A stretch of 64,000 nt of DNA, taken from NCBI GenBank assembly GCA_031283155.1, contig JAITCI010000018.1:13690-77689 (forward strand), in the 5' to 3' direction. The notes under the pieces were generated by a model. That model had not been told where the DNA came from and ran no database searches. It saw only the letters and a program-made list of their open reading frames with translations. The DNA comes from Spirochaetota bacterium (GTDB taxonomy: Bacteria; Spirochaetota; JAGLSM01; JAKPMW01). Positions 1-64,000 of the stretch are shown in pieces (positions within the stretch are counted from its first letter, which is position 1; each line of letters opens with the position of its first letter). Position numbers and translations under genes: made by a program.

Positions 1-678
1 CCAGGAGAGGGTATGCGCAACCGTTTTCTCCCTGGAGAGTACAAGACCGCCGCCGCCCGTTGGAGAAAAACGCACCTTCCTGATATCGGGCGCGGCAGTT
101 CCGGCATTTACGGAAGCCTGTTCGTTTTCTGCAACCGCAACCCGCATCCCGCGCTTTTCGAGAATGGCTTCGCCCTGCACAACATCCACCGTGAAATCAT
201 CGGACGAAGCACCTCTCCTGAAAACAGCATTCGCCTTGCCCAGGCTGAGAACGACATCGCCGCTGGTGATCTGAAACCCGGTATCCTTTTCTTCTTCCCT
301 GCCGGACGTCATTTTGGAGACGCCGCCATGTTTGAAATCCAGTCCCAGCCCGCGCCCGGTACGCACCAATTTGATCAGGGTTTCTTCGTCGAGATTAATC
401 CTGGTGCCGTCGTCGAGATCAATCCACGCTTCCGAATTCACGCCGGTATAAATGGAATCGTTTACATATACGATGGATCGCTCGGGTATGGTTTGCCAGA
501 TAACCTGCCCGTCATACTGCCGCTGCGCAACGCGCCTCTTTTGAATCAATTCGCCTATGGGTTCACCGTCCGTTTTTTCGATGCGGGCAGTGAGATCGGC
601 ATACAGCGCATATCCGAATACAACAAAAATGATCAGAATGACGGCGAAAAAGAGAAGATCCCTACTCGATGATCTCAT
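1..678 (-). CDS. FecR-domain membrane-anchored protein (runs off the window start; absent from the ORF track)
   Basis: My translation from ATG at 678: MRSSSRDLLFFAVILIIFVVFGYALYAD...DSIYTGVNSEAWIDLDDGTRINLDEETLIKL, open to base 1. N-terminal TM helix followed by a FecR-like motif; overlaps the cyclase stop by 17 nt. Confidence 0.75.
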   Translation of the reverse strand, partial: MRSSSRDLLFFAVILIIFVVFGYALYADLTARIEKTDGEPIGELIQKRRVAQRQYDGQVIWQTIPERSIVYVNDSIYTGVNSEAWIDLDDGTRINLDEETLIKLVRTGRGLGLDFKHGGVSKMTSGREEEKDTGFQITSGDVVLSLGKANAVFRRGASSDDFTVDVVQGEAILEKRGMRVAVAENEQASVNAGTAAPDIRKVRFSPTGGGGLVLSREKTVAHTLSW

Positions 679-2530
679 ACTTCACCTCGCCTTCATCCAC
701 ATCCTTGCCGAGATCAACATGGCTCATGTCAACACCAACAAGTTTGCGCACCGCATCCAGAGATCGCGGTGCCTGGGGATCGTCCCGCCTTCCAATGACA
801 GCATAGATACTCTGCGGCGCGGTTTTGCCCTTGACCTTGATCTTTTTCATGGCCTTGGTGATGTAGATATCGCGCACCCTTTCGTAGGCTTCCTGCGAGA
901 TAAGGATATCGGTACCGAAAGGCTTATTGAGCGATTCAATCCGCGATGCAAGATTCACCGCGTCGCCGATAACCGTATATTCCATTCTTTCATGGGAACC
1001 GATCTGCCCCGCGACAACCGGACCGACATTGATCCCGCAGCCGATTCGGATAATGGGCTTCCCGGGGCCGCCGCGATTGCTGTTGAATTCCAAAAGAGCG
1101 GTGCGCATCATCAGGGCGCCGTTTATGGCGTTTTCGATATCATTCCCGTAGGATACCGGAGTACCCCAGACCGCCATGATCGCGTCGCCGATAAATTTAT
1201 CCACAACCCCGTTTGTTTGATTTACACAGGCGACCATGCGCGTCATATAGTCGTTTAAGAATTCCACAACCTCTTCCGGAGAAAGCGATTCGGAGATAGC
1301 CGTAAACGAGCGGATATCGGAAAAGAAGATCGCCACGTCGCGAAGTTCTCCGCCAAGCTTCAGCTCGCCCTTCATTGCCCGTTCGGCGATTTCCTTGTTG
1401 ACGAATTTGCCAAATGCCTCTTTCATCCGCTCGCGCTCTGCCAGCCCCTGCGCCATTTCCACAAAGGAATCGGTCAGATTGCCGATCTCATCCCGCGTTG
1501 TGGCCTGGATGTCAAGAGCGTAATCGCCTTCCTTAACCTGCATGGCCGCGCCTACCAGACGTTTGACCGGACGGGTAATGGTTTTTGCGAAGAGGAAAAC
1601 GATCAGGATGGCAAGGTTGAGTACAAGCACCATAATTATGAAGTTACGGCGCTGAATGGAATAGACCGCCGCAAAGGCTTCATCTTCCTCAACGTATACA
1701 ACCGCGCCGACGCCGGCAAAATCGATTTTCTGGAAGGACCCGAGATAATAGCGCCCGTCTTCCTCATAGCGGATATGCTGGTTGGGGTTGCCGGATTTTT
1801 GCATGGCCTGCACTATGCGTTTATTGGAATAATCCCCGCCTTCCCGCACCTGGGATTGATCGAAATGGGCGAGGAGCCTGCCTTCGGCATTGACGATATA
1901 CGCCCGCATGATCCCTTCCGACCTGACGATATTCGCAAAGCGCTCCATTTGCACAAGAATGACGAGGATACTGGAAGCTTCGGAGGAACCGATCATCCGG
2001 TAGGGAACGGCAATCGCGAGAACATTCAAATCGAACTCGCTGAGTTCTGCCGTGGGATTCATTACCGTGTATTTTCCGGCGAAGCTCCCGTCAAAAACCG
2101 CAAGCAGGGGCTGAATCCTGTCCAGAATGAACCGGGGTTCCGCCGCAAGTCCGGGTACCAGACCGCTGTTGATAAGACTGTTTTGAATGTAGGGTTTTCC
2201 CGCATCGTTTTTCGCAGCGACAGCCGCAAAAACGATATCCTTGTCGTCGTTGAAAATTTCCTGCATTCTCTCCGCGTCCCCCCGGGATCCCTGCAGGATG
2301 GATCCAATGAGTCCTACCTTATCCACAATGGCCTTGAAATCAATGTCGACCTGCCGCCCCATGAGTTCGGCAAACTGCAGGGTATTCTCGCGTACCCGCA
2401 TCTCGTTATCGCTTCTGAAAAAATAGGAAGCAACGAAAATCATGGCACCAAGCGTCATCGCCAGAATAATGGACGTGATGGTAATGAGCTTAAAACCGAT
2501 GCTGAACCGGATTCTTTTCTTTTTATTCAT
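662..2530 (-). CDS. Class III adenylate cyclase with TM, extracytoplasmic sensor and HAMP domains
   Basis: FFSDIRSFT, DKFIGDAIM, EYTVIGDAVNLASRIE catalytic motifs (Lys/Thr ATP specificity); two TM segments; HAMP-like ITRPVKRL...RDEIGNL. Confidence 0.93.
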   Translation of the reverse strand: MNKKKRIRFSIGFKLITITSIILAMTLGAMIFVASYFFRSDNEMRVRENTLQFAELMGRQVDIDFKAIVDKVGLIGSILQGSRGDAERMQEIFNDDKDIVFAAVAAKNDAGKPYIQNSLINSGLVPGLAAEPRFILDRIQPLLAVFDGSFAGKYTVMNPTAELSEFDLNVLAIAVPYRMIGSSEASSILVILVQMERFANIVRSEGIMRAYIVNAEGRLLAHFDQSQVREGGDYSNKRIVQAMQKSGNPNQHIRYEEDGRYYLGSFQKIDFAGVGAVVYVEEDEAFAAVYSIQRRNFIIMVLVLNLAILIVFLFAKTITRPVKRLVGAAMQVKEGDYALDIQATTRDEIGNLTDSFVEMAQGLAERERMKEAFGKFVNKEIAERAMKGELKLGGELRDVAIFFSDIRSFTAISESLSPEEVVEFLNDYMTRMVACVNQTNGVVDKFIGDAIMAVWGTPVSYGNDIENAINGALMMRTALLEFNSNRGGPGKPIIRIGCGINVGPVVAGQIGSHERMEYTVIGDAVNLASRIESLNKPFGTDILISQEAYERVRDIYITKAMKKIKVKGKTAPQSIYAVIGRRDDPQAPRSLDAVRKLVGVDMSHVDLGKDVDEGEVKYEIIE

Positions 2531-2718
2531 GGTGCTGCGAACTTCCTTAATTGGTCGTCTGAAATCCCGATATCAGTCCTCGTTCACCCCTCGCCGACAC
2601 GCCGCTGCCGGGTGTGCGTGTCCATACCGCCATTTTAATATATACCAAGTCAGTTATAGAGTAAAATAATGAATCAGGGGCTTGAGATCAGCCGGGGAAC
2701 CGCCCGGAGCAGTCCTGT

Positions 2719-3693
2719 CTACGGCAGAGCGGGCAAAGCGGCAGGGCGATCGCGGTGCTGGAGCGTACTGTAGAGCATGGGATCAATCGCCTGCCCGCGA
2801 TGCTGCAGCTCAAAATGCAGATGCGGCCCGGTGGAATAGCCCGAACTGCCTACCCTGCCCAGCGCCTGCCCGGCGCGCAGGCGGTCTCCTGCATCAACAT
2901 CCCGCCGCGCGAGATGCCCATACAGGGTGCGGTATCCATAGGCATGGCGAATCACGACAAGATTCCCGTATCCGCCCGACCAGCCGGAAAATTCCACCAC
3001 CCCCTCCTTCGCCGCATATACGGGTGTGCCGGCAGCCGCCGCGAGATCCACGCCGCCGTGAAAGGCGCGATGCCCGGTGAAGGGATCATTCCGCGAGCCA
3101 AAGGCGGAGGAGAGCAACACCTCCTGCAGCGGGGACGCAAAGGCGGTTCCATAAAACATCCCCTGCTCAAGGGGATCCATGGACGCCCCCGGAACAAACA
3201 GCCTCTCCCCGCGCGCAAGACGATCGCGCACGAAGCCATTAAAGCGCATGATATCTCCCGCCGGAACGTCATATTTTTCGGCAAGCTCCGCAAGCGTACA
3301 GGAACCGGAACTCGCGTAACTGACGCCGTCAAAATTTGGGATCAGGATGCGATCCTGCGCTGCGGGCGCGTATACGAAGACCACGCCGCTTGCCGAAGCA
3401 ATCGCGTCCACGGAGATACCAAGCCGCGCGGCGACCGAGGGAAGCGAATCGCCCGGCTTCAGATAATATTCGGCGTACTCCAGCGCCGGAAACGCATATT
3501 CCCGCACATACCTGCCGCGGTAGCGTTTAGAAAGCGCGATCTCTTTTTTGAAACGCGCAAATACAGCGTCGCTCTCATGGAGTACATAGATGCGTTCCGG
3601 GATCGCGGCCTTTCCGCCGATCTGCGCGATGAGCGGTGCCGGAAAAATGAGAATAGCGAGAAGCAAAATTACACGATATACCGGCCTGGTCAT
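2719..3693 (-). CDS. LysM + M23 family metallopeptidase
   Basis: Signal peptide, LysM-like YYLKPGDSLPSVAARLG, M23 motifs HGGVD and STGPHLHFE. Confidence 0.9.
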   Translation of the reverse strand: MTRPVYRVILLLAILIFPAPLIAQIGGKAAIPERIYVLHESDAVFARFKKEIALSKRYRGRYVREYAFPALEYAEYYLKPGDSLPSVAARLGISVDAIASASGVVFVYAPAAQDRILIPNFDGVSYASSGSCTLAELAEKYDVPAGDIMRFNGFVRDRLARGERLFVPGASMDPLEQGMFYGTAFASPLQEVLLSSAFGSRNDPFTGHRAFHGGVDLAAAAGTPVYAAKEGVVEFSGWSGGYGNLVVIRHAYGYRTLYGHLARRDVDAGDRLRAGQALGRVGSSGYSTGPHLHFELQHRGQAIDPMLYSTLQHRDRPAALPALP

Positions 3694-3784
3694 ATCTAAT
3701 GCCTTCGGACGCTTTTCCGCTAAACTTTATTCTTATATAGTGTCGAAAATAGAGGGAGAGGAATGGGAAAAGAAGGGATTTTGG

Positions 3785-4585
3785 ATGCAGGAAAAGCTCT
3801 TTGCTGACTTTATCGCTGCCCTGGGAAGGAAAGGGAGCGATCGGGTCAATTACATCCTTGATTTATGCGCCCTCTTCTGGAAAGCCAGCCGCAGCCTGTT
3901 TGGTCAGAACCGAAGCGCGCGGAAGCTGATCCGAATCAACGCGATGAAGCAGATCCTCTTTACGGGCGTCGATGGCCTTTTTGTCATTTCGATTGTATCC
4001 GCCCTGCTCTCCATGGTCATCATCATCCAGGCGAATACGCTTATTCCCGGACTTGGCGGCGATATAACGGCTTCGCTCCTTGTGATTATCATCATCCGCG
4101 AGCTTGGCCCGGTATTGACCGCCTTTATCATCATTGGCCGCTCGGGTACCGCTGTCGCGACCGAACTTGGGAATATGCGCATCTCGCGCGAATTTGACGC
4201 GCTCTATTCGATGGGCATCGATCCTGTTCATTTTATAGTCGCGCCGCGCCTCGTGGGTATGATCATCTCGCTCCTGCTGCTCGGCATATACTTCAATATC
4301 ATAGGGATCATGGGCGGCTATATCGCCGCAAAACTACAGCTCGATCTTGCCTTTGATACCTTTATTCTGAGTATGCTTGAGGTTTTGAGTGTGTGGGATA
4401 TTTATATCAACCTGGTTAAAAACTTTTTCTTTGGTATCGTTATCTCCATTGTTTGCTGCTATCATGGATTCAGGGTTCGCTCGTCTGTCACCGAGGTTCC
4501 CCAGCAAACCACAAAGGCCGTAGTTAATTCGATATTCCTTTGTTTTTTCTTTGACGCAATCTCGGCTGTGTTTTTTTATATGTAA
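3785..4585 (+). CDS. mlaE: MlaE-family ABC permease
   Basis: RELGPVLTAFIIIGRSGTAVATELGNMR...DALYSMGIDP; start moved to ATG 3785. Confidence 0.9.
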   Translation: MQEKLFADFIAALGRKGSDRVNYILDLCALFWKASRSLFGQNRSARKLIRINAMKQILFTGVDGLFVISIVSALLSMVIIIQANTLIPGLGGDITASLLVIIIIRELGPVLTAFIIIGRSGTAVATELGNMRISREFDALYSMGIDPVHFIVAPRLVGMIISLLLLGIYFNIIGIMGGYIAAKLQLDLAFDTFILSMLEVLSVWDIYINLVKNFFFGIVISIVCCYHGFRVRSSVTEVPQQTTKAVVNSIFLCFFFDAISAVFFYM

Positions 4586-4602
4586 ACGAAAATACGGAGG
4601 AT

Positions 4603-5397
4603 GTGCATTTGGGCACAGCGATCTCATGCCGCCATGCCGATCTCTCCTATGGCAAACAGGAGGTATTACAGGATATCACGCTGGATATCCATGAGGGAAA
4701 ATTTGTTTTCATTCTTGGGGATAACGGCAAATCAAGTCTCCTGAAACTCCTGGGCGGTCTTGAGGAACCCAGACAGGGAACCCTGCTGCACGGCGAAAAC
4801 AACGTATTCAGGGGAGGAGACGCAAAAAGGATTGAATTACTCAGAAACACGGGACATCTCTTTCAGGAGGCGGCGCTGATCGCAAACCTTTCGATGTACG
4901 AAAATATCGCCTTGCCGCTCAGGTACCATACGCGCCTCCCGGAAAAAGAAATAAGGGAACGGGTTGCCGGCATGATGGAAGAACTTAAATTGCATATCCA
5001 AACCGATCTGCGGCCTGCGGTATTTCCCATAGGTGTGCGCAAGATAGCGGCTCTTGCGCGCGCGTTGATTATGGAACCTGCAATGATTTTTCTGGATGAT
5101 CCCTCAAGCGGAATTGAGCGCAGCGCGCGCGAAGCCATGCTTCGTATGCTTCTGAAGCTGAAGCAACAGGGAAAAACCACCGCCATGTTCGTCTCCGAAG
5201 ACGGGCGCTATATATCGCAGCTTGCGGATCGCGTACTTATATTGCATGATGGAAAAATCATTGCGGACGGCACAGATACAGAAGTTTTTGCTTCAAAGGA
5301 TCCCTATGTGCGCGAGATCGCTCTGCGCATCGGACAGGAAAATATGGCAAACACCATGCAAACAAAACCGGATACACGCGCCGGAGGGAACACATGA
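4603..5397 (+). CDS. mlaF: MlaF-like ABC ATP-binding protein with degenerate motifs
   Basis: ABC fold context (LFQEAALIANLSMYENIALPL, ALARALIMEP), but Walker A GDNGKS, signature FPIG, Walker B LDDP and H-loop SED all deviate from consensus. Confidence 0.8.
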   Translation: MHLGTAISCRHADLSYGKQEVLQDITLDIHEGKFVFILGDNGKSSLLKLLGGLEEPRQGTLLHGENNVFRGGDAKRIELLRNTGHLFQEAALIANLSMYENIALPLRYHTRLPEKEIRERVAGMMEELKLHIQTDLRPAVFPIGVRKIAALARALIMEPAMIFLDDPSSGIERSAREAMLRMLLKLKQQGKTTAMFVSEDGRYISQLADRVLILHDGKIIADGTDTEVFASKDPYVREIALRIGQENMANTMQTKPDTRAGGNT

Positions 5398-6239
5398 CCT
5401 TCAAATTCCGATACTACGACAAGATTGTGGGTTTTTTCGTTCTCATCGGACTCCTCTGTCTGCTTCTTGTCGTATTGCTCATGGCCAGCAATCAACGATG
5501 GTTTGAGGGCAGCCTGCCGCTTTTTACGGTATTCAACCGCGGAGAAGACCTCGCAAGCGGTATGGACGTAAAACTCAACGGCATAACCGTGGGGAAGGCG
5601 ACCAGGATTGCCCTCAATGAGGAAAACAGGATCCGGGTGGATTTTAAGATATACAATCAATTCCGGGACAGGGTAAAAAGCGACGCATCCATCCTGCTCG
5701 AAACACCCTCCCCTCTTGGAGGAGGATATCTGTCTATCGCCCTTAAAAAAACAGATGGCACCCATGCGGAGGCCACCGAAGGGCAATGGCTGCACTCGCA
5801 GGATGAAGACGACGTAAAAAAACTTCTTAATGCCGGCAATATCGAGAGAATCGGCGGTATCAATTCCATTATCCAGGATATCGCGTCTCTGGTCTCGACA
5901 CTCATGGCACCGGACAGCTCATTGAACGCCACACTCGATAATCTGAAGATTGTAACCGACGATATCGCCGATAAAGGAATCTCCAAAGCCCTGAGCCTCG
6001 AGGATACCATTAGCGGTATAAACAAGCTCCTCTCCGATCTTAATGTATTAAGCGCCACTCTCCGTTCGTCTTCGCCCCAGATCAAAAACATCATCGATAC
6101 CGCGCAAAGAAGTCTGAGCGATGCATCCGGTATCCTCACCGGACTACAGGACTTTTTGGGAACAGCGCCCGGCAGAAATACCGATCCCGAAACAGGCATC
6201 GGCATGATTCAGCATAACCAACGGGGGTATCAATACTGA
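5394..6239 (+). CDS. mlaD: MlaD/MCE-family substrate-binding protein
   Basis: N-terminal TM, GEDLASGMDVKLNGITVGK MCE motif, helical C-terminus; follows mlaEF. Confidence 0.85.
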   Translation: MTFKFRYYDKIVGFFVLIGLLCLLLVVLLMASNQRWFEGSLPLFTVFNRGEDLASGMDVKLNGITVGKATRIALNEENRIRVDFKIYNQFRDRVKSDASILLETPSPLGGGYLSIALKKTDGTHAEATEGQWLHSQDEDDVKKLLNAGNIERIGGINSIIQDIASLVSTLMAPDSSLNATLDNLKIVTDDIADKGISKALSLEDTISGINKLLSDLNVLSATLRSSSPQIKNIIDTAQRSLSDASGILTGLQDFLGTAPGRNTDPETGIGMIQHNQRGYQY

Positions 6240-6291
6240 TATGCGTACATACAGCCCCCGATATTCCGGCCGCAATAAACGGGGAGAATAT

Positions 6292-7230
6292 ATGCACATT
6301 ATAATGATTCTTTTCTTTGCGCTGACTATTCTCTCATGCGGCGGCTCTTCCGCAGGCGTAAAGCCCGATTACGTACCCGCAGGCCCCGTACAGGAACGCA
6401 TCCTCACCGAGGCGCGGGTATATGAAGCAAACGCTTTCGACCAGTACGAGAACCGTGACTATCAACCCGCGATTGGGAATTACCAGACTGCGCTGAGGCT
6501 TCTCACCCTCATTGACAACCAGCAAGAGATAGCCCTGGTGCGCCACAATATGGCAAACGTGCTTATCGCGCTGCATAACCATACGGGTGCCGAAAACGAA
6601 ATTGAACTCTCTCTCAGGGCAAACCGCAGCTTCGAATACCCGCTGCGTATTGCCGCAAATCTGGCCAGCCTGGGTACAATTTACGAGGCAAGATCTGACC
6701 TGGATAAAGCTCTTTCGTATTACAGTGAGGCGCTGGATCTTCTTCTGAAAAACAGAGGCTCAGCGAATATGACAGCACGGCAGTATAATAACTGCGGGTA
6801 TATATTGCTGAAGCAGAAAAAATACGACGAAGCAAAGAAGCAATTCGATCTTGCGCTGAGCAAGGCTAAATCTGCTTATGCGCATCTTGAGGCGGGAGCA
6901 GCCTACAGTGGTATCGGAAAATACCAGTTTGAGATGAAACAAATGGATTTGGCTCTGAGATCATTTGGAAACGCGCTCATTGCGTATAAAGCCGCCGAAT
7001 CATCCGAAAATATTGCCATCAGCCTGAAGGATCTCGCGCTCACATACGAAGCCCAGGGCGATACGGGAAAAGCCATTGATCATACCGAACGCGCCTATAA
7101 TATCAACAGGATGCTGCAGCTTGAAAACAGATGGCGGCAGGATCTGGATGTTCTGATTCGCCTGCATACAAACGCCGGAAATACCGCCAGAGCAGAGGAA
7201 TACCGACGCCTCCTCCGCTCAGGGCGATAG
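6292..7230 (+). CDS. TPR-repeat lipoprotein
   Basis: RBS GGGGAG, ATG 6292, lipobox ILSC, repeated TPR-like helices (NLASLGTIY...KALSYYSEAL). Confidence 0.75.
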   Translation: MHIIMILFFALTILSCGGSSAGVKPDYVPAGPVQERILTEARVYEANAFDQYENRDYQPAIGNYQTALRLLTLIDNQQEIALVRHNMANVLIALHNHTGAENEIELSLRANRSFEYPLRIAANLASLGTIYEARSDLDKALSYYSEALDLLLKNRGSANMTARQYNNCGYILLKQKKYDEAKKQFDLALSKAKSAYAHLEAGAAYSGIGKYQFEMKQMDLALRSFGNALIAYKAAESSENIAISLKDLALTYEAQGDTGKAIDHTERAYNINRMLQLENRWRQDLDVLIRLHTNAGNTARAEEYRRLLRSGR

Positions 7231-7304
7231 TGCGGCAAAGCCGCATCCATGGGGAATGCGTCCTGCTTGACCCGGAGGGACAGAATTTCGTAGATTGAAT
7301 AATC

Positions 7305-7868
7305 ATGGATGACTCTTCATTTGAACGTGTCGTTATAGAGAGCGTTTCATTTAATAACCTCGGCTTCGTCGTGCTTTTACGCAGGGAGGACAGCCGGGCT
7401 GTTCTCCCGATCTTCATCGGGGCAAGCGAAGCGCATTCCATCGCGCATGCCTTCAATAACCAAAGTTTTCCAAGACCGCTTACCCACGATCTCTTCACAA
7501 GCACCCTGCGTCTTTTGGACTGCAGCGTACCCTACGTAGCCGTTACCGATCTTATCGAAAATACATTTTACGCAAAGATATTTATCCTGCGGGAAGACGC
7601 GGAAAAATATCAAATCGACGCGCGTCCCTCCGACGCAATCGCGATAGCCCTGCGCTTTACCGCGCCCATATACGTAAGCAAAGCTGTTATGGAAAATGCG
7701 GCGATTATCCTCTCTCCGGACAATGAAGGGGAAGAGGAGGAAAATACCGAGAACACCGAACCCGCAAGTTCTCTCCGGCGTGAATTGGATATCGCAATCT
7801 CGGAAGAACGCTACGAGGATGCCGCGCGGCTTCGCGATGAACTGAAGAAAATACTCAATAAAAATTAA
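7305..7868 (+). CDS. Bifunctional nuclease family (DUF151) with C-terminal UVR motif
   Basis: LPIFIGASEA, RPLTHDL, DARPSDAIAIALR, AISEERYEDAARLRD. Confidence 0.9.
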   Translation: MDDSSFERVVIESVSFNNLGFVVLLRREDSRAVLPIFIGASEAHSIAHAFNNQSFPRPLTHDLFTSTLRLLDCSVPYVAVTDLIENTFYAKIFILREDAEKYQIDARPSDAIAIALRFTAPIYVSKAVMENAAIILSPDNEGEEEENTENTEPASSLRRELDIAISEERYEDAARLRDELKKILNKN

Positions 7869-7886
7869 AAGGCATAAGGCAGGATC

Positions 7887-9788
7887 ATGAAGATACGCAT
7901 ATCCATCATTCTGTTTTTTGCGCTTCTTTTCCCGATATCCCTGTCTGCGGCTTTCAACACCTCATTTATCCCGTCTCTCTTTCCGGCATTTGCCTCCGCC
8001 GATGAAGAAAAATTGGTGCGCGAATTAGAGAAAAAGAAACTGAGTTCTTTCACATTTCTCGACGCCTCGCTGATTGCCTCCGGAGCAAGTCCGGAGAGCC
8101 TGGATGGGTACAGGCAAAAATACCGCAGTCTCTCGGAAAAAATCCGGCGCGATTTGCCCACGCTTGGGCTTGACGCCATGAGCCGCGCGGCAAAAATATT
8201 TGAATTGATGTTCAAATACGCCATGTCCACATATAAATCCGAGCAAACCACGCTTTTGGAGATACTGAATGAGGGAAGTTTTAACTGCGTTTCCGCTACC
8301 CTTCTCTATAACCTTCTTGCGGAGGAATACGGTTATGAGACGCAGGCTGTGGTTGTTCCCGAACACGTCTATAGCCAGATTCGGATCGGCGGAAACTGGA
8401 TCGATGCGGAAACCACAGCATCCGGAGGCTTTCATCCCCTGCGGAAGCCGGAGAATGCGGTTTCAAACCGCTATTATATTGAAGATAAGGGTAAAAACGG
8501 ACAGAAAACATTTATGCCTGCGCAAAGACTCATTGCGCTTTTATACTATAACCGCGGAACACTCTCCCATCATCAAGGGAACGATCAGACCGCGCTTGGG
8601 CTGCTCTTCCGGGGACTCCTCATCTTTCCGGAGCATATTGAGTCACAGGAAAATTTTCTCTCCTTTTTGATTGATTGGGCACAAAAGGAAAGCAGGGCGG
8701 GGAGAAGTGCCGCAGCTCTCGGTATATGCGACGAAGCGGAGCGCGCTCTCGGAGCGCATAAGGATTTGATTCCTCTGCGCGAATATGTTGTTTTTGAAAG
8801 CGCGGAACAATCCGCCAAAAAGGGTGATTTTGCGGGCGCGGTTTCGGCAATAGAGCAATATCTGAACTCCCTGAAGAATAAAAAGCCTGACCATGTGATG
8901 ATCCTTCGCGGGTATCTGCTTGCCTGGGCGCAGCAAAGCCAACAGCAGCGCAGCTATGAAAAAATGCTTGATCTCATTAAACGAGCATCAAAGGAAGGGC
9001 TTGACGCCCAGGCGGATTCCATGAGCCTTTTCATCATTACGGAAGCGGCAAAGCAGATTGCGAAAGATGAAGGCTTTGAAAAAGGCTGCGCCTTTTACGA
9101 CAAGCAATATCCAAAAAAAAATGAGAGCCTTGCTGTACAGCAAAACCGCCTCTACCTTCACGGACTCTGGATTAATTCCCATGTGGCGTCAAAAAAATAT
9201 GAAGAGGCCTATCTTCTCTGCCGCAATCTGCAGCAAAGTTATCCGGACAACAAGGATATGCAGGGACTTGCTGTATGGATTGTGCAAAAATGGGCGGACG
9301 ACTGGGCAGCGGCCAGCAAAGACATTAATTATATAAACGGTATGTCGGCGCTCTACATGAGGCATCAGGATCCGGCTATCGCGAATGAACTGGTCAACCG
9401 CGCTATTCGGGACATAAACCAGCTTCAGCAAAATAAGTTTTTTGAGCGAGCCTGCGAGAATCTCAGGATACTTATATCCCTGAAGCTCGGCGCAGAAAAC
9501 ACACAATTGATTAACGAAATGTATCGCGTGGTTCTGAATAACTGGGGGATATACCACGCCGAGCGCGCCGAATTTGCCGAGGCCATCGAAATCGGGAAAC
9601 GCGCCCGAAAACTCTTTCCAGGCGATCCTGCTATCAATACCAACCTCGCAAATTTTTACTACAGCGCCGGGGTTGAAAAGCTTAACCGGCAGCAATATGA
9701 CGCTGCCGCGAAAATTGCGAACGAGGGACTTACGGAATTTCCCGGCAACGCCGGCTTGCTGAAATTACGTCAGCTTATTCCTCGTTAG
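7887..9788 (+). CDS. Secreted transglutaminase-like domain + TPR protein
   Basis: Signal peptide; FNCVSA / PEHVY / IDAETT suggest a Cys-His-Asp triad; TPR-like helices follow. Confidence 0.65.
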   Translation: MKIRISIILFFALLFPISLSAAFNTSFIPSLFPAFASADEEKLVRELEKKKLSSFTFLDASLIASGASPESLDGYRQKYRSLSEKIRRDLPTLGLDAMSRAAKIFELMFKYAMSTYKSEQTTLLEILNEGSFNCVSATLLYNLLAEEYGYETQAVVVPEHVYSQIRIGGNWIDAETTASGGFHPLRKPENAVSNRYYIEDKGKNGQKTFMPAQRLIALLYYNRGTLSHHQGNDQTALGLLFRGLLIFPEHIESQENFLSFLIDWAQKESRAGRSAAALGICDEAERALGAHKDLIPLREYVVFESAEQSAKKGDFAGAVSAIEQYLNSLKNKKPDHVMILRGYLLAWAQQSQQQRSYEKMLDLIKRASKEGLDAQADSMSLFIITEAAKQIAKDEGFEKGCAFYDKQYPKKNESLAVQQNRLYLHGLWINSHVASKKYEEAYLLCRNLQQSYPDNKDMQGLAVWIVQKWADDWAAASKDINYINGMSALYMRHQDPAIANELVNRAIRDINQLQQNKFFERACENLRILISLKLGAENTQLINEMYRVVLNNWGIYHAERAEFAEAIEIGKRARKLFPGDPAINTNLANFYYSAGVEKLNRQQYDAAAKIANEGLTEFPGNAGLLKLRQLIPR

Positions 9789-11472
9789 CGTAAGTTTTCC
9801 AGGCAGCGCGAAACCCCGTCTGCAAACCTTTGTATAGATTGAACAGAAGTCCAAGTACCAGCGCCAGCCCTCCAAGATACGCTCCCGCAATCCCGAGAAA
9901 ATCGCCATGCCGCGTATATACGCTCTGTCCATATCCGCGCATGAGTGAAATGTTACCGTCCAGAATACCGACCGTATGATTCGGAAGACGCGCCTGCATC
10001 CGTCCCCAGGCGTCAATGACGCAGGTGACTCCGGTATTGGCGGCGCGCACCATATACCGGCGGTTTTCTATCGCGCGCAGAATGGCCATCGCGGCATGCT
10101 GCTCCTGCGACTGTACGCTCCTTGACCAGTAATCATTTGTCGTATTGATCAGAAATTCAGCGCCGCCCAGAACAAATTGCCGACAGAGACCCCCAAATAT
10201 GTCTTCAAAACAGATAACCACGGAAAACGCCGTGTCTCTTTCCCGGAATACCGTATACCGCGTACCGGGCGTGAAATCACTTGCCACCGTATCCCGCAGA
10301 ATTTTTGCGACAAAAGGAAACTCTTTCTTGTACGGAAACCATTCCCCAAAGGGAACAAGGTTAATTTTGTAATAGCTATCCAGCACATTGGTGCCTGGAG
10401 TAACAAGGAAAGCGGCGTTATAGGATTGCATCTCCAAGCCGGGACTGCCGGTTACATTCGTCACCGCAACACGATCACGATGCGGTGCCGTCAAAAGCAC
10501 CGCCCGTCCGGCGCGGTCCGGCATACCCACAAACCACTCCGCAATCCGCCGGTCGGAATTGTCCTCCGGTGCCATCCTGAGATATTTCCAGTAATACATT
10601 CCGGGCGGATGCGAAAGGGTTTCCGGCCAGATAATCAGATCCCCCCCGCCCTTGCCTGCCTGCAGGGTCAGATCGGTGATTTTCTGCATGGTTTCGGCAT
10701 AGCGATCCCGCGCCCAATCTGTTTCCGGATCCACGAAAGCCTGAATGAGATGTACCTTGTACTCCGCACCTGACGGTTTCTCCGATAAACGCAAAGCCCC
10801 GTAAAGAAGAGAAAAACCAAGAAGCGCGCCGAGACAACAGAGCAATATCCGCTTTCGCCGCCGCGTGTCCTGTCGGAAGAGATACGCGACAACCGCATTG
10901 GCAAAGACCACCAAAAAGGAAACGCCCCATACGCCCGCGATATCAGCGATCTGCAATATGGGCAGAAAAGCTGTTTGCGAATATCCCGCCAGACCCCAGG
11001 AATAGCCAAGAAAACCCGTAGAGCGAAAATACTCAACGCCTGCCCAGAACAGGGAGAAGAGCAGAGGATCGAGCCATGGAAAACGATCACGGCTTATTCG
11101 CTGCCAGACAGAAAGAAAGAGAAAGGGCAGGGAAAAATAGAGCGCAAGGGCAGGAACTGCGGTAAAGAGCGCCATGACGTGAAAGACATGCATCCAGTAC
11201 GCAAGCACAAGCCAGAAAGACATCCCCGCCAGAAACGCAAACAGCCACATCCGCTTCACGGAAATGCCGCGCTGCATCACCAGCAGCGGAACAAAGGCTA
11301 TCCACGCAAGCGGGAAGATATCCGTGAGCGGGAAAGCCAGCCCAAGAGCCGCGCCGGAGATAATCGCGATAACCGCGCCCGCACAAAAAGCGAAGAAACG
11401 TCTGGGAAGAGGTTGTTCCTTATCATACCAGGGACGCCCAAAGGCAGAGAGGAAAATTCTCCGGAAAACCAT
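9775..11472 (-). CDS. lnt: Apolipoprotein N-acyltransferase
   Basis: Multiple TM helices; nitrilase triad IIWPE, YYKINLVPFGE, VICFED; RAIENRR..VRAANTG. Start uncertain; ATG 11472 has a GAGGT RBS. Confidence 0.92.
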   Translation of the reverse strand: MVFRRIFLSAFGRPWYDKEQPLPRRFFAFCAGAVIAIISGAALGLAFPLTDIFPLAWIAFVPLLVMQRGISVKRMWLFAFLAGMSFWLVLAYWMHVFHVMALFTAVPALALYFSLPFLFLSVWQRISRDRFPWLDPLLFSLFWAGVEYFRSTGFLGYSWGLAGYSQTAFLPILQIADIAGVWGVSFLVVFANAVVAYLFRQDTRRRKRILLCCLGALLGFSLLYGALRLSEKPSGAEYKVHLIQAFVDPETDWARDRYAETMQKITDLTLQAGKGGGDLIIWPETLSHPPGMYYWKYLRMAPEDNSDRRIAEWFVGMPDRAGRAVLLTAPHRDRVAVTNVTGSPGLEMQSYNAAFLVTPGTNVLDSYYKINLVPFGEWFPYKKEFPFVAKILRDTVASDFTPGTRYTVFRERDTAFSVVICFEDIFGGLCRQFVLGGAEFLINTTNDYWSRSVQSQEQHAAMAILRAIENRRYMVRAANTGVTCVIDAWGRMQARLPNHTVGILDGNISLMRGYGQSVYTRHGDFLGIAGAYLGGLALVLGLLFNLYKGLQTGFRAAWKTYANEE

Positions 11473-11512
11473 ATATGCACACCTCATCCTTGCCTCGCCA
11501 AAGTATCCGAAT

Positions 11513-12412
11513 CTATTGCTCAAGCGGATGGCACTCATTATACATCTTAAGAAGATACGCAGAGACGAGGTGCGTATACACCTGCGTTGTTCCGATATCG
11601 GCATGGCCCAGAAATTCCTGCACCGAGCGCAAATCGGCACCGCCCTCCAAAAGATGGGTAGCGCAGGAGTGCCGGAGGGTATGCGGCGAGAGGGGCTTGC
11701 CTATGCCTGCCCCGAGAGCGGCGGCATGCACAATCTTCCAGGCACCCATGCGCGACATTCTTTTTCCGCGGACATTCAGAAACACATAATGATTCCGTTC
11801 CTTCCCGAGAAGAGCCTGCCGCGCATACCCAAGATATTCGCGGAGCAAGTGCAGCGCGCTCTCCCCTGCCGGTACCACGCGTTCCTTTGAGCCCTTCCCC
11901 CGCACGGTCAGAAAACCGTCGGTAAAATCAATGTTATTCATGGACAGATCCAGAAGTTCCGAGATGCGCAGCCCGCAGGAGTAGAGAAGCTCGATCATGG
12001 CGCGATTCCGCAAGCCCGCGCTCGTATTGGGCTTGTTCCAGCTTATGAGCGCCTCGACCTCCTCGCGGGAGAGGAGCGAGGGCAGCGTACGCAGGCTCTT
12101 TGGGGAGTCGATGAAGGCGAGCGGATCGGCATTGATGGTGCCCTCCGTCAGAAGAAATTTATAGAACTGCCGGAGCGTGACCAACCGCCGCGCAGCTGTC
12201 GCCGGACGGGCGCCCTCCTGCCGCATCTTCCAAAGCCAGGCGACTATATCCGTCTCGCCGACAACAAGCCAATCCTTTTTCTGCGCGGCACAGAAGCGCA
12301 TAAAAAGAATCAGATCGCTCCTGTACGCTTCCAGGGTTGCGCGCGCGAGTCCCTTTTCCACCGCGAGGGTCGCGCAAAAATCGTCAAGAACGTGTACCGC
12401 GCCTGCCGGCAT
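11513..12412 (-). CDS. xerD: Site-specific tyrosine recombinase XerD
   Basis: RNRAMIELLYSCGLRISEL, HTLRH, LGHADIGTTQVYTH; chromosomal context. Confidence 0.88.
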   Translation of the reverse strand: MPAGAVHVLDDFCATLAVEKGLARATLEAYRSDLILFMRFCAAQKKDWLVVGETDIVAWLWKMRQEGARPATAARRLVTLRQFYKFLLTEGTINADPLAFIDSPKSLRTLPSLLSREEVEALISWNKPNTSAGLRNRAMIELLYSCGLRISELLDLSMNNIDFTDGFLTVRGKGSKERVVPAGESALHLLREYLGYARQALLGKERNHYVFLNVRGKRMSRMGAWKIVHAAALGAGIGKPLSPHTLRHSCATHLLEGGADLRSVQEFLGHADIGTTQVYTHLVSAYLLKMYNECHPLEQ

Positions 12413-12415
12413 GGT

Positions 12416-13633
12416 TTATCGCTCCTCGTCGGCTTTCCCGAGAAAGTGCTGCAGGCGATCACGCTTGGTTTCAAGATAAAACCTGTTTGTATCGCTGGGC
12501 TGGATGATCAGCGGGACGCGATCCCGGATGGAAAGCCCATAGCCCTCAAGCCCGATCAGCTTTTTAGGGTTATTCGTCATCAGCCGTATCGAGACAAGCC
12601 CGAGATCGCGCAGTATCTGCGCCCCGATACCGTAGTCCCTGAGATCGGCCGGAAAACCCAGAACCTCGTTGGCCTCTACCGTATCATAGCCCTTGTCCTG
12701 CAAATTATACGCGCGAATTTTATTGCCGAGACCGATCCCGCGCCCCTCCTGCCGCATATAGAGGATCACCCCGCTCCCCTCGCGCGCGATCATCCGCATG
12801 GCCTCGTGCAGCTGCTCCCCGCAGTCGCAGCGCAGCGAAGCGAATACATCGCCGGTCAGACACTCCGAGTGTACCCGCACAAGGATATTCTCGCCGCTGC
12901 CTGTATCGCCGTGGACAAGCGCGACGTGCTCGAGATCATCTATTTCGTTTTCGTAAATATAAATACGGAAATCGCCCATCGCCGTCGGCAGGGCGGCCTC
13001 GGCCCTTCGCGTAACGAGCTTCTCGGTCTGGCGGCGATGGCGGATCACCTGCTCCACCGACACGAGCTTTAATCCATGCCGATCCGCAAATGCCCTGAGA
13101 TCGGGCGCGCGCATCATCGTTCCATCGGGGTTCAGGATCTCGCAGATCGCCGCCGCAGGCCGCAGCCCCGCGAGGCGCATCAGATCCACCGAAGCCTCCG
13201 TATGGCCGGCGCGAACCAGAACGCCGCCGGGGCGGGCGGCAAGCGGAAAGATATGCCCGGGGCGTCTGAAATCGGCGGGCTTTGTGTCCGGCGAGGCCAA
13301 AAGCGTGATGGTGCGCGCGCGATCACTCGCGGAGATCCCTGTGGTCACGGATTTATCGGCGTCGATGGAAACGGTATAGGCGGTTCCCTTGGGGTCGGAA
13401 TTTTCGTGATCCTGCACCATCGGACGCAGCGCAAGGCGCTCTATCGCGGTATGCTCCAGCGGAACGCAGATAAGCCCGCGCCCCTCGGTGATCATGAAGT
13501 TGACCGCGTGAGGTGTGGCCTTCTCCGCCGCTATAACCAGATCCCCCTCATTCTCACGGGAATCATCATCGACCACGATGACCATCTCCCCGCGCACCAG
13601 AGCCAGAAGCGCGTCTTCGAGCGTATCGAGCAT
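12416..13633 (-). CDS. ribBA: DHBP synthase / GTP cyclohydrolase II
   Basis: [37 protein letters not shown]. Confidence 0.97.
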
Positions 13634-14278
13634 TTAATCCTCTTTCCGAATACCGGCATATTGTTCCATAACAAGATCACCGGGGGGATGCGCCTCGAGC
13701 CAGCGCGCGGCATAACGCGCGAGAACGTCCAATTCTATATTGACCTCGCGCCCCGCGCGCCATTCCCCAAGGGTGGTGCGCTGAACGCTCTCGGGAATAA
13801 TAACAAAAGACGCGAGATCGGATTCCAGCCCTTGCACGGTCAGCGATACCCCATCGACCGCAAGCGAACCCTTAACCGCGACCAGCGGGAGGAAAGCGCG
13901 CGGCAGTCGGAGCGTTATGCAGAGCGTATCTGAATTTTTTTGGATGCGCAGGACGCGCGCGGTTCCATCCACGTGTCCGGTCACAAAATGTCCATTGAGC
14001 CTGTCCGAGAGCGCGAGCGCGCGTTCAAGATGCACGGTGGCATTGGGTTTGAGTCCGCCCAGATTGGTCGCGCGCAGGGTTTCGTTGGAAGCGAAGGCAG
14101 AAAAATACTCCGTCTCGCGGGCGCTGACCGTCAGACAAACCCCGTTCACCGCTATGCTCTCGCCCTGCCGGGAGTCCGCGAAAAAGGAGGGTGCCGCCGC
14201 AAATTGCAGCTCCCGCCCGCCTGTGTGCGCGTGGCTCTGGGTGAGCTTCCCCACTATGCCCACAATTCCCGTAAACAC
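13634..14278 (-). CDS. ribE: Riboflavin synthase (alpha type)
   Basis: MFTGIV N-terminus, GESIAVNGVCLT, GHFVTGHVDG, KGSLAVDGVSLT. Confidence 0.95.
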   Translation of the reverse strand: MFTGIVGIVGKLTQSHAHTGGRELQFAAAPSFFADSRQGESIAVNGVCLTVSARETEYFSAFASNETLRATNLGGLKPNATVHLERALALSDRLNGHFVTGHVDGTARVLRIQKNSDTLCITLRLPRAFLPLVAVKGSLAVDGVSLTVQGLESDLASFVIIPESVQRTTLGEWRAGREVNIELDVLARYAARWLEAHPPGDLVMEQYAGIRKED

Positions 14279-14601
14279 TAGGAGTATATTCCTTCAAGCA
14301 CCTTGATAGTGGTGGCCTCGCTATCTCCGCCCGCATACAGCCAGAATACAGAGACCGCGATCAGAGCAAGAAAAAAGAGAATGGCCAGAATACGCGCCGG
14401 AATGCGCCAACCCCGCGCGGCCTGTTTCCGCTCCAGAAAATACCATGCGCCCGAGCAGAGGAAAAAAGCGAGCGCGGCTATCAATACGAACAGTTCCGGC
14501 AGACTCCCTTTCCCGAATAGTTGCAGGCATATACTCAGCGCAAATAAGAGCGACGCCAGGATCCATGCCCAAAAAGCCCATTTTTTCATAATCCCCTCCA
14601 T
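14278..14601 (-). CDS. Small hypothetical membrane protein (about 3 TM)
   Basis: Hydrophobic ORF whose stop overlaps the ribE start. Confidence 0.6.
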   Translation of the reverse strand: MEGIMKKWAFWAWILASLLFALSICLQLFGKGSLPELFVLIAALAFFLCSGAWYFLERKQAARGWRIPARILAILFFLALIAVSVFWLYAGGDSEATTIKVLEGIYS

Positions 14602-14714
14602 AAAAAACCCCCATCATCAAATCCCCGGCTCGAAAAAAATATCATTTTTTTGGCACTTTTGCACCCCTCAGGAACCTCTTAGTAAACAGAACAACACAAT
14701 AAAGGAGAATTTGC

Positions 14715-15299
14715 ATGAATCAAACGCTTTTTACCACCCTTTTCCTCCGGCACAGGCCGGATTGTATCCGCTTTGCGGTCTGGCTGACGCGCAATACCGA
14801 CGAGGCGGAGGATCTCGTCCAGGACGCCTATTGCTACGCCTTGCAGCGGCTGGAGAAAATTCCCGAGGGGGATCGCGCCTTCGTGAGCTGGATATTCGTG
14901 GGTATGCGCTTTTTGCGGCAAAACCGCCTTAGGACGCAGCAGCGCGAGGGCGCGGCCTATAAGCGCATGAGGAGCGCGGCGGAAAATTCCCTGTATGTGT
15001 GCCGGCCGGACAGCGACACGAACCTGCGCCCCTACCGTCTTATGGTCAACGACGCGCTCAGGCGTCTCCCGGGGATGTACCGCACCCCGCTTGTGCTCCA
15101 CGAGATGATGGACGTCGAATGCGGCGAACTTTCCGTCATCGAAAATATCGCCGAGGGAACGGTGAAGTCGCGCCTCTATCGCGGCAGAAAGATCCTGCGG
15201 AAACGCCTTGCCGGTCTCGCGCGCGAGGAGAATTTCGCGGTATCTTCACAGCCGCCGGAAAAGAAAGGCCAGATTATACCTTTCAGGATACCGGATTAA
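14715..15299 (+). CDS. ECF-type sigma-70 factor
   Basis: RBS AAGGAG; region 2 AEDLVQDAY, region 4 EGTVKSRLYRGR. Confidence 0.88.
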   Translation: MNQTLFTTLFLRHRPDCIRFAVWLTRNTDEAEDLVQDAYCYALQRLEKIPEGDRAFVSWIFVGMRFLRQNRLRTQQREGAAYKRMRSAAENSLYVCRPDSDTNLRPYRLMVNDALRRLPGMYRTPLVLHEMMDVECGELSVIENIAEGTVKSRLYRGRKILRKRLAGLAREENFAVSSQPPEKKGQIIPFRIPD

Positions 15300-15339
15300 C
15301 TCTCCTCCGCCCCGTGTGGGAGCAGGATGCGGACACGCC

Positions 15340-15999
15340 CTAGCTCTCCTCCGCCCCGTGGCTGCCGGTGATGGCATACTCAACCCACTCGCCGATATTG
15401 ACGGCGTGATCGCCAATGCGCTCGAGATATTTGGTAATCATCATAAAGAGTATCGCCTGCTCGGCAGTCGCGGGGTCTTTGCGGATCAGCTCGGTCAGAT
15501 CGCGCATCACCACCTTGAAGAGTTCGTCGACTTTGTCGTCCGCTTTTTCGAGGGAGCGCGCGAGGGCCAGATCGCGGTTTATATAGGCCAGCACACCGTC
15601 CTTGACCATCTGAATCGTGAGCACCGCCATTTGGGGGATGTGCTCCAGTTTTTTGATGTATTTCTCATCGCCGAATTGCATCGCAATCTCGGCGATATTG
15701 CGCGCCTGATCGCTGATGCGCTCGAGATCCGTGATCATCTTGAGCGCGGCCGTGATCTCCCGAAAGTCGCCGGCGACCGGATGCTCCATCAGCAGGATCT
15801 TGAAACAGCATTGCTCAATATCGTGCTCCAGGCCGTCAACCAGTTTGTCTTCCTTAAAAACCTCGGCTGCGATCACATTATCCCGCTGCACCAAAGCCTG
15901 GGTACATTTTTCAATCGCGATCTCGATATGCCGACACATCGAGATCAGATTGTCATACACCTGTTTGAGTTCCAGTTCGTAGCTTGCGCGCATAGGCAT
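15340..15999 (-). CDS. phoU: Phosphate uptake regulator PhoU
   Basis: DLERISDQA and YLERIGDHAVNIGEW repeats. Confidence 0.96.
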   Translation of the reverse strand: MPMRASYELELKQVYDNLISMCRHIEIAIEKCTQALVQRDNVIAAEVFKEDKLVDGLEHDIEQCCFKILLMEHPVAGDFREITAALKMITDLERISDQARNIAEIAMQFGDEKYIKKLEHIPQMAVLTIQMVKDGVLAYINRDLALARSLEKADDKVDELFKVVMRDLTELIRKDPATAEQAILFMMITKYLERIGDHAVNIGEWVEYAITGSHGAEES

Positions 16000-16053
16000 G
16001 GTTTTATCCCCTCCATGTATCAGGGCGTGTCCCTAAAGTATTACTTGGCAGCA

Positions 16054-16168
16054 TTTTCGTCATTGCGAACCCCGCGCGAAGCGGGGTGAAGCAATCCAGG
16101 GGGAACATTTTTACATGGATTGCTTCGGCTGCGCCTCGTACCCGCAGGGGCATAAACAATGACGAAAA
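16054..16168. repeat. Nested palindromic element between pstB and phoU
   Basis: TTTTCGTCATTG/CAATGACGAAAA outer arms, GAAGCAATCCA/TGGATTGCTTC inner stem, ACCCCGC/GCGGGGT hairpin. Confidence 0.85.
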
Positions 16169-16188
16169 AAACACTTTAGGGACACACC

Positions 16189-16947
16189 CTAGCCAAATCG
16201 TCCCGTTATATAACTTTCCGTGCGGCCGTCAAAAGGATTGGAAAACACCTTTTGCGTACCGCCGTATTCAACCAATTCGCCCAGCAGAAAGAATGCCGTT
16301 TTATCGGAGATGCGCGTCGCCTGCTGCATATTATGCGTCACGATAACGATGGTATACTCCGCCTTGAGTTCCATGATCAAGGCCTCAATCGTGCCGGTGG
16401 AGATGGGATCCAGGGCGCTGGTGGGCTCATCCATAAGCAGTATTCTGGGTTCGGCAGCCAGGGCGCGCGCGATGCACAAGCGCTGCTGCTGCCCTCCGGA
16501 GAGCCCCAGCGCGCTCTGATGCAGGCGATCCTTCACCTCGTACCAGAGTCCGGCGCGGTAGAGGGTGCGTTCGATGATCTCGCTCAATTCCGCTTTCTTT
16601 CGGATGCCGAATGTTCTCGGCGCGAAGGCGATGTTGTCGTAGATGCTCATCGGGAAGGGATTCGGCTTTTGAAACACCATACCGACTGTTTTGCGAAGCT
16701 GGATGACGTCAACCCCGCTCGCGTAGATATCATTTCCCTCGACTAAAATCTCGCCGGTAATCCGGCAGGACTCGATGAGATCGTTCATTCGGTTAAAGAT
16801 GCGCAAGAATGTGGATTTCCCGCAGCCCGAGGGCCCAATCAGCGCCGTCACCTTGCGCTCCCGAATATCCATCGTGACATTTTTGAGCGCCGGAACCGAT
16901 CCGTAATGCAGATTGCAATCCTTCACCGAAATGGCATTCTTACCCAT
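16189..16947 (-). CDS. pstB: Phosphate ABC transporter ATPase
   Basis: [30 protein letters not shown]. Confidence 0.97.
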
Positions 16948-17785
16948 GCATCAGTTCTCCCTTGCCGAATACCTTTCCGAGAAATACCGCGAGCAAATTG
17001 ATGCCAATCATCACAATAAGCAAAACAACCCCGGTTGCGGCCGCCTGTTCGGGATAGCCGTTTGATCCGAAATAATAAACGTCCAATGCGAGCGAGGTTC
17101 CGGGACTCATAAGGCTCTCGGGCATCTTGTTGACCACCATCCCGATTGTTAAAATCAGGACTGCGCTTTCCGATATGACGCGCCCCGCCGCGAGGATCAG
17201 CGAGGTCAGTATCCCGCTCATCGCGCACGGCAGCACAATCGTAAAAATCATGCGCACCTTGCTCGCGCCCAGGGCGAGGCTTGCCTCCCTGAGCGACTGC
17301 GGCACGGCCAGCAGGCTCTCCTCGGTGGAACGCACGACAAGCGGGAGAATCATAATCGCAAGCGTGATACCGCCGCCCAAAAGAGAATACTTAAACCCGA
17401 GCGCCACCGCAAAAACAAGATAACCGAAAATTCCGTACACGATTGAGGGGATGCCGGACAGGGTTTCGCTCGCGATGCGGATCGCGCGGATGAGATGGCT
17501 CCGGGTGCGGGTATATTCCGTCAGAAAAAGCGCGGTGCCGATACCGATGGGCGCGGCGATAACAAGCGCGAGAAGGGTCAGGCTGAGGGTACCCAGAAGC
17601 GCCGGTTTGATGGATGGGTATTTCCCGTAATCGCCGAAGAGGAGCTGCATATTTATATGCGGAAGCCCGCTCGCCAAAATAAAAATGACGATGCCCGAGA
17701 GCATAAGCAGCGTGAGGAACAGCATCCCCTGGGCGAATATGCGCAGGAGCTGCGCGCGGCGAATCTGCCGTTGGTGGCGGGTCAT
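16940..17785 (-). CDS. pstA: Phosphate ABC transporter permease PstA
   Basis: [22 protein letters not shown]. Confidence 0.94.
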
Positions 17786-18651
17786 GCCTTCTCCCTTTTC
17801 AAGAGCGAAAAACTGATATTCAAAAACAGGGTAAACACGAAAAGAACAACCCCCGTCGCGACGAGCGCCGTCACCGCGTCGCCGAAGAGTTCGGTCGCGC
17901 CCATCGCGATATTGGCGGTCAGGGTGCGCACACTCTGGAAGAGGCTCTCGGGCATCACGGGGGAGCCCCCGATCACCATGATGACCGCCATGGTCTCGCC
18001 TATCGCCCGCGCTATCGACAGCACCACAGCCGCCAGAATACCGCTCTTGGCCGCAGGCACCATAACCGTAAAAACAGTTTGCTCGCGGGTCGCGCCGAGC
18101 GCAAGGGATCCCTCGTAATAGCTTTTGGGCACGGCGTCCAGGGCGTCGAGGCTTACGCTCACAATCGTGGGCAGCACCATGATCCCGAGAATGACGCTCG
18201 CGGCCAGCACCCCGTACCCCACCCCATTCGGGGATATATATTCGCGCAAAAAGGGTACCAGCACAATCATGCCGAAGAGGCCGTAGATAACCGAGGGGAC
18301 GCCCGCAAGGAGATTCACCAGCTGGCGAATCGGATGCACCATTTTTTTGGGGCAGAATTTGTACAGCGCAACGGCGGTACCCAGCCCCGTAACGACGCCG
18401 ATAAGGGTCGCGAGTCCCGTAACATACAGGGAGGCGATGATCATCGGGAGAATGCCGTAGAGGTTTTCATGCAGATTCCATGTTGTGCCGAAAAAATTGG
18501 CCGCGCCCACCCGCGCAATGAAAGGCAGCCCATCCATAAGCAAAAACGCGCAGATACATCCCAGAGCCAGAAGGCAAAAGAGGGCGCAGGCAAAAAAGAC
18601 GCCCCGCATCAGGGAATCACGCGCTCGGATAAAACGATAGATCGTCCGCAT
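17782..18651 (-). CDS. pstC: Phosphate ABC transporter permease PstC
   Basis: YGILPMI, LAGVPSVIYG, RAIGETMAV. Confidence 0.94.
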   Translation of the reverse strand: MRTIYRFIRARDSLMRGVFFACALFCLLALGCICAFLLMDGLPFIARVGAANFFGTTWNLHENLYGILPMIIASLYVTGLATLIGVVTGLGTAVALYKFCPKKMVHPIRQLVNLLAGVPSVIYGLFGMIVLVPFLREYISPNGVGYGVLAASVILGIMVLPTIVSVSLDALDAVPKSYYEGSLALGATREQTVFTVMVPAAKSGILAAVVLSIARAIGETMAVIMVIGGSPVMPESLFQSVRTLTANIAMGATELFGDAVTALVATGVVLFVFTLFLNISFSLLKREKA

Positions 18652-18661
18652 GGAACCGACC

Positions 18662-19522
18662 TCAGTTAGTTTGCTGATCCTTTACAAGCTGATTCCATTT
18701 CTGTACGCTCTTCCCTGCGCCATAAATCCCCTGTAGTTCCGCAAGCGTAATGGAATCCAGCGGATTGGCTTTGTTCACGATAACGGCAATACCGTCCCGC
18801 GCAACAGGGAAATGCGTACAACCCGCCGCCTTCTCGGGCATAAACTCTTCGCTTATCATACCAAATATACTCACCCCTTCAACAGCGCTCTTATAGCCCG
18901 TGCCGCTCCCGCCGCCGGAGACGCTCAGCTTGATCCCGGGCTGGAGCTTTTCAAAGGCCGCCGCCAGCTCGATCATCAGCGGCTGCAACGAGGTGGAACC
19001 GGAAATATCGATGCTGCCGGAGAGCGTGCCGATCACATACCCCTGCGGATCCTCGCTCATCGGGACATAGCCATTTTCCGTGATAATATCGGCGGCTTCC
19101 CGGCTCCCGAGAAAGGCAAGAAAGGCGGCATATACCGCATTCTCAGCGGAGGCCTGCCTGTACACGACGGACAGAGGGCGCGCGAGTATATACGCGCCGC
19201 TCCGGATGTTCTCAACGGTCGCCGCAACGCCCTCCAGTTGCAGAACCTTGACGTCCTTGCCGGTATAGCCCAGGCTCTCGTAGGCGATAGCGGCGGGATT
19301 CCCCCGCACCTCGGCCAGAACGCCGGCGGTTCCGGTTTGAATCACAACCCCGGCAGGATCCGGCTTGCCCTGAAGCCCGATATGCGCCATAAAGGCCGTT
19401 TTCGTGCCGCTCCCGTCCTCGCGCGCGACTACCCCGATATTCCTGGAGGCGTCAAACCCCGAAACCCCGCAGGCCGCGCACACCGCCATACAAACGAAGG
19501 TACATACCGCAAACCTTTTCAT
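18662..19522 (-). CDS. pstS: Phosphate-binding lipoprotein PstS (domain order permuted)
   Basis: Lipobox CAAC; REDGSGT half precedes the ISGSTS half. Confidence 0.9.
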   Translation of the reverse strand: MKRFAVCTFVCMAVCAACGVSGFDASRNIGVVAREDGSGTKTAFMAHIGLQGKPDPAGVVIQTGTAGVLAEVRGNPAAIAYESLGYTGKDVKVLQLEGVAATVENIRSGAYILARPLSVVYRQASAENAVYAAFLAFLGSREAADIITENGYVPMSEDPQGYVIGTLSGSIDISGSTSLQPLMIELAAAFEKLQPGIKLSVSGGGSGTGYKSAVEGVSIFGMISEEFMPEKAAGCTHFPVARDGIAVIVNKANPLDSITLAELQGIYGAGKSVQKWNQLVKDQQTN

Positions 19523-19651
19523 ATTTTCTCCTTAAATCCCGCTCCCCCGCCAACCCCTGAATTTTACTTTATCCGGCGGGCAAGAGACAGAAAAAAGAAT
19601 GGCTTGACGGCATGGACGATATTGCCGACGATAGGGGTGAAGGATAGCCGC

Positions 19652-20143
19652 ATGAAACCTCGATCCATGCTCTCGCCCGTCATCGGGCTCTTGTGCATCA
19701 CGGGATTGCTCGCAGGCGCAGCACCCGGCCCGCTCACGCCCGACAACGCGGTGGAAATCCTGTATACGCACGTGAAGCGCAGCGACTATAGGCCGCTGCT
19801 TGGCCTCTGCATCGATCCCGAACGCAAACGCCTCGATACGCTCCTGCAAAAAATTGAAGCGAACCGCGGCACGCTGGAGGAAGCGCGGAAAAGAGCCGCC
19901 GCGCTTGAGGGCTATACCATCCACTCAACCGAAAAATATGATACGGTGGCGGTGATCATGTTCTCATGGAAATACCGCAACGACTATCAGGCGCCGCAGC
20001 CCGACATCAAAAACCCGAATTTCATCGAACGGGGATGCGAGGCGCTGCTCCTCAGGGAAAATAACGTCTGGAAGCTCGCGGCCACCCGCCCCTGGATACC
20101 CGAGAGCGAGCGCGGACCGGCGTCTTTGCAGCGGCAAAACTGA
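19652..20143 (+). CDS. Hypothetical secreted protein
   Basis: ATG 19652 with GAAGGA RBS, signal peptide MKPRSMLSPVIGLLCITGLLAGA; the upstream part of ORF 18812 is pstS antisense shadow. Confidence 0.65.
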   Translation: MKPRSMLSPVIGLLCITGLLAGAAPGPLTPDNAVEILYTHVKRSDYRPLLGLCIDPERKRLDTLLQKIEANRGTLEEARKRAAALEGYTIHSTEKYDTVAVIMFSWKYRNDYQAPQPDIKNPNFIERGCEALLLRENNVWKLAATRPWIPESERGPASLQRQN

Positions 20144-20471
20144 AGCAGAGGAATACTCGCGGAGCTATTGCGCGTGGATGCCGGGAGCAGCGTTCTTATC
20201 GGCGGCGGCGTAAAGTTTTTCTTTGGGGAACAGTTATCGCATACGGAAAGGAAACGCGCACAACCGCCATTGCGGCGAAACGCTCCGCCGCTCTGCCTGT
20301 GCACCGAAGCTCCTTACGGATTGAAAACGTCCCGCGAAACAAAAAAAGCAAATACATATGCCGCGAAAAAGACCGAATAGATGCGAAACCTGCTTTACGC
20401 GCAACAGCACACAGGAAGCATGATGCACCCTGCGTACTATTACAATCCATGCGCCGGATATGGGTACGCCC

Positions 20472-23400
20472 TTATGGCGGCGGCGTGGACGAGGTATTGA
20501 ACGCTATCTGATACGTACCGCTGTTGCTTGAGTTGTACGGCCATACGCGGAGGTAATAGGTTTGCCCTTCCGTGAGCGTGTAGCTTGCCCACGTATAGCT
20601 TTCATACAGATTTGGTGTGGTCGATGTAGTGCCGCCCTTCTCTGTGCCGGTCAGTACAGTGCCGCTCTGATTAAGCACCTGGATATACAGATCGGTTAAT
20701 GTGCCGTAGGTGACATGGATATATTGCGTTGCCGCCGTTGCGGTAAAGCTGAACCACTGGGCTCCATAGGAAGCAATGCTGCCGTTTTCCCAGACATTTG
20801 CGGTGAGTATGGCCGCGCCGCCGGGCGGCAAAAAGCTTGCGTTGAACCCTATCTGGTATGTCCCTGTATAACTGTTGTCATAAGGCGTTACTCTGACGTA
20901 GTAAACCTGCCCAACCGTAAGCGTTCGCGAATCATACGCAGTGCTGCTATATACCGATTGGCTCCCCACAGCCGTTCCGGCCTGGTCGTACACTTGCACA
21001 CGCAGAGCAGTCAGCGTACCAAAAGCGACATGGATATACTGCGTTACTGCCGTAGCGGTAAAACTGAATCCTTGCGTCCCGCCGGAAGCAAGGCTGCCGT
21101 TGGCGAAGGTATCTGCGGTGAGCGGAGTAATGCTTGTACCCGGAGGCCAGTGCGTTGTGGTATACGCCATCTGGTATGTACCGCTACTTGTGCCATTCCA
21201 TACCCGGATGTAATAGACTCGTCCGCTTGTGACTGTTTGCGCGGCATACAAAGTGCTGCTATCTAACTTCGATTGGTTCCCGACCGCTGTACCGCTTTCG
21301 TCATACATCTGCATATACACGCCATACGAAGAACTCAATGTGCCGAAAGCGGCGTGGATGTACTGCGTACCGGAATTTGCGGTCAACCGGAACCACTGAT
21401 ATCCTCCGGAAGCAAGGCTGCCATTCGCCCAGGAGTCAGCGGAAAGCGCTACAGGATTGATGGGCGGAAAAACTTCGCCGGACTGAAACGGCGGCAGACT
21501 TGATGCATTAAACGCTATCTGATACGTACCGCTGCTGCTTGAGTAGTACGGCCATACGCGGAGGTAATAGGTTTGCCCTTCCGTGAGCGTGTAGCTTGCC
21601 CACGTATAGCTTCCATACAGATTTGGGGTGGTCGATGTATTGCCGCCCTCCCTTGTGCCGGTCAGTACAGTGCCGCTCTGATTAAGCACCTGGACATACA
21701 GATCGGCTAATGTGCCGTAGGTGGCATGGATATATTGCGCCGCTGCCGTGGCGGTAAAGCTGAACCACTCTGCCCCGCCGGATGCAATGCTGCCACCAGC
21801 AAAGGTATTTACGGTGAGCGGAGTGACGCTTGTGCCGGGCGGCAAAAAGCCCGCATTGAATCCTATCTGGTACGTCCCTGTATAACTGTTGTTATAGGGC
21901 GTTACTTTGACGTAGTATTCCTGCCCAACCGTAAGCGTTCGCGAGGCATACGCGGTGCCGCTGTATAAACGCGATTGGCTCTCTACAGAAGTGCCGTCCC
22001 CGGCATATACCTGCATATACACACCATAGCTTGAATTCAGCGTACCAAATGCGGCGTGAATATATTGGGTTGCTGCCGTCGCGGTAAAGCTGAACCACTC
22101 TGCCCCGCCGGATGCAATGCTGCCACCAGCAAAAGTATTTACGGTGAGCGGAGTGACGCTTGTGCCGGGCGGCAAAAAGCCCGCATTGAACCCTATCTGG
22201 TACGTCCCTGTATAACTGTTGTTATAAGGCGTTACTTTGACGTAGTAAACCTGCCCAACCGTAAGCGTTCGCGAGACATACAAGGCACCGCTGTATAAAC
22301 GTGATTGGCTCTCTACAGAAGCGCCGTCCCCGGCATATACTTGCATAAGCGCACCATAGCTTGAATCGAGCGTACCAAAAGCGGCGTGGATATATTGCGC
22401 CGCTGCCGTGGCGGTAAAGCTGAACCATTGCACCCCGCCGGCAGCAAGGCTGCCATTAGCGAAAGTATTTGCGGTGAGCGAAGTGATACTTGTACCGGGC
22501 GGCAAAAAGCCCGCATTGAACCCTATCTGGTACGTCCCTGTATAACTGTTGTTATAGGGCGTTACTTTGACGTAGTATTCCTGCCCAGCCGTAAGCGTTC
22601 GCGAGACATACAAGGCACCGCTGTATAAACGTGATTGGCTCTCTACAGAAGTGCCGTCCCCGGCATACACCTGCATAAGCGCACCATAGCTTGAATCGAG
22701 CGTACCAAAAGCGGCGTGGATATATTGCGTATTGGAATTTGCTGTAAAACGGAACCACTGGATCCCGTCTGAAACAAGACTGCCGCTTTTCCAGGCATTT
22801 GCGGTGAGTATGCTCGTATCCGGCGGCCAGAGAGCTGTGTTAAACCCTATCTGATACGTCCCGGTATAGCTGTTATTATAAGGCGTTACTTTGATGTAGT
22901 ATACCTGCCCAACCGTAAGCGTTCGCGAATCATACACAGTACCGCTGTATAAACGCGATTGGCTTCCTGTTGTTGTACCGCCTTCGGTATACACCTGCAT
23001 AAGTACGCCATAGCTTGAATTGAGCGTACCAAAAGCGGCATGGATATATTGCGTACTGGAATTTGCGGTCAAACTGAACCACTCTGTCCCGCCGGAAGCC
23101 AGACTGCCATTGGCGAAAGTATCTGCGGCGAGCTGCGTGATGCTTGTGCCGGGCGGCAAAAAACAAGTATTAAAGCCTATCTGGTATGTACCGGTATAAC
23201 TGCTGCTCCATGGCCATACCCGGATGTAATAGATCTGCCCGGGAATGAGCGCGCGGGAGATATATGCGGCACTGCCGATTATATTCGACTGCTCCCCTAT
23301 CGCATACCCAATGCTGTTATACACCTGTACGGTTATGCCATAATAAGAATTTAATGTGCCAAAAATGGCATGGATATACTGCGTGTTGGAATTCGCCGTA

Positions 23401-24128
23401 AAACGAAACCATTGGTCGCCATTCTCCAGAAAACCATTATCTGTCCAGGTATTTTCGGTTAAATCGGTTATACCGAATGCGGGCAGCGTTATCGGCAGCG
23501 TAGGATATCTGTTGAATAATATGGTGTATGTTCCGCTGCCGATATTCGACCATACACGGATAAAATACACCTGCCCGGGAATAAGCGGGCGGGAGGCGCT
23601 TTGCGTACTGCCGTAAAGATTTGAGTTGCCTCCGGCTACATTGCCGGCATTGTCATACACTTGTATATACAAATTGCTGAGCGTACCAAAAGCCACATGA
23701 AAATACTGCATACCTGCCGTCGCGGTAAAACGGAACCACTGCTCTTCGCTCGGGGCAATATTGCCATTGGTCCAGACGTCCTCCCTCAGAGGAATTGCGC
23801 CTGCCTGCGTTTTACCGTCGGCGGAACTGGCTGAACTGGTGAATTGCGATGAACCTGTAAAATCGACAGAACTGGCGAATTGCGATGACCCCATAGAATC
23901 GACAGAATTGGCTGAAACAGACGCAGCCGACGCGGAATCGACAGAATTGGCTGAAACAGACGCAGCCGACATGGAAGTATTCAAATCTGCGGAACTGGCT
24001 GAGCTTGATGATGCTGTCAAATCTTCATCTTCGCCGCCGCAAGCCGCAAACAAGCAGCAAAACGCAATGAAAACAGAAAAGATTGGGCAAAAAACAACGC
24101 CTTTTTTGTTTTGCGCAAAAATTTTCAT
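20472..24128 (-). CDS. Large surface lipoprotein with 10 tandem PPC-like beta-sandwich repeats
   Basis: Lipobox FAAC, Ser-rich linker, 10 units of about 105-110 aa (QWF.FTA...QYIH..FGTL...GQ.YY.RV.PY...G.YQI.FN); no catalytic domain recognised. Confidence 0.8.
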   Translation of the reverse strand: MKIFAQNKKGVVFCPIFSVFIAFCCLFAACGGEDEDLTASSSSASSADLNTSMSAASVSANSVDSASAASVSANSVDSMGSSQFASSVDFTGSSQFTSSASSADGKTQAGAIPLREDVWTNGNIAPSEEQWFRFTATAGMQYFHVAFGTLSNLYIQVYDNAGNVAGGNSNLYGSTQSASRPLIPGQVYFIRVWSNIGSGTYTILFNRYPTLPITLPAFGITDLTENTWTDNGFLENGDQWFRFTANSNTQYIHAIFGTLNSYYGITVQVYNSIGYAIGEQSNIIGSAAYISRALIPGQIYYIRVWPWSSSYTGTYQIGFNTCFLPPGTSITQLAADTFANGSLASGGTEWFSLTANSSTQYIHAAFGTLNSSYGVLMQVYTEGGTTTGSQSRLYSGTVYDSRTLTVGQVYYIKVTPYNNSYTGTYQIGFNTALWPPDTSILTANAWKSGSLVSDGIQWFRFTANSNTQYIHAAFGTLDSSYGALMQVYAGDGTSVESQSRLYSGALYVSRTLTAGQEYYVKVTPYNNSYTGTYQIGFNAGFLPPGTSITSLTANTFANGSLAAGGVQWFSFTATAAAQYIHAAFGTLDSSYGALMQVYAGDGASVESQSRLYSGALYVSRTLTVGQVYYVKVTPYNNSYTGTYQIGFNAGFLPPGTSVTPLTVNTFAGGSIASGGAEWFSFTATAATQYIHAAFGTLNSSYGVYMQVYAGDGTSVESQSRLYSGTAYASRTLTVGQEYYVKVTPYNNSYTGTYQIGFNAGFLPPGTSVTPLTVNTFAGGSIASGGAEWFSFTATAAAQYIHATYGTLADLYVQVLNQSGTVLTGTREGGNTSTTPNLYGSYTWASYTLTEGQTYYLRVWPYYSSSSGTYQIAFNASSLPPFQSGEVFPPINPVALSADSWANGSLASGGYQWFRLTANSGTQYIHAAFGTLSSSYGVYMQMYDESGTAVGNQSKLDSSTLYAAQTVTSGRVYYIRVWNGTSSGTYQMAYTTTHWPPGTSITPLTADTFANGSLASGGTQGFSFTATAVTQYIHVAFGTLTALRVQVYDQAGTAVGSQSVYSSTAYDSRTLTVGQVYYVRVTPYDNSYTGTYQIGFNASFLPPGGAAILTANVWENGSIASYGAQWFSFTATAATQYIHVTYGTLTDLYIQVLNQSGTVLTGTEKGGTTSTTPNLYESYTWASYTLTEGQTYYLRVWPYNSSNSGTYQIAFNTSSTPPP
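21730..22760 (-). repeat. Near-identical 330-bp intragenic tandem repeats
   Basis: TATATTG anchor recurs at 21731, 22061, 22391, 22721. Confidence 0.9.
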
Positions 24129-24473
24129 AATCTCTCCTAATCGTCAAGGGGTTTTTCATTGCTTGGCACCACTGCGGGAGTATGGATAAAAATTCGCTTA
24201 CAACCTTCGCGGGCATTGGCATCCGTGCCAATGCCATATTCAGGCGTACATGGACGAAATTTCCCCGCTTGTATTTCCGCAAACAGTTCCGTTGTGTTCG
24301 CTTTGTATGCGCTTGTGTTCTGTGGGGAGCGCGTCGTTGAATATAGTCGTTTCCGGATTCATCGTTGGAATCCTGAGCATGGCAAGTCTCTCTTCCGCAC
24401 AGACAGTATACCACACAATTCAGATTTTCATCACGGTTTGTGCTCAAATTTTGCCTTTTTGCAACACCCACCG

Positions 24474-25232
24474 TCAGCCTTGCCCACGCCAGATCACCAG
24501 TTCCATGTCGTAGCGTGTTATTGAAAGATACTTCCCCGAGGCCTCGTCGCGGAATTGCTCAAGATATTCGCGGATGATATGCGCATCCGGCGCCGCCCCG
24601 GCAGCCTCGACCACTGTAATGGCGTTCGTCGTCATTTCCTCCGGTGTAAAATACGCGCGGCGCTCCCCTTGCAGCGGATACACGGTAAAGGGAATGTTTG
24701 CGTCGCGGAGCCAGTCCTGGAGAACGCTGTAATCTGTTTTTGTTTTTCGCGCAACGCCGTGGAGTTCCAGCAGCGCGCTTCCGAGGGTGTGGGTATCGGA
24801 GGCGCGGGCCTCCCCGGAAAAATGCAGGAGTATCCCCCACCCGGACAAGGCGCTGCAGGCTTTCCGCAAATCCGCCGGATCCCTTATGGCGGGTGAACGC
24901 GAGCAAAATACAATATCGAATTTTTCATTTACTTTGTATTCCGCCCAGTCGCATTCCGCATAGCGGATGTTGGTAATGCAAAGCGCCGCCGCCTGGCTCC
25001 GCAGCCGATCAAGCATAACGGGCGATATGTCCAGGGCTGTAACCAGCCTCGCGGCCTGCGCGAAGGGTACCGCGTAGGAACCCGCGCCGCAGCCCAGATC
25101 AAGCACGTGGGCGTCCGAAAGATCCACCCCATGCCTGCGTATGGTCTCCAGCACCCTTGCCTGAAACTCGTCCCCGCTGCGGTATCCGGGAAAGGATCGT
25201 CCCCGTATATCCCAGTATTTTTTGTCGCACAT
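24474..25232 (-). CDS. Class I SAM-dependent methyltransferase
   Basis: VLDLGCGAGS motif I, VTALDIS, KFDIVFC; start set at ATG 25232. Confidence 0.88.
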   Translation of the reverse strand: MCDKKYWDIRGRSFPGYRSGDEFQARVLETIRRHGVDLSDAHVLDLGCGAGSYAVPFAQAARLVTALDISPVMLDRLRSQAAALCITNIRYAECDWAEYKVNEKFDIVFCSRSPAIRDPADLRKACSALSGWGILLHFSGEARASDTHTLGSALLELHGVARKTKTDYSVLQDWLRDANIPFTVYPLQGERRAYFTPEEMTTNAITVVEAAGAAPDAHIIREYLEQFRDEASGKYLSITRYDMELVIWRGQG

Positions 25233-25333
25233 ATGCAGCCCCTCAGTCGCGCGCAACTAAAACGTACCCTGCGTTCAAATTTTCCGCTGTACGCCCCTCG
25301 TTCACCCTCGCTGCGCTGCAGCAAGGGCATAGA

Positions 25334-25369
25334 GCGTACATTACCCTACGGGCACTTCGCCATGTACGC
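25334..25369. repeat. Palindromic family core module
   Basis: GCGTAC-attaccctacgggcacttcgccat-GTACGC, homologous to 56724-56759 inside murT. Confidence 0.8.
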
Positions 25370-25459
25370 GCTCGGGACACGACATCCTGGTCGTAGCCTT
25401 CCGAAAATAGCCTCAGCATGATAGAATGGCAAGCCGCAGACAGCCGAAATGGAGGATAT

Positions 25460-26590
25460 ATGCGCATCAGCACGATAGAAGAGGCCGTGCAGTCGGCGCT
25501 GCAAGAGGCGCGCGCCGCCGAGGCAAAAGGTACCTACGGCGTTGGGGGCGCGCTGATCGATCTTCGGAGCGGCAGGCTGCTCAAAACCATGGAGAGTTCC
25601 GTTGTCGTGAACGGAAGGCTTATCGATCCGACCGCCCACGGCGAACGGAAATTGGTTGACTGGTATTTCGCGCAGGAGAATCGCGCGGATCTGGTCAAAC
25701 CGCAGGACGCCGCTATTATAACCTCATTGGATCCCTGCTGTATGTGTACGGGTTCCATATTGATCGGCGGTTTCCGCGCGATCATCGCCGCGCCGGACGA
25801 CAAGGCCGGAATCAATTATGACGGAACGAATAGCTTTCTGCCCTTTGACCGGCCTCTGCAAACATTTTACTACCCCGGGGTTCGCGATGGGGAATTCGCG
25901 CGGGAGGAATACGGCGTGCCGCCGGATATCTTTCAGCAAACCGATCTGCGCGCGGAAACCCACCGCGCTTGCCTGGACGCCTTTGTGTCCGGCGCGGCCA
26001 ACGCGAGGCGCGTCATCAGGGAGATGAACATCCCCGTGGAAAAGCTGCAGGATCTTGCGGCAAGCGCCGAAACCCCGCTGCGCGCGCTCTATCCGTATGC
26101 ACTCGGATACAGAGCGCCCAAACGCGGCTGCCCTGACCGCAAACTGCTGCCGTATCTCGAAGAAGCCGCCCATGCCGACGCGGCAAACGGAGGCGACGGC
26201 GACGCCGCCGCGTTTTTGGATTATTTCGGCAATCTGCTCATCTGTATGCCCGGGCAAAAAAACCGCTCCCCCATCCGCACCGCCTATATGGAAATGATCC
26301 GCGCCTACTCCCGTCTGCGGTATGATCTCGCGCAGGAAAACGCAAGCGCGCTCGCCTGGCTGCATGAGCCAAAACACGGTACCATTGTACTCTATCGGGG
26401 CTTCGACAAGGGCGCGCGCGGGCTGGTGGATCTCGGCGCGTATGGTTCCACGATTTCAGGCGGACGCCCTGTAGACCGGAATCTCCTCTGCGTCCATGAA
26501 CGCATCCCGGGCGATGCGCTTGCGACATTCATCGCGAATATGCCCCCGCGCTACCGCGATTTAATACGGCCGCAGCGGATGTTTGCCTGA
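25460..26590 (+). CDS. Zn-dependent nucleoside/nucleotide deaminase with long C-terminal extension
   Basis: DPTAHGE and LDPCCMC (HxE / PCxxC) motifs; GGAGG RBS before ATG 25460. Confidence 0.85.
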   Translation: MRISTIEEAVQSALQEARAAEAKGTYGVGGALIDLRSGRLLKTMESSVVVNGRLIDPTAHGERKLVDWYFAQENRADLVKPQDAAIITSLDPCCMCTGSILIGGFRAIIAAPDDKAGINYDGTNSFLPFDRPLQTFYYPGVRDGEFAREEYGVPPDIFQQTDLRAETHRACLDAFVSGAANARRVIREMNIPVEKLQDLAASAETPLRALYPYALGYRAPKRGCPDRKLLPYLEEAAHADAANGGDGDAAAFLDYFGNLLICMPGQKNRSPIRTAYMEMIRAYSRLRYDLAQENASALAWLHEPKHGTIVLYRGFDKGARGLVDLGAYGSTISGGRPVDRNLLCVHERIPGDALATFIANMPPRYRDLIRPQRMFA

Positions 26591-26601
26591 ACCGCAGAAA
26601 A

Positions 26602-26690
26602 AATTCAATATGCCAAAAATGGCATGAATACAGCGCACTGAAATTTGCTGTACAACGAAACCATTGATCCCCATTTTCCAGAAAGCCATT
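26602..26690 (-). pseudogene. Degenerate relic of one PPC-like repeat
   Basis: Aligns to 23348-23438 (GFLENGDQWFRFTANSNTQYIHAIFGTLN) with substitutions and a frameshifting deletion of about 2 bp. Confidence 0.8.
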
Positions 26691-26707
26691 TTGTGCTACC
26701 CTGCGGT

Positions 26708-27244
26708 ATGCGATACGTCATTATTACCGGTCCCCGAAAGGCCGGAAAAAGCTGCAGCCTGCTGAAAACGGCGGAAAAATTACAAGCGTCCGGAATGCCT
26801 CTGGGAGGCGTTATCACCAGACGGGTACCGGGACACAGCGAAGGCGACGACCGCGAAATTGTTAAGCCCGGCGGCACAGAGGCGATACCCTTCTGTTCCC
26901 GAATCGAATGGGGCGCGCGCGATGATGTATTTAAGGAAGGTCATTTTTATTTTTCAAAATCCGCTTTTGCGAAGGGCAACGCATGGATCCGCGCCGGTCT
27001 GGAGAGCGGCGTTTTATTTATCGATGAAATAGGCGGTCTGGAAATGGCGGAGAATAATGAATATAAGTGGGATTTTGCGCTTCCTCTGGCGCAGGACAGG
27101 GGGAAAAAGCAAACGCTCCTGTTTTCCGTAAAGGAAAATCTGGTTGACGGATTTATTGAAAAATATAAATTCAGTTGGAAAATTATAAGAGCGGAAAACG
27201 GCGAGGACATAAGCGATAGGATTCTTGCAGAAATAGAATACTAA
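26708..27244 (+). CDS. P-loop NTPase (NTPase_1/DUF2478-like)
   Basis: IITGPRKAGKS Walker A, LFIDEIG Walker B; start moved to ATG 26708 because the upstream codons are the repeat relic. Confidence 0.8.
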   Translation: MRYVIITGPRKAGKSCSLLKTAEKLQASGMPLGGVITRRVPGHSEGDDREIVKPGGTEAIPFCSRIEWGARDDVFKEGHFYFSKSAFAKGNAWIRAGLESGVLFIDEIGGLEMAENNEYKWDFALPLAQDRGKKQTLLFSVKENLVDGFIEKYKFSWKIIRAENGEDISDRILAEIEY

Positions 27245-27326
27245 AGCCGTGAAAAACCAGGGCGCGTCCCTGAAATGTTTTTTCGCCAATTGCGGGCAGC
27301 ATACCGCTTAGCCAATACAGGAGAGT

Positions 27327-29816
27327 TTATTTCGCCTTTTTTGCGTCGGCTGCGCTGATAGACGTGTCGTAAAGACCGATGTCCTCTCCTTCGTGCCGAT
27401 TGATTCCAGTATACTCCAGCGAGGAATCCTCATAGCGCTTGAACTTATACACTGCGTCGTTCATAAGGGCGCTATTGAATACGCCCAGCGATACGAGCAA
27501 CTCGAAATCTTTGATTTCCAAACCGGTCGTCTTTTTGAAAAGCCCCGGCTCTAATTGCGTAATAACGTCCTTCAGCGAGCGCTCGCGGTAGTCCGTCAGA
27601 TACATAAAGACGGGAATACGCGTTGCGAATTTAATAAGTTTCTCCTGAATTTGCTTGCGGACGCTCTTATATTCTTTTTCTTCCTCGGTAAGCTGTTTCT
27701 TCTCTTTTTCGGAAAGTTCCTTCTCGTTCGCTTTTGTTTTGAGTTTATTTACGCTCTCGGACTTGTTGATAATCGTTTCTATATCCTGATTGAGATTGCG
27801 GAAACCTTCGATATTCATAAGGGCTTCCATCGCTTTCGGATTGTCCATCAAGCGGCGAAGAGTATTGTTATCTACGTTGACGAGCAAGGCGCTTTCCCAG
27901 CGGCGGGCGAGTAAGGTCGCCGTCGTACCGGCCATCGCCATATCGAGAACTCCGGCTGCGTCGATTTGTTTCATAGAACTTCCGTCGTAGGCGAGGACGG
28001 GCAGGAAATTGATAAACTCCGCAACCTTCTTCTCGGGATTGCTTTCGTTCAGGTCGAGACGGCAACTATATTCCGCAATCTGCTTCAACGCGCGGTCGGG
28101 CGCGAAATCAAACACGTAGCAGTCCTCTTTGAGTATCGTATCCGTTCCGTCGGGGTTCTTCGTCGTCCACGGCGTTTGAACGCGGAAGGCGGCCTGGAAG
28201 TAGGTCTCGGGGCTTGACGAGTTGCGGAGCATAAAGATACCCGACCACGGCTTTACCGATACCCCGGTCGTCAGTTTGCCGCAGGAGAGGGTTATCGTCT
28301 TTGTTTTGAGCGGGTCGTCCATTCCCTTGAATACGGGGAAAAGCGCTTGCACCCCAATACCGGCTTCGCTGCCGGCGGCGACGATAACCTGATAATCCTT
28401 GTAAAAGATATTTTGCCGTTTATCCAAAAGATTTTTCATAGCATAGCAACTGGCGACGGACGGCAAGAACCAGAACGTATGGGTGAGCAGCCCGAGCAAT
28501 CGAGCGTCCGAGAATGGCATAGGCGGTTTTTGAGTGCCGAGTTTCAAACTGTCGATAGTCGTTTCCATAAACGCGCCGCGAATGAGGTCGAGCCATTTTT
28601 GAACTTCGCTCTCGTGCATGAATTTCGCCTTGTCCGCAGCGTCGGCAGCCGAGAAAAACTCGTTGAGGTCGAACTCGTTAAACTCGCCTTGCAGGGCAAC
28701 ATCGCGGATTGCATCCGGCAGTTGATAGGTAAGCATAACCATTCGCGGAAGCGAACTGTAGGGGTTAGTATTCTTCCTGTCCTTCCATGCATTTTTTTCA
28801 CGCTGCTCGTCGGAATACGTCCAGTTATAGATTTGTTCTTCGATAAACTCGCCGCTTGCGATGGCGCGAAACGGCGTACCGGACAGATACAAATACGCGC
28901 CGGTAGTTATGGGCATATTGTTTTCGTCGTAGTAATCCAGCCCCGCGCCTTCTTCCCGCTTGTCTTCCGCTTCAAATAAATCCTTAGCGTTTTCGCGCCA
29001 CGCGCCGTAATGGTATTCATCCAGAATCACGCAGTCCCAGTTCGCAGAATGGACCCATTCGTTTTTCGCCTTGATACCGCCGACTTTGTTCTTTCCGAGT
29101 AAATCCTGAAACGAGCCGAAGGCAACCATCGGACCGGCTTTGCGCGGCCTGGAAAACGACGCTTCCCCGGTATGCTCTTTGCAAACTATGAACTGCCAAC
29201 CGTCAAAGTCGGTATGGGATTTCAAATCATCCTCCCATGCGTTTTGAGCGGCGGGCTTGAAGGTAAGGACAAGTATCTTCGTCCAGCCCATCGCCTTTGC
29301 GAGTTGGTAAGCGGTGAAAGTTTTGCCAAAACGCATTTTGGCGTTCCATAGAAAATGCGGGGTCTTATGCGGGTTTTCTTTTTTGTAACTTTGGAAATAC
29401 GCCATTGTCTTTTTGACGGCGGCTTCCTGCTCGGGCCGCATTCCAAAGGTGTTCGTGCGCGGCATATCGAACTCTTTGCGCTCGCGCAGGGCAACGCAGG
29501 CGGCCTTTACGTCGCGGACGGAGCATTTGAACCATTCGCCCTCGGGGTTCAGGAACTTCCGATTGCGAAGATAGCGGTGAACATCGTGGTCGGTAAAAGA
29601 CGAGCCATCCTCGCGCATTGCGGTTTCTATCAATACGATTTTATAAGGGGCTTTGCCTGGACGCTTGGTCGGGTATTGCTGGGCGACGCGCTCTTCGGCG
29701 GACTGGGCGGATGTATAGCCGACTTTTAATAGTCCGGCATACTGCGGGTTTGTATCCTCATAGGCATAGATTGTCGGGCAAGCCTCGGGGCGCTTTGGGA
29801 AAAAGTCCTTATTCAT
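27327..29816 (-). CDS. T5orf172/GIY-YIG nuclease fused to SF2 (ResIII-like) helicase
   Basis: IYAY...LLKVGYT...EGEWF; AKMRFGKT, LDEYH, LSGTP, KLTTGV, YFQAAFR. Confidence 0.85.
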   Translation of the reverse strand: MNKDFFPKRPEACPTIYAYEDTNPQYAGLLKVGYTSAQSAEERVAQQYPTKRPGKAPYKIVLIETAMREDGSSFTDHDVHRYLRNRKFLNPEGEWFKCSVRDVKAACVALRERKEFDMPRTNTFGMRPEQEAAVKKTMAYFQSYKKENPHKTPHFLWNAKMRFGKTFTAYQLAKAMGWTKILVLTFKPAAQNAWEDDLKSHTDFDGWQFIVCKEHTGEASFSRPRKAGPMVAFGSFQDLLGKNKVGGIKAKNEWVHSANWDCVILDEYHYGAWRENAKDLFEAEDKREEGAGLDYYDENNMPITTGAYLYLSGTPFRAIASGEFIEEQIYNWTYSDEQREKNAWKDRKNTNPYSSLPRMVMLTYQLPDAIRDVALQGEFNEFDLNEFFSAADAADKAKFMHESEVQKWLDLIRGAFMETTIDSLKLGTQKPPMPFSDARLLGLLTHTFWFLPSVASCYAMKNLLDKRQNIFYKDYQVIVAAGSEAGIGVQALFPVFKGMDDPLKTKTITLSCGKLTTGVSVKPWSGIFMLRNSSSPETYFQAAFRVQTPWTTKNPDGTDTILKEDCYVFDFAPDRALKQIAEYSCRLDLNESNPEKKVAEFINFLPVLAYDGSSMKQIDAAGVLDMAMAGTTATLLARRWESALLVNVDNNTLRRLMDNPKAMEALMNIEGFRNLNQDIETIINKSESVNKLKTKANEKELSEKEKKQLTEEEKEYKSVRKQIQEKLIKFATRIPVFMYLTDYRERSLKDVITQLEPGLFKKTTGLEIKDFELLVSLGVFNSALMNDAVYKFKRYEDSSLEYTGINRHEGEDIGLYDTSISAADAKKAK

Positions 29817-31344
29817 TATCCGCCCCTTTTGCGTTCGCGTCCATCGGGCGAATCATGGAATCTATAAAGGCGATTTCGTCTTTGGTGAGGTCGTATTTTT
29901 TATAGAGTTTTTCGTCCGTCCATTCTTCGGAGAAGTCTTGCATGGGGACGAAATTATAAACTCGTTTCGGCGCGTCCTGTGTATTCTTTATTTGCAAAAC
30001 CAAAAAGCGGAAGAATTCAGTAGTAATATATTTTAAGGCGTTCTCCGCCATTGTCTTTGTTTTGAATGGCCCTATAAGCAAAAATGTTTCCGTGCAACAC
30101 GAATTCGGCTCTCCGACGAAAGGTTTGCCAAGAACTAAATAAGGGAACGATCCGCGTTCGCCATAGGCTCTTGAAATGTATAATTTCCAAGAATCTATCC
30201 ATTGCTGATTTTCAACAACTTCTTCTTTGGTAATAAAACTTTCTTCTTTGCAAATGTTTCTATTGGCATATAATTTGACAGAATTTTTGTCTTTTGTTTT
30301 CTTCCCTTGGACGTAAGTTCTTAAACCAAACGGCTTTTGCGAGCTAACGATTTCGGCAAAACTTTTTTCTTTCAATTTATGCGCTTTTTTTACAATACTG
30401 ATAGCCTCGTTAAATCTTATAAATGTGTCGCTATTATCTTCCAATAGCGGTCGGGTCATAACAGATTCCTGCCCAGCGCGAACCGATTTGATTTCGCACT
30501 CGCCCTTGTTGTCCCTGTCCCAAAGGAAATAACAAACGCCGCCAGAAATATCCACGCCAGGGAAACATTCTGTGGAATCAAAATAATCAACTATTTTTCG
30601 CACTCTGTTATCGTGCAACATTTCGGATCGAAACTTATCAAGGCCGCGTCCGCCGGCATACCAACGCGCCGGAACGATCATTGTAAGATAGCGCGGATTT
30701 AGCTTTTGCGCTTGTTGTATAAATTTATGATACAAAGGAATTGCGCTCGCCTGTGCGCCGCCGTCGCCGAGCTGATATGGCGGATTTCCTATAATTACGT
30801 CAAACTTCATATTGAATAACTCCTCTGGCTTCTTTGTGTGGATAAACTGGTATGCGTGGCTTTCAAGTCCGTCGTCGCGTTTATATTCGGACTCGGACGC
30901 GCCACAATACTCGCATCGGCCGCCAACCCAGTTATGTTTTGTCGGCGTATACCGGATATTGCCTTGCTCGTCCTTAAACTCGGTGCATAGCGAATACTGC
31001 GTATGATCGGCCTTCTTCGCGCAATAGACGCTCCGCCGCGATAGCAAACCCGTCATTTCCGTTATCGCAAGCCCGAAAACCTGATTTGTAAGAATATGGT
31101 TTATCCGCTTTTGCAGATCGGGGATTTCCTTTTTCAAACCCTCGTTCAGGCGCTTTACTATCTCGCGCAGGAATACGCCGGACTTACAGCAAGGGTCGAG
31201 AAAGGTCGCGTTTTTATCTTTCCAAATTTTCCCGGGCAACAGGTCGAGCAAGTTGTTCGCCATCTGCGGCGACGTGAATACCTCGTCGTTAGACAGGTTT
31301 GCCAAACAGGTGAGAACGTCGGGGTTATAGTTAGTCCTGAACAT
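29809..31344 (-). CDS. Eco57I-type N6-adenine DNA methyltransferase with TRD
   Basis: FLDPCCKSGVF motif I, IIGNPPY motif IV, AT-richer C-terminal TRD. Confidence 0.88.
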   Translation of the reverse strand: MFRTNYNPDVLTCLANLSNDEVFTSPQMANNLLDLLPGKIWKDKNATFLDPCCKSGVFLREIVKRLNEGLKKEIPDLQKRINHILTNQVFGLAITEMTGLLSRRSVYCAKKADHTQYSLCTEFKDEQGNIRYTPTKHNWVGGRCEYCGASESEYKRDDGLESHAYQFIHTKKPEELFNMKFDVIIGNPPYQLGDGGAQASAIPLYHKFIQQAQKLNPRYLTMIVPARWYAGGRGLDKFRSEMLHDNRVRKIVDYFDSTECFPGVDISGGVCYFLWDRDNKGECEIKSVRAGQESVMTRPLLEDNSDTFIRFNEAISIVKKAHKLKEKSFAEIVSSQKPFGLRTYVQGKKTKDKNSVKLYANRNICKEESFITKEEVVENQQWIDSWKLYISRAYGERGSFPYLVLGKPFVGEPNSCCTETFLLIGPFKTKTMAENALKYITTEFFRFLVLQIKNTQDAPKRVYNFVPMQDFSEEWTDEKLYKKYDLTKDEIAFIDSMIRPMDANAKGADNE

Positions 31345-32017
31345 CTGCCAGCCTTAAATAATGGATTACATCGTGTTCCTTTATCGGCTTTGGGATAAAG
31401 ACCTCTTCGCCCAAATCCGAAAAAAGATTTTTTTCTTCCATTTCAGGAAACAGACCAGCGCCGGCGAAAGGGTTTGCATTGACGAGATGGGTAAACTTGA
31501 AATCGCGCCGTTTCATGAAACTGCCATTGACGGGCGACCATTCGGAGAAGATGATAAAGTCATCGGGAGCGTCAATGCGGCGGAAGGTCAAGGCGTCGCC
31601 TAAAACGATATTTTTTTTCAGGATAAACCTGGCGCTGGCCGCGCAATCTGACGGCGCGTCCGTCTTATAGGTTTTCCGGTAAAAGTCGTTAAATACTCCG
31701 AACAGGCGCTCGCGGCAGTTTTCAACATTGTCCGGCAAAATATCGATTCCATAGATACTCGACACAACGAGGACGGCATAGCGGTCATATTCTGCCGGGG
31801 ACTTCGCGTAGCGGCCGGCAACAACGCCCAGTTTGCGCTTTAAGACCTCTGCCAGGAAGTTGCCCTTGCCGCAAGCGGGTTCAAGGAAACGGGAATCTAT
31901 CCGTTCGGTTTCGGACTTCACCAAATCGAGCATGGCGTTGACCTCGCGCCCGGCGGTATACACTTCGCCGTGATCGCGGGTGCGCTGTCTTGATACAATT
32001 TGTTGCTCGGTTTCCAT
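31331..32017 (-). CDS. Truncated methyltransferase-fold protein (motif I only)
   Basis: GEVYT, FLEPACGKGNFL, IYGIDIL, NIVLGDAL, but no NPPY/DPPY before the stop. Confidence 0.8.
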   Translation of the reverse strand: METEQQIVSRQRTRDHGEVYTAGREVNAMLDLVKSETERIDSRFLEPACGKGNFLAEVLKRKLGVVAGRYAKSPAEYDRYAVLVVSSIYGIDILPDNVENCRERLFGVFNDFYRKTYKTDAPSDCAASARFILKKNIVLGDALTFRRIDAPDDFIIFSEWSPVNGSFMKRRDFKFTHLVNANPFAGAGLFPEMEEKNLFSDLGEEVFIPKPIKEHDVIHYLRLADVQD

Positions 32018-32265
32018 TTCTTTTTATTCCGCGCCAGGGGTGAGTAGTTTCGTATATTCGCCACAGGCGTGTTTGGGAAATGTCTCCGCCAGAGTGGGTG
32101 CTTGCTGATTGGCGGCATCCGCAGGTTTCTGGGCATAATCTTCAATAATATATTGATTGCTAATTATATGCGCATGGACGTTCAGGGGATTTATGGAGGG
32201 AAATGCGTATACAACGCCGCTCAAAAATCGCGGCAAACGAAATTTATAATTAGAAGAGGGAATTA

Positions 32266-32277
32266 CCCCCCCCCCCC
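32266..32277. repeat. C12 homopolymer tract upstream of the RM-like locus
   Basis: 12 consecutive C, about 250 bp upstream of the 32017 start. Confidence 0.85.
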
Positions 32278-32457
32278 ATCTGGCAAATTTGGTGTATGCT
32301 TTTGCGCACACGGCTTCATGCCCGAAAGGCGAGGACGAATGGAAATTCGAAGCGGGCATCGTTTTGCGTGTCATATCTTTACAGTATATCTACATTGCCC
32401 AATTTTGCAAACAAAAATTTTCGCGGCGGAAATTCAGCCGCGAAAAGGCACGAAAAG

Positions 32458-32609
32458 CCCCGCGCCAAGCGCAACATCCTGTTGCGCGCGGGGTGCTTGC
32501 GTCCTGCAAGCACAACTACAAGGCATTTGGCCACGAAAAATGCCGAATAAAGTCCCCGCGCCGGTCGCAACATCCTGTTGCGCGCGGGGTGCTTGCATCG
32601 TGCAAGCAC
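32458..32609. repeat. Two tandem copies (96-bp period) of the modular palindromic element
   Basis: CCCCGCGC..GCAACATCCTGTTGC.GCGCGGGG-TGCTTGC(GTCCT/ATCGT)GCAAGCAC at 32458 and 32554; a TTTTCGCGGC/GCCGCGAAAA hairpin lies just upstream. Confidence 0.9.
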
Positions 32610-32919
32610 GAATAAGGCAAAAAACACCAGGAATGTTTTTTACTCAAACTCACGGCTTTTGGCCGCCGATACCTTTGATCTGTAGCTTCTATGATTTCTC
32701 CTCATACGTGGTTCGGGAGCGAATGAGTACCGTAAAATAAAACAGACCAATAACACCTGCGTCACGGGCACGCTAAACGAAAAAGAGAAGCGACCAATGG
32801 GTGCCTCTCTTATACACAAAATTACATACACCTATTTTCCAATCGAAGCCTGCGCGGCCGCGAGAGCGGCGAGGGCTAATATTTTTCTTTGGAACAGAAG
32901 CCGCCCTCGCATCATGCGC

Positions 32920-33918
32920 CTACCGGGAAACCGCAAGCACCGCGATGCGCGTATGTCCCGCGAGATCCTGCCTGGTCTCGCAGGAGAAACCGGCCTCGCG
33001 CGCGAGGCGCAGCACCCCCGTCAGAACGCTGTCGCTGATCTCAAAAACCGCTCTTCCCTGCGGCGCGAGTATTTTCGGTAAAGCGTTTATAAGCCTGCGA
33101 TAGAGCGCGAGCCCATCATCCTCTGCTGTCCCTCGCGCTTGTGCCCGAAAGGGTATACTTGCGCCATCCCCGCTTTGCGCGTTTCGCGTGGCTTCGCTCG
33201 GGATGCAACATCCTGTTGCTATCAGAGCCTGCGCGGGTTCGTATATGCGGACGTCGGGCATACAGGCATGATACTCCGCGGTGCCGAGATACGGCGGGTT
33301 GGAGACAATGAGATCAAAATTTCCTTCAATCCCCGCGAAGAGATCGCCCAGCACAAATGCGCAGCGCGCGCGTTCGCCCGCATCGAGCAACCTCTCGGCG
33401 TTACGCTTGGCCCAGGCGAAGGCGTCGGGAGATATCTCCGTCGCCCACACCTCAGCCTCCGGAAAAATACGCGCGAGACAGATCGCAAGCGCGCCGCTGC
33501 CCGTACCCACATCGATGATCCGACGCGGAGTAATCGTGAACGCGCGCGTGATATCGATAATCAATTCGGTTTCCGGGCGCGGGATCAGCACCTCCGGGCC
33601 GACCGCAAACGAAAGCCCATAAAATTCGCGTTCTCCGGTTATATAGGCAATCGGCTCAAACGCGGCGCGGCGCGCGAGCACAGCCTGATATTTTTCCGTC
33701 TCTTCGGCGTCAAGAGCGCGCTCGGGATGCGCGTAGAGATCGGATCGCCCCGAGCGCAGTACAAACGCGAGCAGCACTTCCGCGTCGAGGCGGGCGTTAT
33801 AATCGGTTTCTTGAATTGGCGAATGGGCTGCCCATGCACTATGAAGCCGGAGCGCGCCCGCGTCCAGCGCGTCGCGCACAGTCTTTGCGTGGCTTACGGC
33901 GTGGTCAGAGGCTTTCAT
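32920..33918 (-). CDS. prmC: Release-factor glutamine methyltransferase with a 30-aa insertion
   Basis: LIPRPETE, DVGTGSG, SNPPY; downstream of prfA; start ATG 33918. Confidence 0.93.
   Translation of the reverse strand: MKASDHAVSHAKTVRDALDAGALRLHSAWAAHSPIQETDYNARLDAEVLLAFVLRSGRSDLYAHPERALDAEETEKYQAVLARRAAFEPIAYITGEREFYGLSFAVGPEVLIPRPETELIIDITRAFTITPRRIIDVGTGSGALAICLARIFPEAEVWATEISPDAFAWAKRNAERLLDAGERARCAFVLGDLFAGIEGNFDLIVSNPPYLGTAEYHACMPDVRIYEPAQALIATGCCIPSEATRNAQSGDGASIPFRAQARGTAEDDGLALYRRLINALPKILAPQGRAVFEISDSVLTGVLRLAREAGFSCETRQDLAGHTRIAVLAVSR
33130..33219. repeat. Palindromic element inserted in frame in prmC
   Basis: Contains GTGCCC-GAAA-GGGTA, CATCCC/GGGATG and GCAACATCCTGTTGC modules shared with intergenic copies. 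Confidence 0.8.
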
Positions 33919-34996
33919 CGGCGCCGATATACGAGGCAAGAATCTTCTCGCGGCGGTCGCGTTCGAGAGCATCGACCACCTCGCTTAAATCGCCCGCCAT
34001 GATCGCCTGCAGCCTGTACCAGGTTTCATGGATGCGATGATCGGTCACGCGGTTTTCGTTAAAATTATATGTACGAATACGCTCCGAGCGATCCCCCGTA
34101 CCCACCTGGCTGCGGCGCATGGCCGACATCTCGCTCTGCCGCTCCGCCTCCTGCCGTTCCGCGAGCCGCGCGCGCAATACCTTCAGGGCGCGCGCCTTGT
34201 TTTTGTGCTGGCTCTTCTCATCCTGGCAAGTTACCACCAAACCCGTAGGCAGATGGGTCACGCGCACGGCGCTGTCGGTGGTATTGACGCTCTGCCCGCC
34301 GGGACCGGAGGAACGGAAGACGTCGATCCGGAGATCCTTTTCGGCGATTTCGATTTCGCTCTCCTCCGCCTCGGGCATCACCGCAACGGTCGCGGCGGAG
34401 GTATGGGTGCGCCCGCCGCTTTCGGTTTCGGGAACGCGCTGCACACGATGTGTGCCGGATTCAAACCGAAAGAGTTCCCAGGCGCGGTCGCCCGCTATGT
34501 TCAGAATGATTTCCTTGAAACCGCCGAGACCCGTTGGATGCGACGAGAGTATCTCAAGCGCGAGCTTCTGATCCTCCGCGAAGCGGCTGTACATGCGCAA
34601 AAGATCGGATACAAATAAGGCGGACTCGTCGCCGCCCGTACCCGCGCGCAACTCCACAATGATATCCTTGCCCGCCTGCGGATCCGGCGGGATCAGAAAC
34701 AGCCGCACCTCGCCCGCAATGGTTTGCTCTTCGCCCTCCGCCTGCGCGAGTTCCTCCGCCGCAAGCGCGCGCATCTCGGGATCATGCTCGGCTGTGAGCA
34801 ATTCCTGCGCCTGGGCAATCCGGCGCGCCGCCGCAAGATAGCGCGTATGCAGTTCCCCGCCGCGCGAAAGACGCCCATGTTCGCGCGCGAGTTCGCGGTA
34901 GCGCCGCATATCGTTGGTTATATCGGGCTGCGAAAGTAATCCCTCTACCTCAAGACGGCGGCGGGTAACCTCTTCGAGCCTATCGACGAGGGACAT
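33905..34996 (-). CDS. prfA: Peptide chain release factor 1
   Basis: GGQ motif, PET tripeptide, ERIRTYNF. Confidence 0.97.
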   Translation of the reverse strand: MSLVDRLEEVTRRRLEVEGLLSQPDITNDMRRYRELAREHGRLSRGGELHTRYLAAARRIAQAQELLTAEHDPEMRALAAEELAQAEGEEQTIAGEVRLFLIPPDPQAGKDIIVELRAGTGGDESALFVSDLLRMYSRFAEDQKLALEILSSHPTGLGGFKEIILNIAGDRAWELFRFESGTHRVQRVPETESGGRTHTSAATVAVMPEAEESEIEIAEKDLRIDVFRSSGPGGQSVNTTDSAVRVTHLPTGLVVTCQDEKSQHKNKARALKVLRARLAERQEAERQSEMSAMRRSQVGTGDRSERIRTYNFNENRVTDHRIHETWYRLQAIMAGDLSEVVDALERDRREKILASYIGADESL

Positions 34997-35040
34997 GACT
35001 CCCCCAAAATTCTGAAAGGATTGCGATCAACAGGATGATC

Positions 35041-35307
35041 TTATGATTGCGCGTCGTTGGGGTAAACGCTGATCTGCCTTTTATTGCCATGATATTTTTC
35101 GAAGGCGATGCGCCCCGTGACCTTGGCAAAGAGGGTATCATCGCTCCCCTTGCCAACATTTTTGCCCGGATAGAATTTCGTGCCGCGCTGGCGCACAAGG
35201 ATGGAACCGCCCGGAACCACCTCGCCCGCAAAGCGCTTTACCCCAAGCCGCCTCCCGGCGGAATTGCGGCCATTTTTCGCGCTGCCCTGCCCTTTTTTAT
35301 GTGCCAT
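35041..35307 (-). CDS. rpmA: 50S ribosomal protein L27 (short form)
   Basis: [14 protein letters not shown]; an in-frame TGA upstream excludes an N-terminal extension. Confidence 0.97.
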
Positions 35308-35323
35308 GATGCTTTCTCCTCAG

Positions 35324-35662
35324 CTATTTGCGCCTGCGCTCGACGCGGATCTCAGCGCTTGGATCCATTTTGGGGAGATCCTTTAAACCCCGCTCGGCGA
35401 TATGAAAAAGGAAATCGACTTTTTCCTGCTGCGGAGGAAGGAGCATATTGGTAATATGGCAGCTGAGTTCGCCGTTTTCGCCCTGCTTGACGTTGACGAA
35501 AACGAAGAGTTCGTCCTTGATGGCGGTAATAAGCATCTGCGTTAAAAACGACGCCGCCGCGCACCCGGGATTTTCGCCCTTTCCAAAAACGCCGACATGC
35601 CCCTGCGCCTCAAAACCGACGGCCTGTCCTTCTTTGTCTTCGAGAATAGTGAAAGTAAACAT
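35324..35662 (-). CDS. prp: Ribosomal-processing cysteine protease Prp-like
   Basis: Located between rplU and rpmA; QGHVG...NPGCAA keeps His and Cys; ATG overlaps the rplU TAA. Confidence 0.8.
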   Translation of the reverse strand: MFTFTILEDKEGQAVGFEAQGHVGVFGKGENPGCAAASFLTQMLITAIKDELFVFVNVKQGENGELSCHITNMLLPPQQEKVDFLFHIAERGLKDLPKMDPSAEIRVERRRK

Positions 35663-35976
35663 TAGCCCTCTATGCTTTCGATTTGAAGCATGGAATGATA
35701 CTGCCTGTGTCCACGCTTCTTCTTTGAATCCTTGCGTTTGCGGTAAAAGAAAACGAGAACCTTGCGCGCGCGGAATTCGCGCGCGAGCTTCGCATGTACC
35801 ACCGCGCCTTCCAGATATGGCTGACCAAGCCTGACCTGCCCATCGTCGGCGCGAATCATACATATCTTATCAATATTGATGGACGCGCCCTCGGGAGCGT
35901 CGAGGCGATCAACCGCTACGGTTTTGCCCTGCTCAAGGATATACTGCTTACCGGCTATCTCTGCGACTGCGTACAT
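35662..35976 (-). CDS. rplU: 50S ribosomal protein L21
   Basis: MYAVAEIAGKQY...KKRGHRQ. Confidence 0.96.
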   Translation of the reverse strand: MYAVAEIAGKQYILEQGKTVAVDRLDAPEGASINIDKICMIRADDGQVRLGQPYLEGAVVHAKLAREFRARKVLVFFYRKRKDSKKKRGHRQYHSMLQIESIEG

Positions 35977-36003
35977 ATACTGCCCCTGAATGGATGTCTC
36001 ATT

Positions 36004-36032
36004 AAGATAGCGCCCGGCAGTATAAAGGTCAA
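36004..36032 (-). promoter_or_regulatory. Putative sigma-70 promoter of rplU-prp-rpmA
   Basis: TTGACC-N17-TATCTT. Confidence 0.55.
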
Positions 36033-36045
36033 GAAATTCCGGCTA

Positions 36046-38160
36046 TTAGCGATTACCGCCCTCGGTGGCTCTGTTCAGCCATTTTCCGCGTTCCTGGTAC
36101 TCGCGCACCTGGGTCTCCATCGTGGCAAACTGATTGCGGAGTTGCTCCTCGTAGGCCTTCACGGACGCCTCGCCGCGTTCGAGCGATTTCTTTTTATCGC
36201 TGACCGTACGATCAATCGTGCGCGTCTTTCCCGCGATCACCCCGGCATTGCCGGGCTGCGTATAGGTGCGCAGCAATTCAAACAGCTTGAACGCCGCACC
36301 CTGATCAACCACCTGATTGCCGGTGGAATCGCTCCCGAAAAGCTGCGAGAGCGCGATCACGTCTCTCTCAATGATGCTGTTCAGGGCAGCCGTGTCGAGT
36401 TCCAGAGTCCCGGAGGCCTTGCGCAGATCATCCCAGCTCGCCCCGGGCTTGCCCGTCGAGATACCGGCCTGCAGCAAAAGCGCGAGTTCCCTCTTGAGGC
36501 GCGTGTCGTATGCGCTCATCATGATCGTACTCATGCTGCTCTTGAGCTGGTTCATCACCATTTCCCCCGCGAGCTTGCCGCGATGGCGATCCTCGTCCGC
36601 TTTATCCTTATCCTCAAGCGCGCGCATGAGTTCGCTCTTGTTCTTCATTTCTCTGTCCAGCTTTTCCTTCTCTTCGCGGGTAAGCGCGGTACTCACGGCG
36701 TTCATGTACACAATAGTCTGGTTATAGGCCTCGATAAAACTCAGGATGTCCCGCGCGATCATATCGGCGTCGTAATGCACCCGCAGATCCGCCTCTTCGC
36801 CCGCCTTTATCAGCTTGAGGGTCACGCCGGGGATCGCGTCGGTAACGGCATTTTCCGGACGCCTGATCTCCACCCCGTCCATGGTCAGGATACTCTCGCG
36901 CGGAGCGGCCAGTTGGTTTTTGAATCCGTTTCCGTCCTCACCGTTTTTCTGAAAGGATATATCGCGGAACCGCACATTGATGGCGGTGTTATCGTTTGCC
37001 AGCACCAGGCGCGCGCCGGACGCGAGCCCGGCGATATTTTTCAGCGGAACCTCCGCCTCCTGCCAGCTTCCATCCGCAAACGAGACGGGAACAGCAAATT
37101 CGGTCCGCTGCCCATTCTCCTGCACAAGCAGAAAAACCTTCGTATCCGGCGTTTCCTCGTCGCTGCTTGCCGGTTCCTTTGTGTCCGCAAGCGGCGCTTC
37201 CGGTTCCATATCGAGACCGGAGAGGAGCCTGTTTCCGTCTATCGAAAGACCCTCTATCCGAAGCAGTTCCTTCGGGCCAAGCTGCACGTCGCCTATCGGC
37301 TTTCGCTCCTCCTGCGGTTCCGCAGCGGGTTCCTCGCCGCCCCTGGGTGCTGCGTCAAAGCGCACGGTAAATCGCGCCGTCCAGCCGTCCGCCGCTTCAA
37401 GGCGCTTGGGTAATGCGTACTCAAAGCGCTTGCCGGGCGCAAGAAGCAATGCGCCGTCCTCTACCGTAAAACCCGCGCGATCCAGGCGCGCCCCGCGATA
37501 CCCTGCCCAGCCCGAGGTGAACGGAACGGCGATATCCTCCGCGCCCTTATTCCCGAGAAAACCGGCCTCGATGAGCGTTTTCAGATCGCCGTCAAAGCGG
37601 AACCCGTTCTCCGGCCCGCCCTTTTGCGCCTCCAGCACCATGACCGCGGTATCCAGGGTATTATTGGCAAGCGAAATGCGCGCGATTTCCTTCGCGTTCG
37701 CGTCCATAATGGTTTTCAGATCCGCGAGCGTCCCGCCAAAACTGAAATCGATCTTCGCCTTTTTGCCGCCCGATTCTATGGTAAAAACGCTGCCCGGGAG
37801 ACGCTGGTCGCGGCGGATCGAGTCGGAAGAGATGCGCTCCGCCTGGGCGGTCTGGAGTACCTGTACGCGATGCTCGCCCTCGACCGCCCCGCGCTCCGCC
37901 ACCGCCGTAAATGAAGCGGGGTCGCCGGATTCCGCCTGAAGCGCGCCAAAGGGGCTTGTGTAATCGTAGAGATGTTTCGCCATATCGCCCAGATTGGCAA
38001 GCCGCTTGCGCAGAGCATCCCAGACTTCCTTTTGGAGTCCGAGCGCTTCCATCTCGTTCTCAATGCGCTGTAGCGGCTCGCGCTTGACCGCAACGAGCTT
38101 CTCGATGGTTTTATTGATGTCGAAGTTTTGGACGGCAAGTCCCGGGGTTGGTATAGCCAT
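36046..38160 (-). CDS. fliD: Flagellar filament cap protein
   Basis: FliD-like N-terminus (DINKTIEKLVAVKREPL), DGVEIRRPENAVTDAIPGVTLKL, coiled-coil C-terminus; start ATG 38160. Confidence 0.9.
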   Translation of the reverse strand: MAIPTPGLAVQNFDINKTIEKLVAVKREPLQRIENEMEALGLQKEVWDALRKRLANLGDMAKHLYDYTSPFGALQAESGDPASFTAVAERGAVEGEHRVQVLQTAQAERISSDSIRRDQRLPGSVFTIESGGKKAKIDFSFGGTLADLKTIMDANAKEIARISLANNTLDTAVMVLEAQKGGPENGFRFDGDLKTLIEAGFLGNKGAEDIAVPFTSGWAGYRGARLDRAGFTVEDGALLLAPGKRFEYALPKRLEAADGWTARFTVRFDAAPRGGEEPAAEPQEERKPIGDVQLGPKELLRIEGLSIDGNRLLSGLDMEPEAPLADTKEPASSDEETPDTKVFLLVQENGQRTEFAVPVSFADGSWQEAEVPLKNIAGLASGARLVLANDNTAINVRFRDISFQKNGEDGNGFKNQLAAPRESILTMDGVEIRRPENAVTDAIPGVTLKLIKAGEEADLRVHYDADMIARDILSFIEAYNQTIVYMNAVSTALTREEKEKLDREMKNKSELMRALEDKDKADEDRHRGKLAGEMVMNQLKSSMSTIMMSAYDTRLKRELALLLQAGISTGKPGASWDDLRKASGTLELDTAALNSIIERDVIALSQLFGSDSTGNQVVDQGAAFKLFELLRTYTQPGNAGVIAGKTRTIDRTVSDKKKSLERGEASVKAYEEQLRNQFATMETQVREYQERGKWLNRATEGGNR

Positions 38161-38213
38161 AGCTCCCTCCTTGGTGAGGCAAAAATGCGCATCCAACGCA
38201 GCCTCTGCGATAC

Positions 38214-38240
38214 AAATCGGCTGTTTTTGAATATACTTGA
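38214..38240 (-). promoter_or_regulatory. Putative sigma-28 (FliA) promoter of fliD
   Basis: TCAA-N15-GCCGATTT versus consensus TAAA-N15-GCCGATAA. Confidence 0.65.
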
Positions 38241-38263
38241 GTGTTTTTTATAGCCGCCGTCCC

Positions 38264-38303
38264 GCAAAAAAACAGGGAATCCCGCGATCCCCTGTTTTTT
38301 TGC
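38264..38303. terminator. Bidirectional intrinsic terminator
   Basis: GCAAAAAAACAGGG...CCCTGTTTTTTTGC hairpin with T tracts, downstream of the 38340 gene. Confidence 0.8.
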
Positions 38304-38339
38304 TCAATCATCGAAAACCATTGCTTCGATACCCTGCTT

Positions 38340-39278
38340 TCACTTTTTGCCTGGACGCTTCAGGCTGCTCTGGGGCATTCGTGCCTTACCCGGAGATAAC
38401 GACGGCGCGGTGGCGGATTTGTTATACGAAAGCATGACAGTGCCGGCATCGTCGGTGTAATACGCCCACACGCGGAGATAGTATGTTCCTCCGCTCACAA
38501 GCGACGTCCATCGCGCAGATGGTTCATCTTCGGGGACATAATATATGAAAAGGTTTTCTATTTCCCCTTCAAGCGCGCCAGATCCGGTAAACATCTGCAC
38601 ATATATATCATACACCGAAGAGTCCTCGTAGAGATGTATATAATGCGTCGCCGCTGTCGCGGTAAACTTAAACCACCATACTCCGCCTGCATTCAGATGC
38701 CCGCCCAGCCACTCGCCTTCAGTAAGCTCGGTAGTGATAGAATTTGCCGGTGGCCAGGTTTCACCCGGCAGCATAGGAGATCCGTTAATTGTCATTTGGT
38801 ATGCGCCGACGTCGGAGTCATCATATGCCCACACGCGCATATAATACGTCTGCCCAATTTCAAGCGTCCGCGCCATAACCAACTGAGAGCCATACTCTTC
38901 ATCATCGAACAGATTTTCCTCATCGCCGACAACAGCGCCGGTACCGGCATACACCTGCAGCAATACGTCCGACAGAGTGCTGGGCTTAAAATGTATATGC
39001 TGCGTTGCTGCCGTCGCTGTAAAGCGAAACCACTGTGTTCCGCCTGCGGCAGTGATATTCCCGTTTACCCATGTGTTGAAACTCAACTCCGTCACGGACG
39101 CCGACGCCCAGGGAAGAGAAGAATCGCCGCCGCTGTCGGATGAGCCGCCGCCTGGTATACTGCTGCTTCCGCCCTCATCATCGCCGCCACAGGCAGCACA
39201 CAGAGCGCAGAAGACGATCAGAATTAAGGACAGAAAAATGAAGCGGGAAGAAAAACCACTCCTGGTATCGATCTTCAT
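38340..39278 (-). CDS. Lipoprotein with two PPC-like repeats (paralogue of 20472-24128)
   Basis: Lipobox CAAC, GGTQWFRFTATAATQHIH, GQTYYMRVWAY; ATG 39278 with GAGGTGG RBS. Confidence 0.8.
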   Translation of the reverse strand: MKIDTRSGFSSRFIFLSLILIVFCALCAACGGDDEGGSSSIPGGGSSDSGGDSSLPWASASVTELSFNTWVNGNITAAGGTQWFRFTATAATQHIHFKPSTLSDVLLQVYAGTGAVVGDEENLFDDEEYGSQLVMARTLEIGQTYYMRVWAYDDSDVGAYQMTINGSPMLPGETWPPANSITTELTEGEWLGGHLNAGGVWWFKFTATAATHYIHLYEDSSVYDIYVQMFTGSGALEGEIENLFIYYVPEDEPSARWTSLVSGGTYYLRVWAYYTDDAGTVMLSYNKSATAPSLSPGKARMPQSSLKRPGKK

Positions 39279-39485
39279 ATTCCACCTCGCTTTGTTATTT
39301 ATTGCAATAAGAGCATTATAGCTTATCCGGAGCCTGTATTCAGAAAAATATTTCACGGCTGACACAATGTCAGTATCCGGCTTCGCGGCGGCAGAGCATA
39401 CAACACTGAAAACGGATGCCCGCTATAGAGTATGCGAACATCCGCCCCCGAAGAAAATTCAATGACCGCCAAACAATACTGCGCT

Positions 39486-40643
39486 TTAGCGCCGCGGATA
39501 TTTCCTGAGAAAAGCCGGGATGTCGATATTATCGCTGCTGACGCCGGTATATGCCGCGCCCGGGAAAGGCGGCAATTCGCGCAGAACCGGTTCCCCCCGT
39601 GTGCCGACGGCCGCAGGCTGCTTCATTCCCATAAAAAATTCGTTACCGGATACCATCTCCTCGCTCTTTTGGGCGCGCTCCTGAACCCTCTTAAAACCGG
39701 TAGCGATAACGGTCACCAGTACCTCGTCCTTGTAGCGGTCGTCAAATACATTCCCACAGATAATCTCGGCGTCGTCCGAAACCTTCTCGCGTACCGTTTC
39801 CACGATCTCCTGGTAGTCAACAATGGAAAAACCATAGCCGCTCGTGATATTGATCAGCACAGCCTCCGCGCCGTCTATACAGGAATCCTCAAGCAGGGGA
39901 TTGTTGATGGCTATGTGCGCGGCAACGGCGGCTTTATTATCTCCGCTGGCGAGACCCACCCCCATCAATGCCTGCCCGCGGTTGGCTATAACCTTGCGGA
40001 CGTCGGCAAAATCGACATTGACGTGTCCTGTTTTGGTGATGAGGTCGGAAATACCCTGCACCGCCTGCCGCAGCACATCGTCGGCCTGGCGGTAGCATTC
40101 CTCAAGGGTATGCTTGCGTGTGGAGTTGGTAATAAGGTTTTGATTCGGGATGGTGATGAGCGCGTCGACGTGCTCGATCAGTTTCCGGATGCCTTCCTCC
40201 GCATGCTCCATGCGCGGTCTGCCCTCAAAATGAAAGGGCTTGGTGACAATGCCTACTGTTAAAATACCGAGGCTGCGGGCAATCCGCGCGATCAGCGGTG
40301 CCGCTCCGGTACCGGTTCCGCCGCCCATGCCTGCTGTGACAAATATCATGTCCGCGCCCTTAAGCGCTTCAGTGACGCGTTCCTGGGCTTCCTCGCAGGC
40401 CTTCTCGCCGATCTCAGGACTCGCGCCCGCGCCAAGACCCTTGGTCAGTTTCTGACCAAGCTGGATCTTTTCAAGCGCGTTTGACTTAAAGAGCGCCTGG
40501 GCGTCGGTATTGGCCGCAATGAATTGGATGTTGTCGAGACGGCAGGATATCATGCGGTTCACCGCATTGCATCCGCCGCCTCCAACCCCAATGACCTTGA
40601 TGACCGTCGGACTGCACACCTGTTCAACCATTTCAATCGTCAT
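39486..40643 (-). CDS. ftsZ: Cell division protein FtsZ
   Basis: GVGGGGCNA, GMGGGTGTG, NVDFAD, IDIPAFLR. Confidence 0.98.
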   Translation of the reverse strand: MTIEMVEQVCSPTVIKVIGVGGGGCNAVNRMISCRLDNIQFIAANTDAQALFKSNALEKIQLGQKLTKGLGAGASPEIGEKACEEAQERVTEALKGADMIFVTAGMGGGTGTGAAPLIARIARSLGILTVGIVTKPFHFEGRPRMEHAEEGIRKLIEHVDALITIPNQNLITNSTRKHTLEECYRQADDVLRQAVQGISDLITKTGHVNVDFADVRKVIANRGQALMGVGLASGDNKAAVAAHIAINNPLLEDSCIDGAEAVLINITSGYGFSIVDYQEIVETVREKVSDDAEIICGNVFDDRYKDEVLVTVIATGFKRVQERAQKSEEMVSGNEFFMGMKQPAAVGTRGEPVLRELPPFPGAAYTGVSSDNIDIPAFLRKYPRR

Positions 40644-40715
40644 TTTCCCCTCCTTAAACGACGCAAGACTTGCCTTCCGGCCCCATCCGCCGGAAGACAG
40701 ATTGTATTGTATAGA

Positions 40716-41948
40716 TCAGAAAAATTCGCTGAGCCATTCCTTTGCCCTGCGGCTCATTTTTTTTAACAAACCGTCGCGGCTGTCTCTCGCGAGTTCGCCG
40801 TATTCGATATCCTCAAGCCCGCAATGACAGAGACCGACCGCCGTTGCGTAGAGCGGGTTGCTCACCATATCCCTGAGTCCGCTTATCGCGCGCGGCACCC
40901 CAATCCGCACCGGCAGCTTGAACATCCCTTCGCCCAGTTCGACCGAACCCTCCAGCAAGGAAGCGCCTCCGGTTATAATGACTCCGCCCGCGATCAGTTC
41001 GTCAAAGCCTGTCATATGGATCTCGCGGTTCGCGAGGTTGAAGATCTCTTCCATACGCGGCTGGAGTATCTCCGCTATAAGGGTGCGCGCCACGCGCTGC
41101 GGCATACGCCCGCCGACTGCGGGAACCTCGACCATTTCGGCGGGATTTACGAGTTCGCGCAAGGCGTTGCCGTATTTCTTTTTTATCACCTCGGCGGAAA
41201 CAGTTGAGGTGCGCAGCCCAACCGTGAGATCGTTTGTAACCTGGTTGCCCCCCAGGGAGAGTACACCCGTATGCCAGACAGCGCCGTCGACAAACACAAG
41301 CACGTCGGTGGTGCCGCCGCCGATATCCACCAGAATACAGCCCAATTCTTTTTCGTCGTCGGAGAGTACCGCATAAGACGCAGCCAGGGGCGACAAAACC
41401 ATATCCCTGATGACCAACCCGGCACGGCGTACACTTTTTTCCATATTTTGGATGGCGCTGGTAAGCCCCGTAATGATATGGATTTCGGCCTCAAGACGAA
41501 CACCGCACATACCCACGGCGTCCTTTATCCCGTCCTGTTCGTCAACGATAAACTCCTGCGGAAGAACGTGCAGCACCCTGCGCGCGCCCGGTATCTTGAC
41601 CGCGCGGGCGGCGTCGATTACCCGCTCAACCTCGGCGGGCGTGATCTCGCGTTCCCGGCCGGAAACGGCAATAACGCCGCGCGAATTCATGCCCTCGATA
41701 TGGTTGCCGGAAATGCCGACGTACACGTCTTTGATGGTGAGTCCGGCCATGAGTTCCGCTTCTTCGATTGCCTTGCGAATCGAATCCACGGTAGCGTCGA
41801 TATTGACGACCACGCCCTTACGGAGACCATTGGATGGGGCTGTTCCCACACCCTTGATCTCGATATTGCCGTTTACGTCGCGCTCGCCAACCACTACCGA
41901 GACCTTAGTCGTCCCGATATCCAGCCCCACCGCAATGGTACTCTCCAA
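40716..41948 (-). CDS. ftsA: Cell division protein FtsA
   Basis: GLDIGTTK, DIGGGTTD, ITGGAS; TTG start 41948 with GGAGG RBS. Confidence 0.97.
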   Translation of the reverse strand: MESTIAVGLDIGTTKVSVVVGERDVNGNIEIKGVGTAPSNGLRKGVVVNIDATVDSIRKAIEEAELMAGLTIKDVYVGISGNHIEGMNSRGVIAVSGREREITPAEVERVIDAARAVKIPGARRVLHVLPQEFIVDEQDGIKDAVGMCGVRLEAEIHIITGLTSAIQNMEKSVRRAGLVIRDMVLSPLAASYAVLSDDEKELGCILVDIGGGTTDVLVFVDGAVWHTGVLSLGGNQVTNDLTVGLRTSTVSAEVIKKKYGNALRELVNPAEMVEVPAVGGRMPQRVARTLIAEILQPRMEEIFNLANREIHMTGFDELIAGGVIITGGASLLEGSVELGEGMFKLPVRIGVPRAISGLRDMVSNPLYATAVGLCHCGLEDIEYGELARDSRDGLLKKMSRRAKEWLSEFF

Positions 41949-41986
41949 AACACCCCTCCCCCAAAAACCATTGCCGGAATTTAACC

Positions 41987-42015
41987 ATTCTACTGAATAC
42001 ATACCCAATATTCAA
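41987..42015 (-). promoter_or_regulatory. Putative internal sigma-70 promoter for ftsA-ftsZ
   Basis: TTGAAT-N17-TAGAAT. Confidence 0.65.
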
Positions 42016-42025
42016 GCAGTTTTTT

Positions 42026-42088
42026 GCCGACAGGACGTCAGCACCCCGCATGGTACCCTGTGAGTAATGGCACCGTATTTATGCGGGG
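42026..42088. repeat. Palindromic element overlapping the ddl stop and abutting the ftsA promoter
   Basis: GCCGACAGGACGTCAGC hairpin plus CCCCGCAT/ATGCGGGG stem; similar to 52604-52676. Confidence 0.8.
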
Positions 42089-43035
42089 CTGCTATCCGCC
42101 AAAGCCGATTCCAGGATGCGCTCCACAAGCGCGTCAAAGTCAATCCCGGCTTCTCTTGCCTCGGCGGGAATATCGCTCGTTTCCGTCATTCCCGGCAGAG
42201 TATTCACCTCAATGATCCACACCTCGCCGTTTTCATCCACAATGGCGTCCACACGCGAGAGCCCCCGGCATCCGAGGAGCCGATGCACCCGGAGCGCAAG
42301 ACTCTGCGCATGGGCGTATACCATCGGCGGAAGCGCTGCCGGAAGAACAAATCGCGTGAGACCTGCGGTATATTTTGCTTCGTAATCATAAAATTCCCTG
42401 CCGCCCATAGGTTCCAGCCCAAGCACAGGCAGAGCAAAGGCCTCGCAGCCCGTGCCGAGGATGCCGGTGGTGATCTCCTTACCGCATATATATTGCTCGA
42501 TGATCGTTTGCGGATATAGCTCCGCGACCTCGTTTGCTGCGGCAAAAAGCGCATCGGCGTCATGCGCAATCCGCACCGCGATGGAGGATCCCTCCTCGGT
42601 GGGCTTCACAACCAGCGGAAAACCAAAATGCTCGCGCGCCTCCGTGCAGCTTGCCGCCCTGTTCTGCCCGATGAGTACACAGGGAGGCTGCCGGATGCCC
42701 TCCGCCGCCAGAAAGCGCTTTGTGGAGAGCTTATTCATGGCGATGGCCGAGGTAAGCACCCCCGATCCGGTATAGGGAATATCCATGCACTCCAGAAGCC
42801 CCTGAATACAGCCGTCCTCTCCATAGCGTCCATGCAGCGCGATATAGGCAAGCTGCACCCCTTCCTCGCGCAGTCGGAAAGCAATCTCATTATCCACGTC
42901 TATCTGTACCGCGTCCAGCCCCAGGCGTTTGCAAGCCGCAAATACATTCGCGCCGCTCCGGAGAGAAACCTCGCGCTCGCGGGATTTCCCCCCGCAGAGT
43001 ACCCCCACGCGGAGGGCGCAGAGTCCCTCAGTCAT
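42079..43035 (-). CDS. ddl: D-alanine--D-alanine ligase
   Basis: GGKSREREVSL, LHGRYGEDG, GSSI, YDYEAKY, EVNTLPG. Confidence 0.97.
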   Translation of the reverse strand: MTEGLCALRVGVLCGGKSREREVSLRSGANVFAACKRLGLDAVQIDVDNEIAFRLREEGVQLAYIALHGRYGEDGCIQGLLECMDIPYTGSGVLTSAIAMNKLSTKRFLAAEGIRQPPCVLIGQNRAASCTEAREHFGFPLVVKPTEEGSSIAVRIAHDADALFAAANEVAELYPQTIIEQYICGKEITTGILGTGCEAFALPVLGLEPMGGREFYDYEAKYTAGLTRFVLPAALPPMVYAHAQSLALRVHRLLGCRGLSRVDAIVDENGEVWIIEVNTLPGMTETSDIPAEAREAGIDFDALVERILESALADSSPA

Positions 43036-44155
43036 GCGCATCCTCCGTTTGCGGGAGCTTCGGGGTATGCGCTTCCCGCGCGATCTCTTCGGCAATATCC
43101 GCCATCCGGCAGAGCGTTAAGGGATCATATAACCTGGAAGCGGCTTTTCGCATCTCGAGAAGCGCCGCGCGATTATTGATTAAGCCGTCCAGAACCTCTT
43201 CGAGGCGATCCGAAAAATCCAGCCCCTCCGTAACAACCACTGCGGCACCGGCTTCCTCCCAGGCGCGCGCGTTTCTGCGCTGGTGATCGTCTGCGGCATA
43301 GGGATACGGCACAAGGATGGAGGGCGTTTTGCAGGCCGCGAGCTCCGAGAGCGAGGTCGCGCCGGCGCGCGAAATGACCAGAGCGGAGGCGGAAAGGAAA
43401 GCCGCCATGTCGTCCACAAACGGGAAGAGGTGCACGTCCTTCATGCCCGAGATATCGCGCTCCAGCTCTTCGTAGTTATTGCGTCCGCAGCTCCAGAGAA
43501 CGGTGATTTTTTTTTGCCTGCGTACAATGGTAAGCAGGGCATTGTTGAGTTCGCGCGCGCCCTGACTCCCGCCCGTAATCCCAAGAACAAATTTACTGCC
43601 GTCAATGCCCATGCGCTTCATGGCCTCCGCCTGCGACACCCCGCCAAAACTCGGGCGCACGGGATTTCCTGTAATCAGGGCACGTTTACGCGCGCGCGCG
43701 GAGAAGAGATCCAGCGCCTCGCGGAAATTCAAAAAGAGCGCCGCCGCTTTTTTCGCAAAATGCCTGTTGGCGCGCCCCGGCCAGGCGTTCTGCTCCGCAA
43801 CGCAATAGGGCGTACGGCTTCGCCGGCAGGCAATCAAAAGGGGGGCGCTCGCATAGCCCCCAAACCCAATGCAGAGATCCGGACGCATCGCCTGGATGAG
43901 GCTTCGCGCTTTCCGCACGGAAACAAGAAGGCAGCAGAGACTCTTAATATTCCGGTATATTTTTTTCCGGTAGAGCTGCTGCACGGGAAAACCCACAAAA
44001 CGGTTCCCGAGGCGCTCCAGATACTCAAATTTCCCATAATCGGCGCGCGCGCCCACAAAGAACACCTCATGCCCGCGCCTAAGCAGTTCCTGATAGAGGG
44101 CAAGCCCCGGGAAGATATGCCCGCCGGTGCCTCCGGCAGTTATAAAAAAAATCAT
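43028..44155 (-). CDS. murG: MurG glycosyltransferase
   Basis: GGTGGHIFPG, GFGGY, TGNPVR, GGSQG, SRAGA. Confidence 0.97.
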   Translation of the reverse strand: MIFFITAGGTGGHIFPGLALYQELLRRGHEVFFVGARADYGKFEYLERLGNRFVGFPVQQLYRKKIYRNIKSLCCLLVSVRKARSLIQAMRPDLCIGFGGYASAPLLIACRRSRTPYCVAEQNAWPGRANRHFAKKAAALFLNFREALDLFSARARKRALITGNPVRPSFGGVSQAEAMKRMGIDGSKFVLGITGGSQGARELNNALLTIVRRQKKITVLWSCGRNNYEELERDISGMKDVHLFPFVDDMAAFLSASALVISRAGATSLSELAACKTPSILVPYPYAADDHQRRNARAWEEAGAAVVVTEGLDFSDRLEEVLDGLINNRAALLEMRKAASRLYDPLTLCRMADIAEEIAREAHTPKLPQTEDAHD

Positions 44156-45246
44156 GCTCTCACCTCGTGTCGTGAAATATTAAGCACTACACCGAGCGCA
44201 ATGCAGTTTGCCACCAGCGATGAGCCGCCATAGCTCAGGAACGGGAAGGGCAAACCGGCTATAGGCAGGAGTCCCGTGATCATGCCGGCGTTGATGAGCG
44301 TCTGCCACGCAATAAACATCGCAATCCCAAAACAAAAAAGCCGCGCAAAATTATCCTGTGTGCGCAGGGCGATGCGGAATATCCGCCAGACAAGCGCGAG
44401 GATAAGCAAAAGCAGAAAGCTCACGCCAAGCGCGCCTATCTCCTCCGCATGTGCCGCCAGAATAAAATCGGTGTGCGCTTCGGGGAGTGCGCCCATCTTC
44501 TGCACACCCCTGCCGATCCCGCGCCCGATGTAGCCGCCGTTTTGAAACGAGAGAAGAGACTGCACAACCTGATAGCCCATATTTTCAGGGTCGGCCAGGG
44601 GATCGAGATGCGCAAAGATGCGCGTACGCAGATAGTCGCGGCCAAAAAGAAGAACAATGAGAAAGGGGACGGCGGAAAGCGCAAGCCCGATGATATGCCT
44701 CATCGGCACTCCGCCCATTAAAAGCAGCGTGATTCCGACAATGAGGACCAGAATAGCGGTCGAAAAATCGGGTTCAAAATAGATTAAACATACAAAGCAA
44801 AGGGTAATCAGAAGCGGAGGCAAAAAACCGCGCAGACTTCCCTCGAGACCCTGCTCATGTTTCTTGCTCATGATCCCCGCGAGGTAGAGAACGAGCGCGA
44901 TCTTCGCAAATTCCGAAGGCTGCATCTGCAAGACCGGAAGGCTGATCCAGCGGCGCGCGTTGTTGACCAAATGCCCGACCCCGGGGATCAGAACGAGAAC
45001 AAGCAGCGCAAGACATGAAAGAACTATGGGCAGGGTAAGCGGCTGGATCCGCATATACGGAATAAAAATCAACCCGACCATGCAGGCGATGCCGATCCCC
45101 GCCGCTATGCCCTGGCGGATCAGGAAGGCGTTCGCGTTATCGTAATAGCGCTGCGCGGTATTCGTGCCGGCGCCGTAGACAAGCAGCACCCCCAAAAACA
45201 CGAGGACGAGCGCCAGAACAAAAAGAAGAATATCGGGTTTATCCAC
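44152..45246 (-). CDS. ftsW: SEDS protein FtsW
   Basis: QPSEFAK, EPDFST, LPEAHTDF, SYGGSS; GTG start with GGAGG RBS. Confidence 0.95.
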   Translation of the reverse strand: MDKPDILLFVLALVLVFLGVLLVYGAGTNTAQRYYDNANAFLIRQGIAAGIGIACMVGLIFIPYMRIQPLTLPIVLSCLALLVLVLIPGVGHLVNNARRWISLPVLQMQPSEFAKIALVLYLAGIMSKKHEQGLEGSLRGFLPPLLITLCFVCLIYFEPDFSTAILVLIVGITLLLMGGVPMRHIIGLALSAVPFLIVLLFGRDYLRTRIFAHLDPLADPENMGYQVVQSLLSFQNGGYIGRGIGRGVQKMGALPEAHTDFILAAHAEEIGALGVSFLLLLILALVWRIFRIALRTQDNFARLFCFGIAMFIAWQTLINAGMITGLLPIAGLPFPFLSYGGSSLVANCIALGVVLNISRHEVRA

Positions 45247-46669
45247 CTTTTGCCTCCGCGCCCTGTTTCCGCACCCAATCCCTGAAGAAATCTCCGCGAA
45301 CCTCAAAATTATCGAATTCATCGAATGAGGTACATCCGGGGGAGAGGACTACCTCGCCCGCTTTGCGGTCGAGCGCGCTTGCATACGCGCGCTTAATCGC
45401 GGATTCCAGACGCGCCTCCACAGGCGAGAGCGCGGCGTCGCTTCCCAGGGCGGCGGCAAGCTGCGCGCGTATCTTCGCGCCGGCCTCTCCGAATGGAAAA
45501 ACCTTAAGCCCCTTCGCGCGGATCGATGCCGCGAGGGGCGTGAAATCCAGCCCCTTGTCGCGCCCCCCGAGAAGAATGGACGCACCCGCGCCCGCCGACT
45601 CTGCCGCGCTCATAACGGCGGATACCGTGGTGGCCTTCGAGTCGTTGATAAAGCGCACCCCCGAGACGACACCTGCGTATTCATATCTGTGCGGGAGTCC
45701 GGAAAAATCCGCGAGCCCCGCGCGGATCTCCGCGTCCGGTATCCCGAGCGCATGGCTTATCGCAGCCGCCGCGAGCGCGTTGGTGCTATTATGCTGCCCA
45801 AAAACCCTGAGTTCGGAGAGCGGCATAATCGGCGTATCCTGCCGCATGATCCATGCCCGGGAATCCGCCTGATCCGCGCTCCCGCGAGACAGGTGTACTG
45901 CCCCGCCCGCCCCAAAGGGGATATGCGTCACCCCGTCCGGCACGGCGCTCGCAAAGCGCCCGGTGTATGCCGAATCCAGCGGATAGACCGCCTTCGCGCC
46001 GCGCGCGAGATGCGTAAAGAGCCGGAGCTTTGCCTGAAGATAACTTTCCATATCGGGATAGCGATCCAGATGATCGGCGCCAAAGTTCAGGATAGCTCCC
46101 AGCTCCGGTGAAAATTCGTCTATCGATTCCAGCATGAAGCTCGAGAGTTCCAGCGCGAGGATCTGATCCTGCGGAATCTCTTCAACAACATTCAGAACAG
46201 GAATACCGATATTCCCCGCGATACACCCCCGGCTCTGCTGCGCAAGAATGCTCCCGACCATCGAAACAACCGTGGACTTGCCGTCTGTTCCCGTTATGCC
46301 TGCGATGCGGCAATGCGCAAAATGCCAGGCAAGCTCGATATCGCCGATAACCGGAATCCCGCGCCGCGCGGCCTCATCACAGAGTTCGCCCGTACGCGGA
46401 ACCCCCGGGGAGAGGATCATCAGCGCGGCGTTATCAAGCGCGCGCGCGGGCTGCTCGCCGGCGATGAGTTCAAAATTGCGGAGAAACTCCGGCGGCATAT
46501 CCTGCCCGAGTTCGGCAAGCGCGGCGGTGTGCGCGTCTTTCGGTTTTTTGTCCACAGCGATAACCCGCGCGCCCTTTTTGAGCGCGAAGCGCGCCGCCGA
46601 TACGCCGGTCCTTGGGCTGAACCCAAATACAACAAGTTTTTTTCCGGCGAGATCGAGCATGGGCATCAC
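45239..46669 (-). CDS. murD: UDP-MurNAc-L-Ala--D-Glu ligase
   Basis: SPGVP, TGTDGKST, ELSSF, DHLDRY, NDSKAT, SPGC. Confidence 0.96.
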   Translation of the reverse strand: MMPMLDLAGKKLVVFGFSPRTGVSAARFALKKGARVIAVDKKPKDAHTAALAELGQDMPPEFLRNFELIAGEQPARALDNAALMILSPGVPRTGELCDEAARRGIPVIGDIELAWHFAHCRIAGITGTDGKSTVVSMVGSILAQQSRGCIAGNIGIPVLNVVEEIPQDQILALELSSFMLESIDEFSPELGAILNFGADHLDRYPDMESYLQAKLRLFTHLARGAKAVYPLDSAYTGRFASAVPDGVTHIPFGAGGAVHLSRGSADQADSRAWIMRQDTPIMPLSELRVFGQHNSTNALAAAAISHALGIPDAEIRAGLADFSGLPHRYEYAGVVSGVRFINDSKATTVSAVMSAAESAGAGASILLGGRDKGLDFTPLAASIRAKGLKVFPFGEAGAKIRAQLAAALGSDAALSPVEARLESAIKRAYASALDRKAGEVVLSPGCTSFDEFDNFEVRGDFFRDWVRKQGAEAKGG

Positions 46670-47751
46670 CTTACCTTGAGGGTGGCGAGCGCAAGGATCG
46701 CGAGCAGGAGACCCACAATCCAGAATCGGGTGATCACCTTATTCTCGTGCCAGCCCCCGAGTTCATAATGGTGGTGCAGGGGCGCCATGCGAAAAACGCG
46801 CCGCCCCTTGAGCTTGAAGTAGCCCACCTGGATGATCACCGAGAGCGCTTCCGCGACAAAAACTCCGCCCACCAGTACCAGGAGCATCTCTTTTTTAAGC
46901 ATCAGCGCGATCAGACCGAGCGCGCCGCCCAATGCGAGGCTGCCGGTGTCGCCCATAAATACCTCCGCAGGATGCGCGTTATACCAGAGGAATCCGACTC
47001 CCGCGCCAAAGAGCGCCCCGCAAAAAACCGCGAGTTCGGCACTGCCGGGCAAAAACGGAATTTTGAGATAGGTCGCGATATTAAAATGCCCCGTAACATA
47101 GGCAATCGCGGCAAAGGCGGCAGCGACTATGAGCGTGAGCCCTATCGCGAGACCATCGAGTCCGTCGGTCAGATTGACCGAATTGCTGGAACCGATAAGC
47201 AGAACAATCGCAAAGGGAATATACAGCCAGTCCAAATCTATCGAAAATTCGGCAAAAAACGGAATGGAAATTTTAGTCAGCTCCGTGGACTGCAGGGGAT
47301 TCAGATAGAGCGCCCCGACGACCGAAAGGGAAACGATGCACTGCATCAGTATCTTGTAGCGCCCCGGGAGACCGCGGGTATCCTTGCGCACAATCTTGAG
47401 ATAGTCGTCCAGAAAACCGATGAGCCCGAACTGCAGGGTGGCGATAAGCGCGATGATAACGTAGGGATTGCCGAGATTCCCAAAGAGGAGCATCGCGAGA
47501 ACGAGTCCCGCGAGGATCAGGAGGCCGCCCATGGTGGGCGTCCCGGATTTGCTCTTGTGCGTGTCGGGACCATCCGAGCGGATATTCTGGCCGGCCTTGA
47601 CGCGCGCGAGAAAACGGATGAGCCTGGGCCCGATAAAAAAACAGACAAAGAGCGCGCATACCAATGCGGCGCCCGTCCGGAATGTAATATACCGGAAGAT
47701 ATTCAAAGCGGAAAAATATTTTATCAGCGGCAGAAAAATCTCAAGCAACAT
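46666..47751 (-). CDS. mraY: Phospho-MurNAc-pentapeptide transferase
   Basis: KSGTPTMGG, NLTDGLDGLA, FMGDTGS, MAPLHHHYE. Confidence 0.97.
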   Translation of the reverse strand: MLLEIFLPLIKYFSALNIFRYITFRTGAALVCALFVCFFIGPRLIRFLARVKAGQNIRSDGPDTHKSKSGTPTMGGLLILAGLVLAMLLFGNLGNPYVIIALIATLQFGLIGFLDDYLKIVRKDTRGLPGRYKILMQCIVSLSVVGALYLNPLQSTELTKISIPFFAEFSIDLDWLYIPFAIVLLIGSSNSVNLTDGLDGLAIGLTLIVAAAFAAIAYVTGHFNIATYLKIPFLPGSAELAVFCGALFGAGVGFLWYNAHPAEVFMGDTGSLALGGALGLIALMLKKEMLLVLVGGVFVAEALSVIIQVGYFKLKGRRVFRMAPLHHHYELGGWHENKVITRFWIVGLLLAILALATLKVR

Positions 47752-47835
47752 AGAGCGTCACTCCAGTCATCGGGATAGTCGGCGAAGATGCAGACCATCA
47801 GACAGAAACTTCGGGGAAAATGCGCCGCACAGATT

Positions 47836-49242
47836 TTAAGATTCAAGCAGCGGCAGCATTTCCTCCAGGCGCATGGCATGGGATCCCTTCAGGAACACGG
47901 TATCCCCCGCGCGGACAAAACCGGGCAGCCAGGACTTGGCTTCGCCGCATGAGGGAAAGATATGTAGACGCTCCGCGCAAAACCCGCGTGCGCGCGCCTC
48001 GCTCGCGCATCCCGCCATGGCAGGCCCGATTGCCACGAATTCATCGCACACCTCTTCGCCGCTTATCCATGCCCCGAGCTCGCCATGAATACGCGCCGAA
48101 TCCCCCCCGAGTTCGAGCATATCGGCAAGCACGGCAATACGCCGCGAACCCCGAACCGACGCGAGAAGGGTAAGCCCTGCCCGCATGGATTCGGGGTTCG
48201 CATTATAACAGTCGTTGATGATCGCTACCCTCCCGCCGACGACCTGCGACCGGGATTCGACCGCGCGGATATACGATATCCGTCCGGCAATAACGCTTTT
48301 GGCAAGGCCCAGCTTATCTGCGGCGGCTGCGGCGGCGGAGAGATTCATGAGATTATGCGCCCCTCCCAAGGCAAAACTCACTTCCCCGCCGGCACAGCCG
48401 AGCATATACCCATCAAGACCGCGATCCCGGGCGACGGTAAAACCCTCCGGAATCGCTCCGAAGGGAATGATCGTACCCGGAACCTCAGCCCGGAGAAAAT
48501 CAAAATAGGGATCGTCCCTGTTCAGCACAGCGGCGCAGTTTGCGTCAAAATACGACAGCGCCTCTTTCTTCGCGCGCGCGATGGCTTCCCGGCTCCCGAA
48601 ATTTTCGATGTGCGCGGTTCCGATATTGGTGATGATCACGAGTACGGGGCGCGCGATCTCCGCCAGCCGCGAGAGTTCGCCGACGTGATTCATTCCCATC
48701 TCGAGCAGGAGCATCTCGTCATTGTCTTCGAGCGAGAAGATGGTGAGCGGCACCCCAATATCGTTATTGTAATTTTTGGCGGCGTTCCGTACCGCAAACC
48801 GCGCGGAGAGCAGGGTATACAGAATATTGCGCGTGGTGGTTTTTCCGCTCGAGCCCGTCACCGCGATAACCGGAACGCGCCAGGCTGCAAGCGCGATGGC
48901 CGCCATATCCCCGAGCGCGCGGCGCGCATCACAGGCGGCGATTATAATCCGCGTGTGCCGACCGGCATATTCGAGGATACGCGCGCGCGCGGGATGATCC
49001 GCAAATGCGCGGGCGTCAACCACAGCGGCAAGCGCGCCCTGCAAGAGCGCGTCCATGACATAGTCATGCCCATCGGCGCGTTCGCCCCGCAATGCAAAGA
49101 AGAGCTTGCCGCGCTGATCCTCGCGCGAGTCGATAGAGACGCCCGAGAGTATCAGCGGTTCGCCCGAATGCAGAGCGTCCGCTCCGGCGAGGACTTCCGC
49201 CGAAAGCGTATTCAGGAGAATGCGGAGGTTGATCTTTCTCAT
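47836..49242 (-). CDS. murF: UDP-MurNAc-tripeptide--D-Ala-D-Ala ligase
   Basis: TGSSGKTT, NNDIGVP, DCYNANP, DMLELG, KGS. Confidence 0.95.
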   Translation of the reverse strand: MRKINLRILLNTLSAEVLAGADALHSGEPLILSGVSIDSREDQRGKLFFALRGERADGHDYVMDALLQGALAAVVDARAFADHPARARILEYAGRHTRIIIAACDARRALGDMAAIALAAWRVPVIAVTGSSGKTTTRNILYTLLSARFAVRNAAKNYNNDIGVPLTIFSLEDNDEMLLLEMGMNHVGELSRLAEIARPVLVIITNIGTAHIENFGSREAIARAKKEALSYFDANCAAVLNRDDPYFDFLRAEVPGTIIPFGAIPEGFTVARDRGLDGYMLGCAGGEVSFALGGAHNLMNLSAAAAAADKLGLAKSVIAGRISYIRAVESRSQVVGGRVAIINDCYNANPESMRAGLTLLASVRGSRRIAVLADMLELGGDSARIHGELGAWISGEEVCDEFVAIGPAMAGCASEARARGFCAERLHIFPSCGEAKSWLPGFVRAGDTVFLKGSHAMRLEEMLPLLES

Positions 49243-50735
49243 AGAGCGGCCAATGCCTCCGCCGCGATTTCGCGGTCGTCAAAATGGATAGTCCGATCCG
49301 CAAAGATCTGATAATTCTCATGCCCTTTTCCGGCGATCAGAACGATGTCGCCCTTTCGCGCCTCGCGAAGCGCGGCACGGATGGCCGAGGCGCGATCAAC
49401 GCATACCCGCGCGCGGTTGGTATCTGTTATCCCGGGCAGGATGTCCTGTATGATCGCCTCGGGGTTTTCGGTGCGCGGATTGTCGCTTGTCACAATAACC
49501 ATGTCGGAGAGCGAGGAGGCCGCGCGCGCCATTTTGGGGCGCTTCGCGCGATCCCTGTCGCCGCCGCAGCCGAAAACCGTGATGATACGCCCGGGCTCAA
49601 GGCGGCGCGCGGAGGAAAGCAGATTCGCGAGCGCGTCGTCGGTATGGGCATAATCCACGGCGACCAAAAAGCCGCGATCATTCGGAACAAGCTCAAAGCG
49701 CCCGGGGATGCGCACCTCGGCCATGCCGCGCGCGATGATATCCGGTGCGATCCCGAGCGCCAGGGCGGCGCTCGCGGCGGCAAGCGAATTATAAATGTTG
49801 AAATATCCGCGCGACGCGAGTTCTGTGCGCGCAAGCGCGGTCTCTCTCCGGCAAAGCATATATGATGTTTCATGGAGGCTCGCCACCGCATCGCGCGCGA
49901 GAATATACTCTGCGCCTGTCCCGCGCGGATCGGCTCCGGCGTCTCCCTCGCCGAAGTACCAGATCGGCAGCCCGCTCTTCCGCAGCCGCGCCTTGACCGT
50001 ATCGGCATACTGGATATCGCGGTTACAGCAATACCACGTATTGGATTTCGCGCTGCGCTCCAGTTGATCGGCGAAGAGCAGTTTTGCGGCGAGGTACTCT
50101 TCCATCGTTTTATGAAAATCGAGATGATCCTCGGTGATATTCGTGAAGATCGCGCCGTCAAATTCAATTCCTTCCGTCCGGCCCAGCGCGAGCCCGTGCG
50201 AAGAGACCTCCATCACCGCAGCGCGCATACCGGCGTCGCGCATCCGCGCGAAGAGTTCCTGTAATTTGAGACCATCGGGCGTGGTATTGGCCGCCGGCTC
50301 GCGTTCACTCCCGATGATATGCTCTATGGTGCCTATGAGACCCGTCGGTATTCCGGCGGCCTCAAGAATCGCCTTCAGATAATATGTTGTGGAAGTTTTC
50401 CCGTTGGTTCCGGTGACCCCGATAACGGTCAACGCGCGCGTGGGATTGCCGTAAAAACGCGCCGCAAGTCCGGCGAGCTGCTTGCGGATATCCGCGCACA
50501 CGACGCACGGTACCGCGCATTTTGCCGGAATGAAGCCCGCGTCCTCAAGGATGATCGCGGCAGCGCCCTGTTCGATGGCCTGCGGGATAAAGGTATGCCC
50601 ATCGGACTTCACCCCTTTGAGCGCGATAAAGAGCGTACCGGGCGCGACGCGGCGCGAATCGGTCGTAACGGCGCTTATTTCGCAGTCACGATCATACCCG
50701 GGCGCAATCGCGCCCATCAGTTCGACAAACCGCAT
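49239..50735 (-). CDS. murE: UDP-MurNAc-dipeptide ligase
   Basis: TGTNGKT, EVSSH, DYAHT, DNPR, GKGHE; ATG 50735. Confidence 0.96.
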   Translation of the reverse strand: MRFVELMGAIAPGYDRDCEISAVTTDSRRVAPGTLFIALKGVKSDGHTFIPQAIEQGAAAIILEDAGFIPAKCAVPCVVCADIRKQLAGLAARFYGNPTRALTVIGVTGTNGKTSTTYYLKAILEAAGIPTGLIGTIEHIIGSEREPAANTTPDGLKLQELFARMRDAGMRAAVMEVSSHGLALGRTEGIEFDGAIFTNITEDHLDFHKTMEEYLAAKLLFADQLERSAKSNTWYCCNRDIQYADTVKARLRKSGLPIWYFGEGDAGADPRGTGAEYILARDAVASLHETSYMLCRRETALARTELASRGYFNIYNSLAAASAALALGIAPDIIARGMAEVRIPGRFELVPNDRGFLVAVDYAHTDDALANLLSSARRLEPGRIITVFGCGGDRDRAKRPKMARAASSLSDMVIVTSDNPRTENPEAIIQDILPGITDTNRARVCVDRASAIRAALREARKGDIVLIAGKGHENYQIFADRTIHFDDREIAAEALAAL

Positions 50736-50801
50736 ATCCGATCCTCTTACCGTTTTCCCAAAAAGCCGTGCCGCGCAATCCCTCAATCGCGCGATACCGC
50801 C

Positions 50802-51089
50802 CTACTTCCGTTCCCGCTCCTGCATTCCCAAAACGTCCTGCGCCAAAGACTTGATCCGTTCCGGACTCTTGAGCTGCTCAATCCGCCAGTCGAGCTGGTT
50901 CAGATTCTTGATCGCCTCCGCCTGCTCCTGCTTAAGCCGCGCGATCTCCTGATCGAGTTCGCGGCTCTTGATCCGCTGCATCAGAAACAGAAAGAGTACC
51001 GACATCACCAGGAGTACGATACATAGCACCCGCAGGCAGAGCCGCAGTACACTCTTCTCTTCCGGATGCGTGTGCGCGCGCGGGATCAT
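50802..51089 (-). CDS. ftsL: Cell division protein FtsL
   Basis: Single TM plus coiled coil ending SPERI..LA...LGM; position after rsmH. Confidence 0.8.
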   Translation of the reverse strand: MIPRAHTHPEEKSVLRLCLRVLCIVLLVMSVLFLFLMQRIKSRELDQEIARLKQEQAEAIKNLNQLDWRIEQLKSPERIKSLAQDVLGMQERERK

Positions 51090-52030
51090 GCCTCTATCCT
51101 TTCCGCAACGCGCAACCTAGCGCTCCGCGCGCGCGGATTTTTGCGCACCTCTTCCGCATCGGCGGTGATCGCGCGGCGCGGAACCGCGCGCAGTTTTCCC
51201 GGGCAGCCGCAGGTGCAGCGCAGCGCCCCGCGCGGGCAGACGCAATGCGGCTCATTCCCGCGCATATATTGTTTCACGATGCGATCCTCAAGCGAATGGA
51301 AGCTGATCACGCAAAGGCGCGCCCCCACAAGGAGTAGATCCAGCACCCCGTCCAGAAAATTGCGCAGGACATCAAGTTCGCGGTTCACCTCGATCCGCAG
51401 CGCCTGAAAAACCCTCGTGGCCGGATGGATGCGCCCGTGGGCATATTGCGCCGGAACATTTTTGGTGATGAGAGAGGCGAGTTCCTGCGTCCTCTGCAGC
51501 GCCGCGTCCGCCCTCTGCCGGACTACCGCGCGCGCTATCCGCGCGGCGTAGCGCTCCTCGCCATAGTCGCGGAACACGCGGACGAGTTCATCCTCGCTAT
51601 AAGTTCGCAGAACGTCCGCCGCCGAGAGCCGCGCGGTCACACCAAGCCGCATATCCAGCGCCTCGTCGCGCTGAAACGAAAAGCCGCGCCCGCCCGCCTC
51701 ATAATGGAAGGAAGAAATCCCGAGATCGAGCAGGATCCCGTCCAGACGCCGCACCCCCTCCTCGCGGAGAACATTGGGCAGCTCTTCAAAATTGACCTCA
51801 TGGATATGGATGCGGTCGCCGTATTCCGCGAGCCGCATACGCGCAACCTCGGCTATCGCGGCGTCCTGTTCGCAGGCGATAACGCGGCAGCGCGGCTCGC
51901 GCCGCAGGATGAGTTCGGAGTGTCCGCCCTCGCCCAGCGTACCGTCCAGATATACCCCATCCGCCTTCAGCGCCAAACCCTCCAGCACCTCGCGGGGCAT
52001 CACCGGTTCATGAATATATTCCGTTTTCAT
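51086..52030 (-). CDS. rsmH: 16S rRNA m4C1402 methyltransferase
   Basis: DGTLGEGGHS, DLGISS, HPATRVFQALRIEVN, SFHSLEDR, NPRARSARLR. Confidence 0.97.
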   Translation of the reverse strand: MKTEYIHEPVMPREVLEGLALKADGVYLDGTLGEGGHSELILRREPRCRVIACEQDAAIAEVARMRLAEYGDRIHIHEVNFEELPNVLREEGVRRLDGILLDLGISSFHYEAGGRGFSFQRDEALDMRLGVTARLSAADVLRTYSEDELVRVFRDYGEERYAARIARAVVRQRADAALQRTQELASLITKNVPAQYAHGRIHPATRVFQALRIEVNRELDVLRNFLDGVLDLLLVGARLCVISFHSLEDRIVKQYMRGNEPHCVCPRGALRCTCGCPGKLRAVPRRAITADAEEVRKNPRARSARLRVAERIEA

Positions 52031-52041
52031 TCCGCCCCGCT

Positions 52042-52521
52042 CTACAGGTCCAGCCGCGAAAGCGTGTCGCCAATCGCGTCCAGATCGCCGTTCTCCCGTA
52101 AATCGCGCTCGTAGGCGTCCTTGTCCCATATCTCGATGCGCCGCCCCACGCCCACCACCACGCAATCCCTGGTGATCGAGGCATAGTCGCACAGAACCTG
52201 CGGTATCAAAATCCGCCCCTGTTTATCCGCCGCGAGTTCAACCGCCGGCCCGATGAATTTGCGCTGAAAAATGCGATGTTCGCGGTTGCCCATCGAGAGC
52301 CCCGCGAGCTTGTCCTGCAGCATCTCCTGCCAGGCCTCTGCGGTAAACAGATACAGGCAGGCCTCAATGCCCTTGGTGACGACCCACAGCTCGCGGCCAT
52401 CGATCCAGGATGCATACCCCCGAAATCTTGCCGGCACGGCAAGCCGCGATTTCTCGTCGAGGGTATGGAGATTTTCGCCGGAAAAAAGGTCTATTCTGCG
52501 AGTTCCATTGGGAGATTCCAC
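52042..52521 (-). CDS. mraZ: Division/cell wall cluster repressor MraZ
   Basis: LDEKSRLAVP, DKQGRILIP, RIEIWD; GTG start with GAGG RBS (TTG at 52524 also possible). Confidence 0.93.
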   Translation of the reverse strand: MESPNGTRRIDLFSGENLHTLDEKSRLAVPARFRGYASWIDGRELWVVTKGIEACLYLFTAEAWQEMLQDKLAGLSMGNREHRIFQRKFIGPAVELAADKQGRILIPQVLCDYASITRDCVVVGVGRRIEIWDKDAYERDLRENGDLDAIGDTLSRLDL

Positions 52522-52594
52522 CAAATTTCCTCATAATTCCCCAAATTTCCCCACCCACAACCACAAGTCTAGCTTCCATGCCCGGGTTTGTCAA
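52517..52594 (-). promoter_or_regulatory. dcw promoter with MraZ boxes
   Basis: TTGACA-N17-TAGACT followed by 10-nt periodic TGG(G/T) boxes (GTGGTTGTGG GTGGGGAAAT TTGGGGAATT ATGAGGAAAT TTGGTGG). Confidence 0.8.
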
Positions 52595-52603
52595 TGCTTT
52601 TTT

Positions 52604-52676
52604 GCTGACAGGACGTCAGCACGCAGCCCGCAACATGGCTTGTGCCCTGTGGGTAAGGTTGCGTATCTGGGCTGCG
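52604..52676. repeat. Palindromic element abutting the dcw -35 box
   Basis: GCTGAC-aggac-GTCAGC plus GCAAC-atggcttgtgccctgtgggtaag-GTTGC. Confidence 0.8.
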
Positions 52677-52718
52677 GGCGTTCCGAAAGGTTTTCTCCAC
52701 TTGTATGAGAGGCATGGT

Positions 52719-52837
52719 GGAAAGGGCGTCCAAAGTCTTGCCACTTTCACAAAGCTGCGCGAACGGGAGCGCTTGCTTTCCCGTGTTGCAGCGAAAAACG
52801 ACCGCTGAACCGCGAACATGGCGCGCGCGGCAATTTT
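52719..52837 (+). repeat. Direct repeat copy 1 (about 118 bp)
   Basis: Near-identical to 54951-55067 (a few substitutions and a 2-bp indel). Confidence 0.92.
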
Positions 52838-52973
52838 AGTGAAATGTGCAAATCTTCTGAACATGGCACGAAGTGTGCAGAGCAACGCGAAGCGCGCGGA
52901 GCAGTCTGCTCGAAAAGTTATGCCCTCGCTCTGCGCGCTTCGCGTCGGACATTGCCGTAAGAATGGATTGTAT

Positions 52974-53020
52974 CGTCGCTTGTACCCTTACCCCCGCAGG
53001 GGGTAAGGGTACAAGCGACG
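52974..53020. repeat. Perfect 22-bp inverted repeat with 3-nt loop
   Basis: CGTCGCTTGTACCCTTACCCCC-GCA-GGGGGTAAGGGTACAAGCGACG. Confidence 0.95.
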
Positions 53021-53224
53021 AACGTCAGCACAACCGGGATTCGCGGGCAGCCCAATTATGCGTTTGTTTGCCGCGAAAAAACCGAAAAAGAATCGAATAA
53101 AATCCAACAACAAAAAAGGGATTACAGCTTAGAACACAGCAAAGTGTCCTGTGGGTACGAGACCACAAAAATGACTAAAAGGGTAATTGTAGTTTTGTTA
53201 AGGCTCCACAAACCCCATTTTACA

Positions 53225-54829
53225 TTATTCTCTTATCATTTCAACATAATTCAAAGGGTTTATCAATACTGATACACCATCTGTTGTCTTCCCTGTCTTA
53301 AATACGTGTTTCCAAAAATCATAATTATTTTTTCCTGAAAATATTGTGCTTGCCATGCCTCTATCTTTCCATAGAGGCAATTTAACTAAATTTTTTACAA
53401 ATATTTCCAAGTTATGCCACAATTGATCATCAAAAGGTGTTTGGAATAATTTATTTTTATCAAATATCTTGCCAGTAGTAGAAAAATAACTTTCAACAAC
53501 TTTTTGTAGAAATAACAACCAATTATAAATTATTTCTTCTTTACTGATTCTATATGCAATTAAATGATCATCGGTTATATCTGCATCTTTTTTATCAATG
53601 ATCTTCTGCTCAATTCTGGACACACCTATATCAGGGTTGAATTTCCCGATATATATTACTTCAGCTATTATATTCAATAATTTCACAAGTTGATATATTT
53701 CAAGTTCTCTTGGGTTATTTCCCTCGTCAGTCTTATACCCGATATTTGTAGTTAAAATCAACTTTGAATCTAAAAATATTGAAAGAAATGTTTTTTCAAA
53801 GGCACTATATGATAAAGGGAGTCCTTTAGCTTTACCTTCAAAATCGATATAATCTTTTAATTTATTATCAGCAGAATAAGTTATTGAATGTTTTAAGCTG
53901 TCAATAATATATTTACGTATATTTATTCTTTCTCCTTTAAAATAATCTACCAATTGTTGCTCTGAAAAATCAAAATTATCGTCGCCAAAACTATGTTCTG
54001 ACTGATACCTCTTTATACGCTCATAATATAAGGTATTATTTAATTGGCGCATAATGGATTTATCAAATGCAATTTGCCGCAGAATACTGCCTGCATTTGT
54101 ATTTGTTTCTGTTAAGCGATCAACATCTGGACTCAAAAACAACCTTAAAAGCAATTTTTTACTATTCAATAAAATTTGTGCAACTGCCTTATGCTGCCCA
54201 TCAAAAATAACTATCTTTCCATCTTTAATGCGAGCCAACGAAATGTGCAACTGCGGATTACCCTTATAAAACTCTTTTACTAATAATGAGACGCTATTAT
54301 TGATACCACGAGGATTAATAAGACGATCATGAAACAGATATTCAATAGGTATATGTAAGAATACAGTTTTTTCATTGGACAAATTGTCTTCAAATATCTC
54401 AGAATAATAAATTTTGTTATCATTAATATCTGGAAACGAGTAAGAAAGTTTATTGTCTTCTATTTTATATTTAAATTCATACGAAGAACCGCCATAAAAT
54501 TTTAATACATCTTCGAGCGAGGCAGACCGACCATTATCCTTCTCGGATACATCCTTTTGAATTTTTCTTAATTTTGCCAATATTCTGGAAATCCTTAGAT
54601 CAGAGTCCTGTTTAGACTTATTGCAAGAAGCATGTGTAACAGCAAAATTTTCTTCAATATCTTTCCCTTTATTCGCCAAAGGAATAATATGGTCAATATT
54701 AGTATCATGTAAAACCAAATCTATAGATTCTTGGCATATATAACAGATATTGCTTTGAATTTTCAATAATTTTGCGGTTAAATCTTTATATTCGTCATTC
54801 GTTAATGCCTCTAAATATTTTGAAACCAT
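53225..54829 (-). CDS. HNH endonuclease fused to a ParB/DGQHR-like domain (AT-rich)
   Basis: CYIC...DHIIP...N...H..CN at the N-terminus; INPR...IFDGQHKAVAQ centrally; GGAGG RBS before ATG 54829. Confidence 0.8.
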   Translation of the reverse strand: MVSKYLEALTNDEYKDLTAKLLKIQSNICYICQESIDLVLHDTNIDHIIPLANKGKDIEENFAVTHASCNKSKQDSDLRISRILAKLRKIQKDVSEKDNGRSASLEDVLKFYGGSSYEFKYKIEDNKLSYSFPDINDNKIYYSEIFEDNLSNEKTVFLHIPIEYLFHDRLINPRGINNSVSLLVKEFYKGNPQLHISLARIKDGKIVIFDGQHKAVAQILLNSKKLLLRLFLSPDVDRLTETNTNAGSILRQIAFDKSIMRQLNNTLYYERIKRYQSEHSFGDDNFDFSEQQLVDYFKGERINIRKYIIDSLKHSITYSADNKLKDYIDFEGKAKGLPLSYSAFEKTFLSIFLDSKLILTTNIGYKTDEGNNPRELEIYQLVKLLNIIAEVIYIGKFNPDIGVSRIEQKIIDKKDADITDDHLIAYRISKEEIIYNWLLFLQKVVESYFSTTGKIFDKNKLFQTPFDDQLWHNLEIFVKNLVKLPLWKDRGMASTIFSGKNNYDFWKHVFKTGKTTDGVSVLINPLNYVEMIRE

Positions 54830-54879
54830 AAATCTTTTCCTCCAAAGCATCATACGATGTATTTATTTCTATATGCTTC

Positions 54880-54940
54880 ATTATTTCACAGGAAATATCT
54901 TTTGTCAACTGTTTTTCCCATATTTGTTTTTCCCATATTT
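54880..54940 (-). promoter_or_regulatory. Putative promoter of the HNH gene preceded by a 15-bp tandem repeat
   Basis: TTGACA-N17-AATAAT; GTTTTTCCCATATTT x2 at 54911-54940. Confidence 0.55.
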
Positions 54941-54950
54941 ATACATTTTT

Positions 54951-55067
54951 GGAAAGGACGTCCAAAGTCTTGCCACTTTCGCAAAGCTGCGCGAACGGGA
55001 GCGCTTGCTTTCCCGAGTTGCAGCGAAAAACGACCGCTGAACCGCGAATGACGCGCGCGGCAATTTT
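54951..55067 (+). repeat. Direct repeat copy 2
   Basis: Near-identical to 52719-52837. Confidence 0.92.
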
Positions 55068-55114
55068 CGCCTGACCGATGGAATAAAAAGCAAAAGCAGT
55101 GGCCGCGCCCTGCG

Positions 55115-55333
55115 TCAGACGACCTGGTAAATGATCGGGCGGTACTGAGGTTTCGGAATCGGGATATTGCTGTTTTTTGCCTCTTCAAGCCAAAGTTTTT
55201 GGGCGATTAAGACCTGTTGCAGAGCGTCATTCGGCGTTTTTCCAAAAGCGCTGCAATTCTTCAAGTCCGGAATATCCGCAATATATCCTTCGTCGTCATC
55301 ACTGTAAAAAATATTTATATGATAGTCCTTCAT
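55115..55333 (-). CDS. hicB: HicB-family antitoxin (short)
   Basis: YIADIPDLKNCSAFGKTPNDAL; no C-terminal DNA-binding domain. Confidence 0.88.
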   Translation of the reverse strand: MKDYHINIFYSDDDEGYIADIPDLKNCSAFGKTPNDALQQVLIAQKLWLEEAKNSNIPIPKPQYRPIIYQVV

Positions 55334-55335
55334 GA

Positions 55336-55587
55336 TCAGTCCTCCATTTTCAAATTATATTTTTCAATCAAGGCAAAGAACTGCCTTACCTGATACGGCT
55401 TAGCTTCACCATGGACATTTTGAATGTTCATAATTTCTTTAACTGAGTCATTCCTGAATATAGTATGGCTTCCTTCTGTCCTCGCGAGATAAAATCCATA
55501 CGCTTCAAGAATAGTTACAAAGTCATTGTATTTAACATTCTTTTGATTGGAGAGTATTTGCTGAAGCAGTTTTTGCTTATTCAACAA
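55336..55587 (-). CDS. hicA: HicA-family toxin
   Basis: LEAYGF..RTEGSH.IF...AKPYQVRQ. Confidence 0.88.
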   Translation of the reverse strand: MLNKQKLLQQILSNQKNVKYNDFVTILEAYGFYLARTEGSHTIFRNDSVKEIMNIQNVHGEAKPYQVRQFFALIEKYNLKMED

Positions 55588-55829
55588 TATGCTCCTTTAT
55601 TCCCCGCGACGCCGTTTATAACAGCGGCTGCGTTTCCATTATAGACAAAAGAGCCGCTGCTGGCAAGCTCGCCGCCGCCCGGGGCACATTCAGAGACGGA
55701 ACGATTTTTGTACTGGTTCCCGCGTATCTTTTATCCGGGATTATGCCTTTCAGGTATTACGGCACACAACTTCGCGGCTATGTAGTCTTGTCGTCCCCGC
55801 TCGCGGAACGCTTGCTTTCGGCGGGAAGT

Positions 55830-55892
55830 GCCCCGCACTTTTCGACATCCGTGTCAGTGCGGGGTGCTCCCCTTCCAGGTACGCATGTTTGG
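55830..55892 (+). repeat. Palindromic element, direct-repeat partner of 60151-60214
   Basis: CCCCGCAC-ttttcGACATCCGTGTCa-GTGCGGGG-tgctccccttccaggtac. Confidence 0.85.
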
Positions 55893-56104
55893 TTCACACG
55901 CGGGACGGCAGAACAGATATCAATACGATCAGGATCGCTGACTATTTTCGTATGCGCCATCTGCTCCCCAAAAAAATATCTGCCTGTAAACATGGATTTT
56001 TATGACGCAGCGGCTCTGCGCTGGCATAATGTGCGGTTTGTTTTGCCGCACAGGCGCGCGGCGTTAAATTTAACCGTATCGCAGTCCGGATCGAGGAGCG
56101 CGGT

Positions 56105-57532
56105 TTGATACAGGCACAGAGGCGTCTTTTGGCCGTATGGATATGCAAGATGCTCATCATCGCCGGGAAGCTGCTCGGGAAGCGCGGCTCCGCGACCCCG
56201 GGCAAATTCGCGCTACGCATCGCGCCGGATATCCTGCGGCATCTCGCGGCGCAGGTCCGGCAGGGGATTATTGCCGTATGCGGCACAAACGGCAAAACCA
56301 CAACAAATAATTTTATATACACCCTGCTCCGCGCCGGAGGGTATACCCTGGTTTGCAACCGCGTGGGCGCGAATATGCTCTATGGCGCGGTAACGGCGTT
56401 CGCGGACGCGGCGGGATACGGCGGCAGGCTCAACGCCGATTTCGCGTGCATAGAGGTGGACGAACTCTCCGCCGTTAAGGTGTTTGCGCATTTCACGCCA
56501 AATATTATTGTGATTACAAATTTGTTCCGCGATCAGCTTGACCGGTACGGCGAGATCGATATCACCATCGAAAGCCTGAAGCGCGCTGCTGCGCAAGCGG
56601 GGAAAGCAACGCTCCTCCTGAATGCCGACGACCCCATGCTCGCCGCGTTTGGCAGGGAAGTACGCGCGCAGGGACACGCGAACATAAAATATTTCGGCTT
56701 GCGCGATGCCCCGCTCGGTCAAAGCGAACCTTACCCACAGGGCACTTCGCCATGTTCGCAGCGCGGGGTGCAGCCTCCGTGCTGCACAAGCATCGAAACC
56801 AGGGAGGGGCGCTTCTGTCGGCTCTGCGGCGCTGAACTCAAATACGATGCGTATTATTACAGCCAGCTAGGCCGCTACGCCTGCCCGCGCTGCGGCTTCA
56901 CGCGCCCCGAACCGGACTACACCGCCGAAAATATAACCCTCGATGGCGGCATCGCCTTTGATCTGGACGGTACGCATATCGCGGCGGACTATCGCGGCCT
57001 CTACAATATTTATAATATGCTCGCCGCCTGCGCGGTGCTGTGGGAATACGATATACGCGCTGTGGATATCAACAAAGCCTTTGCCGGATACCGCCCGCAG
57101 ATCGGCAGGATGGAAACCTTTACGATTGGCGGCAAGCAGGTTATCCTGAACCTCTCCAAAAATCCCGCCGGCTTCAATCAGGCCATCGCCGCCCTGCGTA
57201 CCGACACGCGAAGCAAGACTGTGGTTATCGTGATCAACGACAACGATCAGGACGGGCGCGACGTTTCCTGGCTCTGGGACGTTGATTTTGAGCGCCTTGA
57301 CAACATCCCGGATATTATCACAAGCGGCCTGCGCGCCGCCGATATGCGGGTGCGCATGAAGTACGCGGGCAATATGGCGCGCATACTGCCCGAAATCAAG
57401 GAGGCGATCCGCGCCGCGCTTCTGTGCGATTCCGATGTCGTGTATACGCTTGTGAATTATACCGCGCTCTTTTATACGCACGATTTGTTAGAGAAATTAT
57501 CAAAGCGGCGAACGAGGTTTATATGGAAATAA
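56105..57532 (+). CDS. murT: Lipid II isoglutaminyl synthase subunit MurT
   Basis: GTNGKTT, NLFRDQLDRYGE, Cys4 finger CRLC/CPRC, DUF1727 LSKNPAG...DGRDVSWLWD. Confidence 0.92.
   Translation: MIQAQRRLLAVWICKMLIIAGKLLGKRGSATPGKFALRIAPDILRHLAAQVRQGIIAVCGTNGKTTTNNFIYTLLRAGGYTLVCNRVGANMLYGAVTAFADAAGYGGRLNADFACIEVDELSAVKVFAHFTPNIIVITNLFRDQLDRYGEIDITIESLKRAAAQAGKATLLLNADDPMLAAFGREVRAQGHANIKYFGLRDAPLGQSEPYPQGTSPCSQRGVQPPCCTSIETREGRFCRLCGAELKYDAYYYSQLGRYACPRCGFTRPEPDYTAENITLDGGIAFDLDGTHIAADYRGLYNIYNMLAACAVLWEYDIRAVDINKAFAGYRPQIGRMETFTIGGKQVILNLSKNPAGFNQAIAALRTDTRSKTVVIVINDNDQDGRDVSWLWDVDFERLDNIPDIITSGLRAADMRVRMKYAGNMARILPEIKEAIRAALLCDSDVVYTLVNYTALFYTHDLLEKLSKRRTRFIWK
56708..56787. repeat. Palindromic element inserted in frame in murT
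   Basis: CCCCGC...GCGAAC-cttacccacagggcacttcgccat-GTTCGC..GCGGGG-TGCAGC-ctccgt-GCTGCAC. Confidence 0.85.
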
Positions 57533-58257
57533 CCATCGGGCATTTGTACCCTGATTTGCTGAACCTCTACGGCGACCGCGGCAATATCATGGCGCTGGTG
57601 CGCCGCCTGGAGTGGCGCGGGATCGGTGCGAAAATACGCGAATACCGCCTGCATGACGATATCGATTTCGCGGCGCTCGATATCGTATTCCTCGGCGGCG
57701 GCTCTGATCGCGAACAGATGCTGGTCTGCGCACGCCTCCGCGAGATCCGCAGCGCCTTCGCCGATTACGTGGAAAGCGATGGCGCGGTCATCGCGATCTG
57801 CGGCGGCTATCAGCTTTTGGGCGAATACTACCGCATGGGCGACGCGGTCATCGAGGGCTTGCGCATCCTGGACGTCCGCACCGAGAATGAGCCCGGCCGC
57901 CTCATCGGGAACGTCGTCATTCGCTCGCCCCTCTCTTCCATGCCGATAGTTGGTTTTGAGAATCACGGCGGACGGACATATATCGGCGAACACACGCCGC
58001 TTGGCCGCGTTATCACGGGCGGCGGCAATAACGGCAAAGACGGACACGAGGGCGTACAATACAAAAATGTCCTCGGCACCTATTTACATGGGCCGCTCCT
58101 GCCCAAAAATCCGGAACTCTGCGACTGGATATTGCGCGCGGCGCTTTTGCGCAAGGGCTATACATCGGAGCTTGCGCCGCTGGACGACACGATGGAGATT
58201 ACCGCGAATCGCGCGGTCGCGGAGAGGTTCGCGGGGAAGATGGCGAAGCGACCGTAG
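57523..58257 (+). CDS. gatD: Glutamine amidotransferase subunit GatD
   Basis: HLYPDLLNLYGDRGN, AICGGYQ, GFENH, TYLHGP; ATG overlaps the murT end. Confidence 0.92.
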   Translation: MEITIGHLYPDLLNLYGDRGNIMALVRRLEWRGIGAKIREYRLHDDIDFAALDIVFLGGGSDREQMLVCARLREIRSAFADYVESDGAVIAICGGYQLLGEYYRMGDAVIEGLRILDVRTENEPGRLIGNVVIRSPLSSMPIVGFENHGGRTYIGEHTPLGRVITGGGNNGKDGHEGVQYKNVLGTYLHGPLLPKNPELCDWILRAALLRKGYTSELAPLDDTMEITANRAVAERFAGKMAKRP

Positions 58258-58430
58258 GGGCTACGACAGGAAGTCGTGTCCCGCGAGCGTACATGGATGT
58301 ATGCTCTTGCGCAGGGGGAGGCGCAAATAATTCTGTTTTTTTTTGTGACAGGTATCGCACACTGAAATAACTGCGCAAAAATACATTTATAAGCAGCGCT
58401 CTGCCGCCGCAAACACGAGGTTTGCGACTG

Positions 58431-58465
58431 GCGCGCAACAGGATGTTGCGACCGGCGCGGGGACT
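58431..58465 (-). repeat. Exact 35-bp reverse-complement copy of 32551-32585
   Basis: GCGCGCAACAGGATGTTGCGACCGGCGCGGGGACT. Confidence 0.92.
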
Positions 58466-58510
58466 ACGAATTAACCTCAGATACGATCCATATTGGAAAC
58501 GTCCCGCTGG

Positions 58511-58882
58511 CTATGAACCGAGTAATATACATAAATGCGCAAGAGCTAAAGCAAACAATGAGTAAATAATTGCCTTTGAATAATATGCTGAAAAGCCATT
58601 GCTGTTATGGTTTCTGAAACCATAATGAAGAATTGCGTGTCCTATAAGGAAAATATCAATGCTCACTTTCAATATATACCCTGATTGCATACTCTCGTTA
58701 CATAAAACATAAAATGCCGCTATATACAGCGGAAAATGTATGAACAAAAATACTTTATACGCCGTCTCCTCGGACATATCTTTAAGCACAATAAACATTT
58801 TCCATTCCCTTGCCCGTATCGCATCCATCTCATGAAGCAGCAAAAGAGAAATAATGACTACAAACAATATATATTCTGTCAT
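58511..58882 (-). CDS. Small AT-rich membrane protein (DUF6713-like)
   Basis: LLLHEMDAIRAREWKMF...F.FIHFPLY; 4 hydrophobic segments. Confidence 0.65.
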   Translation of the reverse strand: MTEYILFVVIISLLLLHEMDAIRAREWKMFIVLKDMSEETAYKVFLFIHFPLYIAAFYVLCNESMQSGYILKVSIDIFLIGHAILHYGFRNHNSNGFSAYYSKAIIYSLFALALAHLCILLGS

Positions 58883-59211
58883 ATAGCTGCACCACCAATA
58901 ATCACATTACGCATATTATTCATCCGCCTGCTATAAAGATCTGATAAAATATACAAACGCTTGGCAGGGGATATTTAATAAGTATACCATGTTCTGTCAA
59001 AACACAAGGAAAGAATCTCACTTTAGAGCTATTCTTACTGGAGAAAGTTAAAACTGCACTGGAAGGGTCATATAGGAGAAGCCTTCTATGCGAAAGCGCC
59101 TGACTATGGTCTCAAGCCCATTGGGAAAATTCCCTTAGAAGGAAGTCCTGACGCGAAAGACTACCGCAATATGAAATACATAAAGCTGTAACAACAGTGC
59201 AAGGAAAACCC

Positions 59212-59718
59212 ATGACTACAACCTTAAAAATATACCCGTGCCTTGTGCTTATGGCACTTCTACTCAACTGCGGGACTAAGGCTTCCGCGCCCGCGAACTT
59301 TGGGGAGTTCCCTGCTGACTTACATATAACTCTTCCTAAAGATACACAAATATCACTAAGGGAACTTTTGAATGGCTCAAGGTTCAGAACACAGATAGCT
59401 CAAACTGGAGCACCCATAACAGTGCTTTTAGAATCATCCTCTGGAAAAGAAAAATATTTTACCACTAATTTCTCGTATTCAACAGAGGATAGCCTCACAA
59501 AAGAGACGATAAAAAAGAAAATACAAATAATCTTCTATATTGTAACTGGCCGAGAAGGAAACGAGTCCATAACTATCAGTGCAATAAGAATTGTTGATCC
59601 TAAAACTGGAGAAGAAAATTCTTTAGGAGAGCATAGCGCGGCAGCCACTATGATCAAACAAATATCACCTCTTTTCAATGATGAAACTTGCAGGGCTTTC
59701 TATAACGCAATTAACTAA
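59212..59718 (+). CDS. AT-rich hypothetical lipoprotein
   Basis: AAGGA RBS, lipobox LLNC. Confidence 0.6.
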   Translation: MTTTLKIYPCLVLMALLLNCGTKASAPANFGEFPADLHITLPKDTQISLRELLNGSRFRTQIAQTGAPITVLLESSSGKEKYFTTNFSYSTEDSLTKETIKKKIQIIFYIVTGREGNESITISAIRIVDPKTGEENSLGEHSAAATMIKQISPLFNDETCRAFYNAIN

Positions 59719-60150
59719 CTCACCCCCAAAAAGCTACACTAACCTCTCCTGCTTAATACAGAAGCCGCGCTGCGAGCATCACTTGCCTGAATTTTCGCAC
59801 CGCCCTTCGCAAAAGTAAGGAATCCCGCTTCCGCAAATTATAGAACTCCAGGCGGCGGTGACTTTCGTCAGTATAGCTCCCGTAAACATTGCTATAGGAT
59901 TACTTTCTACTACATTTCATCCTGTGCCAGGTGAAACATAAAACCGGGCGGAAAATGTTCTCTGTGGCGCTTAACGGCTTGATTCAGAGCCTTAAGCTCA
60001 GCTCTGTATAATTCCGCTCAATCACGGCCAAGCATGACTTTTGACCCGTGAATTTCGTCCCGCTCGCGTTGTGCGCGTTGCGCAGGGATTTCATGGCCAG
60101 AAATTTCTTTGCTTTTGCATATCCTGCGGAACGGCATTTTCGGAGGCTAT

Positions 60151-60214
60151 GCCCCGCACTTTTCGACATCCATGTCGGTGCGGGATGTTCCCCTTCCTGG
60201 TACACAACGTTTGG
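60151..60214 (+). repeat. Palindromic element within a repeat cluster (about 60050-60430)
   Basis: Matches 55830-55892; the cluster also holds GTGCCCTGTG, AGTCCCCGCGC and a TTCCGAAGT/ACTTCGGAA hairpin. Confidence 0.85.
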
Positions 60215-60436
60215 CACATCCGCAGTCCCCGCGCTCGCCTTGCGCGACTTGTGCCCTGTGTGTATTCGCGTCCGACATCCTTTTCCGAAGTGCGTACTCC
60301 TACTTCGGAAGGCGCGGGACGGTTGCCTTGCACGCTTCGCGCCGCATCCAGCTTCGCGACGGCAGAACGCTCCCCTTGCACTCAAGACTCGCAAACCACA
60401 AAAATGTGCAGCAACTGCTCCCCAAAAGAAAATACG

Positions 60437-61285
60437 CTACCAATTCTTTATCAGCACCTCGTCCACTTCCCCGCGTCCCGCGCCGTCAGAATTGATAGCG
60501 CGCCTGGCTTTGATGCTGACGATTTCAAACCCGCTGTACAGTTCACGTATAAATGGCGTATCCGAATTGCTTAATAAACAGCGTGCGCCGACGTTTGTCC
60601 GCGCGATAAATACGTCCCGCAGCCTGCGTTGTTCGTCATCGCCGAATCCGCCGGGCTGATAGCCTGTAAAATGGGTATTGTCCGCGCTGTGGTACGGCGG
60701 ATCAAAATATATGCACGCGCCCCGCCCCGCGTTTTTAACCGCAGCCGCAAAATCGCAGTTAAGAATTTCAATTTCAGTATTTTCGTGATTCAAATATGTA
60801 TGAATGGCGCGCAATACAGGTTCTTCGCAGATCGCCGAATTGGGGTATCGTCCATACGGAACATTAAATAATCCCTGCGAATTGACTCTGTATAAGCCAT
60901 TATAACAGGTTTTATTGAGGTACATGAGCCGCGCGGCTTTTTGGACGTCTGGAAATTGCGCATAGCTTTCGCGGCCGCGATCCTGCGCTCGTATTTGATA
61001 ATAGTATTCTTCGCTGTTATTCGTCTTATGCGTCTGAAGCGCTTCAATGAGTTCGTCAATATGTTCCCGGATGGCTTGGTAGGTAAGAATAAGCTCCGCG
61101 TTGCAATCGTTAATCACAGCTCTCTCAGGTTGGCTCGCAAGGAACAGCGCGCCGGCGCCAACGAACGGTTCAAAATAGCGCAGGCTATCAAAATTCTCGG
61201 GGAGATGCTTTTGCAGCTCCGGCAAGAGCTGCCGTTTCCCACCCGCCCATTTCAGATACGGCTTGATCAGAGGATCCCTGCGCAA
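60437..61285 (-). CDS. dam: Dam-family N6-adenine DNA methyltransferase
   Basis: KWAGGKRQL, EPFVGAGA, NKTCYNGLYRVN, YFDPPY. Confidence 0.92.
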   Translation of the reverse strand: MRRDPLIKPYLKWAGGKRQLLPELQKHLPENFDSLRYFEPFVGAGALFLASQPERAVINDCNAELILTYQAIREHIDELIEALQTHKTNNSEEYYYQIRAQDRGRESYAQFPDVQKAARLMYLNKTCYNGLYRVNSQGLFNVPYGRYPNSAICEEPVLRAIHTYLNHENTEIEILNCDFAAAVKNAGRGACIYFDPPYHSADNTHFTGYQPGGFGDDEQRRLRDVFIARTNVGARCLLSNSDTPFIRELYSGFEIVSIKARRAINSDGAGRGEVDEVLIKNW

Positions 61286-61290
61286 AACGT

Positions 61291-63165
61291 CTACTTCTCC
61301 GTCATGGTGATCGTCGCGTCCCAGTCGGGCGGCGGCGGATTTGCCTGAAACTCCGATATTCGCTCGAGATAAAGCGCGGAGAGATAATCCTCAACGCCTG
61401 TTTTTTCGAATATCGAAAGTGTTTTCTGAAAGTACTGTTTTGCGGTCTCCCATTCGCGCATCGCGTAGAGTTTTAATCCCTTGTTGTAATTATCGAGTGC
61501 CTCGTACTCAATGACCAGGATCTCCGGCATATTGTCTGCAGCTTCGCCCCGCCAGGCAGCGTAGACCGTATAGAGTCCGACCGGCTGATCCTTGCCCTTC
61601 ACACGCACACTGTCGGCCTTTCGGAATATAAAATCATTCTTTGCCGCGCCGTAGGCGTTTTCGGAAACGATGATACTCTGATGGTAATATTTCGTGATGC
61701 CCTCCAGCCTCGACGCGAGATTGACGTTATCGCCTATGACCGTGTAGTCCAGCTTGTCCTGAAAGCCAATATTCCCGACAACGCAGTCCCCGAAATTGAT
61801 CCCTATACCCGCGCCGAAGCCGCCCGGAGGCAGCGTGATGCCCGCCGTATCCACGCTGGAAATTGCCTGTACCATTTTTATGGCGGCGCGGATGGCGGAA
61901 GAGGATGCGTTTTCGAGCGTTTTCGGAGCGCCGAATATCGCCATGATCGCGTCGCCGATGAATTTATCGATATTGCCGCCCTCGCTCACAATCTCGTTGC
62001 CCATGACGGTAAAATAGATATTCAAAAAATTAACAAGCTCCTGCGCGGGCGTTTTCTCGGATATTTTTGTAAAGCTCCGTATATCCGAAAAGAGGATCGC
62101 CACATTGCGCGTCTCGCTCTGGCTGGACTGGGTTTCCGATTTTTTGATGATCTCATCCATAACGTCTATGGGAACGTAGCGCGCAAACGCGGCGCGCGTT
62201 TTCTTTTGCAATATCTCCATCTGCCGGATGCGCAAAACATTCGCGAGGATCGGCGCCGCCGCCGCAAGAAAGACGCGCAGATTTTCGGTAATCACGGGAG
62301 AGAAATATTCCTTAATGGGCGTGCCTATATGGATCGTGGCAAATTCCTCGCCGGAGCTCGCGAGCGGAATGAATATATAGGACTCCATCCTTTTGCCCTT
62401 TTTCCCGGGCGGATACAGCTCTTGTACGTCCTTTGTCTGCACCTTATAATCGGAAAAGTGCGCGTTAAAATCGGCAATCGTGATGGCGCCAAAATCTTCG
62501 GCTATCGCCTCGGTCAATCCGGCGGTATTGGCGTTATAGATAAGCAAACCGCTGTCCGCATCCTTTATAATTATGGAACATATTTCATACTGGCAGACGT
62601 TATTGAGGAGCTGTATGATCCCCGCCACTGTGTCCGGAAGCGAGCTGACCTTTGCGGACAGCTCCGCGAGCAAACCCACAAGGGTCGTCTGAAAGAGTTT
62701 ATTGTCCAGAAGGCTGTTGATCATTTCGATGAGGGAGTCGTCCGTAATCCTTCGGGCTTCCCTCTTTATCAATTCGTAATCAACAGGCGGGCTTTCCTGC
62801 AAAAGCCGCTGTATCTCGCGCGCGAGCTTCTCAAAATTTTCAGGCGCTTTTTCGACGTAACAGTCCGCGCCGGCCTGCTCGCCCCAGAATTTATCCTTCG
62901 ACTCGCCAAGTGACGTAAACATGATGATGGGGATCTTTTGCGTGGCAGGGCGCGACTTTAAGAGGCGTGTGGACTGGTACCCCTTGAAGAGCGGCATCTC
63001 GACGTCGGTGACAATGATCTCGGGGAAAAAACTGTATACCATCTTTATGCCTTCAAGGCCGTTCTCCGCGCGCGCCGTCTCATACCCCTGTTCATTCAGG
63101 AATTCCAGGAGCATATCGGCAAATATTTCCGAATCCTCAAAAATCAATACCCGTCTCTTATCCAT
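61291..63165 (-). CDS. Response regulator receiver + GAF-like + class III adenylate cyclase
   Basis: REC (IFEDS, VTDVEMP), LFSDIRSFT, DKFIGDA, DYTVIGDNVNLASRLE. Confidence 0.9.
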   Translation of the reverse strand: MDKRRVLIFEDSEIFADMLLEFLNEQGYETARAENGLEGIKMVYSFFPEIIVTDVEMPLFKGYQSTRLLKSRPATQKIPIIMFTSLGESKDKFWGEQAGADCYVEKAPENFEKLAREIQRLLQESPPVDYELIKREARRITDDSLIEMINSLLDNKLFQTTLVGLLAELSAKVSSLPDTVAGIIQLLNNVCQYEICSIIIKDADSGLLIYNANTAGLTEAIAEDFGAITIADFNAHFSDYKVQTKDVQELYPPGKKGKRMESYIFIPLASSGEEFATIHIGTPIKEYFSPVITENLRVFLAAAAPILANVLRIRQMEILQKKTRAAFARYVPIDVMDEIIKKSETQSSQSETRNVAILFSDIRSFTKISEKTPAQELVNFLNIYFTVMGNEIVSEGGNIDKFIGDAIMAIFGAPKTLENASSSAIRAAIKMVQAISSVDTAGITLPPGGFGAGIGINFGDCVVGNIGFQDKLDYTVIGDNVNLASRLEGITKYYHQSIIVSENAYGAAKNDFIFRKADSVRVKGKDQPVGLYTVYAAWRGEAADNMPEILVIEYEALDNYNKGLKLYAMREWETAKQYFQKTLSIFEKTGVEDYLSALYLERISEFQANPPPPDWDATITMTEK

Positions 63166-64000
63166 GAGCCTCTCCGATCAATTCACGAACGGCGCTTATC
63201 AGAGTATGTGTGTTAAAGGAACTCTTTATTATGTACCGGTTGGCACCCAGAGCCGCCGCCCTGTTCTGATCGCTTTCATCCATTTTGGAGGTGATAACAA
63301 TAATGGGAATATCCTTCAAAGCCTCGTTCTTGCGGATATTCTCCACAAGCATGAAGCCGTCCATATTCGGCATCACAACATCGGTACAGATGAGATCGTA
63401 ATGGAAATTTTTTGCGGCGGCAAGCGCCTCCGAGCCGTCGCAGGCCGTACCGACCTTATAGCCCTCGGCCTCAAGGATATCGCGTTCAATATCCCGCGTG
63501 GGGGCGGAATCGTCCACCACCAAAATGGATTTGCGCAGCCGCTCAAAATCGTAATCGCGTTTTTTCAGATCTATGGACCTGGTCTTCCGCGCGAGCCGTA
63601 TGACCGAGGGAATGTGCAGAGACGGGATCATCTCATAGTCTTCGGTGAGCACAACCCCTGAAAAAATTTCCATCTCTTCCATAAATTTCGGGAGAGTTTT
63701 CAGTATCACCTGCCGCATACTGCTTATGCGGCTGACCGCAAGCGCAATGGTTTCTTCATAGGCCTGCACAATCACCGCCGAGATGGCGGTATCCTCTGTT
63801 TTTTTCGCGGCGTCGGTGATTTTCAGGATATTATGCAGGTAAAAGAGCTTGATAATCTTGCCGTTGTACTGAATACATGGACGATCCACAACCGTAATTA
63901 TATCCTCTGCGTTAACGAGCATGATGGTATGCACAAAATTTGCGGGGATGATAAATTTCATGCCGCCGGACGCTATCGGAAAGCCCATCATGGAGGCCAG
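63158..64000 (-). CDS. C-terminal CheW + REC part of a CheA-like hybrid kinase (begins beyond the window)
   Basis: Frame open to base 64000; CheW-like region then ILVVDDS...CTDVVMPNMDG. Confidence 0.75.
   Translation of the reverse strand: MASMMGFPIASGGMKFIIPANFVHTIMLVNAEDIITVVDRPCIQYNGKIIKLFYLHNILKITDAAKKTEDTAISAVIVQAYEETIALAVSRISSMRQVILKTLPKFMEEMEIFSGVVLTEDYEMIPSLHIPSVIRLARKTRSIDLKKRDYDFERLRKSILVVDDSAPTRDIERDILEAEGYKVGTACDGSEALAAAKNFHYDLICTDVVMPNMDGFMLVENIRKNEALKDIPIIVITSKMDESDQNRAAALGANRYIIKSSFNTHTLISAVRELIGEAHG

Follow-up and report, generated by a model that had tools for sequence, protein, structure and literature searches.

Integrons comprise IntI, attI, Pc and promoterless cassettes bounded by attC. 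Chromosomal hotspots of horizontal gene transfer (HGT) lie between core genes and hold no mobile-element genes, and the status of hotspot needs many genomes of the same species. In Neisseria, NIMEs are composed of dRS3 and RS repeats, and direct evidence is available there from strain comparisons and from a phage integrase acting on dRS3 (PMC3898611).

The locus described here is an interval of ~8 kb upstream of mraZ in the MAG of an uncultured Spirochaetota bacterium (G000), running from mraZ to a cheV/response-regulator-cyclase/dam operon. Like integrons, it alternates short structured repeats with small accessory genes near a promoter region, but there is no nearby recombinase and no shared junction site, gene orientation is mixed and the repeats occur genome-wide. 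As in HGT hotspots, defence, TA and envelope genes stand between core genes, here with dcw as one flank, and neither an integrase nor a transposase accompanies them, although hotspots are recognised from many same-species genomes and this locus is compared with distant relatives only. It resembles NIMEs and MMEs in that several short-repeat families are joined, in the variable order typical of NIME/BIME-type features, into intergenic arrays that span a few hundred bp, and in that conserved genes enclose accessory whole-gene cassettes which, as in minimal mobile elements and HGT hotspots, are missing in relatives and come without mobility genes, with repeats beside some insertions (PMC3898611). 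It differs from them in having no linked integrase, in unit limits that lie off the repeats and in being known here from one genome; moreover, its repeat sequences are unrelated to those of NIMEs and specific to the spirochaete lineage. With REP/BIME and REPIN-RAYT (PMC3116915, PMC3337134) it shares high-copy hairpins that are mostly intergenic, form mosaics and have expanded in a single lineage. It departs from them in that this genome has no RAYT in a 94%-complete assembly and its close pairs are direct rather than inverted doublets, and in the many families, the variable stems around a conserved centre, the nesting and the in-frame gene insertion found here.

An integron analogue that works with no recombinase would, if true, count as a major find. 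Instead, the evidence points to two overlapping familiar processes: an accessory islet beside a core operon, and mosaic hairpin repeats that have expanded in a burst specific to the lineage and settle in whatever DNA is not essential. Caution is needed, as in repeat-rich genomes repeats and accessory genes should alternate by default.

Gene content of the interval

Coordinates refer to the window, the whole 64,000-nt stretch of DNA that was analysed. The genes and associated features are the following:

51086-52192, minus strand: rsmH (Pfam)
52042-52524, minus strand: mraZ (Pfam MraZ, 9.6e-28), core flank and opening gene of the dcw cluster
52594-52566: mraZ promoter-like site, TTGACA-17-TAGACT (promoter scan)
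53210-54916 (left limit 53210/17), minus strand: transferable HNH unit (DNA homology with L167, L168, L169, L176 and L180)
53225-54853, minus strand: CDS of the HNH fusion gene (Pfam HNH; called product of 534 aa)
54908-54880: HNH promoter-like site (promoter scan)
55113-55668, minus strand: hicBA module (Pfam, BLASTN), with its own promoter-like site at 55666-55638
55115-55333, minus strand: hicB-like gene (Pfam, 23.5 bits, under the Pfam cut-off)
55336-55587, minus strand: hicA (Pfam)
56105-57532, plus strand: murT (Pfam/NCBIfam)
57424-58257, plus strand: gatD (Pfam/NCBIfam)
58511-59718, minus and plus strands: low-GC block formed by the DUF6713 gene and the lipoprotein candidate
58511-58882, minus strand: DUF6713 gene (Pfam)
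59197-59718, plus strand: lipoprotein candidate of 173 aa, without a family match
60437-61285, minus strand: dam, a D12-class N6-adenine methyltransferase (Pfam, TIGR00571; padloc MTase_II/orphan MTase)

The layout given in the initial annotation is real, and its genes, repeat clusters and two direct-repeat pairs were all recovered at the coordinates given there. The 173-aa protein is considered a lipoprotein candidate because it carries a signal peptide and ...LLLNC, and dam is probably the last gene of the response-regulator/cyclase operon, since the response-regulator/cyclase gene stands 5 nt upstream of it. Gene orientation across the locus is mixed (- - - + + - + -), and 35% of the interval is non-coding. 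The genome has a GC content of 53.9% and the dcw genes of 61%. Blocks of foreign composition had been described, and this holds for HNH (29.5%), hicBA (40.6%), the DUF6713 gene (34.4%) and the lipoprotein candidate (39.5%) but not for murT and gatD, whose GC content of 57-58% is not foreign.

None of 40 relatives has the genes for HNH-ParB/DGQHR, DUF6713 or the lipoprotein candidate; G033 shows no more than a weak partial HNH match (29%). The three nearest relatives (G001-G003) have neither dam nor an ortholog of the response-regulator/cyclase flank. The mraZ gene is 69% identical to its ortholog in G001, a member of the same genus that carries other gene content upstream of mraZ, in a comparison that covers distant relatives. 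The content of the interval is not common to these genomes and, together with the xenologous murT-gatD discussed below, supports its description as an accessory hotspot in which horizontally acquired genes collect.

The HNH gene product joins an HNH domain to a ParB/Srx-like one of the DGQHR type with an invariant FDGQHK, and its AF2 model (pLDDT 79) gave weak ParB/Srx matches in Foldseek. Homologs across phyla are 65-89% identical. This HNH-ParB/DGQHR nuclease is encoded by a widely travelling single-gene unit, probably defence-type or selfish, for which the locus supplies context. The promoter-like sites of HNH and hicBA show an 11/12 match and lie within the transferred segment.

Repeat families at the locus and across the genome

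Repeat clusters are present in five of the six intergenic spacers, the one at 58883-59196 having none. The following elements were delimited:

52587-52680, plus strand: element A, a GCTGACAGGACGTCAGC hairpin with a nested GTGCCCTGTGGGTAAGG unit, of a dispersed family (nhmmer, alignment)
52718-52837, plus strand: D1L, left copy of the D1 pair
52885-52945: palindrome B1, unique
52973-53021: palindrome B2, a perfect hairpin with 23-bp arms, of a family of 40-59 copies
53127-53157: C/Tin-like piece, inside the D1-bracketed segment and near the HNH gene
54950-55067, plus strand: D1R, right copy of the D1 pair
55803-55990, plus strand: R1 mosaic of D2a and a 'mid' family element
58258-58320, plus strand: element C (124 matches), left part of the 58258-58465 mosaic
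58395-58465, plus strand: element Dd, which includes GCAACAGGATGTTGC (72 matches), right part of the same mosaic
60126-60436, plus strand: R2 mosaic of D2b (60126-60214), element E (60269-60341) and a 'mid'-family element (60342-60436), directly 3' of the dam stop codon

By junction, the families are A/D1/B2, D1, D2/mid, C/Dd, none and D2/E/mid. D2a is a nested hairpin, CCCCGCAC..CGACATCCGTGTCA..GTGCGGGG, and the 'mid' family element of R1 terminates in ..CTGCTCCCCAAAAAAA. Element A gave 12 nhmmer matches, rising to 42 after iteration, and the family of element E has 53-77 copies. The clusters had been called palindromic, which is true of the perfect hairpin B2 (fold z = -10.7) but not of D1, which is no palindrome (fold z = -1.5).

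All these repeats, including D1 and D2, belong to families dispersed over the whole genome in 20-124 copies each (nhmmer, intergenic BLASTN). Nine families account for 479 elements. These form 325 clusters, of which 104 contain at least two elements; C+Tin, Dd+mid and D2+mid are recurrent neighbour pairs, and the D2+mid composite is found again on contigs C33 and C47. Single units are themselves hairpins, high-copy and mainly extragenic, and many families combine a conserved centre (..ACAGGATGT.., ..CATGGATG..) with variable stems. Elements nest within each other, and some insert in frame into genes. In G000, family C has 37 matches and family E has 36, with 17 exact ones in each family; neither has a match in G001-G003.

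Repeat density at the locus is only modestly over the average and comparable to that of ordinary intergenic gaps. By the count of all repeat bases, the locus ranks at the 66th-78th percentile; for short-repeat islands it ranks at the 79th-95th percentile of windows (9 here, with a genome maximum of 17), and when any short repeat is counted it reaches the 95th, a point against reading it as an ordinary islet. Repeats occur in 36-45% of native 150-300-nt gaps versus 37% of low-GC island edges. This closeness to the intergenic background essentially goes against the special role that the initial annotation gave to the repeats.

Origin of the locus

In this spirochaete MAG, the locus is quite probably an ordinary HGT islet in which NIME/BIME-like mosaic repeats have settled. 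Self-contained units of differing origin (HNH, hicAB, the Clostridia-type murT-gatD, and DUF6713 with the lipoprotein candidate) would have gathered through sequential acquisitions by general (homologous or illegitimate) recombination, and the expanding short hairpin repeats of the lineage would have colonised the unusually long spacers between them. The repeats would mark non-essential DNA and would not have built the array. D1 and D2 each represent one such genome-wide family, and the D1 pair would stem from a recent duplication or hop on a local scale.

The direct-repeat pairs bear on an unlikely alternative, in which mosaic repeats facilitate gene transfer in a NIME-like manner as portable homology for RecA-type recombination, by Campbell-style integration or loop-out, D1 recording the integration of the HNH segment and D2/mid an older one of murT...lipoprotein. 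The D1 copies (52718-52837 and 54950-55067) are in direct orientation and share 95% identity over 120 nt (E 1e-46); their edges are sharp, their flanks unrelated, and they enclose exactly the one strongly low-GC segment (2.1 kb, HNH), which speaks for such a role. The first ~87 nt of D1L represent a dispersed family with the core GGCGTCCAAAG..CAAAGCTG..ACGGGAGCGC..GCTTT (23 matches), whose other members have only blocks of <=23 nt in common with D1. Placed around HNH, the D1 pair is the sole remaining hint of a repeat-mediated event; it seems beyond coincidence and could reflect an insertion that the repeats mediated. Facilitation also agrees with the overwhelmingly direct orientation of same-contig repeat pairs less than 3 kb apart (154 direct versus 3 inverted), with a similar arrangement on a different spirochaete contig (L168), where a local palindromic element is present in direct orientation on both sides of the HNH gene, and with the role proposed for neisserial repeat arrays (PMC3898611).

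Several observations weigh against it. The D2 copies (55803-55892 and 60126-60214) are 82.6% identical over 92 nt (E 1e-14), with a 57-nt core at 89% and an additional common piece nearby (55953-55979 and 60407-60433), and are barely closer to one another than to the remaining family members. The limits of the HNH and hicBA units sit 34-135 nt away from the repeats, essentially contradicting the expectation of the initial annotation that breakpoints fall at them. Flanking repeats are missing from six of the seven HNH contexts, L168 being the exception, and from the module edges of a second hicBA copy on another contig (C5:1446-2001, 93% identical by BLASTN). Furthermore, the genome has ~18 additional direct pairs at close distance, none of which encloses strongly foreign DNA, and the edges of low-GC islands are not richer in repeats than native gaps. 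It is likewise doubtful that in this lineage hairpin repeats do more than occupy intergenic DNA and act as portable homology, so that general recombination could insert and remove small self-contained units without a recombinase of their own, D1/HNH being a recent example and the site upstream of mraZ a preferred landing pad.

The whole block might also have been built elsewhere and have arrived once as a composite island, the repeats invading later. The block has no internal mobility genes, all its parts are missing from relatives, and the HNH gene adjoins a HicA pair in L176-L179 too. Such a single arrival is nevertheless improbable given the strongly unequal GC content of the parts (29, 41, 57-58, 34-40 and 50%), the solitary occurrence of the HNH gene in several unrelated contexts and the separate second copy of hicBA; moreover, the closer relative L183 has the same murT-gatD xenolog with other upstream neighbours.

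An assembly chimera, with the low-GC HNH segment misjoined through the D1 repeat, could be suspected from the MAG source, from the 29% GC of the segment, which has 87%-identical copies in low-GC organisms, and from the exact HNH protein being on record from one contig only. It is very improbable, as the D1-bracketed segment includes the G000-specific B2 and the C/Tin-like piece at 53127-53157, the same low-GC gene is found on further spirochaete contigs of high GC, and the neighbouring stretches 58436-60321, on one contig, and 60888-63219 recur at 100% in an independent Logan assembly.

As the initial annotation had stated, the locus has neither IntI nor attC: its ORFs are all assigned functions other than that of an IntI-type recombinase, no attC-like common site marks every junction, and Rfam gave no match at E<=1 in 52000-61000. 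The genome has only two PF00589 matches, one at ~11.5-12.4 kb in the window (Xer-like, 300 aa, ~40 kb away) and one on contig C77. The search for a RAYT mobiliser that had been suggested gave no PF01797 match in the 94%-complete G000 assembly (6 of 14 control genomes are positive); this and the direct arrangement of close pairs do not fit a REPIN-RAYT system, despite the high-copy palindromic repeats. Nor does the locus fit a classical genomic island, as the window holds no tRNA and no integrase lies at the locus. The initial proposal of a dedicated integron-like capture system, relying on non-attC sites and a recombinase that went unrecognised, is suggested by accessory genes alternating with repeat clusters beside a strong core promoter. 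It can hardly be maintained with repeats that are genome-wide and about as dense as in ordinary gaps, junctions without a common site, mixed orientation, HNH and hicBA units that have their own promoter-like sites, and neither a recombinase within ~40 kb nor a RAYT.

Replacement of murT-gatD

The genes murT and gatD (56105-58257, plus strand) code for the lipid II isoglutaminyl synthase pair. Their identity is 34-36% to the own genus and order versus 48-56% to Clostridia-named proteins, and the ancestral murT-gatD site on contig C20 is empty. The pair is a xenologous, Clostridia-type replacement copy, the ancestral copy having been lost from the other locus. The locus documents, as an example of modest value, how a diderm spirochaete exchanged its murT-gatD for a divergent copy placed elsewhere in the genome. 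Within murT, a palindromic element that is absent from L183 is inserted in frame at ~56700-56790.

Gene content and composition of the mraZ-dam interval

The layout of genes, repeat clusters and two direct-repeat pairs described in the initial annotation is present, as established by Pfam gene calls and repeat alignments. Pfam confirmed rsmH, mraZ, an HNH-domain protein (ORF of 542 aa), the HicA toxin, MurT, GatD (a CobB/CobQ-type amidotransferase), DUF6713 and a D12-class Dam methyltransferase, with the small HicB-like partner of HicA scoring below the cut-off. A 173-aa protein, matching no family, combines a signal peptide with a cysteine placed as in a lipobox (lipoprotein candidate). PADLOC returned generic HNH/methyltransferase matches and nothing specific beyond these. 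Gene orientation is mixed, no tRNA or Rfam match was found, and the non-coding share of the interval is 35%. The main features are the following (window positions):

52718-52837 and 54950-55067: D1 direct-repeat pair, 120 nt, 95% identical (E 1e-46), edges sharp and flanks unrelated
about 53210-53235 to 54830-54916: HNH unit, from its alignment limits against seven other contexts
55113-55668: hicBA module
55803-55892 and 60126-60214: D2 direct-repeat pair, 92 nt, 82.6% identical
55953-55979 and 60407-60433: additional short piece common to both D2 sites
about 56700-56790: palindromic repeat element in frame within murT, just ahead of the zinc-ribbon region
58258-58320, 58395-58465 and 60269-60341: examples of the dispersed repeat population
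58883-59196 and 59719-60040: two non-coding stretches of 310-320 nt without repeat elements, holding only short broken frames (a 54-aa frame ending at 59191; minus-strand fragments at 59779-60017)
60437-63991: dam and the genes next to it, dam beginning 5 nt past a response-regulator/adenylate-cyclase (RR-cyclase) gene that overlaps cheV

Both direct-repeat pairs are genuine, their similarity being far above what chance would give. The two repeat-free stretches may be degraded genes. Given its spacing from the RR-cyclase gene and the overlap of the latter with cheV, dam is probably the last gene of that operon and not a free cassette.

The gene blocks had been described as foreign in composition, which stands for the HNH gene (29% GC), hicBA (41%) and DUF6713 with the lipoprotein candidate (34-40%), against 53.9% for the genome and 61% for the dcw genes. 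It does not stand for murT-gatD, whose 57-58% GC is not foreign. An independent Logan assembly reproduced 58436-60321 and 60888-63219 at 100%, and contig L185 breaks within dispersed repeats at either end, as expected for multi-copy sequence. On exact-protein look-up, the RR-cyclase and DUF6713 were found only in short Logan contigs identical to the window, from run SRR14710906, and MurD and HicB had no record.

Relatives and distribution of the accessory genes

The assembly is a MAG of 2.50 Mb in 89 contigs, 94% complete. It carries four genes above cut-off for FlaA, the spirochaete flagellar sheath protein, found in none of 14 control genomes, and the organism is therefore a spirochaete. The genome set holds two same-genus genomes and one same-order genome (G001-G003), the only ones usable for synteny and too distant for breakpoint mapping; the dcw proteins of G001 are 63-69% identical to those of the assembly. 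Scans for closer relatives found nothing above 48% identity with RsmH in genome contigs and nothing above 42% with MraZ in metagenome contigs.

None of 40 relatives sampled across the phylum has DUF6713 or the 173-aa protein, and the HNH protein is likewise absent from them but for a weak, partial match (29%) in one genome (G033). In G001-G003, dam was not found and matches to the RR-cyclase are at the level of paralogs only (about 40% at most). The region upstream of mraZ in G001 (L081:10690-11536) is also a long intergenic region of about 850 nt, with hairpin repeats of its own that differ from those at the locus (motifs such as ACTCCGGGAGTCG and GGGATGGTCGGGCCGCC); after it comes a PBP-like gene without a close homolog in the assembly under study.

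Probable replacement of murT-gatD

The most informative block of the islet is murT-gatD. In G001, G002 and G003 the pair adjoins a conserved gene N, within the order Y-X-gatD-murT-N in G003 (Y and X being further neighbours). In the assembly under study, Y and N are neighbours on another contig (C20:2-2746), 25 nt apart and without murT, as compared with the relatives' loci L164, L165 and L166. Between the local MurT and those of G001-G003 identity is 34-36%, against 75% and 44-46% among the three relatives; the local protein reaches 48-56% with proteins named as Clostridia and 77% with a metagenome protein. In the MurT tree, the branch of G001-G003 has 100% support and measures 2.35 changes per column on each side of the root, and an AU test of the constrained clade did not reject it (p = 0.15), the long branch of the relatives being able to attach almost anywhere. 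Taken with the empty ancestral site, the divergence from the relatives indicates that a foreign copy replaced the native pair and landed upstream of mraZ.

Arrival of the whole islet as one en-bloc island is argued against by a metagenome contig (L183, JGI sample 3300005200) that carries the same murT-gatD xenolog next to other upstream neighbours. The murT gene of this contig (80-84% identical) also lacks about 57 nt at L183:1475-1509, the site of the element inserted in the local murT, which means that such elements can enter coding sequence and do so after a gene has been acquired.

The HNH and hicBA units

The family of the HNH protein spans several phyla at 65-89% identity, with members in records named as Spirochaetales, Bacteroidales, Bacilli, Geobacter and Humimicrobiaceae. 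The genes keep 27-35% GC in hosts of 22-59% GC, and in several contexts among contigs L167-L182 the gene is solitary. Outside the HNH domain an FDGQHK motif is invariant, and the AlphaFold model (pLDDT 79) gives weak but consistent matches to the ParB/sulfiredoxin fold. In L176-L179 a DUF7387+HicA pair comes next after the HNH gene.

Breakpoints had been predicted to fall at the repeats. Read from independent copies, the limits of the HNH unit lie 34-60 nt from the nearest repeats. A hicBA duplicate, 93% identical, on contig C5 (1446-2001) covers exactly the local module, whose two ends are 46 and 135 nt away from the closest repeat. The surroundings of this C5 copy are likewise low in GC, with an AT-rich gene alongside, and its edges are without repeat elements. 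Both units contain, within the transferred segment, a sigma-70-like site with 11 of 12 matches.

Dispersed repeat families

The repeats are a genome-wide population and not specific to the locus. When the six intergenic spacers were compared with the whole assembly by BLASTN, most elements had dozens of copies on other contigs. Iterated nhmmer searches gave family sizes of 42 (A), 59 (B2), 56 (mid), 124 (C), 72 (Dd) and 77 (E), with 42 for the element inserted in murT, and nhmmer found 23 matches for the D1 family and 27 for the D2 family. Altogether, at least nine hairpin-repeat families comprise 479 non-redundant elements in 325 clusters, 104 of which are mosaics of at least two elements; the D2+mid combination of the locus, for example, recurs on contigs C33 and C47. 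Each unit is a short hairpin in which the stem varies and the centre is conserved (..ACAGGATGT.., ..CATGGATG.., ..CACGATG..), and at times one unit is nested inside another. The cores conserved across contigs are GGCGTCCAAAG..CAAAGCTG..ACGGGAGCGC..GCTTT in the D1 family and the nested palindrome CCCCGCGC-..CGCCATCCATGGCG..-GCGCGGGG in the D2 family. Families C and E, with 37 and 36 near-exact matches in the assembly (17 exact each, for cores of 27-28 nt), have no match in G001-G003 and no control hits, and are lineage-specific and recently expanded. At this locus, their copies belong to the more diverged ones.

Repeat density at the locus exceeds the background only modestly, between the 66th and the 95th percentile depending on the measure. 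Counting all repeated bases, it ranks at the 66th-78th percentile of 7.8-kb windows, below the genome mean. Short repeat islands (up to 150 nt) number 9 against a mean of 2.6 and a maximum of 17 (95th percentile), and for islands with at least three copies the count is 3 and the mean 1.5 (79th-88th percentile). The modest enrichment is as expected of a locus whose non-coding fraction is three times the usual one. A repeat is present in 36-45% of ordinary 150-300-nt gaps separating long genes of host GC; these gaps were taken between ORFs of at least 250 aa on a crude longest-ORF map, which lost mraZ and gatD to spurious GC-rich ORFs and was used for such gaps only, not for repeats per intergenic base. 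At the edges of the 47 low-GC islands of the genome, a repeat lies within 250 nt in 37% of cases, and there is therefore no special association with foreign DNA.

Comparison with known systems

An islet of accessory genes is thus the part of the earlier interpretation that is supported, both by the genes absent from the relatives and by the murT-gatD replacement copy. The other part, that the repeats act as integron-like capture sites, is not supported, the families being genome-wide, the unit limits lying off the repeats, no single element being common to all junctions of the locus and no recombinase being linked to it. The assembly has only two tyrosine recombinases, one on contig C77 and the other a Xer-like 299-aa ORF in the window (11513-12412), 40 kb from the locus. 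The suggested search for a mobiliser found no Y1/RAYT transposase in the assembly. Membership among integrons fails on each defining feature tested, and we regard a role of the repeats as portable homology for cassette capture as improbable.

The population is like those of the REP/BIME and REPIN systems but is without RAYT and without the inverted-doublet architecture. The closest analogue combines two neisserial features (PMC3898611), namely intergenic mosaic elements, in which several short repeat families are arrayed between genes, and minimal mobile elements, in which accessory cassettes lie between conserved genes without mobility genes.

Origin of the direct-repeat pairs

The D1 copies are by far each other's nearest relatives, other family members having blocks of 23 nt or less in common with them; they reach about 33 nt past the family core and enclose exactly the HNH unit together with 380 nt of host-type DNA rich in repeats. 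Among same-contig repeat pairs less than 3 kb apart, 154 are direct and 3 inverted, a bias that points to local duplication as the usual origin of nearby copies, and the D1 pair is therefore read as the product of a recent duplication or hop within the locus. Integration of the Campbell type by way of the D1 homology is a conceivable alternative, favored by the mutual similarity of the copies and the exact bracketing. Consistent with it, the HNH gene of a high-GC contig (L168), whose protein one source attributes to a Spirochaetales MAG, likewise lies between direct copies of a local palindromic element (L168:1153-1400 and 3141-3208; about 70 nt, about 75-80% identical, the upstream copy split by about 180 nt). 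This element is unrelated to the families of the assembly under study. Flanking direct repeats are lacking in 6 of the 7 other HNH contexts, and generation of such duplications by HNH insertion itself, as a general property, was rejected (1 of 7 contexts). Judged by sequence similarity, the D2 pair is not special: its copies match over 54 nt at 91%, and several other family members reach 83-89% over 35 nt.

Close direct-repeat pairs were also considered as cassette brackets and showed no pattern: of about 18 others in the genome, none surrounds strongly low-GC DNA, and what they enclose is mixed (HD-GYP and methyltransferase fragments, a surface-repeat protein, an ORF with a weak YhgA/Rpn-like match). 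ORFs of roughly 300 aa lie between such pairs at C53:922-1947 and C80:5626-6675, and one of them has a weak, below-threshold match to a YhgA/Rpn-like putative transposase (PF04754, E 8.6e-4); if this match is real, recombination-promoting nucleases of the Rpn type could bear on repeat dynamics. Finally, at C54:1509-4950, a 64-nt direct-repeat pair (91% identical) surrounds an HD-GYP-type sensor gene and two DNA methyltransferase fragments, one of them Dam-like and 28% identical to the Dam of the window.

Follow-up and report, generated by a model that had tools for sequence, protein, structure and literature searches.

The window analysed here, a 64,000-nucleotide stretch of a Spirochaetota genome, carries an intact gene for a 534-aa protein in which an N-terminal zinc-type HNH nuclease is joined to a ParB/Srx-fold domain with the motif DGQHK and to a long helical C-terminus (Table 1). 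Judged from its sequence, this HNH-DGQHK protein is a candidate for a restriction-like immune DNA endonuclease that acts on its own and moves horizontally, a reading to which we give a probability of about 0.55. The family is widespread, with representatives in at least 560 species genomes covering bacteria, CPR and one DPANN archaeon.

Table 1. Features of the HNH-DGQHK gene, its product and its immediate surroundings (positions in the window).
Feature	Position	Strand	Remarks
Direct repeat, copy a	52718..52827	+	110 nt; downstream of the gene
HNH-DGQHK protein gene	53225..54829	-	534 aa; stop codon 53225-53227
C-terminal helical domain, residues 256-534	53228..54064	-	separate AF2 model pLDDT 91.6, pTM 0.90
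ParB/Srx-fold DndB-like domain, ~residues 161-255	54065..54349	-	NPR 172-174, FDGQHK 209-214 (nt 54188-54205), N243
Beta-rich linker, ~residues 105-167	54329..54517	-	DSSP strands 120-167 in AF2 model
HNH nuclease core, residues 29-75	54605..54745	-	CxxC...DH...N...HxxCN...K, CCHC zinc type
Ribosome-binding site GGAGG	54839..54843	-	9 nt 5' of ATG at 54829; read from sequence
Promoter-like sigma-70 site TTGACA-17-AATAAT with TG extension	54880..54908	-	11/12 consensus positions; consensus match only
Direct repeat, copy b	54950..55059	+	separates the gene's promoter from hicB; 94% identity with copy a
hicB-like	55115-55333	-	HicB_lk_antitox 23.5 bits, under cut-off 27
hicA	55336-55587	-	Pfam HicA_toxin 37.2 bits vs cut-off 27

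The first ATG of the open frame would give an ORF at 53225..54853 on the minus strand. The true start is placed at 54829, because the N-terminus M-x-SKYL is common to all homologues and the GGAGG box precedes this codon. With 534 open codons at 29% GC and more than 1,700 full-length homologues (65-89% identity), a chance ORF is excluded. The AT-rich character noted in the first-pass annotation is pronounced: the gene has a GC content of 0.29, against 0.55-0.64 in the adjoining kilobases (flanks ~0.57). The AF2 model of the whole protein reaches a mean pLDDT of 90.4. The promoter that had been assigned to the gene stands as a putative one, as it is a match to the consensus; equivalent TTGACA/extended -10 boxes are found in three relatives (L106, L107 and L018). 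With the closest relative, a nucleotide identity of 87% starts 87 nt 5' of the ATG, and the promoter-like region is conserved in L106. The unit kept at the DNA level extends from there to 8 nt past the stop and thus comprises promoter and ORF only; the gene, promoter included, measures 1.7 kb.

At the N-terminus, the zinc-binding HNH described earlier is present with all its motifs: C29-x2-C32, D46-H47-IIP, N61, H66-x2-C69-N70 and K73. The score against Pfam HNH (PF01844), 29.9 bits for a cut-off of 21.4, places the domain in that family. The family profile matches the En domain of a group II intron maturase (6me0, E 3e-11) and also Cas9 HNH domains, and Foldseek matches of the HNH part are the HNH domains of Cas9 and McrA. 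In the 89-member alignment on which all conservation counts are based, the catalytic and zinc residues (D46, H47, N61, H66 and N70 among them) are kept in 86-89 members. The N-terminal domain is a zinc-type HNH whose active site is intact. Two members that seemed to be devoid of an HNH (P0211 and P0216) are truncated by contig ends and do not represent real architectures.

Downstream of the HNH core, the beta-rich linker is less conserved (0.49-0.56 per 20-aa bin). It leads into the central domain, where the INPR and FDGQHK motifs of the first reading were found at residues 171-174 and 209-214. DGQHK is invariant (89/89 family members), and with it the lysine that had been noticed in place of the arginine of DGQxR. 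The ParB/Srx fold suspected for this region is borne out by structural comparison: the PDB matches of the central domain by Foldseek are ParB, Noc, PadC, sulfiredoxin and KorB, with probabilities of 0.96-1.00 and, despite these high values, modest E-values of 1e-3 to 1e-1 (TM ~0.5, target-normalised). Structure matches in BFVD comprise ParB/Srx, DndB-like, AIPR and GmrSD-N proteins. As modelled, the central domain adopts the ParB/Noc/sulfiredoxin fold.

At the sequence level, hhalign links the protein to the PF14072 alignment with 87% probability (E 3.8e-6), DGQHK being aligned to DGQHR. None of the Pfam ParB, DndB (PF14072) and DUF262 models reaches E <= 1 on any of the 27 members used for profile checks, and TIGR03187 gives weak matches (E 0.0038) in two of the 27, below its cut-off, which places the protein outside the DndB family as defined by these HMMs. 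The profile comparisons indicate a remote homologue of the DGQHR/DndB family, not a member. In the AF2 model, DGQHK sits at a strand-turn-helix junction (strand 205-210, helix 212-220). A strand-turn-helix site is the place of nucleotide-phosphate binding in ParB, sulfiredoxin, DUF262 and DndB. Nucleotide binding is not predictable from sequence (PMC12704722), and the canonical arginine of DGQHR is a lysine here. Varied NTPs are bound by ParB-fold proteins, and a DndB-like protein binds ATP and GTP (PMC12704722).

The remainder of the protein, previously described as a long helical C-terminus, is indeed all-helical in the AF2 models. By hhalign, the alignment with the DndB family extends over its first ~100 residues. 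E290, P338 and R374 are invariant, and E377, R427 and W487 nearly so. The domain has no structural match in the PDB (Foldseek best E 1.8) and no PHROG or Pfam match; according to the models, this ~280-residue domain is confidently folded and is without a solved counterpart. A HEPN-type Rx4-6H motif was rejected for the C-terminal domain, as none was read around the invariant R374.

The first-pass annotation had been unable to assign the protein to a named system, and the databases lead to the same result. In PADLOC-DB 2.0, no full-length system model was matched; the HNH core (~70 residues) matched PtuB and Cas9 at E 6e-5 or weaker. Nothing beyond the HNH identifies the protein in Pfam, NCBIfam or PHROGs. 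Phage and plasmid collections contained matches to the HNH core only, none of them full-length. In the literature on DGQHR/DndB-like/ParB-like HNH proteins and on integron-cassette defence, no description of the family was found. A conserved non-coding partner, such as a guide RNA or element ends, was also discarded, as the 300-nt flanks of five loci share nothing.

Rampant horizontal transfer of the gene is shown. The gene tree departs strongly from taxonomy: an Oscillospiraceae copy is the sister of the window copy (99% support), and a Nanoarchaeia copy is nested inside bacterial clades. In nearly all of the 68 loci for which the neighbourhood was analysed, the GC content of the family gene is below that of its flanks. 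One copy (L067) has a true integron integrase (430 bits) at a distance of 2.1 kb, and another (L107) lies between attC-like sites. A heuristic for attC sites identified downstream hairpins in 3/68 loci; with so few loci flagged and L107 missed, it is insensitive and proves little.

In the window, the gene adjoins the dcw (cell-division) cluster and lies upstream of it. Neither of the two same-genus genomes contains the gene, and of the 39 other relatives searched, 38 lack it as well. The same-genus relatives are too divergent (MraZ 69% identical, murT not syntenic) and hence unsuited for an empty-site comparison. The window copy is probably a recent solo accessory acquisition beside the cell-division cluster. 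It was rejected as an integron cassette, as the genome contains no integron integrase (best 81.5 bits for a cut-off of 265); the end motif of the L107-type attC is also absent.

The direct repeats reported to flank the gene are real. They bracket it, where none would be expected by chance, and are members of a family of repeats dispersed in this genome. They are not characteristic of the gene family, because such repeats are absent at four homologous loci (L006, L007, L011 and L014). Nor do they resemble attC: their folds are branched, with z-scores of -1.4 to -2.3. The adjacent toxin-antitoxin pair is a hicAB pair on the upstream side of the gene, with a HicB-like partner that stays below the cut-off, but it is not a conserved partner, as no toxin-antitoxin neighbour recurs among the 68 homologous loci.

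An association of homologues with defence genes, proposed as a check in the first reading, was found for restriction-modification (R-M) loci: 14/65 intact copies are in or beside such loci, a figure to be set against a background rate of R-M proximity that is itself a general estimate. hsdR is located at most 4.6 kb away in 13/68 loci; in five, the two genes are immediate neighbours separated by 10-34 nt. hsdR is always upstream and never downstream, the amounts of sequence on the two sides being similar. A renewed search with three HsdR queries retrieved 11, of which 10 are co-directional with the HNH-DGQHK gene, and in two loci (L075 and L077) the gene is flanked by hsdR on one side and hsdM on the other. 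Other neighbours are Eco57I-type enzymes (3 loci), RhuM and AbiEii-type ATPases. On the gene tree, R-M linkage corresponds to 13 changes, and supported branches require at least 11 of them; placement within or next to R-M operons is shown to be repeated and independent. About three quarters of the copies, that of the window included, are found among housekeeping genes without a recognisable defence neighbour.

The strict order and the tight spacing behind hsdR, together with the two copies lodged within hsd operons, are what would be expected of an accessory or guard of R-M systems that is not autonomous. Such a protein would act with Type I enzymes or monitor them, for example firing on inhibition of HsdR/HsdM, or would regulate them as DndB does dnd; the solo copies would be relics or partners of R-M systems encoded elsewhere. 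The nearest sequence family points in the same direction, since DndB is a regulator (PMC12704722, PMC3632139). This explanation is nevertheless unlikely. No R-M gene lies within 6 kb of approximately 78% of the intact copies, and a linkage gained or lost so many times fits co-location in defence islands better than an obligate partnership. Furthermore, the unit conserved at the DNA level consists of promoter and ORF only, and the conserved HNH active site would be needless for a pure regulator.

The compactness of the transferred unit also raises the question of a selfish nuclease gene, homing-like or addictive, whose HNH breaks would promote its own insertion or retention without any gain for the host. 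Transfer between phyla and between domains, for which neither a plasmid nor a phage was detected as a carrier, an HNH that is closest to the En domain of group II introns and the disruption of 4/68 copies are in line with this. Flanks and insertion sites, on the other hand, are not conserved between loci, the four homologous loci mentioned above are without flanking repeats, and no intron, intein or target-gene context is seen. Strong purifying selection acts on all 534 residues, including the 280-residue domain that would be superfluous for homing, and integron cassettes, together with the movement of entire R-M operons, account for at least part of the mobility. A selfish origin is thus quite improbable. 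HNH Type II enzymes exist, and Eco57I-type enzymes adjoin three of the loci, but a sequence-specific Type II-like restriction endonuclease with an unlinked or unrecognised protecting methyltransferase is very improbable, as most loci, the window included, have no methyltransferase within 6 kb and an unprotected solo nuclease would kill its new host, whereas the gene crosses phyla alone.

For the preferred reading, an autonomous immune endonuclease, the logic of GmrSD, BrxU and SspE may serve as a model of how the HNH is licensed. The ParB-like domain would bind an NTP (ATP, GTP or CTP) and act as a switch, and the helical domain would read DNA or a DNA modification. Under the joint control of switch and sensor, the HNH would nick or cut foreign DNA and leave host DNA intact. 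The window copy, as a recent solo arrival upstream of the dcw cluster, would be expressed from its own promoter.

A wider formulation is held more tentatively, at somewhat less than an even chance. The family would then constitute a pan-prokaryotic (bacteria, CPR, DPANN) single-protein immune nuclease, independent of GmrSD/SspE, in which a DndB-type ParB/Srx switch and a new 280-residue helical sensor gate an HNH of the Cas9/group-II-intron type. It would travel as a self-sufficient module of promoter and ORF, at times as an integron cassette, and would time and again come to lie behind the hsdR of a Type I R-M operon. Its sensor might read a cue (DNA modification, DNA structure or nucleotide pool) beyond those of the known Type IV enzymes. 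If the defence reading is right, a very widespread and very compact defence gene has gone unrecognised by every catalogue searched, and a second independent route, besides GmrSD and SspE, has led to the combination of a ParB-fold NTP switch with a His-Me nuclease. The biology of ParB-fold nucleotide switches would extend to a DndB-like branch that was undetectable by the 2025 survey of the fold, and the putative sensor, an orphan fold, would be a subject for structural study. The strict order of hsdR and then the gene provides a tractable test of cooperation between an accessory nuclease and Type I restriction.

Among the known systems, Septu PtuB, retron and Cas9/IscB HNH domains share a similar core (E 1e-4 to 1e-8) over ~70 residues only; PtuA ATPase, retron, RuvC and guide RNA are all absent here. 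ParB, Noc, KorB and PadC are the best structural matches and share the idea of an NTP-controlled switch acting on DNA. Other features of ParB CTPases are nevertheless missing, with no PF02195 match and DGQHK in place of a GERRxR box, and there is neither an HTH/parS logic nor a ParA partner. Bacterial fusions of PF02195 with PF01844 were reported in 2025 as novel and uncharacterised (PMC12704722). That survey would miss the HNH-DGQHK family, because it used PF02195 at the gathering threshold.

By profile comparison, DndB/DGQHR (PF14072, TIGR03187) is the nearest family, and the likeness extends to the beginning of the helical domain. The DndB motifs QR, DGQHR and FxxxN have their counterparts in P173-R174, D210-G-Q-H-K214 and N243, with a different spacing and with the arginine-to-lysine exchange in 89/89 members. 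The protein described here adds the N-terminal HNH and the beta linker, whereas DndB is not a nuclease. Among the neighbours of the 68 loci, no dnd or ssp gene is recurrent, and the window contains none.

The closest parallel in design is with GmrSD, BrxU and SspE. All combine, in one chain, a ParB/Srx-fold DGQ(Q/H)(R/K) module, a helical region and a His-Me-finger nuclease, and NTP binding or hydrolysis governs cleavage in these enzymes (PMC4619093, PMC13251355). Their genes occur either stand-alone or within R-M, BREX and PT loci. In the HNH-DGQHK protein, the domain order is reversed, which had initially been taken for a permuted GmrSD/SspE architecture. This view was abandoned. The nuclease is not a DUF1524 as in GmrSD, SspE and BrxU; it is an HNH of the zinc type (PF01844), like those of Cas9 and group II introns. 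The ParB-like part is nearer to DndB/ParB than to DUF262. An N-terminal DUF262 (PF03235) finds no match at E <= 1 in the 27 members, the motif being DGQHK in mid-protein and not DGQQR. A C-terminal DUF1524 (PF07510) touches only one of the 27, at E 0.1, the C-terminus being an all-helical orphan fold. A permuted GmrSD/SspE is thereby ruled out, and the HNH-DGQHK protein is therefore an independent fusion that follows a GmrSD/SspE-like logic without being a member of that group.

The N-terminal, zinc-binding HNH domain read in the first-pass annotation was recovered by Pfam above threshold (P0001, residues 29-75). The family profile finds a group II intron maturase (En domain, 6me0, E 3e-11) and numerous HNH domains of Cas9. 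Conservation was followed in 89 full-length members, 65 of them copies from genomes and 24 representatives from databases. Nearly all retain the zinc ligands and the catalytic residues: C29 and N61 in 89, D46 in 88, C32, H47, H66 and C69 in 87, N70 and K73 in 86. Judged from this alignment, the HNH active site is intact and under purifying selection. Matches in PADLOC, NCBIfam and PHROGs are limited to the HNH core of ~70 residues, reached via PtuB, Cas9d, IscB, retron HNH and phage HNH families, in agreement with the earlier annotation, which could not assign the protein to a named system.

The AlphaFold2 model of the whole protein has a mean pLDDT of 90.4 (27-sequence alignment). Foldseek against the PDB returned Cas9 and McrA HNH domains and, for the central domain, a consistent ParB/Srx-fold set (probabilities about 1.0, E 1.6e-3 to 1e-1): Noc, Myxococcus and Bacillus ParB with CDP or CTPgammaS, PadC, sulfiredoxin, KorB and SbnI. 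The BFVD matches were ParB/Srx, "DNA-sulfur modification-associated" (DndB-like) proteins, AIPR and the GmrSD N-terminal domain. In the model, FDGQHK (209-214) runs from the end of a strand (205-210) to the start of a helix (212-220), the strand-turn-helix spot of ParB box II, sulfiredoxin GCHR and DUF262/DndB DGQ(Q/H)R (PMC4619093). Sequence HMMs of ParB, DndB and DUF262 matched none of 27 scanned members at E <= 1, and TIGR03187 (DGQHR) touches two of them (E 0.004). For a profile-profile comparison, the family of a genuine PF14072 protein from a same-phylum genome was collected, and 20 members were aligned. Against this profile, hhalign gave 87% probability (E 3.8e-6, 116 columns), pairing DGQHK with DGQHR and reaching into the helical region up to P338. 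The three DGQHR signatures have counterparts in P173-R174, DGQHK and N243. All 89 members share P161, P173, F187, D210-K214, A217, E290, P338 and R374; the replacement of Arg by Lys, noted earlier for this protein, thus holds throughout. By profile and predicted structure, the central domain has the anticipated ParB/Srx fold and is DndB-like, with an invariant motif of phosphate-loop type.

A 502-aa protein from another genome of the phylum (L099) has the same HNH...LLFDGQHKAAA layout at only 29% identity; therefore, the architecture reaches well past the closely related clade. In a same-phylum genome (L017), a genuine DGQHR/PF14072 protein (365 aa) is flanked by two ORFs that resemble DNA methyltransferases by motifs alone, so that a DndB-like protein stands in an R-M-like setting that lacks dnd genes.

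Modelled alone, residues 254-534 gave a pLDDT of 91.6 and a pTM of 0.90. No structural neighbour of this domain was found in the PDB (best E-value 1.8, probability 0.05), and the model shows an orphan helical domain carrying invariant charged residues.

By analogy, we infer with a probability of about 0.55 that the ParB-like domain would bind an NTP and act as a switch, that the helical domain would recognise DNA or a modification, and that the HNH domain would cut foreign DNA. Binding of ATP and GTP is reported for a DndB-like protein, and the ParB fold takes CTP, ATP or GTP, varying by protein (PMC12704722). In SspE and GmrSD, such a module is coupled to nicking or cleavage (PMC13251355, PMC4619093).

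On the long contigs inspected first, the gene stands alone as an insert amid housekeeping genes. When all ORFs within 6 kb were clustered for 68 loci, HsdR (roughly 1,000 aa; HSDR_N, SWI2_SNF2, T1R_D3 and EcoR124_C in Pfam) lay near the gene in 13, Eco57I-type enzymes in three and tyrosine recombinases in seven; HsdM and HsdS also recurred. The immediate upstream gene is hsdR in five loci, with gaps of 10-34 nt, and the order hsdR - HNH-DGQHK gene - hsdM is seen in two (L075 and L077). All flanks, in similar amounts upstream (544 kb) and downstream (487 kb), were searched again with three HsdR queries. Eleven hsdR genes were found, all upstream and 10 co-directional; none lay downstream or 6-10 kb away in these flanks. 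PADLOC and Pfam confirmed Type I REase and MTase models among 133 immediate neighbours, which include RhuM, AAA_21/AbiEii-type ATPases and Peptidase_M78/HTH pairs. Type I R-M systems occur at roughly one locus per genome; random genes this close to hsdR are estimated at under 1%, a figure from general density with no matched control. The gene is repeatedly co-located with R-M systems, and this linkage arose repeatedly, because the 14 linked copies are scattered over the gene tree (13 changes needed, at least 11 forced by well-supported branches). That the protein serves as an accessory or guard of R-M is the best placed of the alternatives, though improbable. The operons of L075 and L077, from a Clostridium MAG and a Gastranaerophilales (Melainabacteria) MAG, are nearly identical; either the whole R-M operon crossed from one phylum to another or one bin carries the wrong assignment.

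In the window, the start was placed at the ATG at 54829, giving the 534-aa product, because all homologues begin with M-x-SKYL and a GGAGG precedes it. The surroundings were largely as first described: an AT-rich gene (29% GC against 55-64% in the neighbouring kilobases) with a predicted promoter of its own, flanking direct repeats and an adjacent TA pair. The AT-rich patch extends about 100-150 nt to each side of the gene and no further. No intrinsic terminator was found for the gene; two hairpins in the GC-rich DNA that separates its stop codon from repeat copy a may stand in for a terminator or represent a palindromic mobile element. The 110-nt repeat belongs to a dispersed intergenic family, with about 10 more partial copies elsewhere in the genome, on other contigs (nhmmer, E < 0.02). 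Copies a and b resemble each other far more than any other copies, suggesting that the insertion was accompanied by a recent duplication or recombination. Part of the TA pair is AT-rich as well (GC 0.31-0.36 over 55300-55600), and a degenerate repeat piece follows it; the region may therefore be a short array whose modules were acquired separately.

Features of the window and of related loci (each locus in its own coordinates)
Feature	Position	Strand	Remark
Open frame	54853 to 53225	-	ORF search
GGAGG	9 nt 5' of ATG at 54829	-	read from sequence
Promoter-like TTGACA-17-AATAAT	54908..54880	-	TG extension; consensus match; -35 box 54903-54908
Tandem duplication	54910-54939		TGTTTTTCCCATATT x2, exact, 15 nt; just upstream of -35 box
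Direct repeat, copy a	52718-52827		110 nt; 94% identical to copy b; the two bracket gene
Direct repeat, copy b	54950-55059		110 nt
Hairpin	52973-53021		perfect 23-nt inverted repeat, 3-nt loop
Second hairpin	52885-52945		18-nt
hicA + hicB-like	55115-55587	-	upstream of gene, same strand
Degenerate repeat-core piece	55805-55819		GGAACGCTTGCTTTC; third piece, beyond hicA/hicB-like pair
mraZ	52042-52524		island flank
murT-like	56105 onward		island flank, other side
L067 integrase	6913-7902	-	divergent from family member, 2.1 kb upstream
L067 family member	10001-11551	+	
L107 attC-like sites	1156-1399, 3141-3208		5' ends TAACAGGTCTGT..., 3' ends ...CAGCCGGAAC/RTTATG common; middles differ
L075 + L077 operons	7061-13167		hsdR/HNH-DGQHK/hsdM
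L099 protein	1162-2670	-	502 aa
L017 PF14072 locus	78-3411		with two flanking ORFs

A word-indexed search gave 1,779 relatives among scored candidates; the best 120 are 65-89% identical over their full length and annotated as nothing more than "HNH endonuclease" or "hypothetical protein". A 50%-identity representative library gave 717 matches, and when one genome was scanned for each species, at least 560 encoding loci came up. These are spread over Bacillota, Bacteroidota, Spirochaetota, Pseudomonadota, Campylobacterota, Planctomycetota, Atribacterota, Chloroflexota, Actinomycetota, Synergistota, Melainabacteria, several CPR phyla and one Nanoarchaeia MAG. The maximum-likelihood gene tree conflicts strongly with taxonomy: the sister of the window copy is from Oscillospiraceae (99% support), and the Clostridium and Melainabacteria MAG copies are nearly identical. 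The gene has a lower GC content than its flanks in nearly all of 68 loci. It was not found in either of two same-genus genomes nor in 38 of 39 other relatives searched, and no full-length match occurs among 50,697 phage and 72,556 plasmid records. The closest relative (L106) is 87% identical at DNA level over a stretch that begins 87 nt 5' of the ATG and ends 8 nt past the stop, and the flanks of more distant loci have nothing in common; hence, the travelling unit is promoter plus ORF. TTGACA/extended -10 boxes of their own are present in three relatives (L106, L107 and L018). From these comparisons, the gene appears as an autonomous expression unit whose distribution is accessory and mobile. 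A selfish homing-like nuclease is an unlikely reading, and a Type II-like enzyme whose methylase is unlinked is slightly less likely still. Four of the 68 copies (L070, L076, L083 and L087) are disrupted, split or truncated, as frameshifted or stopped pseudogenes or through assembly errors.

Vehicles of transfer were seen in two loci. In a Desulfobacteraceae MAG (L067), a true integron integrase (TIGR02249, 430.7 bits, cut-off 265) accompanies the family member, which is probably an integron cassette. In a Spirochaetales MAG (L107, 84% identical), two attC-like sites with matching ends (GCCTAAC...hairpin...GTTATGT) enclose the gene; their bottom strand forms an imperfect hairpin. No integron integrase was found in the window genome. 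Its 110-nt repeats were considered as attC sites and rejected, as their fold is not attC-like and they belong to the dispersed repeat family. The window copy shows neither vehicle.

The first-pass annotation had described an architecture permuted relative to GmrSD/SspE. The likeness to GmrSD, BrxU and SspE stands for the proposed way of working, but not for the permutation: P0001 matched neither of their two defining domains, and its nuclease is of a different HNH family. The HNH-DGQHK protein is an independent fusion. DndB is a remote homologue; P0001 falls under all family thresholds, the Arg of DGQHR is Lys throughout the family, and no dnd context surrounds it. A 2025 survey of the ParB-CTPase fold, made with PF02195 at the gathering threshold, lists PF02195+HNH fusions as novel and uncharacterised (PMC12704722), whereas P0001 has no PF02195 match. 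No description of the HNH-DGQHK family was found in the literature searched. On balance, the protein seems to join a ParB-fold NTP module to a His-Me nuclease with a proposed role in defence, a design of an already known kind.
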